Positions 1-6,212 of a stretch of 6,212 nucleotides of DNA are shown piece after piece; within the stretch, counting starts at the first letter, position 1; every line of letters begins with the position of its first letter. Where the stretch lies: IMG/VR virus record IMGVR_UViG_2778261674_000013; one strand, written 5' to 3'. Both the position numbers and the translations under genes were made by a program. This stretch comes from a virus. Taxonomy: Duplodnaviria > Heunggongvirae > Uroviricota > Caudoviricetes. The notes under the pieces were generated by a model. That model was not told where the DNA came from. It saw nothing but the letters and a program-made list of their open reading frames with translations, and did not search any database.

Positions 1-3
1 GTG

Positions 4-24
4 GGATATTCTGAAAGAATATCC
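4..24. repeat. Perfect 9-bp inverted repeat GGATATTCT-gaa-AGAATATCC at the window edge
   Basis: Seen directly: 4-12 is the reverse complement of 16-24, with a 3-nt spacer. Function unknown (hairpin or dimeric binding site). Confidence 0.3.
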
Positions 25-252
25 ATAATGTGGAGAGAATCTATTGAAGTGCATGGTGCCGGGTGCCTCCCGGTGAATTCAGTACCAGCACCTGAATCCG
101 CGATTATCCCATATACCTACTCGCTGATTGCCCCTCCGCACAGGGGGATTCACCATGCCAGTTTCTTTTAACAAACTCCCCGCAAACCAGAGAACAGTCA
201 ACCGCCTGAATTGTGAAGTATTTAAAAATTTCTCCCGCTAACTGATACCCGG

Positions 253-339
253 CTAACAGTCTGGCGTTTTCTTTTTCAGCAACGGGAAAGCAACAACCAC
301 CACACCCGCCACCAGCACACCGTCAGCCAGCACTGACAT
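253..339 (-). CDS. Possible small hydrophobic peptide (28 aa, MSVLADGVLVAGVVVVAFPLLKKKTPDC)
   Basis: ATG at 339-337, stop at 255-253. Hydrophobic core followed by a KKK cluster, like a single-pass membrane peptide. No convincing Shine-Dalgarno; could be a chance ORF. Confidence 0.12.
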   Translation of the reverse strand: MSVLADGVLVAGVVVVAFPLLKKKTPDC

Positions 340-419
340 TATCCGGCTGCTGCAATGCCATTCACAAAAACAGTAAGCAATCACTTTTTACCGTAACAGG
401 TGATAATCCAGATATGTAT

Positions 420-773
420 CTACCCCAGATGAGTAATCCGAAGTTCATCCATACCACAGGTCCTGGCTATTCTGTTGTACTCCTGAACAAGAGCAAATAA
501 TTCTGAATTAGCAACCATGAACTCATCGCAAACCCTCTGTATAGCATCACTATTCAGAATAATAACGTCTCTTCCCGAAAGACGATCAGGAGTACAGAAC
601 AAAACTGTCAAACGGCTGAAGGCCTTTGCTCGTGCTGCATTGACTATATCAATACGCTGCCTAAGGATGAAACACCCCGACGCCTCATCAATATTCACTC
701 TACCCACACCATATGAATGATAAATATTTAATGCTGAAAAAACTATTAGACCGTATAACAAACACTCAATCAA
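420..773 (-). CDS. Hypothetical protein (up to 117 aa) in the cargo slot downstream of the phage tRNAs
   Basis: Longest ORF in this interval, same orientation as the late operon. The upstream-most start is TTG with no obvious RBS, and the first in-frame ATG is at residue 86, so the true start is uncertain. No recognisable motif. Confidence 0.3.
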   Translation of the reverse strand: MIECLLYGLIVFSALNIYHSYGVGRVNIDEASGCFILRQRIDIVNAARAKAFSRLTVLFCTPDRLSGRDVIILNSDAIQRVCDEFMVANSELFALVQEYNRIARTCGMDELRITHLG

Positions 774-883
774 TACTTAACAGAACTTTTATTTTTGACA
801 AACATATTATGTTTTCAACAATATCCTGAGCCAGGTATATTCCAGTATAAGGCTCTGCCGGAAGGAATCTGGAAGAATGAATA

Positions 884-960
884 TGGCGCGCTGTACTGGA
901 TTCGAACCAGTGACCGATTGCTTAGAAGGCAATTGCTCTGTCCGGCTGAGCTAACAACGC
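884..960 (-). tRNA. tRNA-Arg (anticodon UCU), phage-borne rare-codon tRNA
   Basis: Reverse complement folds as a 77-nt cloverleaf: acceptor GCGTTGT/ACAGCGC, D-stem GCTC/GAGC, anticodon stem ATTGC/GCAAT, loop CTTCTAA (U33, anticodon TCT, A37), T-arm ACTGG-TTCGAAT-CCAGT, discriminator G, encoded CCA. Resembles the argN/argO class of Stx-phage tRNAs. Confidence 0.85.
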
Positions 961-994
961 TGAATACCGATAATGGACCGCCATCGGGGACCCG

Positions 995-1003
995 CCCCCC
1001 CCC
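995..1003. repeat. C9 homopolymer (G9 on the transcribed minus strand) between the two tRNA genes
   Basis: Seen directly: nine consecutive C within gacccgCCCCCCCCCgcacc. Confidence 0.9.
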
Positions 1004-1064
1004 GCACCAACAACCCTGTTATCGTGTCGTCTGCTCTTCCTGATAAGCTCATGGCGGTTTGTGA

Positions 1065-1140
1065 TGGTGGCCCTTGCTGGATTTGAACCAGCGACCTGGC
1101 GATTATGAGTCGCTCGCTCTCACCACTGAGCTAAAGGACC
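1065..1140 (-). tRNA. tRNA-Ile2 (anticodon CAU, lysidine type; formally could be read as Met)
   Basis: Reverse complement GGTCCTTTAGCTCAGTGGTGAGAGCGAGCGACTCATAATCGCCAGGTCGCTGGTTCAAATCCAGCAAGGGCCACCA is a 76-nt cloverleaf with anticodon loop CTCATAA. From memory it is very close to E. coli ileX (tRNA-Ile2) and to the ileZ class of Stx-phage tRNAs. One A-C mismatch closes the anticodon stem. Confidence 0.8.
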
Positions 1141-1176
1141 GGGAGCAGAATAATAACGGTCCGTAATTAATTCCGC

Positions 1177-1203
1177 AATAAAAAACCCGCTCGGTGGCGG
1201 GTT
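1177..1203 (-). terminator. Rho-independent terminator, tR'-like (ends the short late leader transcript)
   Basis: Minus strand reads AACCCGC-CACCGA-GCGGGTT followed by TTTTTTATT. GC-rich stem plus U-tract, about 40 nt downstream of the putative late promoter. Confidence 0.6.
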
Positions 1204-1250
1204 GTAGAAACTCTTCTAACGTCAGGCATAAAACGCCCATCGTTATGACG

Positions 1251-1278
1251 AATTTACCACAGATTCCGGAAAAATCAA
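1251..1278 (-). promoter_or_regulatory. Putative Q-dependent late promoter (pR'-like) with extended -10
   Basis: Minus strand: -35 TTGATT (1278-1273), 16-nt spacer ending in TGG, -10 TAAATT (1256-1251). It lies immediately after the Q stop codon and before the terminator, matching the lambda Q-pR'-tR' layout. Confidence 0.5.
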
Positions 1279-1283
1279 CCTTG

Positions 1284-2105
1284 TTACCTAGTTACCTTTT
1301 TTAACTGCCGCTCAGCCCATGCTTCTTCAATATCAAACCGGGTCACCAGCGCATCATAGAATTTCTTAACTGTTTTTTCCCATGACGCGCGTGTTATCTG
1401 GTTTGTCACCTCGCATATAGCATTAAATGCCTCCGTTGATGGTAGTCTTTCATAGCCCCGACCACCACAACGCTGGCAGTCTCTGATAACAGGCATACCA
1501 CGTTTTACCGACTCTTCACGGTGAATGGCGACACCACGCCCACGGCAATCCTTACAGGCGGTGGAAACCTCACCCTTTCCGCCACACTCCGGACAGGCAA
1601 CTTTTACCACCTCCCTGACTTTTTTCCATTCTTCCCAGTAAGACGGATACACACCTTTCGTACACTTTGCCCATACCGGCGGCTTACCATCCGGATACTG
1701 GACCTTGTTTGTAAAAACTACGCTTTCAATAAATTTTTCCCCATAGCAACAAGGGCACTGCTTTTTACTCGCTGCGCTGCGGGCATAATCCTCAAAAGCG
1801 TACGAAGCCATAATGCGCATCACTAACGGTTTTATTTCTGCCGGAAGTTTTCTCAACGCCGCCACACGATCGCACCGACTGAGTGCATAATCTGCCAGTA
1901 ATTCTGTTGCCCGCGCCCTGTCATTCATACTGATGCCCATTTTCCCCAGGAACGCAGAAAACCCCATCTCAGCTCGATTCTGTGTCATGCCCTGCGCGGC
2001 CATCACATCAGTGATACTCAGCGCATCTTTTGACGTTGAGGCCGATGCATCGATCAGGCAAGGGGATTTTGGGGAGTAGTATTTCGGTAAATCTTCCAGT
2101 TTCAT
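1284..2105 (-). CDS. Late-gene antitermination protein Q-like (273 aa), zinc-ribbon rich
   Basis: ATG start overlaps the RusA stop (ATGA). Several Cys pairs (CPCC, CPECGG, CKDCRG, CQRCGG). N-terminus MKLEDLPKYYSPKSP and overall layout match what I recall of the Qin-type Q protein (QuuQ/YdfT family). Synteny rusA-Q-pR'-tR' supports the call. Confidence 0.7.
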   Translation of the reverse strand: MKLEDLPKYYSPKSPCLIDASASTSKDALSITDVMAAQGMTQNRAEMGFSAFLGKMGISMNDRARATELLADYALSRCDRVAALRKLPAEIKPLVMRIMASYAFEDYARSAASKKQCPCCYGEKFIESVVFTNKVQYPDGKPPVWAKCTKGVYPSYWEEWKKVREVVKVACPECGGKGEVSTACKDCRGRGVAIHREESVKRGMPVIRDCQRCGGRGYERLPSTEAFNAICEVTNQITRASWEKTVKKFYDALVTRFDIEEAWAERQLKKVTR

Positions 2106-2476
2106 TTTTTGACCTGCTCTTCATGCATTATGGGGTAAATCTTCACCCCCATACGTCCACCAGATACTGGCTGACCACGAACGATATTGATTTCATCAAA
2201 CTGCTCATCGTCCATTAACACTCCCGCATGCGTCAGCGCATCCAGCGGTGCTTTCAGGATATTGTCCAGGTCGCGACGACGCTTATCCGGTGGCTCTGCA
2301 ATCACCTTTATCGCCAGCCTTCCGGACAGGCTTAATTTCAGCCGCTGCTGGCGAACAATAAGCGCCACAGCCCGGCGATAACGCTTTCCCTCCTCCGAGA
2401 TAAAATATGTGCTGCCACGGCGTCGCCAGTAAGTGTTCACCGTCGGCGGGTAAGGTAAAACCAAATCTATGAGCAT
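2102..2476 (-). CDS. rusA: Holliday-junction resolvase RusA (crossover junction endodeoxyribonuclease), 124 aa
   Basis: Motifs LPYPPTVNTYWRRR and PDKRRRDLDNILKAPLDALTHAGVLMDDEQ match the RusA family. RBS AGAGGTGA precedes the ATG at 2476-2474. Confidence 0.85.
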   Translation of the reverse strand: MLIDLVLPYPPTVNTYWRRRGSTYFISEEGKRYRRAVALIVRQQRLKLSLSGRLAIKVIAEPPDKRRRDLDNILKAPLDALTHAGVLMDDEQFDEINIVRGQPVSGGRMGVKIYPIMHEEQVKK

Positions 2477-2488
2477 CAGTCACCTCTT

Positions 2489-3538
2489 TTACCCAAGCAC
2501 GCCAGTTGCAAAGGCGTGATCAAGAAAACGAAAGATTAAATCAACCTGAGAACCATGCTTTTCTTCGAACGCCAGAGGATCCGCATGAAGCTCGTTGTGA
2601 TGCTCCCGACACAGCGGTAGCGTGAAAATATCGTGAGATTTTGTCCCCATTCCGCCCTGACCATGACCAATCAGGTGATGGGGATCGTCGGCTGGCTTAC
2701 CACAACACGCACACGGCTGTGTCTTCACCCAGCGTGTGTATTTCTCGTTAACCCAGCGGCGACGTTTAGGTCGTTTCATGAAAGATTCCGGAGACTCAGG
2801 ATCAACGGCAATGCTGACCACCGTCTTTTCCTGTGGTGGGTTCTGTTGCTGGTGGGCGTGAGGCAGCGGCGCAAGATTTTTTGTGCGCTGTTTCAGTATG
2901 CTGGTGGCGGTCTGCTCTCCCGGTACGATGTCGCTTTCACGGTACATTGAGCGGATTTTTTCCGCACGCAACCCCAGCGAACGACGTAATACCGCTTCCG
3001 GTAGCGCGTCCGCCACCTGATTGCGGACCGCCCACCAGGATAATTCAGCCAGCGATAATTCCCGCTCCTGTGTGCCATTCATTGCGTGACGAATGACGTC
3101 AATCATCCATGCTGACAAGTTTTGGTGAGCAAGTTGCTCAAGTGATTCGGAGGTCTGGTCACGCAACTGGTTGTCGCAGTGCCAGCACAACACCATTGCG
3201 CCGGTACCATAACGGTGAATGACGGTTTCACTATGGTGATAATCGCCGTGTGGCCACTGGCAGGATTTAACATGGCGCAGTAACCAGTCAGACAATGCGC
3301 CAGCGCCACCAGCAGCACGAATCACTCGTTCGTCGCTGAAAAATGGCAGTAATGATTTATCCTCCGCCAGCGGCTGGCGAACGGCAGGAACGACCCCGGA
3401 CGGCAGATTACGCATGCTTTTCGGTTCCGGCTCCACCAGTACCCGGGTATTGTGGAATACCGGCATGGATTCACGGCCCGGCTTAACGATCACCAGCCCG
3501 AGTTCCGGTACCAGAACAGGTCGAAGTAATACCCGCAC
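2489..3538 (-). CDS. DUF968-family protein with C-terminal HNH-like Cys/His motif (YdfU-like), 349 aa
   Basis: C-terminus CACCGKPADDPHHLIGHGQGGMGTKSHDIFTLPLCREHHNELHA is typical of prophage DUF968 proteins. GTG start at 3538-3536 is preceded by GGAGGT at ideal spacing and sits one base after the upstream ORF's stop. Confidence 0.75.
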   Translation of the reverse strand: MRVLLRPVLVPELGLVIVKPGRESMPVFHNTRVLVEPEPKSMRNLPSGVVPAVRQPLAEDKSLLPFFSDERVIRAAGGAGALSDWLLRHVKSCQWPHGDYHHSETVIHRYGTGAMVLCWHCDNQLRDQTSESLEQLAHQNLSAWMIDVIRHAMNGTQERELSLAELSWWAVRNQVADALPEAVLRRSLGLRAEKIRSMYRESDIVPGEQTATSILKQRTKNLAPLPHAHQQQNPPQEKTVVSIAVDPESPESFMKRPKRRRWVNEKYTRWVKTQPCACCGKPADDPHHLIGHGQGGMGTKSHDIFTLPLCREHHNELHADPLAFEEKHGSQVDLIFRFLDHAFATGVLG

Positions 3539-3539
3539 G

Positions 3540-3818
3540 TTACCTCCAGATGCGTTGCTGGAATGTGCGGGACGGACGCGGTGGGCGTTCGGAGTAAGGA
3601 AGCCTGACGGAGATTATCCAGTGACGGTAGTCGAGGCTAAGGGCTTTTTTAACCTCGTATCCGCGCCTGCGGTAACACTGAATTATCCATTCAGCCTGCT
3701 CTTCAGTGCATGGTGGATGCTGGAACCAGTCCGATTTGAATGCATGAAAACGCCGTCCGCACCTACTGGCAAAGACGGCAGAATCATCAGAATTATGTAA
3801 TTTGGTATCGTGCGCCAT
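3540..3818 (-). CDS. Hypothetical phage protein (92 aa from the internal ATG; the ORF extends to 3929 for 129 aa)
   Basis: Open frame ends 1 nt before the DUF968 start. Neither candidate start has a strong RBS (GAGA before 3818). The N-terminal extension is W/Y/F-rich and may not be coding. Occupies the position Rem has in Qin; sequence not recognised. Confidence 0.4.
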   Translation of the reverse strand: MAHDTKLHNSDDSAVFASRCGRRFHAFKSDWFQHPPCTEEQAEWIIQCYRRRGYEVKKALSLDYRHWIISVRLPYSERPPRPSRTFQQRIWR

Positions 3819-4083
3819 CGGTTGTCTCTGCTGGCGCAGCAGGTGCCAGTTGTTCAGGCTGGCGTATAAAGTATAAATAAACTGGTTCCAGTGTAAAGCC
3901 CCTACATTAATGGAATAAAAGTCAAACAACAGATTGCTGGGATAAACACAACGCTTATTATTAAAAGCGATTAGATAAATTAAATTTTAATGTTATGCAA
4001 TTTTACCAGAACACCATAACATCTCGTTTGAAACCACCGAAACAACAACCATATCAATATTGATTATGTTAAAGTGAGTAAAT

Positions 4084-4170
4084 ATGGAAAACAACAAATC
4101 TGCACATTACGCTCCTTTTTTATCTGTGATACTTTTTGTTTTATGCTGTGTGTGGGCATTATTTTTATAA
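4084..4170 (+). CDS. Possible small hydrophobic peptide (28 aa, MENNKSAHYAPFLSVILFVLCCVWALFL), convergent with hok
   Basis: ATG with a weak GTGAG upstream. Single hydrophobic stretch. No homology known to me; may be a chance ORF in AT-rich spacer. Confidence 0.15.
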   Translation: MENNKSAHYAPFLSVILFVLCCVWALFL

Positions 4171-4179
4171 AAATATTTA

Positions 4180-4208
4180 CAGATAAAATAAACCCGCCGA
4201 AGCGGGTT
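4180..4208 (-). terminator. Rho-independent terminator downstream of hok (UUCG tetraloop hairpin)
   Basis: Minus strand reads AACCCGC-TTCG-GCGGGTT followed by TATTTTATCT. The stem is the same as in the tR'-like terminator. Confidence 0.6.
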
Positions 4209-4247
4209 AAGCGCGGGTGCGTTGAGGATGCCTGACACATCAGAGGC

Positions 4248-4269
4248 GGCGAGGGATTTCTCCCTCGCC
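4248..4269 (-). other. Perfect 9-bp stem / 4-nt loop hairpin immediately 3' of the hok stop codon (possible mRNA 3' fold-back or processing element)
   Basis: Seen directly: GGCGAGGGA-tttc-TCCCTCGCC. No U-tract follows on either strand. Confidence 0.4.
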
Positions 4270-4276
4270 AAGTCTC

Positions 4277-4432
4277 TTACTCCTCAGGTTCGTAGACTGT
4301 GAAGACAGCGACCTCCATCTGGCCGGTTCGGATTCGTACCTCGCAGAGGTCTTTCCTCGTTACCAGTGCCGTCACTATGACGGTTAAACAGATGACGATC
4401 AGGGCGATTAACATCGCCTTTTGCTGCTTCAT
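4277..4432 (-). CDS. hokD: Hok/Gef-family type I membrane toxin (51 aa), HokD/RelF-like
   Basis: Protein MKQQKAMLIALIVICLTVIVTALVTRKDLCEVRIRTGQMEVAVFTVYEPEE is near-identical to E. coli HokD (RelF) as I recall it. Strong RBS AAGGAGAA sits 7 nt before the ATG. The ORF also extends in frame to an ATG at 4489. Confidence 0.85.
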   Translation of the reverse strand: MKQQKAMLIALIVICLTVIVTALVTRKDLCEVRIRTGQMEVAVFTVYEPEE

Positions 4433-4939
4433 AGCCTGCTTCTCCTTGCCTTTCGGCACGTAAGAGGCTAACCTACATGTGCAAAGCATGAAATTGGCCT
4501 CAGATTAATGTTAAGCGTCTTGCCGGACGCGTAATGTTAACTGGGGCTTTTCTCTATCTGCCTTTGGTGTTCATGCCTGAGACAGATAGCCTCAAGCACC
4601 CGCAGCCATTGTACTTAACTCCCGTTACCTCGCCAATATAAAATCAATCAGAAAGGCGATCCATAAGGACAATAGCAAGACAATAAATTGCCATTACCCG
4701 CAATAGCCAGCGCACATTTGAGGACCAGCACGACAACTTTCTGTATCGGACGTACACCAGTCCTGATAAATACAAGGCGGTCTCATCAGTGATGAGATGC
4801 AACTATTGAGTACAGTTTCTCTGATTTTTCTGTAAAACATGGAACACAACAACTAAATATAACTAGCACTTCTTAAGATGTACAAATTCAGAGTTAAGAT
4901 AACGTAAGCAGTTTTCTCAAAACTAAGTGTAAATTTTTA

Positions 4940-5056
4940 ATGAAGAGCAGTGCTATGCTCCTGATCATAAATTCATTGTTTGGAACTGGAGGAATATTTA
5001 GGTTGCTGGAGTGGTTGGTTGAATTTAAATCAACTAAGACAAAAACCAACAATTAA
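4940..5056 (+). CDS. Possible small protein (38 aa, MKSSAMLLIINSLFGTGGIFRLLEWLVEFKSTKTKTNN) in AT-rich spacer
   Basis: Hydrophobic N-terminal half and lysine-rich tail, like a small membrane peptide. No clear RBS; AT-rich DNA generates such ORFs by chance. Confidence 0.1.
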   Translation: MKSSAMLLIINSLFGTGGIFRLLEWLVEFKSTKTKTNN

Positions 5057-5246
5057 AGATATGTGGTATATCAGAAAACAACTATCCGTATATTACTACA
5101 GAATTAAATACTAGCAACAAAGCTGTCTTTATTGATTTTTTATTTGATATCGAAACAAATAAACATAAAATAACCAACTAATTAAAACAGAGACTCGACA
5201 ATGAGCCTCTATCTATTGTAACAGCACTTCCAAATTTATTTTAGTA

Positions 5247-5266
5247 AGATAATAGCATGGGGCATA
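5247..5266. terminator. GC-rich hairpin (7-bp stem ATGGGGC/GCCCCAT, 6-nt loop) just 3' of the 266-aa ORF; possible bidirectional terminator
   Basis: Seen directly. Plus strand follows with CTTTTAAA; minus strand follows with GCTATTATCT. It stands out as a GC-rich stem in AT-rich DNA. Confidence 0.45.
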
Positions 5267-5279
5267 CTAGCCCCATCTT

Positions 5280-6080
5280 TTAAACCGTTTCATCAAGGAA
5301 ATACTTAGACGAATCATCCTGTTTCGGTTGATATGTTTTTTTTGCAGAATTAAGAACTCTTCTTAGTTCTTTTCTTAACTCAGGTAAACGCTCCTGAAGA
5401 GGGTTAGAACACCATTGTGAAGGCAACCCTCTTATAATAGCTTCGGAACAAAGCGGTGAAATAAGTTTTTCCATTTGATAATAGAAAGTTTTTGCTCGAC
5501 TTACACGCATTGTGATCCTTTTTATTACATCTCTTTCAGACTCAATTCTAGCACTCAGATCTCTTAATCTACTCCATACCTTAGCATCAGCAATATATGT
5601 ATCATAAAGCATACACTCTATAAACGTGAAATTACTAATAAGTTCTTTTGCAATATACCCCCCCAGCCGAGAAGGAATGAAACTTGATGAAGCTGTTGGA
5701 TCTCCGTGATTTACGGTGAACAAAAACCTTTTATTGCATAAATCAACGAGAACTCGATGCGTGAAAGAGTCACCTATACCAATTAACCTTAACTTTTCAG
5801 TTATTACCGAACCATCGATTTGTCTGAATCCGGGATCGCTTGCATACGAAACGATAACATTAAGAATGTACAGCCTCAATAATTGCATTTGTGTCACAGC
5901 TAAATTCGAATCAAACGGGTTCGCAATAGTCGACGTTGACTCGCTATAAGTCAACTCAGTACCCAGTAATATAGCTCTAAATGCCTCATGACGTGGAAGA
6001 AGATACCTTCCTTGTTCTCTGAAAATTTGTACTGCTTTACCTGGACTCGTATACCCTCTTTCTAAGAACTCACGAGTCAT
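5280..6080 (-). CDS. Uncharacterised protein (266 aa) in the AT-rich cargo segment; candidate accessory, defence or toxin gene
   Basis: Long ATG-initiated ORF with no internal alternative start for about 60 codons. By eye it is clearly more AT-rich than the adjacent prophage core (not computed). Protein has no motif I can assign confidently: no HExxH, no canonical Walker A, no HNH. Confidence 0.6.
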   Translation of the reverse strand: MTREFLERGYTSPGKAVQIFREQGRYLLPRHEAFRAILLGTELTYSESTSTIANPFDSNLAVTQMQLLRLYILNVIVSYASDPGFRQIDGSVITEKLRLIGIGDSFTHRVLVDLCNKRFLFTVNHGDPTASSSFIPSRLGGYIAKELISNFTFIECMLYDTYIADAKVWSRLRDLSARIESERDVIKRITMRVSRAKTFYYQMEKLISPLCSEAIIRGLPSQWCSNPLQERLPELRKELRRVLNSAKKTYQPKQDDSSKYFLDETV

Positions 6081-6101
6081 ACGTAATGCTGATGAATCCC
6101 C

Positions 6102-6125
6102 TAATGATTTTTATCAAAATCATTA
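6102..6125. promoter_or_regulatory. Perfect 10-bp inverted repeat TAATGATTTT-tatc-AAAATCATTA, 22-45 bp upstream of the 266-aa ORF start; candidate operator
   Basis: Seen directly. The AT-rich palindrome is a poor terminator stem, so a dimeric regulator site is more plausible. Confidence 0.3.
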
Positions 6126-6139
6126 AGTTAAGGTAGATA

Positions 6140-6200
6140 CACATCTTGTCATATGATCAAATGGTTTCGCGAAAAATCAATAATCAGACAACAAGATGTG
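6140..6200. repeat. Nested palindrome: 10-bp arms CACATCTTGT / ACAAGATGTG around a central TTTCGCGAAA palindrome, same centre
   Basis: Seen directly: 6140-6149 is the reverse complement of 6191-6200, and the central 10-bp palindrome at 6165-6174 shares the centre near 6169/6170. Confidence 0.4.
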
Positions 6201-6212
6201 CGAACTCGATAT

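What the first reader, a model, noticed from the sequence alone, without database searches (positions are those of the whole stretch)
1..880. Cargo slot at the stx-equivalent position holds unidentifiable ORFs, no toxin genes
Between the tRNAs and the presumed lysis genes beyond the window start, Stx phages carry stxAB. Here the slot holds a 117-aa ORF (420-773) with no clear start codon, and a possible 28-aa hydrophobic peptide (253-339). Plus-strand frame 1 is also open from position 1 to a stop at 172-174, so a plus-strand gene might end inside the window. Nothing resembles the Stx A or B subunit. Genes here would be expressed from the late promoter on prophage induction.
Basis: partly seen in the sequence, partly recalled or inferred. 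Interest (0 to 1): 0.45.

Follow-up and report, generated by a model that had tools for sequence, protein, structure and literature searches.

The report
Toxin-free cargo slot of a lambdoid prophage
The stretch lies exactly where Shiga-toxin phages carry their toxin genes, but here it holds three catalogued, functionally uncharacterised prophage elements (a real 92-aa gene, a decayed small membrane-protein gene and a small RNA) found near-identically in about a fifth of complete E. coli genomes, so it is ordinary.

Summary
Window 1-883, read on the minus strand, is the cargo slot of a Qin/mEp460-like lambdoid prophage. It lies downstream of Q, a pR'/tR'-like promoter-terminator pair and two tRNAs, and upstream of two TolA-like genes and the lysis cassette.

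The positional claim holds. In a Stx2a phage, stx2AB lies between the tRNAs and an STnc100 sRNA element. In this window the same interval holds no toxin.

The contents are identifiable:
- The 117-aa ORF contains a genuine 92-aa gene (420-698, GTG start). Alleles diverged to dS about 1 keep 92 codons without indels, with dN/dS about 0.26. It belongs to phrog_2873, function unknown, and models as a helix / beta-hairpin / helix.
- The 28-aa peptide is the surviving 3' half of a decayed tciB (DUF3927) gene. tciA is deleted apart from about 25 nt.
- The plus-strand frame is only 62 codons long and is antisense to an STnc100-family sRNA (109 bits against a gathering score of 47). No plus-strand gene ends in the window.

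The same arrangement occurs at 95% identity or more in 1,183 of 5,426 complete E. coli genomes, and PGAP leaves the 92-aa gene unannotated in every copy I listed. Function is untested. This is an ordinary mosaic moron region of low interest.

The parts
1..187 (-). STnc100-family sRNA element (Rfam RF02076). The full element runs from window -3 to 187. The core helices are intact, but the usual GC-rich terminator with U-tract is replaced by an AT-rich hairpin (about 3-25) with no U-tract.
   Evidence: cmscan 108.9 bits in the window and 114 bits in L001, gathering score 47. RNAalifold on 8 copies: 39 pairs, 12 with compensatory changes; 6 of 8 copies have the terminator, while the window type and JLK-2012 lack it. 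Homology to the other copies ends near window 50.
1..171 (+). It is a 62-codon open stretch (window -17 to 171) antisense to STnc100 and very probably not a gene. PGAP marks 28-168 as a partial pseudogene.
   Evidence: Copies differ by gaps of 1, 4, 16 and 14 nt, so no frame is conserved. No Pfam match.
188..252 (-). Spacer between the DUF3927 stop and STnc100. Partly conserved with the sequence that follows stx2B in the Stx2a phage.
   Evidence: blastn: window 216-130 matches L012 4638-4553 at 79%; alignment.
253..384 (-). Decayed tciB (DUF3927) gene. The ORF is 43 aa from GTG 384 (the PGAP call) or 28 aa from ATG 339. Only the second hydrophobic segment of the canonical 50-54-aa protein survives.
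   Evidence: Pfam PF13064, 95.6 bits. phrog_1470 'TciB-like'. Alignment with JLK-2012 tciA-tciB: the original GTG start is now GTT, and deletions of 11, 4 and 5 nt remove the first hydrophobic segment. Canonical sequences.
385..419 (-). Intergenic remnant. About 25 nt are homologous to the 3' end of tciA (TerB-like); the rest of tciA is deleted.
   Evidence: Alignment A4. Intact layout of 92-aa gene, TerB-like gene, DUF3927 in L015/L016 and L006/L007.
420..698 (-). Genuine protein-coding gene of 92 aa with a GTG start, family phrog_2873 (function unknown). Predicted cytoplasmic helix / beta-hairpin / helix protein.
   Evidence: dN/dS 0.26-0.27 with codon-position differences of 19/19/39 against alleles in L003 and L004; 92 codons, no indels. 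Same start site in all alleles, with the upstream frame closed by stops in L003, L004, L019 and L020. Only this frame is open in all 9 alleles. phrog_2873 E = 5.6e-58. AF2 pLDDT 91.
699..883 (-). AT-rich (32% GC) upstream region of the 92-aa gene. It includes the non-conserved 25-codon 5' extension of the 117-aa ORF (699-773) and weak sigma-70-like sites (e.g. TTGAAA-16-AAAAAT at 818-791).
   Evidence: GC content. Promoter scan found 4 sites against 2.4 expected, which is not significant. Homology to the L004 type reaches window 775, and to the L003 type only about 729.
884..960 (-). tRNA-Arg (UCU); upstream boundary of the slot.
   Evidence: ARAGORN, Rfam tRNA, PGAP.
1065..1140 (-). tRNA with CAU anticodon (called Met by ARAGORN; annotated tRNA-Ile by PGAP).
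1184..1278 (-). Candidate late promoter (TTGATT at 1278-1273, 16 nt, TG-n-TAAATT at 1256-1251) and intrinsic terminator (stem 1203-1184 plus T-run) directly after Q. This matches a pR'/tR' arrangement and is inferred only.
   Evidence: Sequence; terminator scan.
1284..2105 (-). Q antiterminator gene (context).
   Evidence: Pfam Antiterm PF03589, E = 2.6e-55; PGAP.

Best explanation
Window 1-883 is the moron (cargo) slot of a Qin/mEp460-like lambdoid prophage and is read on the minus strand. It lies after Q, a pR'/tR'-like promoter-terminator pair and two tRNAs, and before two TolA-like genes and the holin-endolysin-spanin cassette. It is bracketed by the same landmarks that bracket stxAB in Stx2 phages (tRNA-Arg upstream, an STnc100 sRNA element downstream) but carries no toxin.

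Its content is a mosaic:
(1) An intact 92-aa gene (420-698, GTG start) of family phrog_2873.
(2) The wreck of a tciA-tciB (TerB-like / DUF3927) pair. tciA is deleted down to about 25 nt, and tciB has lost its start codon and first hydrophobic segment, leaving a 28-43-aa single-segment ORF (253-384).
(3) An STnc100-family sRNA element (1-187) that has lost its native terminator.
The plus-strand 'frame 1 ORF' is the antisense of that RNA.

The anatomy, family memberships, coding status and slot equivalence are shown.

The following steps are inferred. On induction, Q-modified polymerase starting at pR' reads through tR', the tRNAs and the slot into the lysis genes, so everything here is co-expressed late. 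The 92-aa gene may also have its own weak promoter in the AT-rich 699-883 region. The 92-aa product is a soluble antiparallel coiled-coil protein with a beta-hairpin tip that acts through protein-protein interaction. Because four diverged alleles sit directly downstream of a YdeO/GadX-like AraC-type regulator gene, its most likely role is as an accessory to that kind of regulator. I give that specific role only about 0.15-0.25 probability.
For: Context: Q, RusA, DUF968 and Hok by Pfam. PGAP annotation of a 99.6%-identical chromosome shows TolA-like x2, essD holin, lysozyme and the portal/terminase genes beyond the window start. Phage mEp460_ev081 is 99.3% identical over 1-1200.

Slot equivalence: in the Stx2a phage the order is tRNAs / stx2A / stx2B / STnc100 at 149.5 bits; PMC12370729 agrees. 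The window has STnc100 at 1-187.

92-aa gene: (dN/dS 0.26, no indels, conserved start, only one open frame across 9 alleles). phrog_2873. Most database clusters are full length (P0001, P0003, P0004 and P0006 hold 253, 175, 146 and 370 member sequences). Homologues of 91-95 aa in Citrobacter, Salmonella and plasmids. AF2 pLDDT 91.

tciAB decay. Intact layouts.

STnc100 structure and covariation.

AraC-type neighbour.

Prevalence: 1,183 of 5,426 genomes.
Against: No expression data were available, so the promoter and read-through steps are inference. The promoter scan is not above chance. The window allele has a weak Shine-Dalgarno (GTGGG instead of the AGGAG of the L003/L015 alleles), and PGAP does not call the gene in the listed copies, so translation of this particular allele is unproven. 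The window has no AraC-type gene, so the proposed partner role cannot operate in cis here. No significant fold or sequence match gives a function. PGAP and Pfam treat the 43-aa DUF3927 ORF as a family member, so calling it 'decayed' is a matter of degree and it may still be functional.
Confidence: 0.8

Rival explanations
1. The gene is the full 117-aa ORF (TTG 773). Its hydrophobic 25-residue N-terminus would act as a signal or membrane anchor, making the product a membrane or secreted cargo protein.
For: The frame is open to 773 in the window. Automatic gene callers produced 113-118-aa versions (P0001-P0007) and a 116-aa version of a 56%-identical allele (P0014). The extension is hydrophobic.
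Against: The upstream frame is closed after 5-10 codons in L003, L004, L019 and L020. Distant homologues start with ATG within a few codons of the GTG-698 position, with stops 1-3 codons upstream. PGAP's call for the L003 allele is 92 aa. Similarity to the L003-type allele stops about 30 nt upstream of the GTG. There is no Shine-Dalgarno before TTG 773.
Confidence: 0.07
2. 420-773 is non-coding or a dead pseudogene. The ORF is a chance open frame in AT-rich spacer, as the RefSeq annotation (nothing called) implies.
For: PGAP annotates nothing under this stretch in all 36 full-length copies listed. Weak Shine-Dalgarno and a GTG start. No Pfam or NCBIfam family.
Against: dN/dS 0.26 at dS about 1, a twofold third-position excess and no indels over 92 codons. 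It is the only frame open in all nine alleles down to 33% identity. PHROG family match at E = 5.6e-58. A confident AF2 model from only 12 sequences.
Confidence: 0.05
3. The 43-aa DUF3927 ORF is a functional, deliberately shortened single-pass membrane peptide and not a decaying remnant.
For: Pfam score of 95.6 bits against a cut-off of 25. PGAP names it (WP_000562553.1). The variant is retained in more than 1,000 genomes. The conserved C-terminal segment, including its Met, is intact.
Against: The original start codon is mutated, and three deletions totalling 20 nt destroy the first hydrophobic segment. Its usual translationally coupled partner tciA is gone. Neither candidate start has a good ribosome-binding site. 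Retention at 95-99% identity in recently spread prophages says little about selection.
Confidence: 0.3
4. A real plus-strand gene ends at 169-171, as the reader suggested and as PGAP's 'partial pseudogene' hints.
For: Open frame from 1 to 171. PGAP pseudogene at 28-168. Stop-free stretches of 39-60 codons occur antisense to all eight STnc100 copies examined.
Against: The frame is only 62 codons long in the extended locus. Copies differ by indels that are not multiples of three. The same bases score 109-172 bits as STnc100 on the other strand, with 12 compensatory pairs. No Pfam match.
Confidence: 0.03

Closest known systems
stx locus of Stx2-converting lambdoid phages (Q, tRNAs, stxAB, STnc100, nanS-p esterase, S-R-Rz)
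   Same: Same late-operon position and the same flanking landmarks: tRNA-Arg upstream, STnc100 downstream, same orientation, with Q upstream and lysis genes downstream.
   Different: No stxA or stxB similarity. The cargo is a 92-aa phrog_2873 gene plus a tciAB remnant. Two tRNAs instead of three. TolA-like genes replace the esterase gene. The STnc100 copy lacks its terminator.
tciA-tciB (TerB-like / DUF3927) moron pair, named in phage P1 and annotated in phage JLK-2012
   Same: Window 51-352 is 93% identical to the tciB-STnc100 segment of JLK-2012. Same slot between the tRNAs and STnc100.
   Different: tciA is deleted apart from about 25 nt, and tciB has lost its start and first hydrophobic segment. 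The functions implied by the name (tellurite or colicin resistance, inhibition of cell division) are annotation conjecture. I found no experimental paper.
STnc100 / PasD prophage sRNA family (Rfam RF02076; Zhu, Shabalina and Storz, bioRxiv 2026, doi 10.64898/2026.05.13.724894)
   Same: Strong covariance-model match, conserved long-range helix and hairpins, and a location in the late region of a lambdoid prophage near Q and the lysis genes.
   Different: The 3' terminator stem-loop and U-tract are replaced from about window 50 onward, so this copy may not yield a discrete sRNA. Targets and function of the family are unknown.
phrog_2873 (phage protein family of unknown function)
   Same: Full-length match, E = 5.6e-58.
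   Different: Nothing is known about function. In the phage genome collection only mEp460_ev081 carries it. It is mainly a prophage and plasmid gene.
ANR family (Aar, Cnr, Rnr): small anti-activators that accompany AraC/XylS regulators
   Same: Small (about 10 kDa), mostly helical, predicted to act by protein-protein contact. Encoded next to AraC-type regulators or near fimbrial and pilus operons on mobile elements.
   Different: The ANR signature (conserved W26 and W43, three helices, no beta; PMC4983702) is absent. The family has no conserved Trp and has a confident beta-hairpin. This is an analogy only.
Prefoldin beta subunit fold
   Same: Helix / beta-hairpin / helix architecture. It gives the best PDB matches (TM about 0.72, Foldseek prob 1.0).
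   Different: E = 0.03-0.2 is not significant, rmsd is about 8 A, identity is 8-16%, and there is no Pfam prefoldin match. The fold is simple enough to be convergent.

Membership tests
Shiga toxin (AB5) operon | A subunit with a RIP N-glycosidase domain and a B subunit with the SLT-beta fold encoded in the slot | tested here: not met
   tblastn of Stx2A and Stx2B from L012 against the window found only E>4 noise outside the slot. No such Pfam domains in any ORF scanned.
Stx-phage-type late cargo slot | Located between the tRNA cluster downstream of Q and an STnc100 element, in the same orientation as Q and the lysis genes | tested here: met
Rfam RF02076 STnc100 | Covariance-model score above the gathering threshold (47 bits) | tested here: met
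   108.9 bits in the window (cut at the 3' end by the window start) and 114 bits for the full element in L001.
Rfam RF02076 STnc100 | Conserved secondary structure supported by compensatory changes | tested here: met
   RNAalifold on 8 copies: 39 pairs, 12 with both-sides changes. The copies are related and few, so this is supportive and not independent proof.
Rfam RF02076 STnc100 | 3' GC-rich intrinsic terminator with U-tract (a discrete sRNA) | tested here: not met
   6 of 8 copies have it. The window-type copy has an AT-rich hairpin without a U-tract.
Rfam RF02076 STnc100 | Expressed, Hfq-associated transcript | not testable with these tools
   Needs a Northern blot, RNA-seq or RIL-seq in a strain carrying this allele.
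Pfam PF13064 DUF3927 / phrog_1470 TciB-like | HMM match above the curated cut-off | tested here: met
   95.6 bits against 25. phrog_1470 E = 7.8e-13.
Pfam PF13064 DUF3927 / phrog_1470 TciB-like | Canonical 50-54-aa architecture with two hydrophobic segments, translationally coupled to an upstream TerB-like tciA | tested here: not met
   The first segment and original start are lost, and tciA is deleted. Intact versions are in L006, L015 and L017.
phrog_2873 | Full-length profile match | tested here: met
   E = 5.6e-58, residues 1-92 on profile positions 17-108 of 108.
Protein-coding gene (92-aa core) | Purifying selection, a conserved frame and conserved start/stop across diverged alleles | tested here: met
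ANR (AraC negative regulators) | ANR signature with conserved A10, E14, A22, W26, A29, W43 and R47; three helices, no beta | tested here: not met
   No conserved Trp in 12 family members. Beta-hairpin at residues 39-46 with high confidence. Signature taken from PMC4983702.
ANR (AraC negative regulators) | Direct binding to and inhibition of an AraC-family partner | not testable with these tools
   Needs two-hybrid or pull-down experiments and reporter assays.
Prefoldin beta | Significant sequence or fold match to prefoldin subunits | tested here: inconclusive
   Top Foldseek hits have TM 0.70-0.72 but E = 0.03-0.2 and rmsd about 8 A. No Pfam match.
Lambdoid Q-dependent late operon | Q gene followed by a promoter and intrinsic terminator, then lysis genes on the same strand | tested here: met
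   Q by PF03589. Terminator at 1203-1184. Promoter-like TTGATT-16-TGnTAAATT (consensus match only). Lysis genes in L001. Function of the promoter and the qut site was not tested.

The most novel reading that the evidence does not exclude
The 92-aa phrog_2873 protein would define a new family of small coiled-coil partners (activator-modulating or anti-activator proteins) of prophage-borne YdeO/GadX-like AraC regulators. These regulators are of the Psr/PatE class that rewires acid resistance and type III secretion in pathogenic E. coli. The family would be analogous to, but unrelated in sequence to, the ANR family. Stand-alone copies like the one in this window would act in trans on chromosomal or other prophage AraC-type regulators. 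RefSeq does not annotate the gene in the copies I examined, from a set of more than 1,200 complete genomes that carry it.
Probability: 0.12. Interest if true: 0.55.

Novelty: already known. Interest (0 to 1): 0.2.

Why it matters
There are three practical points. First, the tRNA-to-STnc100 interval is a precisely bounded, exchangeable cargo slot in lambdoid prophages. It can hold stxAB, tciAB, or the 92-aa gene with or without an AraC-type regulator, which is useful for annotating and comparing Stx and non-Stx prophages. Second, a gene under clear purifying selection (92 aa, phrog_2873) is present in about 22% of complete E. coli genomes and was left unannotated by PGAP in every copy I looked at. 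That is a small, correctable annotation gap. Third, the recurring position of that gene directly after YdeO/GadX-like regulators gives a testable lead for its function. None of this changes current understanding of phage biology.

Tried and rejected
- Stx similarity: none.
- Pfam, NCBIfam, PADLOC and PDB-sequence searches of the 92-aa protein: nothing, apart from a sub-threshold RHIM match that I dismissed as noise.
- Foldseek against PDB and BFVD: only non-significant helical-hairpin matches (prefoldin beta, EmrA hairpin, TraM, DksA2, designed helical bundles). I judged these too generic to assign function. The afdb50 library was unavailable.
- ANR membership: rejected on signature.
- Identity of the AraC-type neighbour with PsrA, PsrB or PatE: not shown. 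The L004-type pair is in 80 mostly non-O157 STEC genomes at DNA level, and NCBIfam gives only sub-cut-off YdeO/GadX similarity.
- The terminator-like hairpin at 584-566 lies inside the 92-aa ORF with a poor T-tail. I treated it as chance.
- Promoter scan of 1-1400: not above the shuffled expectation.
- Literature searches for TciB and DUF3927 gave nothing functional. 'tciA' leads only to phage P1 annotation.
- I ran no further search on the 56-aa plus-strand translation, because the RNA evidence and the 62-codon limit already settle it.
Full report
OBSERVATION. The minus-strand ORF 420-773 (117 aa, TTG start) and the in-frame ATG at 339 (28-aa hydrophobic peptide ending at 253) are there. Plus-strand frame 1 is open from base 1, but its stop is at 169-171, not 172-174. 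Nothing in the window resembles Stx2A or Stx2B (tblastn gave only E>4 noise outside the slot). ORF length alone is not informative, because the window contains spurious ORFs of 101-128 aa overlapping real genes.

CONTEXT. Read on the minus strand, the window is the late-regulatory region of a lambdoid prophage. It contains hok with its sok RNA, a DUF968 gene, RusA and a 273-aa Q antiterminator (Pfam; sok). Next come a tRNA with a CAU anticodon (annotated Ile by PGAP) and tRNA-Arg(UCU). Directly after Q there is a promoter-like TTGATT-16-TGnTAAATT (1278-1251) and an intrinsic terminator (1203-1184), which is the pR'/tR' arrangement. This is a consensus match only. A chromosome that is 99.6% identical (L001) shows what lies beyond the window start: two TolA-C-terminal-domain genes, then essD holin, a YdfR-family gene, lysozyme, an unnamed ORF in the position usually held by the spanin gene, and the terminase and portal genes. 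Phage mEp460_ev081 is 99.3% identical over 1-1200.

THE SLOT IS STX-EQUIVALENT. Rfam finds an STnc100 element (RF02076) on the minus strand at 1-187, scoring 108.9 bits against a gathering score of 47. In L001 the complete element runs from window -3 to 187 and scores 114 bits. In Stx2a phage EH2201 the order is tRNAs (6015-6266), stx2A (4965-5924), stx2B (4684-4953), then STnc100 (4398-4609, 149.5 bits). This agrees with the report that STnc100 lies 75 nt downstream of stx2 (PMC12370729).

THE 117-aa ORF CONTAINS A REAL 92-aa GENE.
- Diverged copies exist at 71-76% DNA identity and 56-63% protein identity. PGAP annotates the L003 copy as a 92-aa protein.
- The window, L003 and L004 alleles all have 92 codons from a GTG at the same site, with no indels. 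dN/dS is 0.26-0.27 at dS of about 0.9-1.1. Codon-position differences are 19/19/39, 24/23/43 and 24/18/40.
Distant members (33-43% identity, 91-95 aa, in Citrobacter, Salmonella and plasmids) start with ATG within a few codons of the same point.
- Across nine alleles only this frame is free of stops.
The gene is therefore 420-698 with a GTG start. This explains 'no clear start codon'. The window allele has a weak Shine-Dalgarno, and PGAP leaves the stretch unannotated in all 36 full-length copies listed.

WHAT THE 92-aa PROTEIN IS. It matches phrog_2873, a family of unknown function, at E = 5.6e-58. Nothing matches in Pfam, NCBIfam, PADLOC or PDB sequences. The family is narrow: 19 representative clusters among 1.84 billion, and 32 clusters with a profile search, all from Enterobacteriaceae. 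The protein is acidic to neutral (pI 5.7) with no membrane segment. AlphaFold2 with a 12-sequence alignment gives pLDDT 91, with helix 3-35, a beta-hairpin at 39-46 and helix 50-81. The best PDB matches are prefoldin beta subunits (TM about 0.72), but E = 0.03 or higher, and neither the PDB nor the viral library gives a significant match.

Genomic contexts recur. In E. coli, Citrobacter and Salmonella prophages the gene sits in the late cargo region between Q and the holin. Four alleles lie directly after a YdeO/GadX-like AraC-type regulator gene, and the gene is often followed by a TerB-like gene and DUF3927. Distant members are on plasmids beside PapB-regulated fimbrial operons or a type IV pilus operon. 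This suggests, without showing it, a protein-protein accessory role linked to AraC-type regulation. It is not an ANR-family member: the ANR signature needs conserved Trp residues and an all-helical structure (PMC4983702), and this family has no conserved Trp and has a beta-hairpin.

THE 28-aa PEPTIDE IS A tciB REMNANT. The ORF 253-384 (43 aa) scores 95.6 bits on Pfam DUF3927 and matches phrog_1470 'TciB-like'. In phage JLK-2012 the slot holds tciA (TerB-like), tciB (54 aa) and then STnc100, and window 51-352 is 93% identical to that segment. A base-level alignment shows the following. About 25 nt after the 92-aa gene's stop are homologous to the 3' end of tciA. The tciB start GTG has become GTT. 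Deletions of 11, 4 and 5 nt remove the first hydrophobic segment. Homology resumes cleanly at the codons for SSRIM, where M is ATG 339. The window layout is therefore best read as an L015-like layout (92-aa gene, tciA, tciB) that has lost tciA and the 5' third of tciB. Whether the remaining 28-43-aa single-segment peptide is made or useful is open. The 'tci' names come from phage P1 annotation, and I found no experimental work.

THE PLUS-STRAND FRAME IS ANTISENSE TO AN sRNA. In L001 the frame is open for only 62 codons (window -17 to 171), entirely within the STnc100 footprint. Copies of the element differ by gaps that are not multiples of three. RNAalifold on eight copies predicts 39 pairs, 12 of them with compensatory changes. 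No plus-strand gene ends in the window, and PGAP's 'partial pseudogene' at 28-168 is most likely an artefact of ORFs called antisense to STnc100 elsewhere. One peculiarity is that six of eight copies end in a GC-rich terminator with a U-tract, whereas the window-type copy (and the JLK-2012 copy) does not. Homology to other copies stops near window 50, and an AT-rich hairpin without a U-tract follows. This copy may therefore not give a discrete sRNA. STnc100 is related to PasD, an Hfq-associated prophage sRNA of EPEC, and the function of both is unknown (doi 10.64898/2026.05.13.724894).

HOW IT MOST LIKELY WORKS. The anatomy, family assignments, coding status and slot equivalence are shown. The rest is inferred. 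After induction, Q-modified RNA polymerase from the pR'-like promoter reads through tR', the tRNAs, the 92-aa gene, the tciB remnant and STnc100 into the TolA-like and lysis genes. The 32%-GC region at 699-883 may add a lysogen-active promoter, but the consensus scan is not above chance. No strong intrinsic terminator interrupts the minus strand between 883 and 1.

NOVELTY AND SCORE. The full arrangement occurs at 95% identity or more in 1,183 of 5,426 complete E. coli genomes and in a deposited phage genome. Each component belongs to a catalogued family. It is an ordinary, partly decayed mosaic moron region, rated already known, with interest 0.2. The residual value is a clean definition of the exchangeable slot, an annotation gap for a selected 92-aa gene, and a testable lead linking that gene to prophage AraC-type regulators (probability about 0.12; interest if true about 0.55).

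Noticed in passing
window 6089-6212 (RNA-OUT at 6134-6203, minus strand): The right end of the window is an IS10 end (CTGATGAATCCCCTAATGATTTT...; Rfam RNA-OUT at 98.8 bits). It begins 9 nt from the ATG of ORF 5280-6080. That ORF matches only the C-terminal part (profile positions 579-832 of 833) of phrog_14719, so IS10 has probably truncated a longer gene.
   Followed up: partly
window 4277-4601 (minus strand): A hok/sok type I toxin-antitoxin locus. The Hok ORF is at 4277-4489 (Pfam HOK_GEF) and the sok antisense RNA at 4427-4601 (Rfam, 115.7 bits).
   Followed up: no
L004 3686-4665 and 6425-6637: A non-O157 STEC prophage carries five tandem STnc100 copies (119-142 bits each) plus a sixth copy (172 bits) downstream of a tolA-like gene. 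Such amplification of a prophage sRNA element is unusual.
   Followed up: no
L001 7912-8886 (just beyond the window start): Two adjacent prophage genes encode TolA C-terminal (domain III) homologues of 142 and 124 aa. A perfect TATAAT lies upstream of the first. They are possible decoys for Tol-dependent colicins or filamentous phages.
   Followed up: partly
window 420-698 and its copies in E. coli genomes: RefSeq/PGAP annotates nothing over the 92-aa gene in all 36 full-length window-type copies listed. In the 40 listed L004-type copies it annotates only the neighbouring HTH gene. It does call the 92-aa protein in the L003-type allele, which has a strong AGGAG Shine-Dalgarno.
   Followed up: partly
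window 3748-4189 and 4854-6212 compared with L001: The window is colinear with L001 over 1-3747 (98.6%) and 4190-4853 (92%) but differs in between and to the right. These are further mosaic junctions in the early-region side of the prophage.
   Followed up: no
window 3540-3929 (minus strand): This 129-aa ORF matches phrog_1212 only over residues 64-129. PGAP calls a 92-aa protein at the equivalent place in L001, so the long ORF probably over-extends the real gene, as with the 117-aa ORF.
   Followed up: no

Follow-up and report, generated by a model that had tools for sequence, protein, structure and literature searches.

The locus lies within a 6,212-nucleotide (nt) stretch of DNA (here called the window), and all of the features described below are on its minus strand. 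The open reading frame (ORF) at 2105..1284 encodes a 273-amino-acid (aa) Q antiterminator of the lambda-Q family, which matches Pfam PF03589 with an E value of 2.6e-55. A phmmer comparison with lambda Q (PDB 7ubm_Q; E value of 3.3e-40) aligned residues 1 to 113 and 182 to 273; unlike lambda Q, the protein carries a Cys-rich insertion of about 68 aa after residue 113, at the base of the DNA-binding arm. It shares 91% aa identity with the product of quuQ from the Stx2a phage Stx2_EH1910. The Q family found here differs from that of the classical 933W-type Stx2a phage, whose Q protein (144 aa) belongs to PF06530. The stop codon of the Q gene (TAA, 1286..1284) is located 5 nt upstream of the -35 hexamer of the late promoter pR'.

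The pR' promoter comprises the -35 hexamer TTGATT (1278..1273), which is positioned as TTGACT is in lambda, a 16-nt spacer, and the extended -10 element TGGTAAATT (1259..1251), in which TG (1259..1258) occupies positions -15/-14 and the hexamer TAAATT (1256..1251) is identical to that of lambda. Due to the spacer length of 16 nt, rather than the 17 nt of lambda, the promoter contains a canonical TG extended -10. The sequence AACGATGGG follows at +1 to +9 (1244..1236), 6 nt past the -10 hexamer; the 9-mer and its distance are the same as in lambda. It consists of the -10-like AACGAT (+1 to +6) followed by GGG and was assigned, by sequence only, as a putative sigma-dependent pause element. This numbering places the predicted transcription start at 1244. 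The complete GGTAAATT-N6-AACGATGGG block (17 specified bases) is an exact match to lambda pR' and constitutes the real support for the promoter. pR' agrees with the generic promoter consensus in no more than 8 of 12 positions, which is why a generic promoter scan did not list it (four promoters in 1..2200 versus 3.4 in shuffled sequences). Among 77 loci with the same Q, 41 distinct leader variants were found. The -35 hexamer is present in all of them except two that are 5'-truncated, and the extended -10 is nearly invariant. Variation of the pause hexamer is almost restricted to positions 3 and 4, while A2, A5 and T6 are fixed in nearly all relatives. The spacer between -35 and -10, TTTCCGGAATCTGTGG, contains the palindrome TTCCGGAA and is nearly invariant among the relatives; its sequence is unrelated to the Q-binding region of lambda, and no similarity to the lambda Q-binding element was found in it.

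Transcription from pR' would yield a leader RNA of about 66 nt (1244..1178, both ends being predicted), the counterpart of lambda 6S RNA and StxS; the pR'-tR' leader of lambda measures about 194 nt. The leader displays three hairpins, one at its 5' end, a short one in the middle and that of the terminator with its U-tail, and the 68-nt segment at 1244..1177 (the predicted leader plus 1 to 2 nt) folds with -21.4 kcal/mol (z = -3.1). The intrinsic terminator tR' (AACCCGC-CACCGA-GCGGGTT followed by TTTTATT; 1203..1177) was detected by scanning and folding. Its stem (1203..1184) contains seven base pairs, five of which are G-C, and it is completed by a 6-nt loop and the tail TTTTATTGCG. The leader is near-invariant across the 41 variants, and CCCGC/GCGGG of the stem is kept in nearly all of them. 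A covariation check, in which the stem was almost invariant and mainly the loop varied, says nothing for or against the hairpin. Generic terminators numbered four in 1..2200 versus 2.2 in shuffled sequences. A Trp-leader match at 1177..1283 scored 26.8 bits, below the cutoff of 41 bits, and was rejected as a hairpin/terminator look-alike. The original prediction had claimed a Q gene, an extended -10 promoter, a short leader and an intrinsic terminator, and all four were confirmed, the -10 being a true TG-extended element.

Two intact tRNA genes are located 38 nt past tR'. The first is an ileZ-type tRNA-Ile2 with the anticodon CAU (1140..1065), and the second is an argO-type tRNA-Arg with the anticodon UCU (960..884). 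As predicted, both were accepted by a gene finder (ARAGORN) and by a covariance search with the Rfam tRNA model, which scored 69.4 bits (E value of 4e-14) for the CAU tRNA and 68.0 bits (E value of 1e-13) for the UCU tRNA; the copies of Stx2a phages scored slightly higher (72.5 and 70.1 bits). The CAU tRNA is identical to ileZ at 75 of 76 positions, to K-12 ileX at 67 of 76, to metT at 55 of 77 and to the initiator metZ at 48 of 77, and the UCU tRNA is identical to argO at 76 of 77 positions and to K-12 argU at 57 of 77. PGAP called the CAU tRNA a tRNA-Ile in a 99.7%-identical genome. It contains C4-G69 and C5-G68, which are determinants for TilS. We classify the CAU tRNA as the Ile2 (lysidine) type and not as a tRNA-Met, and its anticodon is expected to undergo lysidine modification. 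Relative to the Stx phage genes, U3-G70 replaces C3-G70 in the tRNA-Ile2 and U4-G69 replaces U4-A69 in the tRNA-Arg; both G-U changes retain the base pair, leaving ileZ and argO intact. A plus-strand match to plastid ycf2 over the tRNA was an artefact of the tRNA-like structure.

The two tRNAs had been predicted to be the only ones, with no remnant of a third; two are indeed intact, but the 104-nt spacer between them can be aligned over its whole length with the argN gene of Stx phages and harbors a decayed argN, a pseudo-tRNA-Arg (UCG) at 1057..974, which matches argN at 61 of 84 positions. The relic keeps the 5' acceptor/D-arm and the 3' T-stem/acceptor/CCA, while its middle is scrambled and the anticodon arm and T-loop are destroyed; a run of nine G residues lies at 1003..995. 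The relic gave no Rfam match at an E value of ≤1, and its fold was no better than those of shuffled sequences (z = -0.03). A functional or intron-bearing tRNA was rejected, as ARAGORN reported none with the intron option or at thresholds of 70 to 80%. In 56 of 76 loci with the same Q, argN is dead, and the length of the G-run ranges from 4 to 14. The two-tRNA variant of the cassette accounts for 85 of 185 ileZ contexts, and some other loci contain ileZ only or had Lys, Thr or Gly tRNAs swapped in. The decay of argN, together with a change from a Watson-Crick to a G-U pair in each surviving tRNA, suggests weak selection on the cassette. Though rather unlikely, the length-variable G-run might affect how the transcript between ileZ and argO is processed or how far this interval is read through.

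The upstream boundary of this tRNA block is sharp. Homology to tRNA-free relatives breaks directly past the T-run of tR', and the 38 nt upstream of ileZ accompany the cassette into unrelated contexts. By comparison, a promoter-like element was identified at 1178..1150 that consists of TTGCGG (1178..1173), a 17-nt spacer and TATTAT (1155..1150), the latter ending 9 nt upstream of the ileZ-type tRNA. The pattern TTG-N3-N17-TATTAT has been retained in 42 distinct upstream contexts; it leaves a modest conservation footprint, as conservation of the spacer likewise reaches about 81%. As this element and pR' each match the consensus at 8 of 12 positions and neither was listed by the generic scan, the support for both promoters is comparative. 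The tRNA block behaves as a portable cassette that begins right past tR' and carries its own promoter-like element, for which a promoter function is likely.

The region at 883..188, downstream of the tRNAs, is the slot taken by stx2AB in Stx2a phages. At this locus, orf117 (phrog_2873; 773..420) and a DUF3927/TciB-like ORF (384..253) occupy it, and stxA and stxB are absent from the slot. Since the relatives of the cargo are 99 to 100% identical, a selection test was uninformative for them, and homologues of orf117 were used instead; in these, which are 56% identical, the reading frame of orf117 remains open and conserved. On its right, the slot is bounded by a prophage small RNA of the STnc100 family (187..1, cut by the window end; Rfam RF02076, 108.9 bits), and the same family is found directly behind stx2B in Stx2a_WGPS8. 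The tRNA block and STnc100 flank stx2AB in Stx2a phages and two small ORFs at this locus.

The published order of Q cassettes is Q gene, PR', SDPE, terminator and late genes (PMC9388147). With the Q/pR'/SDPE/tR' unit of lambda (the 6S RNA unit), the locus shares a PF03589 Q, the TAAATT hexamer, AACGATGGG at the same 6-nt gap and an intrinsic terminator ahead of the late genes. Apart from the spacer, the Q insertion and the leader length described above, it differs from lambda by the tRNAs and cargo located between tR' and the lysis genes. In the Stx2a phage Stx2_EH1910 (LC567834), the order is ydfU-rusA-quuQ, pR', tR', methylase, ileZ-argN-argO and stx2AB. The upstream order (DUF968, RusA, Q) is the same as here, identity is about 90% across pR', the pause element and tR', and the same tRNA cassette is preceded by the same promoter-like element. 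The layout known from upstream of stx, which the original prediction had recognized in the order of Q, pR', tR' and ileZ/argO, was confirmed, and Stx2_EH1910 is a real Stx2a phage with the same Q, pR'/tR' and cassette. However, in Stx2_EH1910, about 1.7 kb (a hypothetical gene and a DNA methylase gene) separate tR' from the cassette, argN is intact, and stx2AB takes the place of orf117 and the DUF3927 ORF. Stx2a phages of the 933W/Sp5 type also display the order of Q (Q933), pR', StxS/tR', tRNA cassette and slot, with STnc100 at the far side, and their tRNAs are near-identical to those described here (75/76 and 76/77). For these phages, a short pR'-tR' RNA (StxS) and a separate tRNA start site have been documented (PMC7547250). 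They differ from this locus in a pR'-tR' region of 258 nt with an unrelated sequence, in three intact tRNAs and in a terminator-like hairpin behind argO that is absent here; the leader showed no alignment to StxS upstream of the tRNA cassette. A literature search in a limited collection found no paper on ileZ/argN/argO. The locus holds the usual late-gene switch (Q, late promoter, terminator) of a lambda-like E. coli prophage, and the small tRNA cassette behind the switch is the same as that preceding the toxin genes in Shiga-toxin phages. Despite its Stx-phage-like layout, the locus does not represent an Stx phage.

The prophage of E. coli GF3-3 at ydfJ is 99.7% identical over positions 1 to 6096 of the window, and Escherichia phage mEp460_ev081 (LR597641) is 99.0% identical over positions 1 to 2200. 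Both share the two tRNAs and the inter-tRNA spacer with the window, which differs from them by an extra IS10 end interrupting the upstream 834-aa gene. In the near-identical genome, the prophage is integrated at the ydfJ/Qin site, and the module is followed on its 3' side by essD, rrrD, Rz and the terminase, portal, capsid and tail genes. Of 5426 complete E. coli genomes, 1060 contain at least 80% of the 403-nt module, and 3116 gave matches to the tRNA cassette, often in multiple copies. The arrangement is common, already known and well explained. The main value of the analysis lies in correct annotation, with little importance beyond: the prophage uses a lambda-family Q switch, and the "stx slot" behind its tRNAs holds two small ORFs without a toxin. 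Annotation pipelines miss both the dead argN in the inter-tRNA spacer and the promoter-bearing portable cassette beginning exactly where tR' ends. The dead argN and the cassette boundary can help in typing lambdoid prophages and in interpreting lysogen RNA-seq data.

The locus as a whole is very probably explained by a lambda-like late-control cassette with a portable tRNA cassette inserted directly behind its terminator. RNA polymerase would initiate at pR', at about position 1244, and pause when sigma-70 re-binds the -10-like AACGAT at +1 to +6. Without Q, transcription would terminate at tR' and release the leader RNA of about 66 nt. With Q, the lambda-family protein is expected to load at a site between -35 and -10 and to render the polymerase terminator resistant, so that it could cross tR', the tRNAs, the two cargo ORFs and STnc100 into the lysis and morphogenesis genes. 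The cassette, composed of the promoter-like element, tRNA-Ile2(CAU), the dead argN and tRNA-Arg(UCU), is the same unit that precedes stx2AB. It is probably transcribed from its own promoter in lysogens and boosted by Q read-through after induction. In this way, it would provide tRNAs that decode AUA and AGA/AGG, codons that are overused in the AT-rich accessory genes of the prophage. Against this reading stands the Q-binding element, which is not recognizable: the pR' spacer differs from that of lambda, and this Q carries a 68-aa insertion.

It had been proposed that the tRNAs are under Q-dependent late transcription. The tRNAs do lie inside the late unit, 38 nt behind tR', and Q read-through must cross them; a strict version, in which they lack a promoter of their own, are made only by Q read-through and feed the translation of late genes and cargo, would also be in line with a promoter-like element that reaches just 8 of 12 consensus positions and escaped the scan. 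However, the 38 nt upstream of ileZ move with the cassette and keep TTG-N3-N17-TATTAT, and differential RNA-seq of EHEC Sakai revealed a primary tRNA start site between tR' and stx2AB (PMC7547250). Due to this conserved element and the Sakai start site, the tRNAs are probably not purely Q-dependent. The codon usage points in the same direction. Per 1,000 codons, AUA occurs 5.7 times in late genes, 18.1 times in early/nin genes and 3.9 times in a host control; the corresponding values are 4.5, 16.0 and 1.4 for AGA and 3.9, 12.1 and 0.4 for AGG, with the host control being a small set of 6915 codons. The genes that call most for AUA, AGA and AGG decoding are AT-rich accessory and early genes, whose expression precedes Q or proceeds without it, and those of the lysis region; the capsid and tail-tube genes call for almost none. 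Since the latter, as the most highly expressed late genes, barely use rare codons, a benefit from tRNAs feeding the late genes is not evident. In the cargo, AUA, AGA and AGG together reach 85 per 1,000 codons in orf117, compared to 72 in stx2A. We consider strictly Q-dependent tRNAs unlikely.

The cassette could also be a decaying hitchhiker without present benefit that was spread by recombination of lambdoid prophages at a recombination-prone junction behind tR'. The frequent loss of argN with its drifting G-run, the two G-U changes and the lower Rfam scores compared to the Stx2a copies would fit such a history, as would the loci that carry ileZ only or other tRNAs. Nevertheless, ileZ and argO are intact, with both changes keeping the base pair, the cassette has matches in more than half of the complete E. 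coli genomes, frequently more than one per genome, and AUA and AGA/AGG are strongly enriched in the adjacent prophage genes, which makes this scenario quite unlikely. That the promoter-terminator pair is an ordinary small-RNA gene or a chance match, with the late genes driven from elsewhere, is extremely improbable: generic promoter and terminator counts did not exceed those in shuffled sequences and a weak Trp-leader match was present, but a clear lambda Q homologue lies directly upstream, the -10 and pause element match lambda at fixed spacing, and the whole unit is conserved with the same Q, including in an Stx2a phage.

Within the preferred reading of a late-control cassette followed by a portable tRNA cassette, the leader would be a by-product of termination at tR'. 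A role beyond this, as a trans-acting, StxS-like small regulatory RNA made constantly in lysogens, is rather doubtful. In more diverged relatives, the leader seems to be slightly better conserved than its flanks.

The module lies on the minus strand throughout and is read from high to low coordinates, with two exact borders: 1286 at the Q stop codon and 884 at the 3′ end of the second tRNA. A 273-aa ORF with its stop codon TAA at 1286..1284 matched Pfam PF03589 (antitermination protein Q; E value, 2.6e-55), confirming the Q gene that the original prediction had placed upstream of the tRNAs. Due to this match and to the alignment of residues 1-113 and 182-273 with the solved lambda Q protein (E value, 3.3e-40), Q was assigned to the lambda family. 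Residues 114-181 (1764-1967, minus strand) constitute an insertion of ~68 aa relative to lambda Q, which is Cys rich and contains CxxC motifs (CPCC and CPEC). It is located exactly where the zinc-ribbon arm joins the Q body, i.e., at the start of the lambda "arm," which contacts DNA (residue ranges from PMC9388147). The Stx2a phage Stx2_EH1910 shares this insertion in its quuQ.

The published order of Q cassettes is Q gene, PR′, sigma-dependent pause element (SDPE), terminator, and late genes (PMC9388147). Directly after the Q stop, the late promoter pR′ displays a -35 element (TTGATT, 1278..1273) and, at a spacing of 16 nt, an extended -10 element (TG-G-TAAATT, 1259..1251), followed by CGTCAT and the pause motif AACGATGGG (1244..1236). 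Lambda pR′ reads TTGACT, 17 nt, TAAATT, TGACTC, and AACGATGGG. Thus, the two promoters agree in their -10 hexamer, in the 6-nt length of the following gap, and in the 9-nt motif, whereas the spacer of the window is shorter by one base; this places TG at -15/-14, so that the predicted extended -10 promoter was correct. AACGAT in lambda is the -10-like SDPE and the loading site of Q (PMC9388147). A generic promoter scan did not list pR′, which agrees with the generic consensus at 8/12 positions; as judged from the sequence, the support for this promoter is homology, not consensus.

Conservation was followed in 80 fetched IMG/VR loci with the same Q (94 to 100% identity). The -35 element, the extended -10 element, the leader, and the terminator stem were almost invariant, while the pause hexamer (1239-1244, minus strand) was a local hotspot. 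Six main variants, differing at positions 3-4 only, were observed among near-identical loci; most relatives carried AACGAT, AATGAT, AATAAT, AAAGAT, AACTAT, or AACAAT, some of which (e.g., AATAAT) are nearer to the -10 consensus. A2, A5, and T6 were fixed, as expected if the hexamer is -10-like. The pR′ spacer contains a perfect palindrome, TTCCGGAA (1264-1271, minus strand), that is almost invariant among relatives and represents a candidate Q-binding site; it is symmetric, in contrast to the asymmetric QBE of lambda.

The intrinsic terminator predicted behind the promoter (tR′) was recovered by a scan as a 7-bp hairpin with five G-C pairs (1203..1184) and TTTTATT behind it, and the segment 1244..1177 folded with -21.4 kcal/mol (z = -3.1). 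By analogy with lambda, transcription would start at 1244 and yield a leader of ~66 nt, in line with the short leader that had been proposed. This RNA may act as an sRNA, as does StxS, the short pR′-tR′ RNA of the Sakai-type Stx phage.

ARAGORN detected both tRNA genes, at 1140..1065 (tRNA(cat)) and 960..884 (tRNA-Arg(tct)); the Rfam tRNA model scored them at 69.4 and 68.0 bits, respectively, and alignment showed that they are near identical to their Stx phage counterparts. The CAU tRNA was identical at 75/76 positions to an Stx2a phage ileZ and at 67/76 to K-12 ileX but at just 55/77 to elongator metT and 48/77 to initiator metZ. In E. coli GF3-3, which has 99.7% identity to the window, the NCBI pipeline annotates this gene as tRNA-Ile. 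The UCU tRNA shared 76/77 positions with argO. Each tRNA differs from the Stx phage copy by one transition in the acceptor stem that changes a Watson-Crick pair to G-U (U3-G70 and U4-G69), with pairing retained in both.

The statement that no remnant of a third tRNA exists was refuted. The inter-tRNA spacer (104 nt) is of the same length class as in Stx phages (7 nt, the 77-nt argN, and 13 nt), and end-to-end alignment with the Stx phage arrangement revealed a dead argN at 974-1057 (minus strand). Its acceptor and D arm (CCGCCATGAGCTTATCAGGAAGAGC) and its T-stem, acceptor, and CCA (GGGTCCCCGATGGCGGTCCA) are kept, while the anticodon arm and T-loop are swapped for unrelated sequence and a G-run (G9 in the window; 995-1003, minus strand). 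The relic was rejected as a tRNA by Rfam and by ARAGORN, the latter even at relaxed thresholds. The G-run varied from G4 to G14 across otherwise near-identical loci, which may reflect slippage or, in part, homopolymer sequencing error; it may also have some effect. We scanned 1.5 kb behind Q in the 76 loci with this Q whose Q end could be located. The argN relic was found in 56 of them, intact argN in 6, ileZ alone in 4, other tRNA sets in 2, and no tRNA within this distance in 8, four of which carried the intact three-tRNA cassette (ileZ-argN-argO) farther downstream. In Stx2_EH1910, the cassette is located ~1.7 kb behind Q. The position behind ileZ seems to exchange tRNA genes, since some loci carry a different set there, Lys(UUU)/Thr(UGU)/Gly(UCC) (2 loci and 13 further IMG/VR ileZ contexts, some sharing Q).

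The proposed Stx-phage-like layout was essentially right in its order of parts, with the clarification that Q is of the lambda family and not Q933. The Stx2a phage Stx2a_WGPS8 is ordered Q, ileZ, argN, argO, stx2A, stx2B, and STnc100; its Q belongs to another family (PF06530 versus PF03589), and the pR′-tR′ region of this phage type did not align with the window. For the related Sakai Stx2a phage, published mapping places pR′ and a pR′-tR′ region of 258 nt behind Q and ahead of the tRNAs (PMC7547250). Stx2_EH1910 (ydfU-rusA-quuQ) encodes a Q 91% identical to that of the window and has the same pR′, pause element, and tR′; downstream of these, a methylase insert precedes the intact cassette, which is followed by stx2AB. 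On sequence comparison, the window thus has the Stx2_EH1910 architecture without the methylase insert, with a dead argN and other cargo. The segment between argO and STnc100 (883..188), where Stx phages hold stx2AB, contains orf117 (420-773, minus strand; phrog_2873, function unknown), which is open and conserved at 56% identity, and a 43-aa ORF for a membrane peptide (253-384, minus strand; DUF3927/TciB-like phrog match). PGAP annotated only the latter. The slot is bounded on its far side by an STnc100-family prophage sRNA (RF02076, 108.9 bits; 1-187, minus strand) that is truncated by the end of the window, as this family directly follows stx2B in Stx2a_WGPS8. No terminator was found behind argO, whereas Stx2a phages have a hairpin and T-run at that position. 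The stretch at 780-883 is AT rich (about 35% GC) with sigma-70-like matches on both strands, including TTGAAA-16-AAAAAT at 818..791 (minus strand) just upstream of orf117.

Relatives without tRNAs directly behind Q diverged right after the tR′ T-run (TTTTTTAT continuing as TGCGG... versus GACTG...), and in unrelated contexts, including Stx phages, homology to the window began at the same point. By its sequence boundaries, the tRNA block is a separate, portable unit. A 38-nt segment directly upstream of the tRNA (TTGCGG, 17 nt, TATTAT, and 9 nt) travels with ileZ. Among 42 distinct upstream sequences from 185 ileZ contexts, TATTAT occurred in 40 and TTG in nearly all; the spacer was well conserved too, and in the next 12 nt upstream the majority dropped to 51%. 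This promoter-like element agrees with the promoter consensus at only 8/12 positions. Given this portability, the kept TTG and TATTAT, and the primary 5′ ends mapped in EHEC Sakai by Sy et al. (PMC7547250), with a reported start for the tRNAs located between tR′ and stx2AB, we think that the cassette probably fires on its own in lysogens. After induction, Q-modified polymerase would additionally cross it. The predicted Q-dependent late transcription of the tRNAs would stand in this respect, but not as dependence on Q alone.

Rare codons were counted in an annotated near-identical prophage. AUA, AGA, and AGG amounted to 5.7, 4.5, and 3.9 per 1,000 codons in 27 late genes, 18.1, 16.0, and 12.1 in 15 early/nin genes, and 3.9, 1.4, and 0.4 in 22 host genes (a small control of 6,915 codons). 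The excess was centered on AT-rich accessory genes, with the lysis region enriched too; an 834-aa gene showed the top AUA/AGA use of the prophage (40.8 and 32.4 per 1,000). In the cargo, the sum of the three codons was 85 per 1,000 in orf117, comparable with stx2A (72); capsid and tail-tube genes contained hardly any. Therefore, a role of the tRNAs in supporting foreign, AT-rich genes fits better than support for bulk late proteins, and it is also in keeping with tRNA expression that is not exclusively Q dependent.

All parts belong to well-described systems. Of 5,426 complete E. coli genomes, 3,116 had matches to the 403-nt module, and 1,060 contained 80% of it or more. Phage mEp460_ev081 was 99.0% identical to the window over 1-2200, and the GF3-3 prophage (NZ_CP053259; 99.7%) is inserted at ydfJ, the Qin site. 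This prophage, beside a truncated ydfJ and carrying dicB, DicF, ydfD, and tfaQ, seems to be related to the cryptic prophage Qin of K-12 but full length. Elsewhere in the window, a hokD-type toxin gene (PF01848) with a sok antisense RNA region (RF01794, 115.7 bits) is located at 4277-4601 (minus strand). An IS10 end (6097-6212; RNA-OUT at 6134-6203, minus strand, 98.8 bits) cuts the AT-rich 834-aa gene (phrog_14719), which is intact in GF3-3 and whose C-terminal portion is represented by the 266-aa ORF at 5280-6080.

What the first reader, a model, noticed from the sequence alone, without database searches (positions are those of the whole stretch)
4180..4560. Stand-alone hok toxin without relBE; candidate Sok antisense RNA not yet located
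The Hok reading frame is intact with a strong RBS, and it has its own terminator plus a perfect hairpin right after the stop. Type I hok loci normally need an antisense RNA (Sok) and an overlapping mok frame. Here the upstream ORF is in frame with hok rather than overlapping it out of frame: the ATG at 4489 is preceded by GAGG and would add 19 residues. Either this hok is regulated differently (for example by read-through transcription from the cargo unit) or an unannotated Sok lies on the plus strand in about 4440-4560.
Basis: partly seen in the sequence, partly recalled or inferred. Interest (0 to 1): 0.5.

Follow-up and report, generated by a model that had tools for sequence, protein, structure and literature searches.

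The report
Complete prophage hok/mok/sok toxin-antitoxin locus
This is an ordinary, complete copy of the well-known hok/mok/sok RNA-controlled toxin-antitoxin module in an E. coli prophage; the "missing" Sok antisense RNA lies on the plus strand at about 4481-4551, and the in-frame upstream reading frame is the normal mok gene.

Summary
The sequence observations hold. There is an intact 51-codon hok (4277-4432, minus), an in-frame 19-codon extension from the ATG at 4489 behind GAGG, a perfect hairpin after the stop, a terminator, and no relBE.

The locus is not a stand-alone toxin. It is a full hok/mok/sok module spanning about 4186-4636:
- It is about 93% identical to the annotated mokW-hokW-sokW locus of Stx phage 933W/Sp5, which has been validated experimentally (PMC8621323).
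- In that locus, and in K-12 mokC/hokC, mok is also in frame with hok.
- Sok maps to plus strand 4481-4551. It matches SokW at 64 of 71 bases, and the 45 bases upstream that hold the promoter are identical.
- Folding reproduces the published R1 mechanism: 5'-3' tac/fbi closure in the full-length mRNA, then a switch to tac/ucb and mok-SD/dcb in the 3'-trimmed form.
- A 27-locus alignment from Escherichia to Photorhabdus shows compensatory changes that support these pairings.

K-12 hokD (relF) is the truncated derivative, and this window carries the intact form at the same prophage position. This is already known and of low interest. Expression and toxicity of this copy were not tested.

The parts
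4608..4636 (-). hok mRNA promoter (TTGGCG, 17-nt spacer, TACAAT)
   Evidence: Found by the promoter scan. It ends 7 nt before the conserved 5' end GGGUGC. 933W has TTTGCG and TAGAAT at the aligned position.
4186..4601 (-). Full-length hok mRNA, about 410-416 nt (5' end inferred)
   Evidence: Homology with Photorhabdus, Pantoea and Kluyvera loci begins within 2 nt of 4601. MFE is -177.6 kcal/mol, z = -7.4. In 27 loci, 85% of cells are paired against about 40% in slid controls, and 52 pairs show compensatory change.
4590..4601 (-). tac (translational activator) element at the mRNA 5' end, GGGUGCUUGAGG
   Evidence: It pairs with fbi in the full-length fold, with ucb in the truncated fold, and with the adjacent downstream sequence in the nascent 30-nt fold at -16.9 kcal/mol.
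4541..4549 (-). ucb (anti-SD), AAGCCCCAG
   Evidence: It sequesters the mok SD in the full-length fold and pairs with tac in the truncated fold.
4498..4501 (-). mok Shine-Dalgarno sequence, GAGG
   Evidence: It lies 8 nt before the ATG at 4489. GAGG is invariant in all 27 loci.
4277..4489 (-). mok reading frame, 70 aa, in frame with hok and sharing its stop codon
   Evidence: Listed in the ORF table. It is 64/70 identical to MokW of phage 933W. An ATG lies at the aligned position in 24 of 27 loci and within 2 nt of it in the other three.
4460..4469 (-). dcb (downstream complementary box), AGCCUCUUAC
   Evidence: It pairs with the mok SD region in the truncated-mRNA fold to form the Sok-target hairpin. 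The block is nearly invariant in A2.
4277..4432 (-). hok toxin gene, 51 aa, with SD AAGGAG at 4447..4442
   Evidence: Pfam HOK_GEF, E = 3e-21. 49/51 identical to K-12 HokD and 46/51 to HokW. PGAP names the identical gene in strain GF3-3 'HokD'.
4248..4269 (-). Perfect stem-loop after the hok stop, probably the protective 3' end of the processed mRNA
   Evidence: Helix 20 is 91% paired, with compensatory change at 5 of 9 pairs. The role is inferred from the R1 study PMC9841398.
4215..4227 (-). fbi (fold-back inhibition) element, CCUCAACGCACCC
   Evidence: It pairs with tac in the MFE fold. Helices 1 and 2 are 89-91% paired. Seven Photorhabdus loci change U-A to C-G at the same pair.
4191..4208 (-). 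Intrinsic terminator of the hok mRNA
   Evidence: Found by the terminator scan: 7-bp stem followed by TATTTTAT.
4446..4474 (+). Sok promoter (TTGCCT, 17-nt spacer, TAACCT)
   Evidence: The 45 nt upstream of the Sok start are 100% identical to the sequence upstream of the annotated sokW of 933W. Mutating the sokW promoter abolished antitoxin activity in PMC8621323. The hexamers are kept across 27 loci as TTGCCT or TTGACC and, in 22 of them, TAACCT or TAATCT.
4481..4551 (+). Sok antisense RNA, about 71 nt (U-tract runs to about 4557): 15-nt single-stranded 5' tail plus a terminator hairpin
   Evidence: Mapped from the annotated sokW and from K-12 sokC. 64/71 identical to SokW. The 77-nt version folds at -30.2 kcal/mol, z = -5.0. 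The hairpin is more stable on this strand than on its complement in 27 of 27 loci.

Best explanation
Window 4186-4636 is a complete type I toxin-antitoxin module of the hok/mok/sok family. It sits in a Qin/Rac-like lambdoid prophage of E. coli and is orthologous to mokW-hokW-sokW of Stx phages 933W/Sp5.

Mechanism, inferred from the R1 paradigm and reproduced here in silico:
1. A promoter at 4636..4608 makes a stable hok mRNA of about 410 nt.
2. While the transcript is nascent, the 5' tac sequence is held in a local hairpin.
3. In the full-length RNA, tac (4601..4590) pairs with fbi (4227..4215) near the 3' end, and ucb (4549..4541) occludes the mok Shine-Dalgarno sequence (4501..4498). Neither ribosomes nor Sok can then bind.
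4. Slow 3' trimming back to the stem-loop at 4269..4248 removes fbi.
5. The RNA then refolds into tac/ucb plus a mok-SD/dcb hairpin that exposes the mok start region.
6. Sok, a short-lived RNA of about 71 nt made from the opposite strand (promoter 4446-4474, RNA 4481-4551), pairs through its single-stranded 5' tail with this region. That blocks mok translation and leads to RNase III cleavage.
7. If Sok supply stops, ribosomes translate mok (4489..4277). Because hok translation is coupled to mok, the membrane toxin Hok (4432..4277) is produced.

The in-frame mok is one of the normal arrangements in the family.

Shown here: homology, the positions of the elements, the predicted folds and covariation.
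Inferred: transcription, 3' processing, toxicity, and the biological role, which may be prophage retention or help with lysis on induction.
For: - Rfam RF01794 matches 4601..4427 over its full length at 115.7 bits.
- The 461-nt query 4180-4640 is 93.3% identical, over 90% of its length, to the annotated mokW/hokW/sokW of 933W and VT2-Sakai.
- Sok is 64/71 identical to SokW, and all 7 differences lie in the 5' tail. The promoter region is identical.
- SokW/HokW were shown to act as antitoxin and toxin, dependent on RNase III and Hfq (PMC8621323).
- The tac/fbi pairing appears in the MFE fold (z = -7.4).
- The truncated RNA switches to tac/ucb plus SD/dcb, and the nascent transcript forms the metastable hairpin. 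This is the model summarised in PMC9841398.
- In the 27-locus alignment, 85% of cells are paired against about 40% in slid controls, with 52 compensatory pairs against 20-29. tac/fbi changes from U-A to C-G in Photorhabdus.
- The Sok-strand hairpin is more stable than its complement in 27 of 27 loci.
- In-frame mok is annotated in K-12 (mokC/hokC) and in 933W.
Against: - There are no expression or toxicity data for this copy.
- The Sok -10 hexamer TAACCT matches the consensus at only 3 of 6 positions, and the generic promoter scan did not report it.
- Chromosomal hok loci tested earlier (hokA, hokB, hokC) did not mediate post-segregational killing, according to the introduction of bioRxiv 10.1101/2025.08.07.668861.
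- Hok carries two substitutions relative to K-12 HokD (T39M and A46V) whose effect is unknown.
- The structure tested for covariation was derived from the window sequence itself, which inflates the 'cells paired' measure.
Confidence: 0.9

Rival explanations
1. The locus is structurally intact but functionally silent, a decaying chromosomal remnant like most K-12 hok loci, so the question of its regulation is moot.
For: - K-12 hokA, hokC and hokE are inactivated by insertion elements, and the remaining K-12 hok locus other than hokB by genomic rearrangement; hokD is not named individually (PMC12214031).
- Chromosomal loci that were tested failed to give post-segregational killing.
- Hok has two private substitutions, T39M and A46V.
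- An IS10 has already disrupted the neighbouring gene, which shows decay in this prophage.
Against: - No element is missing or interrupted.
- The Sok promoter and hairpin are identical to those of the functional SokW.
- tac/fbi and the other helices are intact.
- 42 of 45 diverse Hok homologues tested were toxic (bioRxiv 10.1101/2025.08.07.668861).
- Faridani et al. state that hok/sok loci in ECOR strains are active (PMC1635323).
Confidence: 0.08
2. One reading: hok has no Sok and is controlled differently, for example by read-through transcription from the upstream cargo gene.
For: PGAP annotates only hokD here, with no sok or mok. The Sok promoter falls below the generic scan threshold.
Against: - hok has its own promoter, and cross-genus homology begins within 2 nt of the predicted 5' end.
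- The cargo gene is followed by a terminator-like hairpin at 5276..5257 and is itself broken by IS10.
- A Sok homologue with an identical promoter is present.
- The Sok strand shows a hairpin-stability bias in 27 of 27 loci.
Confidence: 0.02

Closest known systems
mokW-hokW-sokW of Stx2 phages 933W / Sp5 (VT2-Sakai), GenBank AF125520.1 and AP000422.1; functional study PMC8621323
   Same: - Same architecture: a 70-aa in-frame mok, a 51-aa hok and a 71-nt Sok that starts 9 nt inside mok.
- 93.3% DNA identity over about 417 nt.
- The Sok hairpin, including the 18-nt extension, the Sok promoter and fbi are identical.
- Both are carried by lambdoid (pro)phages.
   Different: - Seven substitutions in the Sok 5' tail and mok start region, matched automatically because Sok is encoded in cis.
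- Hok differs at 5 residues in the C-terminal part.
- The window has a canonical terminator, and 933W diverges after fbi.
- The prophage position differs. Here the locus lies just upstream of the DUF968-rusA-Q block, while in 933W it lies near the right end of the genome.
hokD (relF) of the relBEF operon, Qin prophage, E. coli K-12
   Same: - Hok protein 49/51 identical.
- Same 3' UTR with the stem-loop, fbi and terminator.
- Same prophage neighbourhood, with the ydfU/DUF968 gene and the Q antiterminator downstream.
   Different: In K-12, homology stops at the hok SD. The leader with tac, ucb, mok and sok is replaced by relB-relE. The window carries the complete form, and K-12 hokD is the rearranged, truncated form.
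hokC/mokC/sokC (gef) of E. coli K-12
   Same: - The leader is highly similar.
- mok is in frame (mokC 16751..16960 and hokC 16751..16903).
- The annotated SokC overlaps the mok start in the same way.
   Different: - SokC is 59 nt and lacks the 18-nt hairpin extension.
- The K-12 locus has IS186 just downstream of hokC, so fbi is absent.
- hokC is a core-chromosome locus, not in a prophage.
hok/mok/sok (parB) of plasmid R1
   Same: The same set of regulatory elements and the same predicted conformational switch (model from PMC9841398).
   Different: - In R1, mok is out of frame with hok (from my own knowledge; R1 was not retrieved here). Seven of the 27 sampled loci also have the +1 arrangement.
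- R1 Hok is only 44% identical to HokW (PMC8621323).
- R1 is a plasmid and uses the system for post-segregational killing.

Membership tests
hok/mok/sok type I toxin-antitoxin family | Small Hok/Gef-type membrane toxin ORF | tested here: met
   Pfam PF01848 HOK_GEF at 75.1 bits against a cut-off of 22.
hok/mok/sok type I toxin-antitoxin family | mok reading frame with its own SD, starting upstream of hok and running across the hok start | tested here: met
   GAGG, 8 nt, then ATG at 4489; a 70-codon ORF over hok. An ATG lies at the aligned position in 24 of 27 loci and within 2 nt in the other three. The frame is 0 in 17 loci and +1 in 7, and the ORF is short in 3.
hok/mok/sok type I toxin-antitoxin family | Cis-encoded Sok antisense RNA gene (promoter, 5' tail, terminator hairpin) complementary to the mok translation initiation region | tested here: met
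   Positional and sequence homology to the annotated sokW and sokC. Fold z = -5. Strand bias in 27 of 27 loci. The transcript itself was not observed.
hok/mok/sok type I toxin-antitoxin family | Long-range tac/fbi pairing between the 5' and 3' ends of the full-length mRNA | tested here: met
   Present in the MFE fold. 89-91% paired across 27 loci, with a compensatory U-A to C-G change.
hok/mok/sok type I toxin-antitoxin family | Conformational switch after 3' trimming (ucb/SD changes to tac/ucb plus SD/dcb), and a metastable 5' hairpin in the nascent RNA | tested here: met
   Predicted folds of RNAs ending at 4232, 4236 or 4240 switch as in the R1 model. The first 30 nt form the metastable hairpin. 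This is in silico evidence only.
hok/mok/sok type I toxin-antitoxin family | Leader matches the curated RNA family model | tested here: met
   RF01794 at 115.7 bits against a gathering score of 59, over the full length. The model is in hok-sense orientation.
hok/mok/sok type I toxin-antitoxin family | Hok is toxic, Sok neutralises it, and the mRNA is processed at its 3' end | not testable with these tools
   Shown only for the orthologue hokW-sokW (PMC8621323).
hokD/relF as defined in K-12 (third gene of the relBEF operon) | hok directly downstream of relB-relE, with no mok, sok or tac leader | tested here: not met
   No relBE in the window. The leader is present, whereas K-12 has the relE 3' end at that position. 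The PGAP name 'HokD' reflects protein identity only.

The most novel reading that the evidence does not exclude
Because mok is in frame here, every ribosome that starts at the mok AUG makes a 70-aa protein containing all of Hok plus a basic 19-residue N-terminal extension. This Mok-Hok fusion could be a second toxin isoform with its own properties, rather than only a by-product of translational coupling. The prophage copy could use it to time lysis on induction, as proposed for hokW. The data do not exclude this. However, the frame varies across homologues (17 in frame, 7 at +1, 3 short), which argues that only ribosome transit is under selection.
Probability: 0.07. Interest if true: 0.3.

Novelty: already known. 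Interest (0 to 1): 0.08.

Why it matters
Scientifically it matters little. The module, its Sok RNA and its in-frame mok were annotated in phage 933W in GenBank record AF125520.1 and tested functionally in 2021.

The practical value is for annotation:
- PGAP labels this gene 'HokD' and annotates neither mok nor sok, which invites the misreading 'orphan toxin'.
- The Rfam 'sok' model hits the hok-sense strand, so anyone taking its strand at face value would place Sok on the wrong strand.

The window also shows the complete form of the locus at the prophage position where K-12 carries the truncated relBE-hokD arrangement.

Tried and rejected
- **Generic sigma-70 scan for the Sok promoter.** It did not report the promoter because TAACCT matches only 3 of 6 positions. 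The promoter was accepted instead on its 100% identity to the sequence upstream of sokW.
- **Rfam hit taken as the location of Sok.** Rejected. The hit is on the hok strand, and the K-12 control shows the model is in hok-sense orientation and spans the whole leader.
- **Read-through from the cargo gene.** Rejected. hok has its own promoter, the cargo gene has a terminator-like site, and the cargo gene is broken by IS10.
- **Identity of the upstream cargo protein.** The window holds its 266-aa C-terminal part, and the intact protein in GF3-3 is 834 aa. Pfam and PADLOC gave only sub-threshold hits (NACHT, HSDR_N_2, mREase_II), so no assignment was made.
- **Source strain.** I searched for a complete E. 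coli genome carrying the same IS10 junction and found none.
- **Hits in non-enterobacterial assemblies.** Records labelled Veillonella, Xanthomonas, Acinetobacter, Haemophilus and Scatousia matched at 91-97% identity. I treated them as probable contamination and left them out of the covariation set, except MAG_L012.
- **Not run, judged unnecessary for a known family:** large protein database searches, structure prediction, and a custom covariance model.

Full report
**Context**

The window is the late-regulatory region of a Qin/Rac-like lambdoid prophage of E. coli. All its genes are on the minus strand:
- tRNA-Arg(UCU) at 884-960 and a CAU-anticodon tRNA at 1065-1140
- a Q antiterminator at 1284-2105
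- RusA at 2102-2476
- a DUF968/YdfU protein at 2489-3538
- a small ORF at 3540-3929
- hok
- an AT-rich cargo gene whose stop is at 5280

Positions 1-6096 are 99.7% identical to E. coli GF3-3. From about 6089 an IS10 end follows, marked by an RNA-OUT hit at 6134-6203.

**Observation**

- hok runs 4432..4277 (51 aa; Pfam HOK_GEF E = 3e-21), behind AAGGAG.
- The stop codon is followed by a perfect 9-bp hairpin at 4269..4248 and by a canonical terminator at 4208..4191.
- An ATG at 4489 sits 8 nt behind GAGG (4501..4498) and 57 nt before the hok ATG. It therefore opens a 70-codon frame that includes hok.
- There is no relBE.

**What it is**

The region 4601..4427 matches Rfam RF01794 over the full model length at 115.7 bits. 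The 571 bases around hok recur in 4941 of 5426 complete E. coli genomes, and in 2742 of them over at least 80% of the length.

In the phage collection, the 461-nt query 4180-4640 is 93.3% identical, over 90% of its length, to the mokW-hokW-sokW locus of Stx phages 933W and VT2-Sakai/Sp5. The 933W record annotates three features:
- mokW at 58460..58672
- hokW at 58460..58615, which shares the stop codon with mokW and is therefore in frame
- sokW at 58664..58734 on the opposite strand, 71 nt long, starting 9 nt inside mokW

These are the same lengths (213 and 156 nt) and the same geometry as in the window. Transferring the coordinates puts Sok at plus strand 4481-4551:
- 64 of 71 bases are identical to SokW.
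- All seven differences lie in the single-stranded 5' tail.
- The 45 bases upstream, containing TTGCCT, a 17-nt spacer and TAACCT (4446-4474), are 100% identical.

Mapping from the annotated K-12 sokC gives the same start. The RNA folds into a 15-nt tail plus a long terminator hairpin. The 77-nt version has an energy of -30.2 kcal/mol and z = -5.0.

Takada et al. showed that sokW neutralises HokW, that this depends on the sokW promoter, RNase III and Hfq, and that sokW RNA has 71 nt of complementarity to the hokW leader (PMC8621323).

**The in-frame mok**

K-12 annotates mokC (16751..16960) and hokC (16751..16903) with a shared stop codon. mokB and hokB are out of frame.

I aligned 27 homologous loci from Escherichia, Kluyvera, Pseudocitrobacter, Pantoea, Erwinia and Photorhabdus. 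An ATG lies at the aligned mok start in 24 of them and within 2 nt of it in the other three. The distance to the hok ATG varies:

| Distance from mok ATG to hok ATG | Arrangement | Loci |
|---|---|---|
| 57 nt | in frame | 17 |
| 58 nt | +1 frame | 7 |
| 56 nt | short ORF | 3 |

The frame is therefore free to vary within the family. An in-frame mok is the commonest arrangement in this sample and is not a sign of unusual regulation.

**Mechanism**

The published R1 model is summarised in PMC9841398. In it, a tac/fbi stem closes the full-length mRNA while ucb sequesters the mok SD. After 3' trimming, tac pairs with ucb and the mok SD pairs with dcb, which opens the RNA to ribosomes and to Sok. 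A metastable 5' hairpin prevents translation during transcription.

Unconstrained folding of the window RNA reproduces each step:
1. The full-length RNA (4601..4186) pairs GGGUGCUUGAGG with CCUCAACGCACCC. Its energy is -177.6 kcal/mol, z = -7.4.
2. RNAs ending at 4232, 4236 or 4240 switch to tac/ucb. They also form a hairpin that joins the mok SD (GAGGC) to dcb (GCCUC).
3. The first 30 nt form the metastable hairpin at -16.9 kcal/mol.

Across the 27 loci, the full-length structure is paired in 85% of cells, against 38-43% when the partners are slid. Compensatory changes occur at 52 pairs, against 20-29 in the slid controls. In the tac/fbi helix, seven Photorhabdus loci change U-A to C-G. One caveat applies: the structure tested was derived from the window sequence, which favours the 'paired' measure.

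The Sok hairpin relies on G-U pairs that become A-C mismatches on the hok strand. It is more stable on the Sok strand in 27 of 27 loci, which is evidence for selection on the antisense transcript.

It is 91% paired, with compensatory change at 5 of 9 pairs.

**Relation to hokD**

The Hok protein is 49/51 identical to K-12 HokD, and the locus occupies the same prophage position. In K-12, however, homology begins only at the hok SD, and the leader is replaced by the 3' end of relE. PMC12214031 attributes the inactivation of the K-12 hok loci other than hokB to insertion elements (hokA, hokC, hokE) or to genomic rearrangements that removed components of the canonical system. It does not name hokD individually, but the alignment here fits the rearrangement class. 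The window therefore carries the complete form, and the relBE-linked hokD is the derived, truncated one.

**Rivals**

A silent remnant cannot be excluded without experiments. Earlier tests of chromosomal hok loci found no post-segregational killing, and this Hok has two private substitutions. Against this, no element is damaged, and the Sok promoter and hairpin are identical to those of a functional orthologue.

Read-through control from the cargo gene is unnecessary. hok has its own promoter, at 4636..4608. Cross-genus homology begins within 2 nt of the inferred 5' end. The cargo gene ends in a terminator-like hairpin at 5276..5257 and is itself broken by IS10.

**Verdict**

The novelty is nil and the interest is low. 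The main lessons concern annotation. PGAP calls only 'hokD' here. The Rfam 'sok' model is in hok-sense orientation: in K-12 it hits the strand opposite to the annotated sokC and sokB.

Noticed in passing
window 6089-6212; compare L001 10131-12635: An IS10 end (terminal repeat CTGATGAATCCCCTAATGATTTT, RNA-OUT hit at 6134-6203, 98.8 bits) interrupts a cargo gene. In E. coli GF3-3 that gene encodes an intact 834-aa protein with a P-loop (GTVGAGKT). The window keeps only its C-terminal 266 codons (5280-6080). None of the 5426 complete E. coli genomes has this junction.
   Followed up: partly
L001 10131-12635 (window 5280-6088 is its 3' part): The 834-aa AT-rich cargo protein next to hok has only sub-threshold matches: NACHT, the type I restriction HSDR_N_2 domain, and PADLOC mREase_II. 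It may be an uncharacterised nuclease-NTPase defence gene carried as a prophage moron.
   Followed up: partly
window 4427-4601; L002 902-1054; L004 1067-1218: Rfam RF01794, named 'sok antitoxin', is built in the hok-sense orientation and covers the whole 157-nt hok leader up to the hok AUG. In K-12 it hits the strand opposite to the annotated sokC and sokB. Automatic annotation from this model would put Sok on the wrong strand and make it too long.
   Followed up: yes
window 4515-4532 (plus strand): The Sok terminator hairpin carries an extra 18-nt sub-hairpin (GCGTC-TTGCCG-GACGC) that K-12 SokC and the Pantoea, Erwinia and Photorhabdus loci lack. It is present in the Escherichia, Kluyvera and Pseudocitrobacter loci and in SokW, with compensatory changes. 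This makes Sok 71-77 nt instead of about 58 nt.
   Followed up: partly
window 4289-4295 (minus strand): The Tyr47 codon of hok lies in CUACGAA, which contains the UACG motif of the tRNA deaminase TadA. A-to-I editing that recodes this Tyr to Cys has been reported for hokC, hokD and hokE (PMC12214031). The motif is conserved in the 27-locus alignment.
   Followed up: partly
window 1-187 (minus strand): Strong match to the Rfam sRNA family STnc100 (108.9 bits), cut off by the window edge. It lies downstream of the prophage tRNA genes.
   Followed up: no
window 884-960, 1065-1140 and 1177-1283 (minus strand): Two prophage tRNA genes lie just downstream of Q: Arg-UCU and a CAU anticodon that PGAP calls Ile. 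Between Q and the tRNAs there is a strong terminator hairpin (AACCCGCCACCGAGCGGGTTTTTTATT) under a weak Trp_leader hit. This is probably the Q-controlled late promoter and terminator region.
   Followed up: no
L012, L013, L034, L041, L045; phage record PP818812.1: hok loci 91-97% identical to the E. coli one appear in assemblies labelled Veillonella parvula, Xanthomonas pisi, Acinetobacter idrijaensis, Candidatus Scatousia and Haemophilus, and in an 'Actinobacillus phage'. Most are on short contigs. E. coli contamination or mislabelling is the likely cause.
   Followed up: no
L024 (Photorhabdus temperata) 1411, 2040, 2658; L043 (Pseudocitrobacter) 838 and 1356: In these genomes hok/sok loci occur as tandem arrays with a spacing of about 520-630 nt. 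This fits the clustered Photorhabdus loci mentioned in PMC1635323.
   Followed up: no
window 3540-3929 (minus strand): A 129-codon ORF lies between the DUF968 gene and hok and has no Pfam or PADLOC match. PGAP annotates only a 92-aa hypothetical protein here. K-12 and phage Rac have rem at the corresponding position.
   Followed up: no

Follow-up and report, generated by a model that had tools for sequence, protein, structure and literature searches.

An IS10-interrupted DS-14-family nuclease–NTPase gene in the hokD–DUF977 slot of a Qin-like prophage

The closest described relative of the gene considered here is DS-14 (WP_040091717.1, working id RMOR), a single-gene system reported by DeWeirdt et al. 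(DefensePredictor, Science 2026; PMC13092281) that protects when cloned alone in K-12. Tables S6–S8 and S11 of that publication give it as TRUE for both defensive and replicated, with first-screen log10 reductions of 4.7 for Bas50, 3.7 for Candy, and 1.1 for RB69. It is placed in the category "remote defense homolog," with bNACHT09 matched by HHpred at a coverage of 0.54, and residues 270–569 are matched by HHpred to ORC1 (7MCA_A); the main text does not discuss it (PMC13092281). A preprint surveying STAND proteins makes no mention of DS-14, bNACHT09, or HsdR (PMC12803255), and a domain-centric discovery paper contains nothing relevant (PMC13069673).

Other described systems are comparable in part. 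The bNACHT and Avs proteins have a long sensor of the TPR/LRR/WD40 type, and in type I restriction-modification HsdR has an SF2 helicase motor and is partnered by HsdM and HsdS. For the position of the gene, the comparison is with the Qin prophage of K-12 and its relBE–hokD arrangement.

We analyzed a 6,212-nucleotide stretch of viral DNA (hereafter, the window). We consider it highly probable that positions 4875–6088 of the window are the 3′ end of an IS10-cut, one-gene anti-phage cassette of the DS-14 family, encoding a nuclease–NTPase switch and lodged in the moron slot of a Qin-like prophage. The cassette's identity, its disruption by IS10, the predicted domain architecture, the conserved catalytic residues, and the homology to DS-14 come from the present analysis; the defensive activity of DS-14 is that reported for it (PMC13092281).

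An AT-rich segment in a variable slot beside hokD

An earlier note on this DNA, made by eye, had claimed a drop in GC content near 4800, and both sliding-window GC and third-position GC (GC3) show the shift. Computed GC is 0.354 over 4875–6088 versus 0.484 over 1–4874. Sliding-window values run at about 0.46–0.59 at 900–3900 and 4200–4800 and at 0.30–0.40 from 4800 to the end of the window, and GC3 is 0.288 in a 266-aa open reading frame (ORF) of the segment versus 0.485–0.552 in Q, rusA, and DUF968. No 1214-bp window within 1–4874 falls below a GC of 0.437; the shift exceeds the variation elsewhere in the window and is therefore real. The note's description of the Q/rusA/DUF968/hok block as GC-balanced misses a second AT-rich dip at 3900–4200 (GC 0.30). 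Its reading of everything to the right of about 4800 as AT-rich cargo stands for 4875–6088 and fails for the last 124 bases, which are the end of an IS10 element (Table 1).

Table 1. Features at and around the cargo segment of the window
Feature	Position	Strand	Evidence or detail
hokD toxin CDS	4277..4432	−	RefSeq annotation at the GF3-3 locus (99.7% identical); ORF list
sok antisense RNA / hok leader	4427..4601	−	Rfam RF01794, 115.7 bits, E 1.2e-26
Non-coding AT-rich 3′ end of cargo cassette	4875..5279	−	GC 0.31; megablast stop, pairwise blastn boundary
Terminator-like hairpin	5257..5276	−	begins 4 bases past the cargo-gene stop codon; consensus scan
3′ remnant of the 834-aa DS-14-like nuclease–NTPase gene	5280..6088	−	codons 566–834 plus stop
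IS10 outside end (ISVsa5 in RefSeq naming)	6089..6212	+	terminal CTGATGAATCCCC from 6089; transposase ATG at 6197
IS10 RNA-OUT antisense RNA	6134..6203	−	Rfam RF00240, 98.8 bits, E 1.9e-20

Homology to the prophage backbone ends at about 4875. When the whole window was compared by megablast with 5426 complete E. coli genomes, thousands of records had the backbone, with nearly every match ending at 4874; only E. coli GF3-3 continued beyond, covering window 1–6096 at 99.7% identity. Pairwise blastn with other Qin-like prophages placed the backbone boundary at window ~4853–4882 (16853/16882 of the locus L001). The exchangeable block starting there extends over 16854/16883–20409 of L001, about 3.5 kb with a GC content of 0.353. 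The hairpin in its non-coding end, a consensus match only, has a 7-bp stem with 5 GC pairs and a weak T-run.

In its annotation, the GF3-3 region is a Qin-like lambdoid prophage with the gene order tRNAs, Q antiterminator, RusA, DUF968, a 92-aa gene, hokD, a 2505-nt gene, DUF977, replisome organizer, YdaT, and repressors. The 2505-nt gene, which encodes an 834-aa protein, or a close allele of it is present in 8 of the 5426 complete genomes. In the five carriers that we inspected, it lies between hokD and DUF977, in lambdoid prophages whose Q, repressor, and replication modules vary. Related prophages hold unrelated cargo at this position: AbiH (PADLOC, E 1.7e-27) and a 463-aa protein in strain A19, a 752-aa NACHT protein in LR-60, two proteins identical or near-identical to the DS-33 pair in ExPEC XM, relE-relB-ydfV-flxA in the K-12 type, an alpha/beta hydrolase in O145:H28, QueH in EC958, and an MFS/GGCT/LysR block in DS26-1. 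The LR-60 NACHT protein was considered as a relative of the 834-aa protein and rejected, since their alignment is limited to the Walker A region. The comparison bears out two expectations of the earlier note, one of foreign cargo occupying a variable cassette beside hok and the other of accessory and phage-exclusion genes housed in the region, AbiH, the NACHT protein, and DS-33 being found there. The hokD–DUF977 interval is thus a moron slot enriched for, and not exclusive to, defense genes; because it also carries QueH, a hydrolase, and an MFS transporter, position alone proves nothing about function.

hokD is the conserved left neighbor of this slot and lies outside the cargo. The relBE–hokD arrangement that the earlier note gives for Qin is indeed that of K-12, and the accompanying statement that no relBE-like frame lies upstream of hok in the window also proved correct: tblastn with K-12 RelB and RelE against the window returned nothing significant (best E 1.1 over 7 aa), and relBE adjoining hokD was rejected here. 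The prophage backbone and hokD are common to K-12 Qin and the window, as is the side of hokD on which the cargo is placed. The two part company, however, at the toxin's leader. K-12-type homology is confined to 4190–4446 of the window, with relBE taking the place of the mok/sok leader in K-12, whereas the window has a complete hok/sok locus and its cargo begins only at about 4875.

The interrupted gene and its uninterrupted counterpart

The 266-aa ORF was confirmed on the minus strand at 5280–6080, where it starts at the first in-frame ATG of a longer coding remnant. GF3-3 carries the corresponding gene without interruption at 2220248–2222752 of NZ_CP053259.1 (WP_112869014.1, 834 aa, annotated as a hypothetical protein); MB06231 also has an intact copy. 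The remnant's protein is identical to the last 269 residues (566–834) of WP_112869014.1. This identity, together with the adjoining IS10, makes the 266-aa ORF the tail of an IS10-cut 834-aa gene and not the separate gene that it had been taken to be. What the window retains, the last third of the gene, encodes only the end of the lid, the winged helix, and the C-terminal helical bundle of the protein.

In pairwise comparison, the uninterrupted GF3-3 sequence departs from the window exactly at the IS10 junction. The 124 bases beyond it are 96%–100% identical to ISVsa5 ends annotated across some 2000 E. coli records, and the terminal repeat, RNA-OUT, and the transposase start are all present at this outside end, the one IS10 end within the window. 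An exact-protein look-up identified the window as an entire 6212-bp draft contig, NOIC01000088.1 of GCA_002475595.1; as it ends inside the IS10 repeat, the assembly evidently broke there. The expectation that the unit continues past 6212 with partner genes is thus not sustained: what follows 6088 is IS10, and in intact relatives the gene is solitary. An intact ORF is absent from the window, which holds codons 566–834 with IS10 abutting at 6089. As judged from this 3′ third and one IS10 junction, the element splits the gene at codon 566, and the DS-14-like locus is therefore most likely non-functional in the window strain.

Could the remnant itself be expressed? Transcription from the outward-directed pOUT of IS10 might yield a free winged-helix protein of 266 aa, acting for example as a dominant negative or a decoy for related defense proteins. 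In its favor, pOUT directs RNA-OUT toward the IS terminus and the remnant, the coding frame has an ATG 9 nt away from that terminus, the fragment alone folds confidently in silico (pLDDT 89), and several samples share the same junction, which we found in two Logan contigs (L026 and L028). RNA-OUT is, however, a short, structured transcript, no Shine-Dalgarno-like sequence was seen by eye before the ATG, and clonal descent explains the shared junction. Other lineages, moreover, break the same gene elsewhere and by other means—through an IS3-family element lying some 27 nt upstream (L025), IS1A in strain H7, and a frameshift in EC42405—which fits plain inactivation. We regard expression of a functional remnant as very unlikely.

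Inactivation extends to DS-14 itself, whose allele is split in strain C8. Such repeated natural inactivation hints that the family could impose a fitness cost; alternatively, AT-rich DNA could simply attract insertion sequences.

Kinship with DS-14 and predicted architecture of the intact protein

By BLASTP, the 834-aa protein aligns end to end with P0089, an 816-aa protein of E. coli, at 47% identity and 66% positives over 820 aa (E 0), with 11 gap positions (1%). P0089 and DS-14 in turn disagree at 1 position over the 399 residues that the supplement of PMC13092281 prints. The 834-aa protein also shows the trait of the DS-14 family, an N-terminal PD-(D/E)xK nuclease and an ORC-like AAA+ NTPase in one polypeptide. 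Judged by these sequence relationships, it belongs to the DS-14 family as a second, divergent E. coli clade. The "undescribed system" of the earlier note accordingly gives way to a known family, as a 47%-identical, full-length homologue has already been validated (PMC13092281); accessions of the 834-aa protein itself were not found in the parts of the DefensePredictor supplements available to us. The window gene differs from DS-14 in its clade, in its place beside hokD, and in that its copy is cut by IS10. The P0089/DS-14 locus occupies the equivalent place in a Rac-like prophage, where it adjoins DUF977, without hok and in the opposite orientation. Given the 47% identity, the phage range or trigger of the 834-aa clade may differ from that of DS-14.

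The family is widespread. PHROG 14719, of unknown function, matches the 834-aa protein end to end (E 7.5e-301), and a word-indexed search gave 399 homologues, most of those listed being about 815–860 aa long, from Aeromonas, Cupriavidus, Pseudomonas, Thauera, Bordetella, Serratia, Vibrio, Sphingobium, and other hosts. When the window fragment was scanned without a profile against 1.84 billion representatives, it matched 199 clusters, in each full-length one of which the fragment's domain forms the C terminus of a protein of about 795–900 aa; tblastn against 50,697 GenBank phage records produced no match. The gene stands alone on unrelated mobile elements, namely lambdoid prophages, a Pf filamentous prophage of P. 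aeruginosa, and a PRTRC-type ICE of Cupriavidus, and the Aeromonas copy is a solitary chromosomal islet. Partner genes were considered and rejected, since the neighbors differ completely among these settings, and no small upstream ORF was found to be shared across the family loci.

These distributions bear on the idea that the segment is an accessory of prophage replication or recombination, an ORC-like initiator fused to a nuclease. The gene does directly adjoin DUF977 and the replisome-organizer genes, and the top fold matches of its product, given below, are replication initiators. Against this, carriers of the gene number 8 among 5426 complete E. coli genomes, compared with thousands for the backbone, the gene gives way freely to unrelated cargo, and it is found outside lambdoid phages, in the Pf inovirus prophage, the ICE, and the chromosomal islet. 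These three points make a role in prophage replication most improbable, and the protection conferred by the DS-14 homologue on its own in K-12 (PMC13092281) speaks against it as well.

The AlphaFold2 model of the 834-aa protein has a pLDDT of 81.6. Structural matches and conserved motifs together lead to a predicted domain order of HsdR-type PD-(D/E)xK nuclease, linker, P-loop NTPase, lid, winged helix (residues 636–704), and a helical tail of about 130 residues. Across an alignment of 43 homologues, the nuclease residues D62, E75, K77, Q109, and Y113 are invariant, forming the D…ExK and QxxxY motifs of the HsdR type. Invariant in the same alignment are Walker A (G306, G309, and G311-K312-T313-T314), Walker B (D438-N439-x-D441-Q442), and R472, which ends the strand after Walker B (beta-4).

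The P-loop NTPase is ORC/Cdc6- or STAND-like. Structure comparison with the 834-aa protein gave scores of 16.0 for Cdc6, 14.0 for ORC4, about 12–13 for archaeal Orc/Cdc6, 12.4 for TnsC, 10.9 for ZAR1, 10.3 for NLRP3, 10.0 for an HsdR N-terminal fragment (3h1t_A, 146 residues, 22% identity), and 9.7 for BrxC, and Foldseek matches of the model comprised Cdc6/ORC as well as RdrA and Apaf-1. We take the Walker B sequence DNxDQ to resemble the DGxDE of NACHT proteins and, with the strand-end arginine, to be more STAND/NACHT-like than ORC-like. Sequence searches of the PDB with the 834-aa protein returned Walker-A-level matches only, and searches of the curated libraries Pfam, NCBIfam, and PADLOC v2 returned nothing above threshold. 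The sub-threshold Pfam scores were 18.6 versus 26.7 bits for NACHT and 18.3 versus 25 for HSDR_N_2; nSTAND5 scored 15 against a cutoff of 34, and AAA_16 was likewise below threshold. Within the family, NACHT is matched at E ≤ 0.001 by 7 of 43 members and nSTAND5 by 21 of 43, and some members also match KAP_NTPase.

The protein thus combines features of described systems and departs from each. It has the NBD–helical–winged-helix module; a C-terminal repeat sensor (TPR/LRR/WD40 or similar) was looked for and is absent, about 130 plain helical residues following the winged helix in place of the long sensor of bNACHT and Avs. The STAND models for those proteins in Pfam and PADLOC also remain below threshold on it, and ORC/Cdc6 structures match it better than NLRs. 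Unlike HsdR, it has an AAA+/STAND-like NTPase where the SF2 motor would be, a domain search having found no helicase domain in it or in family members, and in contrast to type I restriction-modification no methyltransferase or specificity genes lie near its gene.

A proposed switch and its place in lambdoid prophages

In the mechanism that we propose, the N-terminal HsdR-type nuclease would be the effector, the central P-loop NTPase with its lid and winged helix the switch, and the helical tail of about 130 residues a candidate sensor. The NTPase module would be kept off in the uninfected cell. A phage protein or DNA feature, presumably read through the winged-helix/tail region, would trigger nucleotide-dependent assembly, probably by oligomerization; assembly would bring the nuclease domains together to cut DNA, and phage replication would stop. 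Which DNA is cut and whether the cell survives are likewise conjectural parts of this scheme. Because the motifs look STAND/NACHT-like while ORC/Cdc6 structures match best, we keep two variants, one sensing a phage protein in the manner of NLRs and the other sensing DNA directly.

A different reading of the intact protein, possible but on balance doubtful, is that of an ATP-dependent, restriction-like enzyme, in which the AAA+/winged-helix part binds phage DNA (modified or replicating, for example), the HsdR-type nuclease cuts it, and the cell survives. The Walker B motif and the invariant arginine, which on our reading are presumably STAND-like and not ORC-like, count against it, as do the matches of some family members to nSTAND5, NACHT, or KAP_NTPase. 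Nor do the loci hold a methyltransferase or other self-protection partner, and the HHpred link of DS-14 to bNACHT09 in PMC13092281 points the same way. The switch proposed above remains our preferred account.

More speculatively, the 834-aa clade would be a functionally distinct DS-14 subtype whose ORC/Cdc6-like initiator module, with its winged helix, reads a phage nucleic-acid feature, and not a phage protein, to license the HsdR-type nuclease; the slot would be an unrecognized lambdoid defense hotspot, and the IS and frameshift hits would reflect a cost of autoimmunity. We think this combination unlikely. If true, the subtype would restrict phage by a so far undescribed mechanism that is gated by ATP and independent of modification, and the hotspot would be worth mining.

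Since the gene is a broken remnant, the window's own biology is modest. What is new here is a broken member of the already known DS-14 family; the remaining novelty lies in how that family works and in the slot's standing as a hotspot. For the family, the analysis adds a second, divergent E. coli clade and a residue map for mutagenesis: D62/E75/K77 in the nuclease, K312, D438/D441, and R472 in the NTPase, and the winged helix. For lambdoid prophages, a compositional jump beside hok is a reliable sign of a slot with exchangeable cargo. At least four defense systems—AbiH, a NACHT protein, DS-33, and a DS-14 relative—occupy this slot, which is therefore a practical place to seek more.

Contig ends and prophage RNA genes

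The window (1-6212) corresponds to one complete draft contig, NOIC01000088.1 (GCA_002475595.1). The contig terminates within IS10 on the right and, on the left, within sequence repeated among lambdoid prophages; each end is therefore a break in the assembly at a repeat. The RNA features recovered along this contig are collected in the table below. The second of the two prophage tRNAs, which bears a CAT anticodon, was called Met by ARAGORN and Ile by RefSeq; the latter call would suit a lysidine-modified tRNA-Ile2.

RNA features of the window
Feature	Position	Strand	Remarks
STnc100 sRNA family match	1-187	-	Rfam, 108.9 bits; clipped by contig end
tRNA-Arg(TCT) and CAT-anticodon tRNA	884-960 and 1065-1140	-	downstream of Q
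sok; hok/sok locus complete	4427-4601	-	Rfam sok, 115.7 bits
IS10 RNA-OUT/pOUT	6134-6203	-	directed outward into the gene remnant

The hok/sok locus and its flank

Homology to K-12 stops at position 4446, and in K-12 relBE stands in place of the mok/sok leader found here. Given that the window retains a complete hok/sok locus while K-12 carries relBE at the leader site, the relBE-hokD arrangement of K-12 is the derived state.

A second, small variable spot was observed between the 92-aa gene and hokD (3820-4276). In the window it is AT-rich (GC 0.30 at 3900-4200) and contains no annotated gene; the corresponding spot is occupied by rem in K-12 and by a Doc-family toxin with a small gene in EC42405. 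The window's sequence at this spot is partly conserved in a Rac-like prophage without hok (L007 7412-7770).

Cargo of the slot and homologues elsewhere

In ExPEC XM, the slot between hokD and the DUF977/replication genes (L020 6751-8730) encodes two hypothetical proteins: one is WP_014639476.1, and the other is nearly identical to WP_000354965.1. The DefensePredictor paper that also reported DS-14 (PMC13092281) validated these two proteins together as DS-33; in the ExPEC XM slot they were not recognized by PADLOC v2. At a Pseudomonas aeruginosa locus (L009 6875-10511), the homologue of the defence gene product (59% identity) lies at one margin of a Pf filamentous prophage. Genes of 97 and 231 aa, both on its strand, precede it there; the E. 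coli loci lack both.

Disruption of the defence gene

The first ATG of the window's defence gene remnant is at 6080, 9 nt from the IS10 end, and it is conceivable that the resulting 266-aa fragment is transcribed outward from IS10. The defence gene is disrupted independently in other strains: by an IS3-family element some 27 nt upstream of where IS10 is inserted here (L025 8742-9961), by IS1A in strain H7 (L005 8189-8886), and by a frameshift in EC42405 (L006 7683-7688), and the DS-14 allele of strain C8 (H103) is split. This repeated breakage may reflect a cost of carrying the gene, or IS targeting of AT-rich DNA.

Follow-up and report, generated by a model that had tools for sequence, protein, structure and literature searches.

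A 266-codon reading frame beside IS10 is the 3′ remnant of a split prophage gene whose intact product is a candidate immune nuclease of mobile elements

The window analysed here, i.e., the whole stretch of 6,212 nucleotides, is the complete contig NOIC01000088.1 of the draft assembly GCA_002475595.1, and the contig end falls inside an IS10 element. Its features are listed in Table 1. The Q antiterminator gene precedes two tRNA genes and a truncated small RNA gene, and its product bears DnaJ-like CxxCxGxG zinc-finger repeats. A hok/sok locus, that is a type I toxin-antitoxin system, is located immediately downstream of the disrupted gene described below (hokD in relatives), and its sok RNA was identified at 4427-4601 with the Rfam model RF01794 (115.7 bits). 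Between sok and a terminator-like hairpin there is a stretch of ~650 bp (4602-5256) with GC content of about 0.30 and no ORF longer than 52 aa, which is conserved along with the cassette in 8 E. coli genomes.

The reading frame that is the subject of this work spans positions 5280..6080 of the minus strand, comprises 266 codons and opens with ATG. As was stated in the initial annotation, it shares its strand with operon genes (hok, DUF968, rusA and the Q antiterminator gene) and is followed by a structured hairpin, for which a folding energy of -14.5 kcal/mol was calculated (z = -2.4 versus shuffles). The hairpin is a part of the parent gene cassette and occurs also at intact loci. The Shine-Dalgarno sequence reported missing before the ATG is indeed missing: none was found at a usable distance, the closest purine run being AGGGGA, the end of which is placed 16 nt before the ATG. 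The product is deposited in RefSeq as WP_249819703.1, 'hypothetical protein'. The 266 aa gave no match in Pfam, NCBIfam or PADLOC, and single-sequence scans with these collections found no P-loop, HNH or zincin motif, in agreement with the first inspection.

Table 1. Features of the window and disruptions found in near-identical alleles of the parent gene (window positions, unless gene nucleotides, codons or another locus are named)
Feature	Position	Strand	Details
STnc100 sRNA	1-187	minus	108.9 bits; cut by contig end
Two tRNA genes	887-960, 1068-1140	minus	tRNA-Arg, tRNA-Ile at the syntenic GF3-3 locus
Q antiterminator gene	1284-2105	minus	upstream of both tRNA genes
hok/mok-type toxin ORF and sok antisense RNA	4277-4601	minus	70-aa mok frame holding 51-aa Hok (MKQQKAM...)
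Terminator-like hairpin	5276..5257	minus	7-bp stem, 5 G-C pairs, 3 nt past the ORF stop
Retained 3′ portion of the parent gene	5280..6088	minus	gene nt 1697-2505 of 2505; 809/809 nt identical to GF3-3
C-terminal alpha-helical bundle	5331..5669	minus	fragment residues about 138-250; model; family-specific
Winged-helix domain	5673..5879	minus	fragment residues about 68-136; structure comparison
Partial ATPase lid/helical domain	5901..6080	minus	fragment residues 1-60
IS10 target-site duplication, one copy	6080..6088		9 bp; CATTACGTA on the coding strand
IS10/ISVsa5 outside end, first 124 nt	6089..6212	plus	terminal repeat, 6102-6125 palindrome, transposase start
RNA-OUT, IS10 antisense RNA	6134..6203	minus	Rfam RF00240, 98.8 bits (gathering score 41), E = 1.9e-20, full-length
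IS1A insertion	gene nt about 500-525		E. coli H7 (L003)
+1 T frameshift	gene nt 978		E. coli EC42405 (L002)
IS3-family element insertion	gene nt about 1670		L017 8779-10000 (Logan SRR21743721); HTH_Tnp_1 and rve ORFs
IS10 insertion	gene nt 1696-1705		this window
IS903B insertion	near codon 634		Serratia plasmids (L026, pCAV1492-199)

The description of the ORF as intact did not hold, since the PHROG 14719 profile matches it (E = 5.5e-86) at profile positions 579-832/833 only, and its identity to a gene of 2,505 nt ends at position 6088. That gene was found in E. coli GF3-3, where it is uninterrupted at the same locus (L001 7131-9635; WP_112869014.1, 'hypothetical protein') and lies in a Qin-like lambdoid prophage between DUF977/replisome-organiser genes and hokD. 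Besides GF3-3, five other complete E. coli genomes carry an intact gene for 834 aa at this prophage locus, six in all. WP_001349602.1 is a further accession of an intact allele. When the region 5150-6088, which includes the hairpin, was compared by megablast with 5,426 complete E. coli genomes, matches were obtained in 8 of them, at 99.7-100% identity. The window shows no mismatch to the GF3-3 gene up to position 6088 and diverges from it completely from 6089 on. The ORF 5280-6080 comprises codons 569-834 of the parent gene and its stop codon, and because the window is identical to the last 809 nt of the GF3-3 gene, the ATG of the ORF is the internal codon Met569 of the parent (...DDVRLALR-M-TREFLERGY...). 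The 266 aa are also 94% identical to residues 569-834 of the homologue P0001. With full-length relatives that all have 795-902 aa, and with no ribosome-binding sequence of its own, the ORF does not qualify as a complete gene.

The sequence that begins at the breakpoint is the outside end of IS10/ISVsa5, since 6089-6212 has 97-98.5% identity (megablast) to copies that carry the annotation IS4-like ISVsa5 transposase in 2,184 plasmids. Translation of the transposase starts at 6196 on the plus strand (MCELD...; ATG TGC GAA CTC GAT). A co-transcribed gene had been proposed to lie beyond the window, but what stands there is this transposase gene, on the opposite strand, and in-frame stop codons occur directly upstream of the ORF, inside the IS10 sequence. 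RNA-OUT is transcribed from pOUT outward, toward the gene fragment. The palindromes noticed earlier upstream of the ORF do exist, at 6102-6125 (perfect 10-nt arms) and at 6140-6200 (18-nt arms); however, they are structures of IS10 and not regulatory elements of the ORF. The inverted repeat at 6140-6200 is explained by RNA-OUT, which lies there (6134-6203), and the 6102-6125 palindrome sits between RNA-OUT and the IS10 terminus.

From the junction of the gene and IS10 a 9-bp target-site duplication, CATTACGTA, was first deduced, the insertion being placed after gene nt 1705. This target is a poor match to the IS10 hotspot consensus, NGCTNAGCN. A model of simple insertion with the 9-bp duplication, for which an inside-end sequence of IS10 was assumed, predicted a 5′ product that consists of residues 1-568 followed by TERSPHNFPKA, 579 aa in total. 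Exactly this product was found as WP_249819705.1, on a contig of 3,519 nt, so that the duplication was confirmed through a protein and the 5′-side junction is known from the protein, not from its DNA. Since the exact 579-aa product exists, the parent gene was split and not deleted; one simple IS10 insertion divided it into the 579-aa 5′ product and the 266-aa 3′ remnant. The identical junction is present in independent sequencing runs (L018, L020). A search for it in GTDB representative genomes and in IMG/VR gave no match. The terminal sequence, RNA-OUT, the transposase start and the 9-bp duplication are the same as in other IS10/ISVsa5 insertion mutations, and the locus is a classic case of gene splitting, with pOUT facing the downstream fragment and nothing unusual about it; it differs from a complete IS10 in that the window carries only 124 nt of the element, as a draft contig that ends in a repeat. 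It is virtually certain that the 266-codon ORF is a fragment of the IS10-split gene.

The 'orphan protein' WP_249819703.1 is, in consequence, an artefact of the IS10 insertion and of the draft-assembly break. Both halves of the split gene are kept in RefSeq as separate hypothetical proteins (WP_249819703.1 and WP_249819705.1) and not as a pseudogene, and split-gene annotation of this kind can seed spurious orphan families. Cloning or mutating the 266-aa ORF, as was proposed earlier, would probe a dead fragment.

The remnant is devoid of both catalytic domains of the parent, as the P-loop ATPase and the PD-ExK nuclease are encoded on the far side of IS10, and it keeps a partial lid, a winged helix and a helical bundle. 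The cut falls within the helix 563-576 of the full-length model, and when the fragment is folded alone, its first 30 residues reach pLDDT of only 57-82. The winged-helix domain was recognised by structure comparison as a three-helix bundle with a beta-hairpin wing, and it carries the invariant wing motif PSRLGGY. A stretch that had been loosely compared to a nucleotidyltransferase or PD-(D/E)xK-like hairpin (residues 98-118) turned out to be helical and to form the helix-turn-helix of this winged helix; a PD-(D/E)xK nuclease within the 266-aa ORF was also rejected for want of a match to any nuclease family, and the PD-ExK domain of the parent, at residues about 20-135, is encoded outside the window. 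The C-terminal bundle had no match in Pfam, NCBIfam or PADLOC and, among 1.84 billion representatives, occurs only as the C-terminal end of proteins with ~800-900 aa. Judging from its fold, the winged helix may bind DNA, a putative role; winged-helix domains of STAND proteins often serve nucleotide-state switching, not DNA binding.

It may be asked whether the 266-aa ORF is nevertheless a functional stand-alone protein (a defence protein, toxin, regulator or dominant-negative form) that is expressed from pOUT. RNA-OUT/pOUT points toward the ORF from 54 nt upstream, and transcription from pOUT is known to extend beyond IS10 into neighbouring genes. Moreover, the ATG-initiated frame has no interruption, a confident fold is predicted for the fragment by itself (pLDDT 88.9, pTM 0.85 overall) and the same IS10-split allele is present in several sequencing runs. 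Yet the start is an internal codon within a helix of the parent, it has no Shine-Dalgarno sequence at a functional distance, and no catalytic motif remains. Homologues do not offer a precedent for such a protein either. The phmmer search over 1.84 billion representatives returned only 199 relatives, and in these the module is always C-terminal (in proteins of ~800-900 aa) or belongs to fragments; none is a stand-alone homologue. Matches of ~250 aa were considered as stand-alone C-terminal modules and dismissed, as their first residue is not Met, and the one inspected closely, P0144, lies at a contig edge and is a fragment, its frame continuing upstream. This distant relative has Leu at the position of Met569, so that a conserved internal start was dismissed too. 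A stand-alone function is therefore very improbable, and the evidence does not support an orphan defence protein or toxin with an intact ORF; the ORF is a pseudogene fragment generated by IS10, which presumably has no function of its own. The remnant would be transcribed at most by read-through from pOUT and would be translated poorly, because its start context is poor and its N-terminus is a severed helix.

The interest of the locus shifts accordingly to the parent protein, in which a restriction-type PD-ExK nuclease is followed by a P-loop ATPase that resembles ORC/Cdc6 and STAND proteins, and this by a winged helix with a helical bundle. Invariant residues were taken from alignments of 58-61 homologues. 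They include N22/E23/T26/R27 and the PD-ExK triad D62/E75/K77 in the nuclease, Walker A (G306-x-V308-G309-x-G311-K312-T313-T314; 306-314) and Walker B (D438-N439-x-D441-Q442; 438-442) in the ATPase, and 31 positions in the part encoded by the window, at 44-67% identity across Proteobacteria. Taken alone, the E. coli parent has sub-threshold Pfam matches only (HsdR_N-type, 18.3 versus 25 bits). Across 58 members the Pfam families matched are AAA_16 (33 members), nSTAND5 (26), HSDR_N_2 (19; best E = 4.7e-7), KAP_NTPase (18, at E < 1e-3), NACHT (9) and HSDR_N (4, with P0252 above the cut-off). KAP_NTPase exceeds its 20-bit cut-off in P0210 and P0241 and is not matched by the E. coli parent; in some distant relatives HSDR_N, KAP_NTPase, AAA_16 and AAA_22 exceed their curated cut-offs. 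At the level of the family, a Pfam match together with the invariant D, E and K identifies an HsdR_N-type nuclease, the catalysis of which is predicted. PADLOC models that match family-wide are DrmMI (39/58) and the Type IIG REase-MTase (23/58), both with weak, local matches that cover only residues about 5-205, that is the nuclease head. The parent thus resembles HsdR_N, Type IIG and DISARM DrmMI heads in profile matches over residues 5-205 and in the invariant D...ExK triad, but has no SF2 helicase, methyltransferase or specificity subunit, and this nuclease domain is outside the window.

For the structure, P0001, which is the Enterobacteriaceae representative of a 90%-identity cluster and is 93% identical to the GF3-3 protein, was modelled with AlphaFold2 at good confidence (pLDDT 83, pTM 0.77). 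Searches of the PDB by sequence, whether the query was the single protein or a profile, returned P-loop noise only and detected no solved structure. In structure comparison the ATPase was best matched by replication initiators and by the transposition ATPases TnsC and MuB, and ORC/Cdc6 initiators outscored every STAND protein. The parent shares with ORC/Cdc6 initiators the AAA+ base, lid and winged helix, although sequence identity is only 9-15%; it differs from them in the added N-terminal nuclease and C-terminal bundle, and it behaves as accessory cargo.

A word-indexed search yielded 399 homologues of the parent. Of the best 120, most have lengths of about 815-860 aa with query coverage of 95-100%, and a few have about 700-790 aa. 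The hosts include Aeromonas, Cupriavidus, Pseudomonas, Thauera, Bordetella, Serratia, Vibrio and others. Effector swapping, the hallmark of Avs/bNACHT, was looked for and not seen, as the most distant full-length relatives keep the nuclease and the P-loop. The cassette has GC content of about 0.37, compared with about 0.52 in the prophage backbone, and a paralogue (47% identity) was found in the same lambdoid hotspot, between DUF977 and nin/Q, in the opposite orientation. The P. aeruginosa homologue is located at the edge of a Pf filamentous prophage, the Aeromonas homologue stands alone, inserted between thrC and a T6SS cluster, and another homologue adjoins an integrase, Xre-RES toxin-antitoxin pairs and an Mrr nuclease. 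The homologue P0026 (58% identity; L023 10888-13004, ENA ERZ27235557) is found directly upstream of SIR2-like and DUF87/HerA genes, which looks like a SIR2-HerA defence pair and an association with a defence island. In Klebsiella, Enterobacter and Serratia, alleles with ~99% amino-acid identity to P0001 reside on conjugative plasmids of the IncFIB/IncFII types; the copies on K. pneumoniae NZ_CP055120.1 (55651-58155; L025) and 9 other plasmids are near tet(A) and ars genes. P0001 itself shares about 93-94% identity with the prophage allele of E. coli. The presence of the gene on these plasmids implies recent movement between plasmids and a lambdoid prophage. No match to the parent family was obtained by tblastn against 50,697 sequenced phage genomes. 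The parent family is small, fixed in architecture and highly mobile.

The low GC content, the rarity (8/5,426), the paralogue in the hotspot, the defence and plasmid contexts and at least five disruptions together argue for a mobile gene with a role in defence, and on balance the intact parent is probably a defence or conflict gene. In a rival reading the gene serves the element carrying it, for example as a DNA-loading ATPase of ORC/Cdc6 or TnsC type with a nuclease, engaged in replication, recombination, or maintenance or competition of the element. Such a service would agree with the best structural matches (replication initiators, TnsC and MuB), with the position of the E. coli gene just downstream of the prophage replication module and with the presence of the gene on IncF plasmids. 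However, the gene occurs sporadically and is disrupted without loss of the element; it is found in either orientation, in unrelated elements and as solitary chromosomal insertions, it has defence and toxin genes as neighbours, and its nuclease head resembles restriction and DISARM enzymes. Given the dispensability of the gene and its context, service to the element is improbable.

Most likely the intact protein is an immune nuclease of mobile elements that works as one polypeptide. In this model the ORC/Cdc6-STAND-like module would control assembly or oligomerisation by binding and hydrolysing ATP, the winged helix and the C-terminal bundle would provide contact with DNA or a ligand, and the restriction-type N-terminal nuclease would cut DNA. 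The nature of this contact is where the closest known systems have to be weighed. Avs (AVAST) and bNACHT proteins are likewise single polypeptides with an N-terminal PD-(D/E)xK-type nuclease, a central P-loop NTPase and a winged helix, and they are likewise carried by prophages and defence islands. Were the parent a STAND protein of this type, its C-terminal region would sense a phage protein and not DNA, which would lead to oligomerisation and nuclease activation (abortive infection). The characterised Avs sensors are large, whereas only about 130 residues, without repeats, follow the winged helix of the parent; a survey of STAND proteins clustered sensors of 400 aa or more (PMC13581612). The C-terminus of the parent family, with its 31 invariant positions and 44-67% identity, is strongly conserved and not variable, the N-terminal effector is fixed even in the most distant relatives, PADLOC models of Avs and bNACHT do not match (no Avs match for the parent or its 58 relatives), and the ATPase is closer to ORC/Cdc6 than to NLRs. 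Sensing of the Avs type appears unlikely in this light. Engagement of DNA is preferred over an Avs-like sensor because the region after the winged helix is short and conserved, the effector is unswapped and initiator-type ATPases match best. The specific mechanism, a loading onto DNA by the ORC/Cdc6-like ATPase together with its winged helix and the C-terminal bundle, can nevertheless be put forward only tentatively.

Near-identical alleles of the parent gene were inactivated independently at least five times (Table 1), and a 5′-truncated form of 398 aa (P0273) occurs on 58 contigs. The IS3-family insertion in L017, located 26 nt upstream of the IS10 site, gives rise to the same call of a 266-aa ORF, next to a 5′ ORF of 568 aa. 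Such proximity of two unrelated IS elements, 26 nt apart, may be due to a local hotspot of insertion or to chance. A cost to the host would explain the repeated knock-outs by IS1, the IS3-family element, IS10, IS903B and the frameshift. The knock-out frequency, taken without a background rate, is a hint of cost only, because the E. coli copies sit in a decaying, defective Qin-like prophage; the parent gene, at 2.5 kb, is also a large target for IS elements. The full proposal, a new kind of single-protein immune nuclease that would load on foreign DNA, license its PD-ExK head and drive its own knock-out through cost, is doubtful as it stands.

Among P-loop NTPases, fusions of KAP with effectors were shown to be anti-phage (PMC12632615), and the parent would work in a similar way to these, as to Avs and bNACHT. 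The window's parent falls below the KAP threshold in comparison with such fusions (PifA, RADAR RdrA and EF_KAP of PMC12632615), and the effector of its family stands at the N-terminus, where a restriction-type nuclease can be recognised. No full-length match to the parent family was found in PADLOC 2.0. In the portions of the literature and of the DefensePredictor supplements that were available, the three WP accessions did not appear, HSDR_N was present only in a Pfam domain table, and neither accession nor architecture led to a named system for the parent.

Taken together, the locus is very probably best explained as an IS10-split remnant together with a parent that is a likely immune nuclease of mobile elements. 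In its defence role the parent family is an uncharacterised, plausible candidate. If the parent is a defence system, it would be a short-tailed, possibly DNA-sensing addition to the nuclease-NTPase immune repertoire, and it would then matter for the susceptibility of Klebsiella and E. coli to phages and for the biology of their plasmids.

Follow-up and report, generated by a model that had tools for sequence, protein, structure and literature searches.

The two palindromes near the right edge of the window, the whole 6,212-nucleotide stretch of DNA analysed here, belong to a mobile element and not to the control region of the open reading frame (ORF) of 266 amino acids beside them. The segment from 6089 to 6212 is almost certainly the outside end of an IS10 element inserted in an 834-aa gene of a Qin-like lambdoid prophage, leaving the 266-aa ORF as the gene's 3′ stump. 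The element, of the IS10/ISVsa5 type (IS4 family), reads on the plus strand, starts with CTGATGAATCCCC at 6089 and continues to the right edge of the window, which cuts it at IS10 bp 124.

The original prediction described a perfect 10-bp inverted repeat with a 4-bp spacer at 6102–6125, within 45 bp of the start of the 266-aa ORF, and a nested palindrome at 6140–6200, and both observations are confirmed. An inverted-repeat search finds exactly the first of these, here called palindrome 1, with arms TAATGATTTT (6102–6111) and AAAATCATTA (6116–6125) of 10 nt each that are 100% complementary across a 4-nt spacer; it corresponds to IS10 bp 14–37 and is absent from inside ends. It is the sole perfect 10-bp inverted repeat with a loop of 3–8 nt in the whole window, and at least one perfect 10-bp short-loop repeat appears in 20 of 500 dinucleotide shuffles of the window. 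The ATG of the 266-aa ORF lies on the minus strand at 6080, 22–45 bp away from palindrome 1. Palindrome 2 has arms of 18 nt (6140–6157 and 6183–6200) that are 83% complementary, with inner symmetries nested between them, and its minus strand folds stably. Folding indicates that both palindromes would form hairpins if transcribed.

The identity of the element follows from alignment. Positions 6089–6212 agree at all 124 nt with the IS10 copy of Salmonella plasmid p220k, in which the identical stretch runs on into a coding sequence annotated as 'IS4-like element ISVsa5 family transposase' whose ATG corresponds to window position 6196. Identity to IS10-right-type copies and to the IS10-left copies of Tn10 is 96.8–98.4% over the same 124 bp. 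A megablast search with 5900–6212 as query matches 2,184 plasmid records, all of which cover the right-hand 40–43% of the query only, and these matches lie under coding sequences that carry the same ISVsa5 family annotation. The IS10 end is also present in 1,812 of 5,426 complete E. coli genomes, and an nhmmer profile built from IS10 outside ends matches more than 60 loci. The palindromes are thus part of a widespread repetitive element, a result that the original prediction had itself named as speaking against a regulatory role for the 266-aa ORF.

The end in the window is a mosaic of known variants. Its spacer TATC (6112–6115) and the A at bp 47 (6135) are those of IS10-left of Tn10, and the G at bp 83 (6171) and the G at bp 107 (6195) are those of the IS10-right/ISVsa5 type. 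The same mosaic variant occurs in 61 plasmid records. Chromosomal IS10 copies in E. coli and Shigella representatives are of the pure IS10-left type.

The disrupted gene can be recognised because its uninterrupted form is available. The 266-aa ORF (5280–6080, minus strand) is identical at 266 of 266 residues to residues 569–834 of WP_112869014.1, an 834-aa hypothetical protein of E. coli GF3-3 whose gene is intact, and so represents codons 569–834 of that prophage gene. Among the 5,426 complete E. coli genomes, eight match the left 92% of 4800–6212 and do so without the IS. The window diverges from the empty site of GF3-3 at 6089, which places the junction at 6088/6089, the same position at which the IS10 sequence begins. 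In the uninterrupted locus, the sequence upstream of the ATG at 6080 is coding DNA, unlike 6089–6212. Judged from these sequences, the apparent start codon at 6080 is an internal Met codon, 8 bp from the insertion point. Because the 266-aa ORF is a fragment of the cut 834-aa gene, it has no native upstream region here.

These data bear directly on the proposal that the palindromes regulate the 266-aa ORF in cis, either as autoregulatory operators or as a terminator or attenuator between it and an upstream partner. Such a proposal draws on their position, 22–120 bp from the ATG of the ORF, and on the ability of both to fold as hairpins in a transcript, but it now has next to no chance of being right. 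It is refuted by the comparison with the empty site, where the ORF is internal to the 834-aa gene and its native upstream sequence is unrelated coding DNA. Moreover, the palindromes move with IS10 into thousands of unrelated contexts. The terminator version also lacks a suitable site, because no G+C-rich stem followed by a U-tract was found on either strand of 6089–6212; palindrome 1 is A+T-rich, and the minus strand then reads GGGGAUUCAUCAG. A third suggestion, that of a recombination site marking a cargo boundary, holds in part. Palindrome 1 does lie in the transposase- and IHF-bound end of a mobile element with a boundary at 6088/6089; however, the polarity is reversed, since it is the mobile element that contains the palindromes, and the ORF is the target that it damaged.

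Of the 5,426 complete E. coli genomes, only 8 have the 834-aa gene. It is carried there by a Qin-like prophage and lies between hokD and the replication genes (positions 6481–8985, minus strand, in the GF3-3 locus L001). Its product carries a Walker-A/P-loop motif, GTVGAGKT, and gives sub-threshold matches only, to NACHT, AAA_16 and HSDR_N_2 in Pfam and to mREase_II in PADLOC. We regard the protein as a candidate defence-type NTPase. Directly after the stop codon of the disrupted gene there is a terminator-like hairpin, ATGGGGCTAGTATGCCCCAT (5257–5276, minus strand), with 7 pairs of which 5 are G-C, and this is probably the gene's own terminator.

IS10 makes 9-bp duplications of its target (PMC4574204). 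The putative target site here is TACGTAATG (6080–6088), and the empty site of E. coli GF3-3 reads ...GAGTCATACGTAATGCTAATCGAAC. The putative target agrees with the relaxed consensus NRCNNNGYN at only 3 of the 4 specified positions, which counts against this reading. A second copy of the 9 bp would be expected at the far end of the IS10, beyond the window. A complete lone IS10 would end in ...GGGGATCTCTCAG (inside end CTGAGAGATCCCC) at 1,329 bp, and there TACGTAATG would follow again and then CTAATCGAAC.... Other IS10 copies are 1,329 bp long, have a boundary at exactly CTGA and are flanked by 9-bp duplications on either side (L018, L049 and L062). This particular insertion was not found in the collections searched: a pattern scan for the exact IS junction gave 0 matches in genome_contigs and 0 in metagenome_contigs, and the insertion is absent from all 5,426 complete E. 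coli genomes, eight of which carry the empty site.

Because the window stops at IS10 bp 124, the sequence could instead be a truncated remnant, a solo outside end that is neither a complete element nor part of Tn10. Partial IS10 ends do occur, both as matches spanning bp 1–37 only and as excision scars. However, all 124 bp, the start of the transposase gene included, are 100% identical to full-length copies, and most genome matches are complete 1,329-bp elements, so that a remnant is improbable here and a complete IS10, alone or as part of Tn10, is the better reading.

Within the element, palindrome 1 coincides with the sites on which transposition depends. The terminal inverted repeat of the outside end, bound by transposase, comprises IS10 bp 1–23 (6089–6111), and missing-nucleoside interference has placed the transposase-binding site at +7 to +23, which corresponds to 6095–6111 (PMC3159471). 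The IHF-binding site follows at bp 28–42 (6116–6130); it reaches bp +42, and interference has been reported from +28 to +34 (PMC3159471). In the window, the IHF core AATCATTAAGTTA is found at 6118–6130 (bp 30–42) with one mismatch to WATCAANNNNTTR. The first 13 bp hardly vary among 24 distinct IS10-family ends, and inside ends have them too. The ATCA and TTA of the IHF core are invariant in 21 aligned ends, and inside ends have no IHF consensus site, so that this site tells outside from inside ends. Palindrome 1 thus lies in the DNA that supports assembly of the transposition complex: its left arm is in the terminal repeat contacted by transposase and its right arm overlaps the adjoining IHF site, where IHF would bend the arm of the transposon back onto transposase.

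Palindrome 2 is the stem of an antisense-RNA gene, a role absent from the options considered earlier. The minus strand from 6203 to 6134 matches the Rfam family RNA-OUT (RF00240) over its full length (model positions 1–70 of 70) with a score of 98.8 bits (gathering score 41; E = 1.9e-20). The match spans the whole of palindrome 2 and corresponds to IS10 nt 115 to 46/47. Its minimum free energy is -23.9 kcal/mol (z = -4.74), and none of 200 shuffles folds as well. The stem is kept in 19 relatives, with 22 consensus pairs of which 2 are compensatory. One-sided changes in the stem are of the U-A to U-G type and preserve pairing on the minus strand only. Because these changes are compatible with G-U pairing on that strand alone, they point to selection on the minus-strand RNA. 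RNA-OUT is 69 nt long and ends at IS10 nt 47, and its first 35 nt are complementary to RNA-IN, the transposase mRNA (PMC5006887); in the window these limits correspond to 6203 and 6135. Ribosomes are kept from binding RNA-IN that is paired with RNA-OUT, which is the basis of multicopy inhibition, and Hfq accelerates the process (PMC5006887).

The start of the transposase gene lies on the opposite strand of the same region. From the published RNA-OUT figures (PMC5006887), the transposase mRNA would start at nt 81 and occupy 6169–6212 on the plus strand. The transposase ATG is at nt 108 (6196–6198), and the coding sequence leaves the window after 17 nt; these, ATGTGCGAACTCGATAT, are identical to annotated coding-sequence starts (L002–L005). 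The IS10 transposase is a DDE enzyme of 402 aa that starts at nt 108. RNA-OUT spans this ATG, so that its 5′ part is antisense to the translation start. A Dam site, GATC, at IS10 bp 67–70 (6155–6158) is invariant in all aligned ends and overlaps the -10 region of the transposase promoter pIN, where a Dam site has been described (PMC5006887). In the element studied here, RNA-OUT would be a stable antisense RNA of about 69 nt, transcribed leftwards from the promoter pOUT, whose hexamers would lie just beyond the window. It would pair with the start of the transposase mRNA and bring about Hfq-assisted multicopy inhibition. When the plus strand is folded, the transposase AUG lies within the palindrome 2 stem, and transcripts entering IS10 from outside would fold palindrome 2 over the start codon. 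Sequestration of the IS10 transposase start signals in secondary structure is attributed to Davis et al. 1985 in a passage of PMC13181058 that cites it.

Neither pIN nor pOUT was found by a simple sigma-70 scan of the window and of an identical full-length copy (L002). This fits a weak match of both promoters to the consensus, and the scan is uninformative for promoters of this kind. Transcription from pOUT is known to read into adjacent genes (PMC9330008, PMC2744996), and some pOUT transcripts could accordingly read out of the IS and enter the gene stump from 6080 to 5280. The only purine-rich run near AUG 6080, GGGGA, lies about 16–20 nt upstream of it. Because this leaves no usable ribosome-binding site before the AUG, we infer no stump product, and translation of the stump from pOUT read-out appears unlikely. 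A connection between OUTIIp and palindrome 1 was also weighed but dropped, since OUTIIp is located at IS10 nt 1000–1230, close to the inside end (PMC11481808).

The known protein sites alone do not explain why palindrome 1 is symmetrical, an observation that we count against our main reading, and we know of no established reason for this symmetry. Inside ends bind the same transposase, yet their bp 14–23 are different and non-palindromic. One explanation is that the symmetry is no mere by-product of the abutting transposase and IHF sites but is itself selected, for example because outward pOUT transcripts fold there into an RNA hairpin that stabilises their 3′ end or signals processing downstream of RNA-OUT, or because the DNA forms a hairpin or offers a protein a symmetric site. 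We consider this unlikely. Its most plausible form, a dyad kept by selection because pOUT transcripts leaving the element form a 12-bp RNA hairpin immediately 3′ of RNA-OUT, is put forward very tentatively.

The comparative evidence comes from 77 loci in species-representative genomes that encode IS10-family transposases of 61–100% identity, from which 24 distinct outside ends were extracted. One case for selected symmetry is IS10A, located beside blaOXA-48, whose end is 77% identical to that in the window: it keeps a perfect 10+4+10 palindrome (L003, 1614–1637) by compensatory pairs at 15/36 and 23/28, and its spacer differs from the window at 3 of 4 positions. In a set of 19 distinct ends, 5 have A-T at pair 15/36 and 4 have G-C. 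In these 19 ends, the minus strand has more paired cells of palindrome 1 (91.6%, against 86.3% on the plus strand), since A-C cells become G-U there. The minus-strand covariation score is reached by 1 of 500 shuffles, a control that related sequences with no structure are known to exceed. The RNA hairpin is stronger on the minus strand, with 12 bp and -11.8 kcal/mol, than on the plus strand (-6.6 kcal/mol), and the non-palindromic inside ends argue in the same direction.

However, independent covariation events are few, and the two clades that have G15/C36 are related. Pairing at 23/28 is lost in 7 of the 19 ends, and 15/36 is unpaired on both strands in 4. The core ATGATTT/AAATCAT is invariant except in the most divergent element (L057/L058), in which the palindrome is lost and no fold is formed; this 7-bp core is uninformative because it does not vary among the closer relatives. 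Nor is the hairpin followed by a U-tract. Taken together, there is a weak sign of selection on the symmetry of palindrome 1. If the symmetry were indeed selected, an undescribed RNA element would be added to one of the best-studied transposons.

The symmetry of palindrome 1 has one outcome that can be seen in sequence data. Nearly precise excision of Tn10 reportedly proceeds via a 24-bp repeat and leaves a 50-bp remnant. Because palindrome 1 is its own reverse complement, it forms a direct repeat at both ends of Tn10 and can serve as the crossover point of this process. A 50-bp scar in IncF plasmids (L083, 151–200; L084, 151–200) consists of CTGATGAATCCCC from the IS10 end, the 24-bp palindrome and GGGGATTCATCAG from the inverted end (13+24+13 bp), with the 9-bp duplication CGCTCTGCC on either side. 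It recurs in 931 PLSDB plasmid records, and since the flanks are identical, these records go back to one inherited event. The scar records a single old Tn10-type 'nearly precise excision', a process traced to Foster et al. 1981 where PMC5991714 cites that work. A literature search for a description of the 50-bp scar returned unrelated TIME/MITE work only.

The remainder of the window is prophage DNA. Positions 1–6088 are 99.7% identical to the Qin-like prophage of GF3-3 and carry genes for the Q antiterminator, RusA and a DUF968 protein, together with hok/sok, two tRNAs and STnc100. The hok/sok type I toxin-antitoxin locus (4277–4601, minus strand), annotated as hokD in the GF3-3 prophage, contains a Hok/Gef family ORF of 70 aa (4277–4489, minus strand) and the sok antisense RNA (RF01794, 115.7 bits, 4427–4601). 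The STnc100 small RNA (RF02076, 108.9 bits) lies at 1–187 on the minus strand and is cut by the window edge. The two prophage tRNA genes (884–960 and 1065–1140, minus strand) encode tRNA-Arg(TCT) and a tRNA with a CAT anticodon, which ARAGORN assigns to Met and the GF3-3 annotation to tRNA-Ile. STnc100 and both tRNA genes are located downstream of the Q antiterminator gene.

The practical consequences are mainly for annotation. The 266-aa ORF should be annotated as a pseudogene fragment, a mobile-element boundary should be placed at 6088/6089, and 6134–6203 should be recorded as encoding a known antisense RNA. The disrupted 834-aa gene, a rare prophage cargo inactivated in this strain, is of more interest than the palindromes, which leave the current understanding of IS10 unchanged.

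An IS10 outside end with RNA-OUT is already known, and the end described here closely resembles its characterised counterparts. With IS10 itself (IS10-left and IS10-right of Tn10; ISVsa5 in NCBI annotation) it shares 96.8–100% identity over 124 bp with no functional difference, and the terminal repeat, the IHF site at bp 28–42, the GATC at bp 67–70 and the ATG at nt 108 are all at their published positions (PMC3159471, PMC5006887). No difference from RNA-OUT (RF00240) was detected either: the match is full-length, the stem-loop is the same, and the 5′ 35 nt are antisense to the transposase start. The IS10A/IS1999-type elements that flank Tn1999 with blaOXA-48 are alike in their CTGA...ATCCCC end, their 10+4+10 palindrome at bp 14–37, an IHF-like core, an RNA-OUT-like stem and a transposase ATG at about nt 107. 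However, the transposase of IS10A is 71% identical, its end is diverged to the extent given above, and both palindromes carry compensatory substitutions. In elements of this type, Pout drives the adjacent gene (PMC9330008). The scar of nearly precise Tn10 excision has palindrome 1 as its central unit, whereas the window contains an unexcised end instead.
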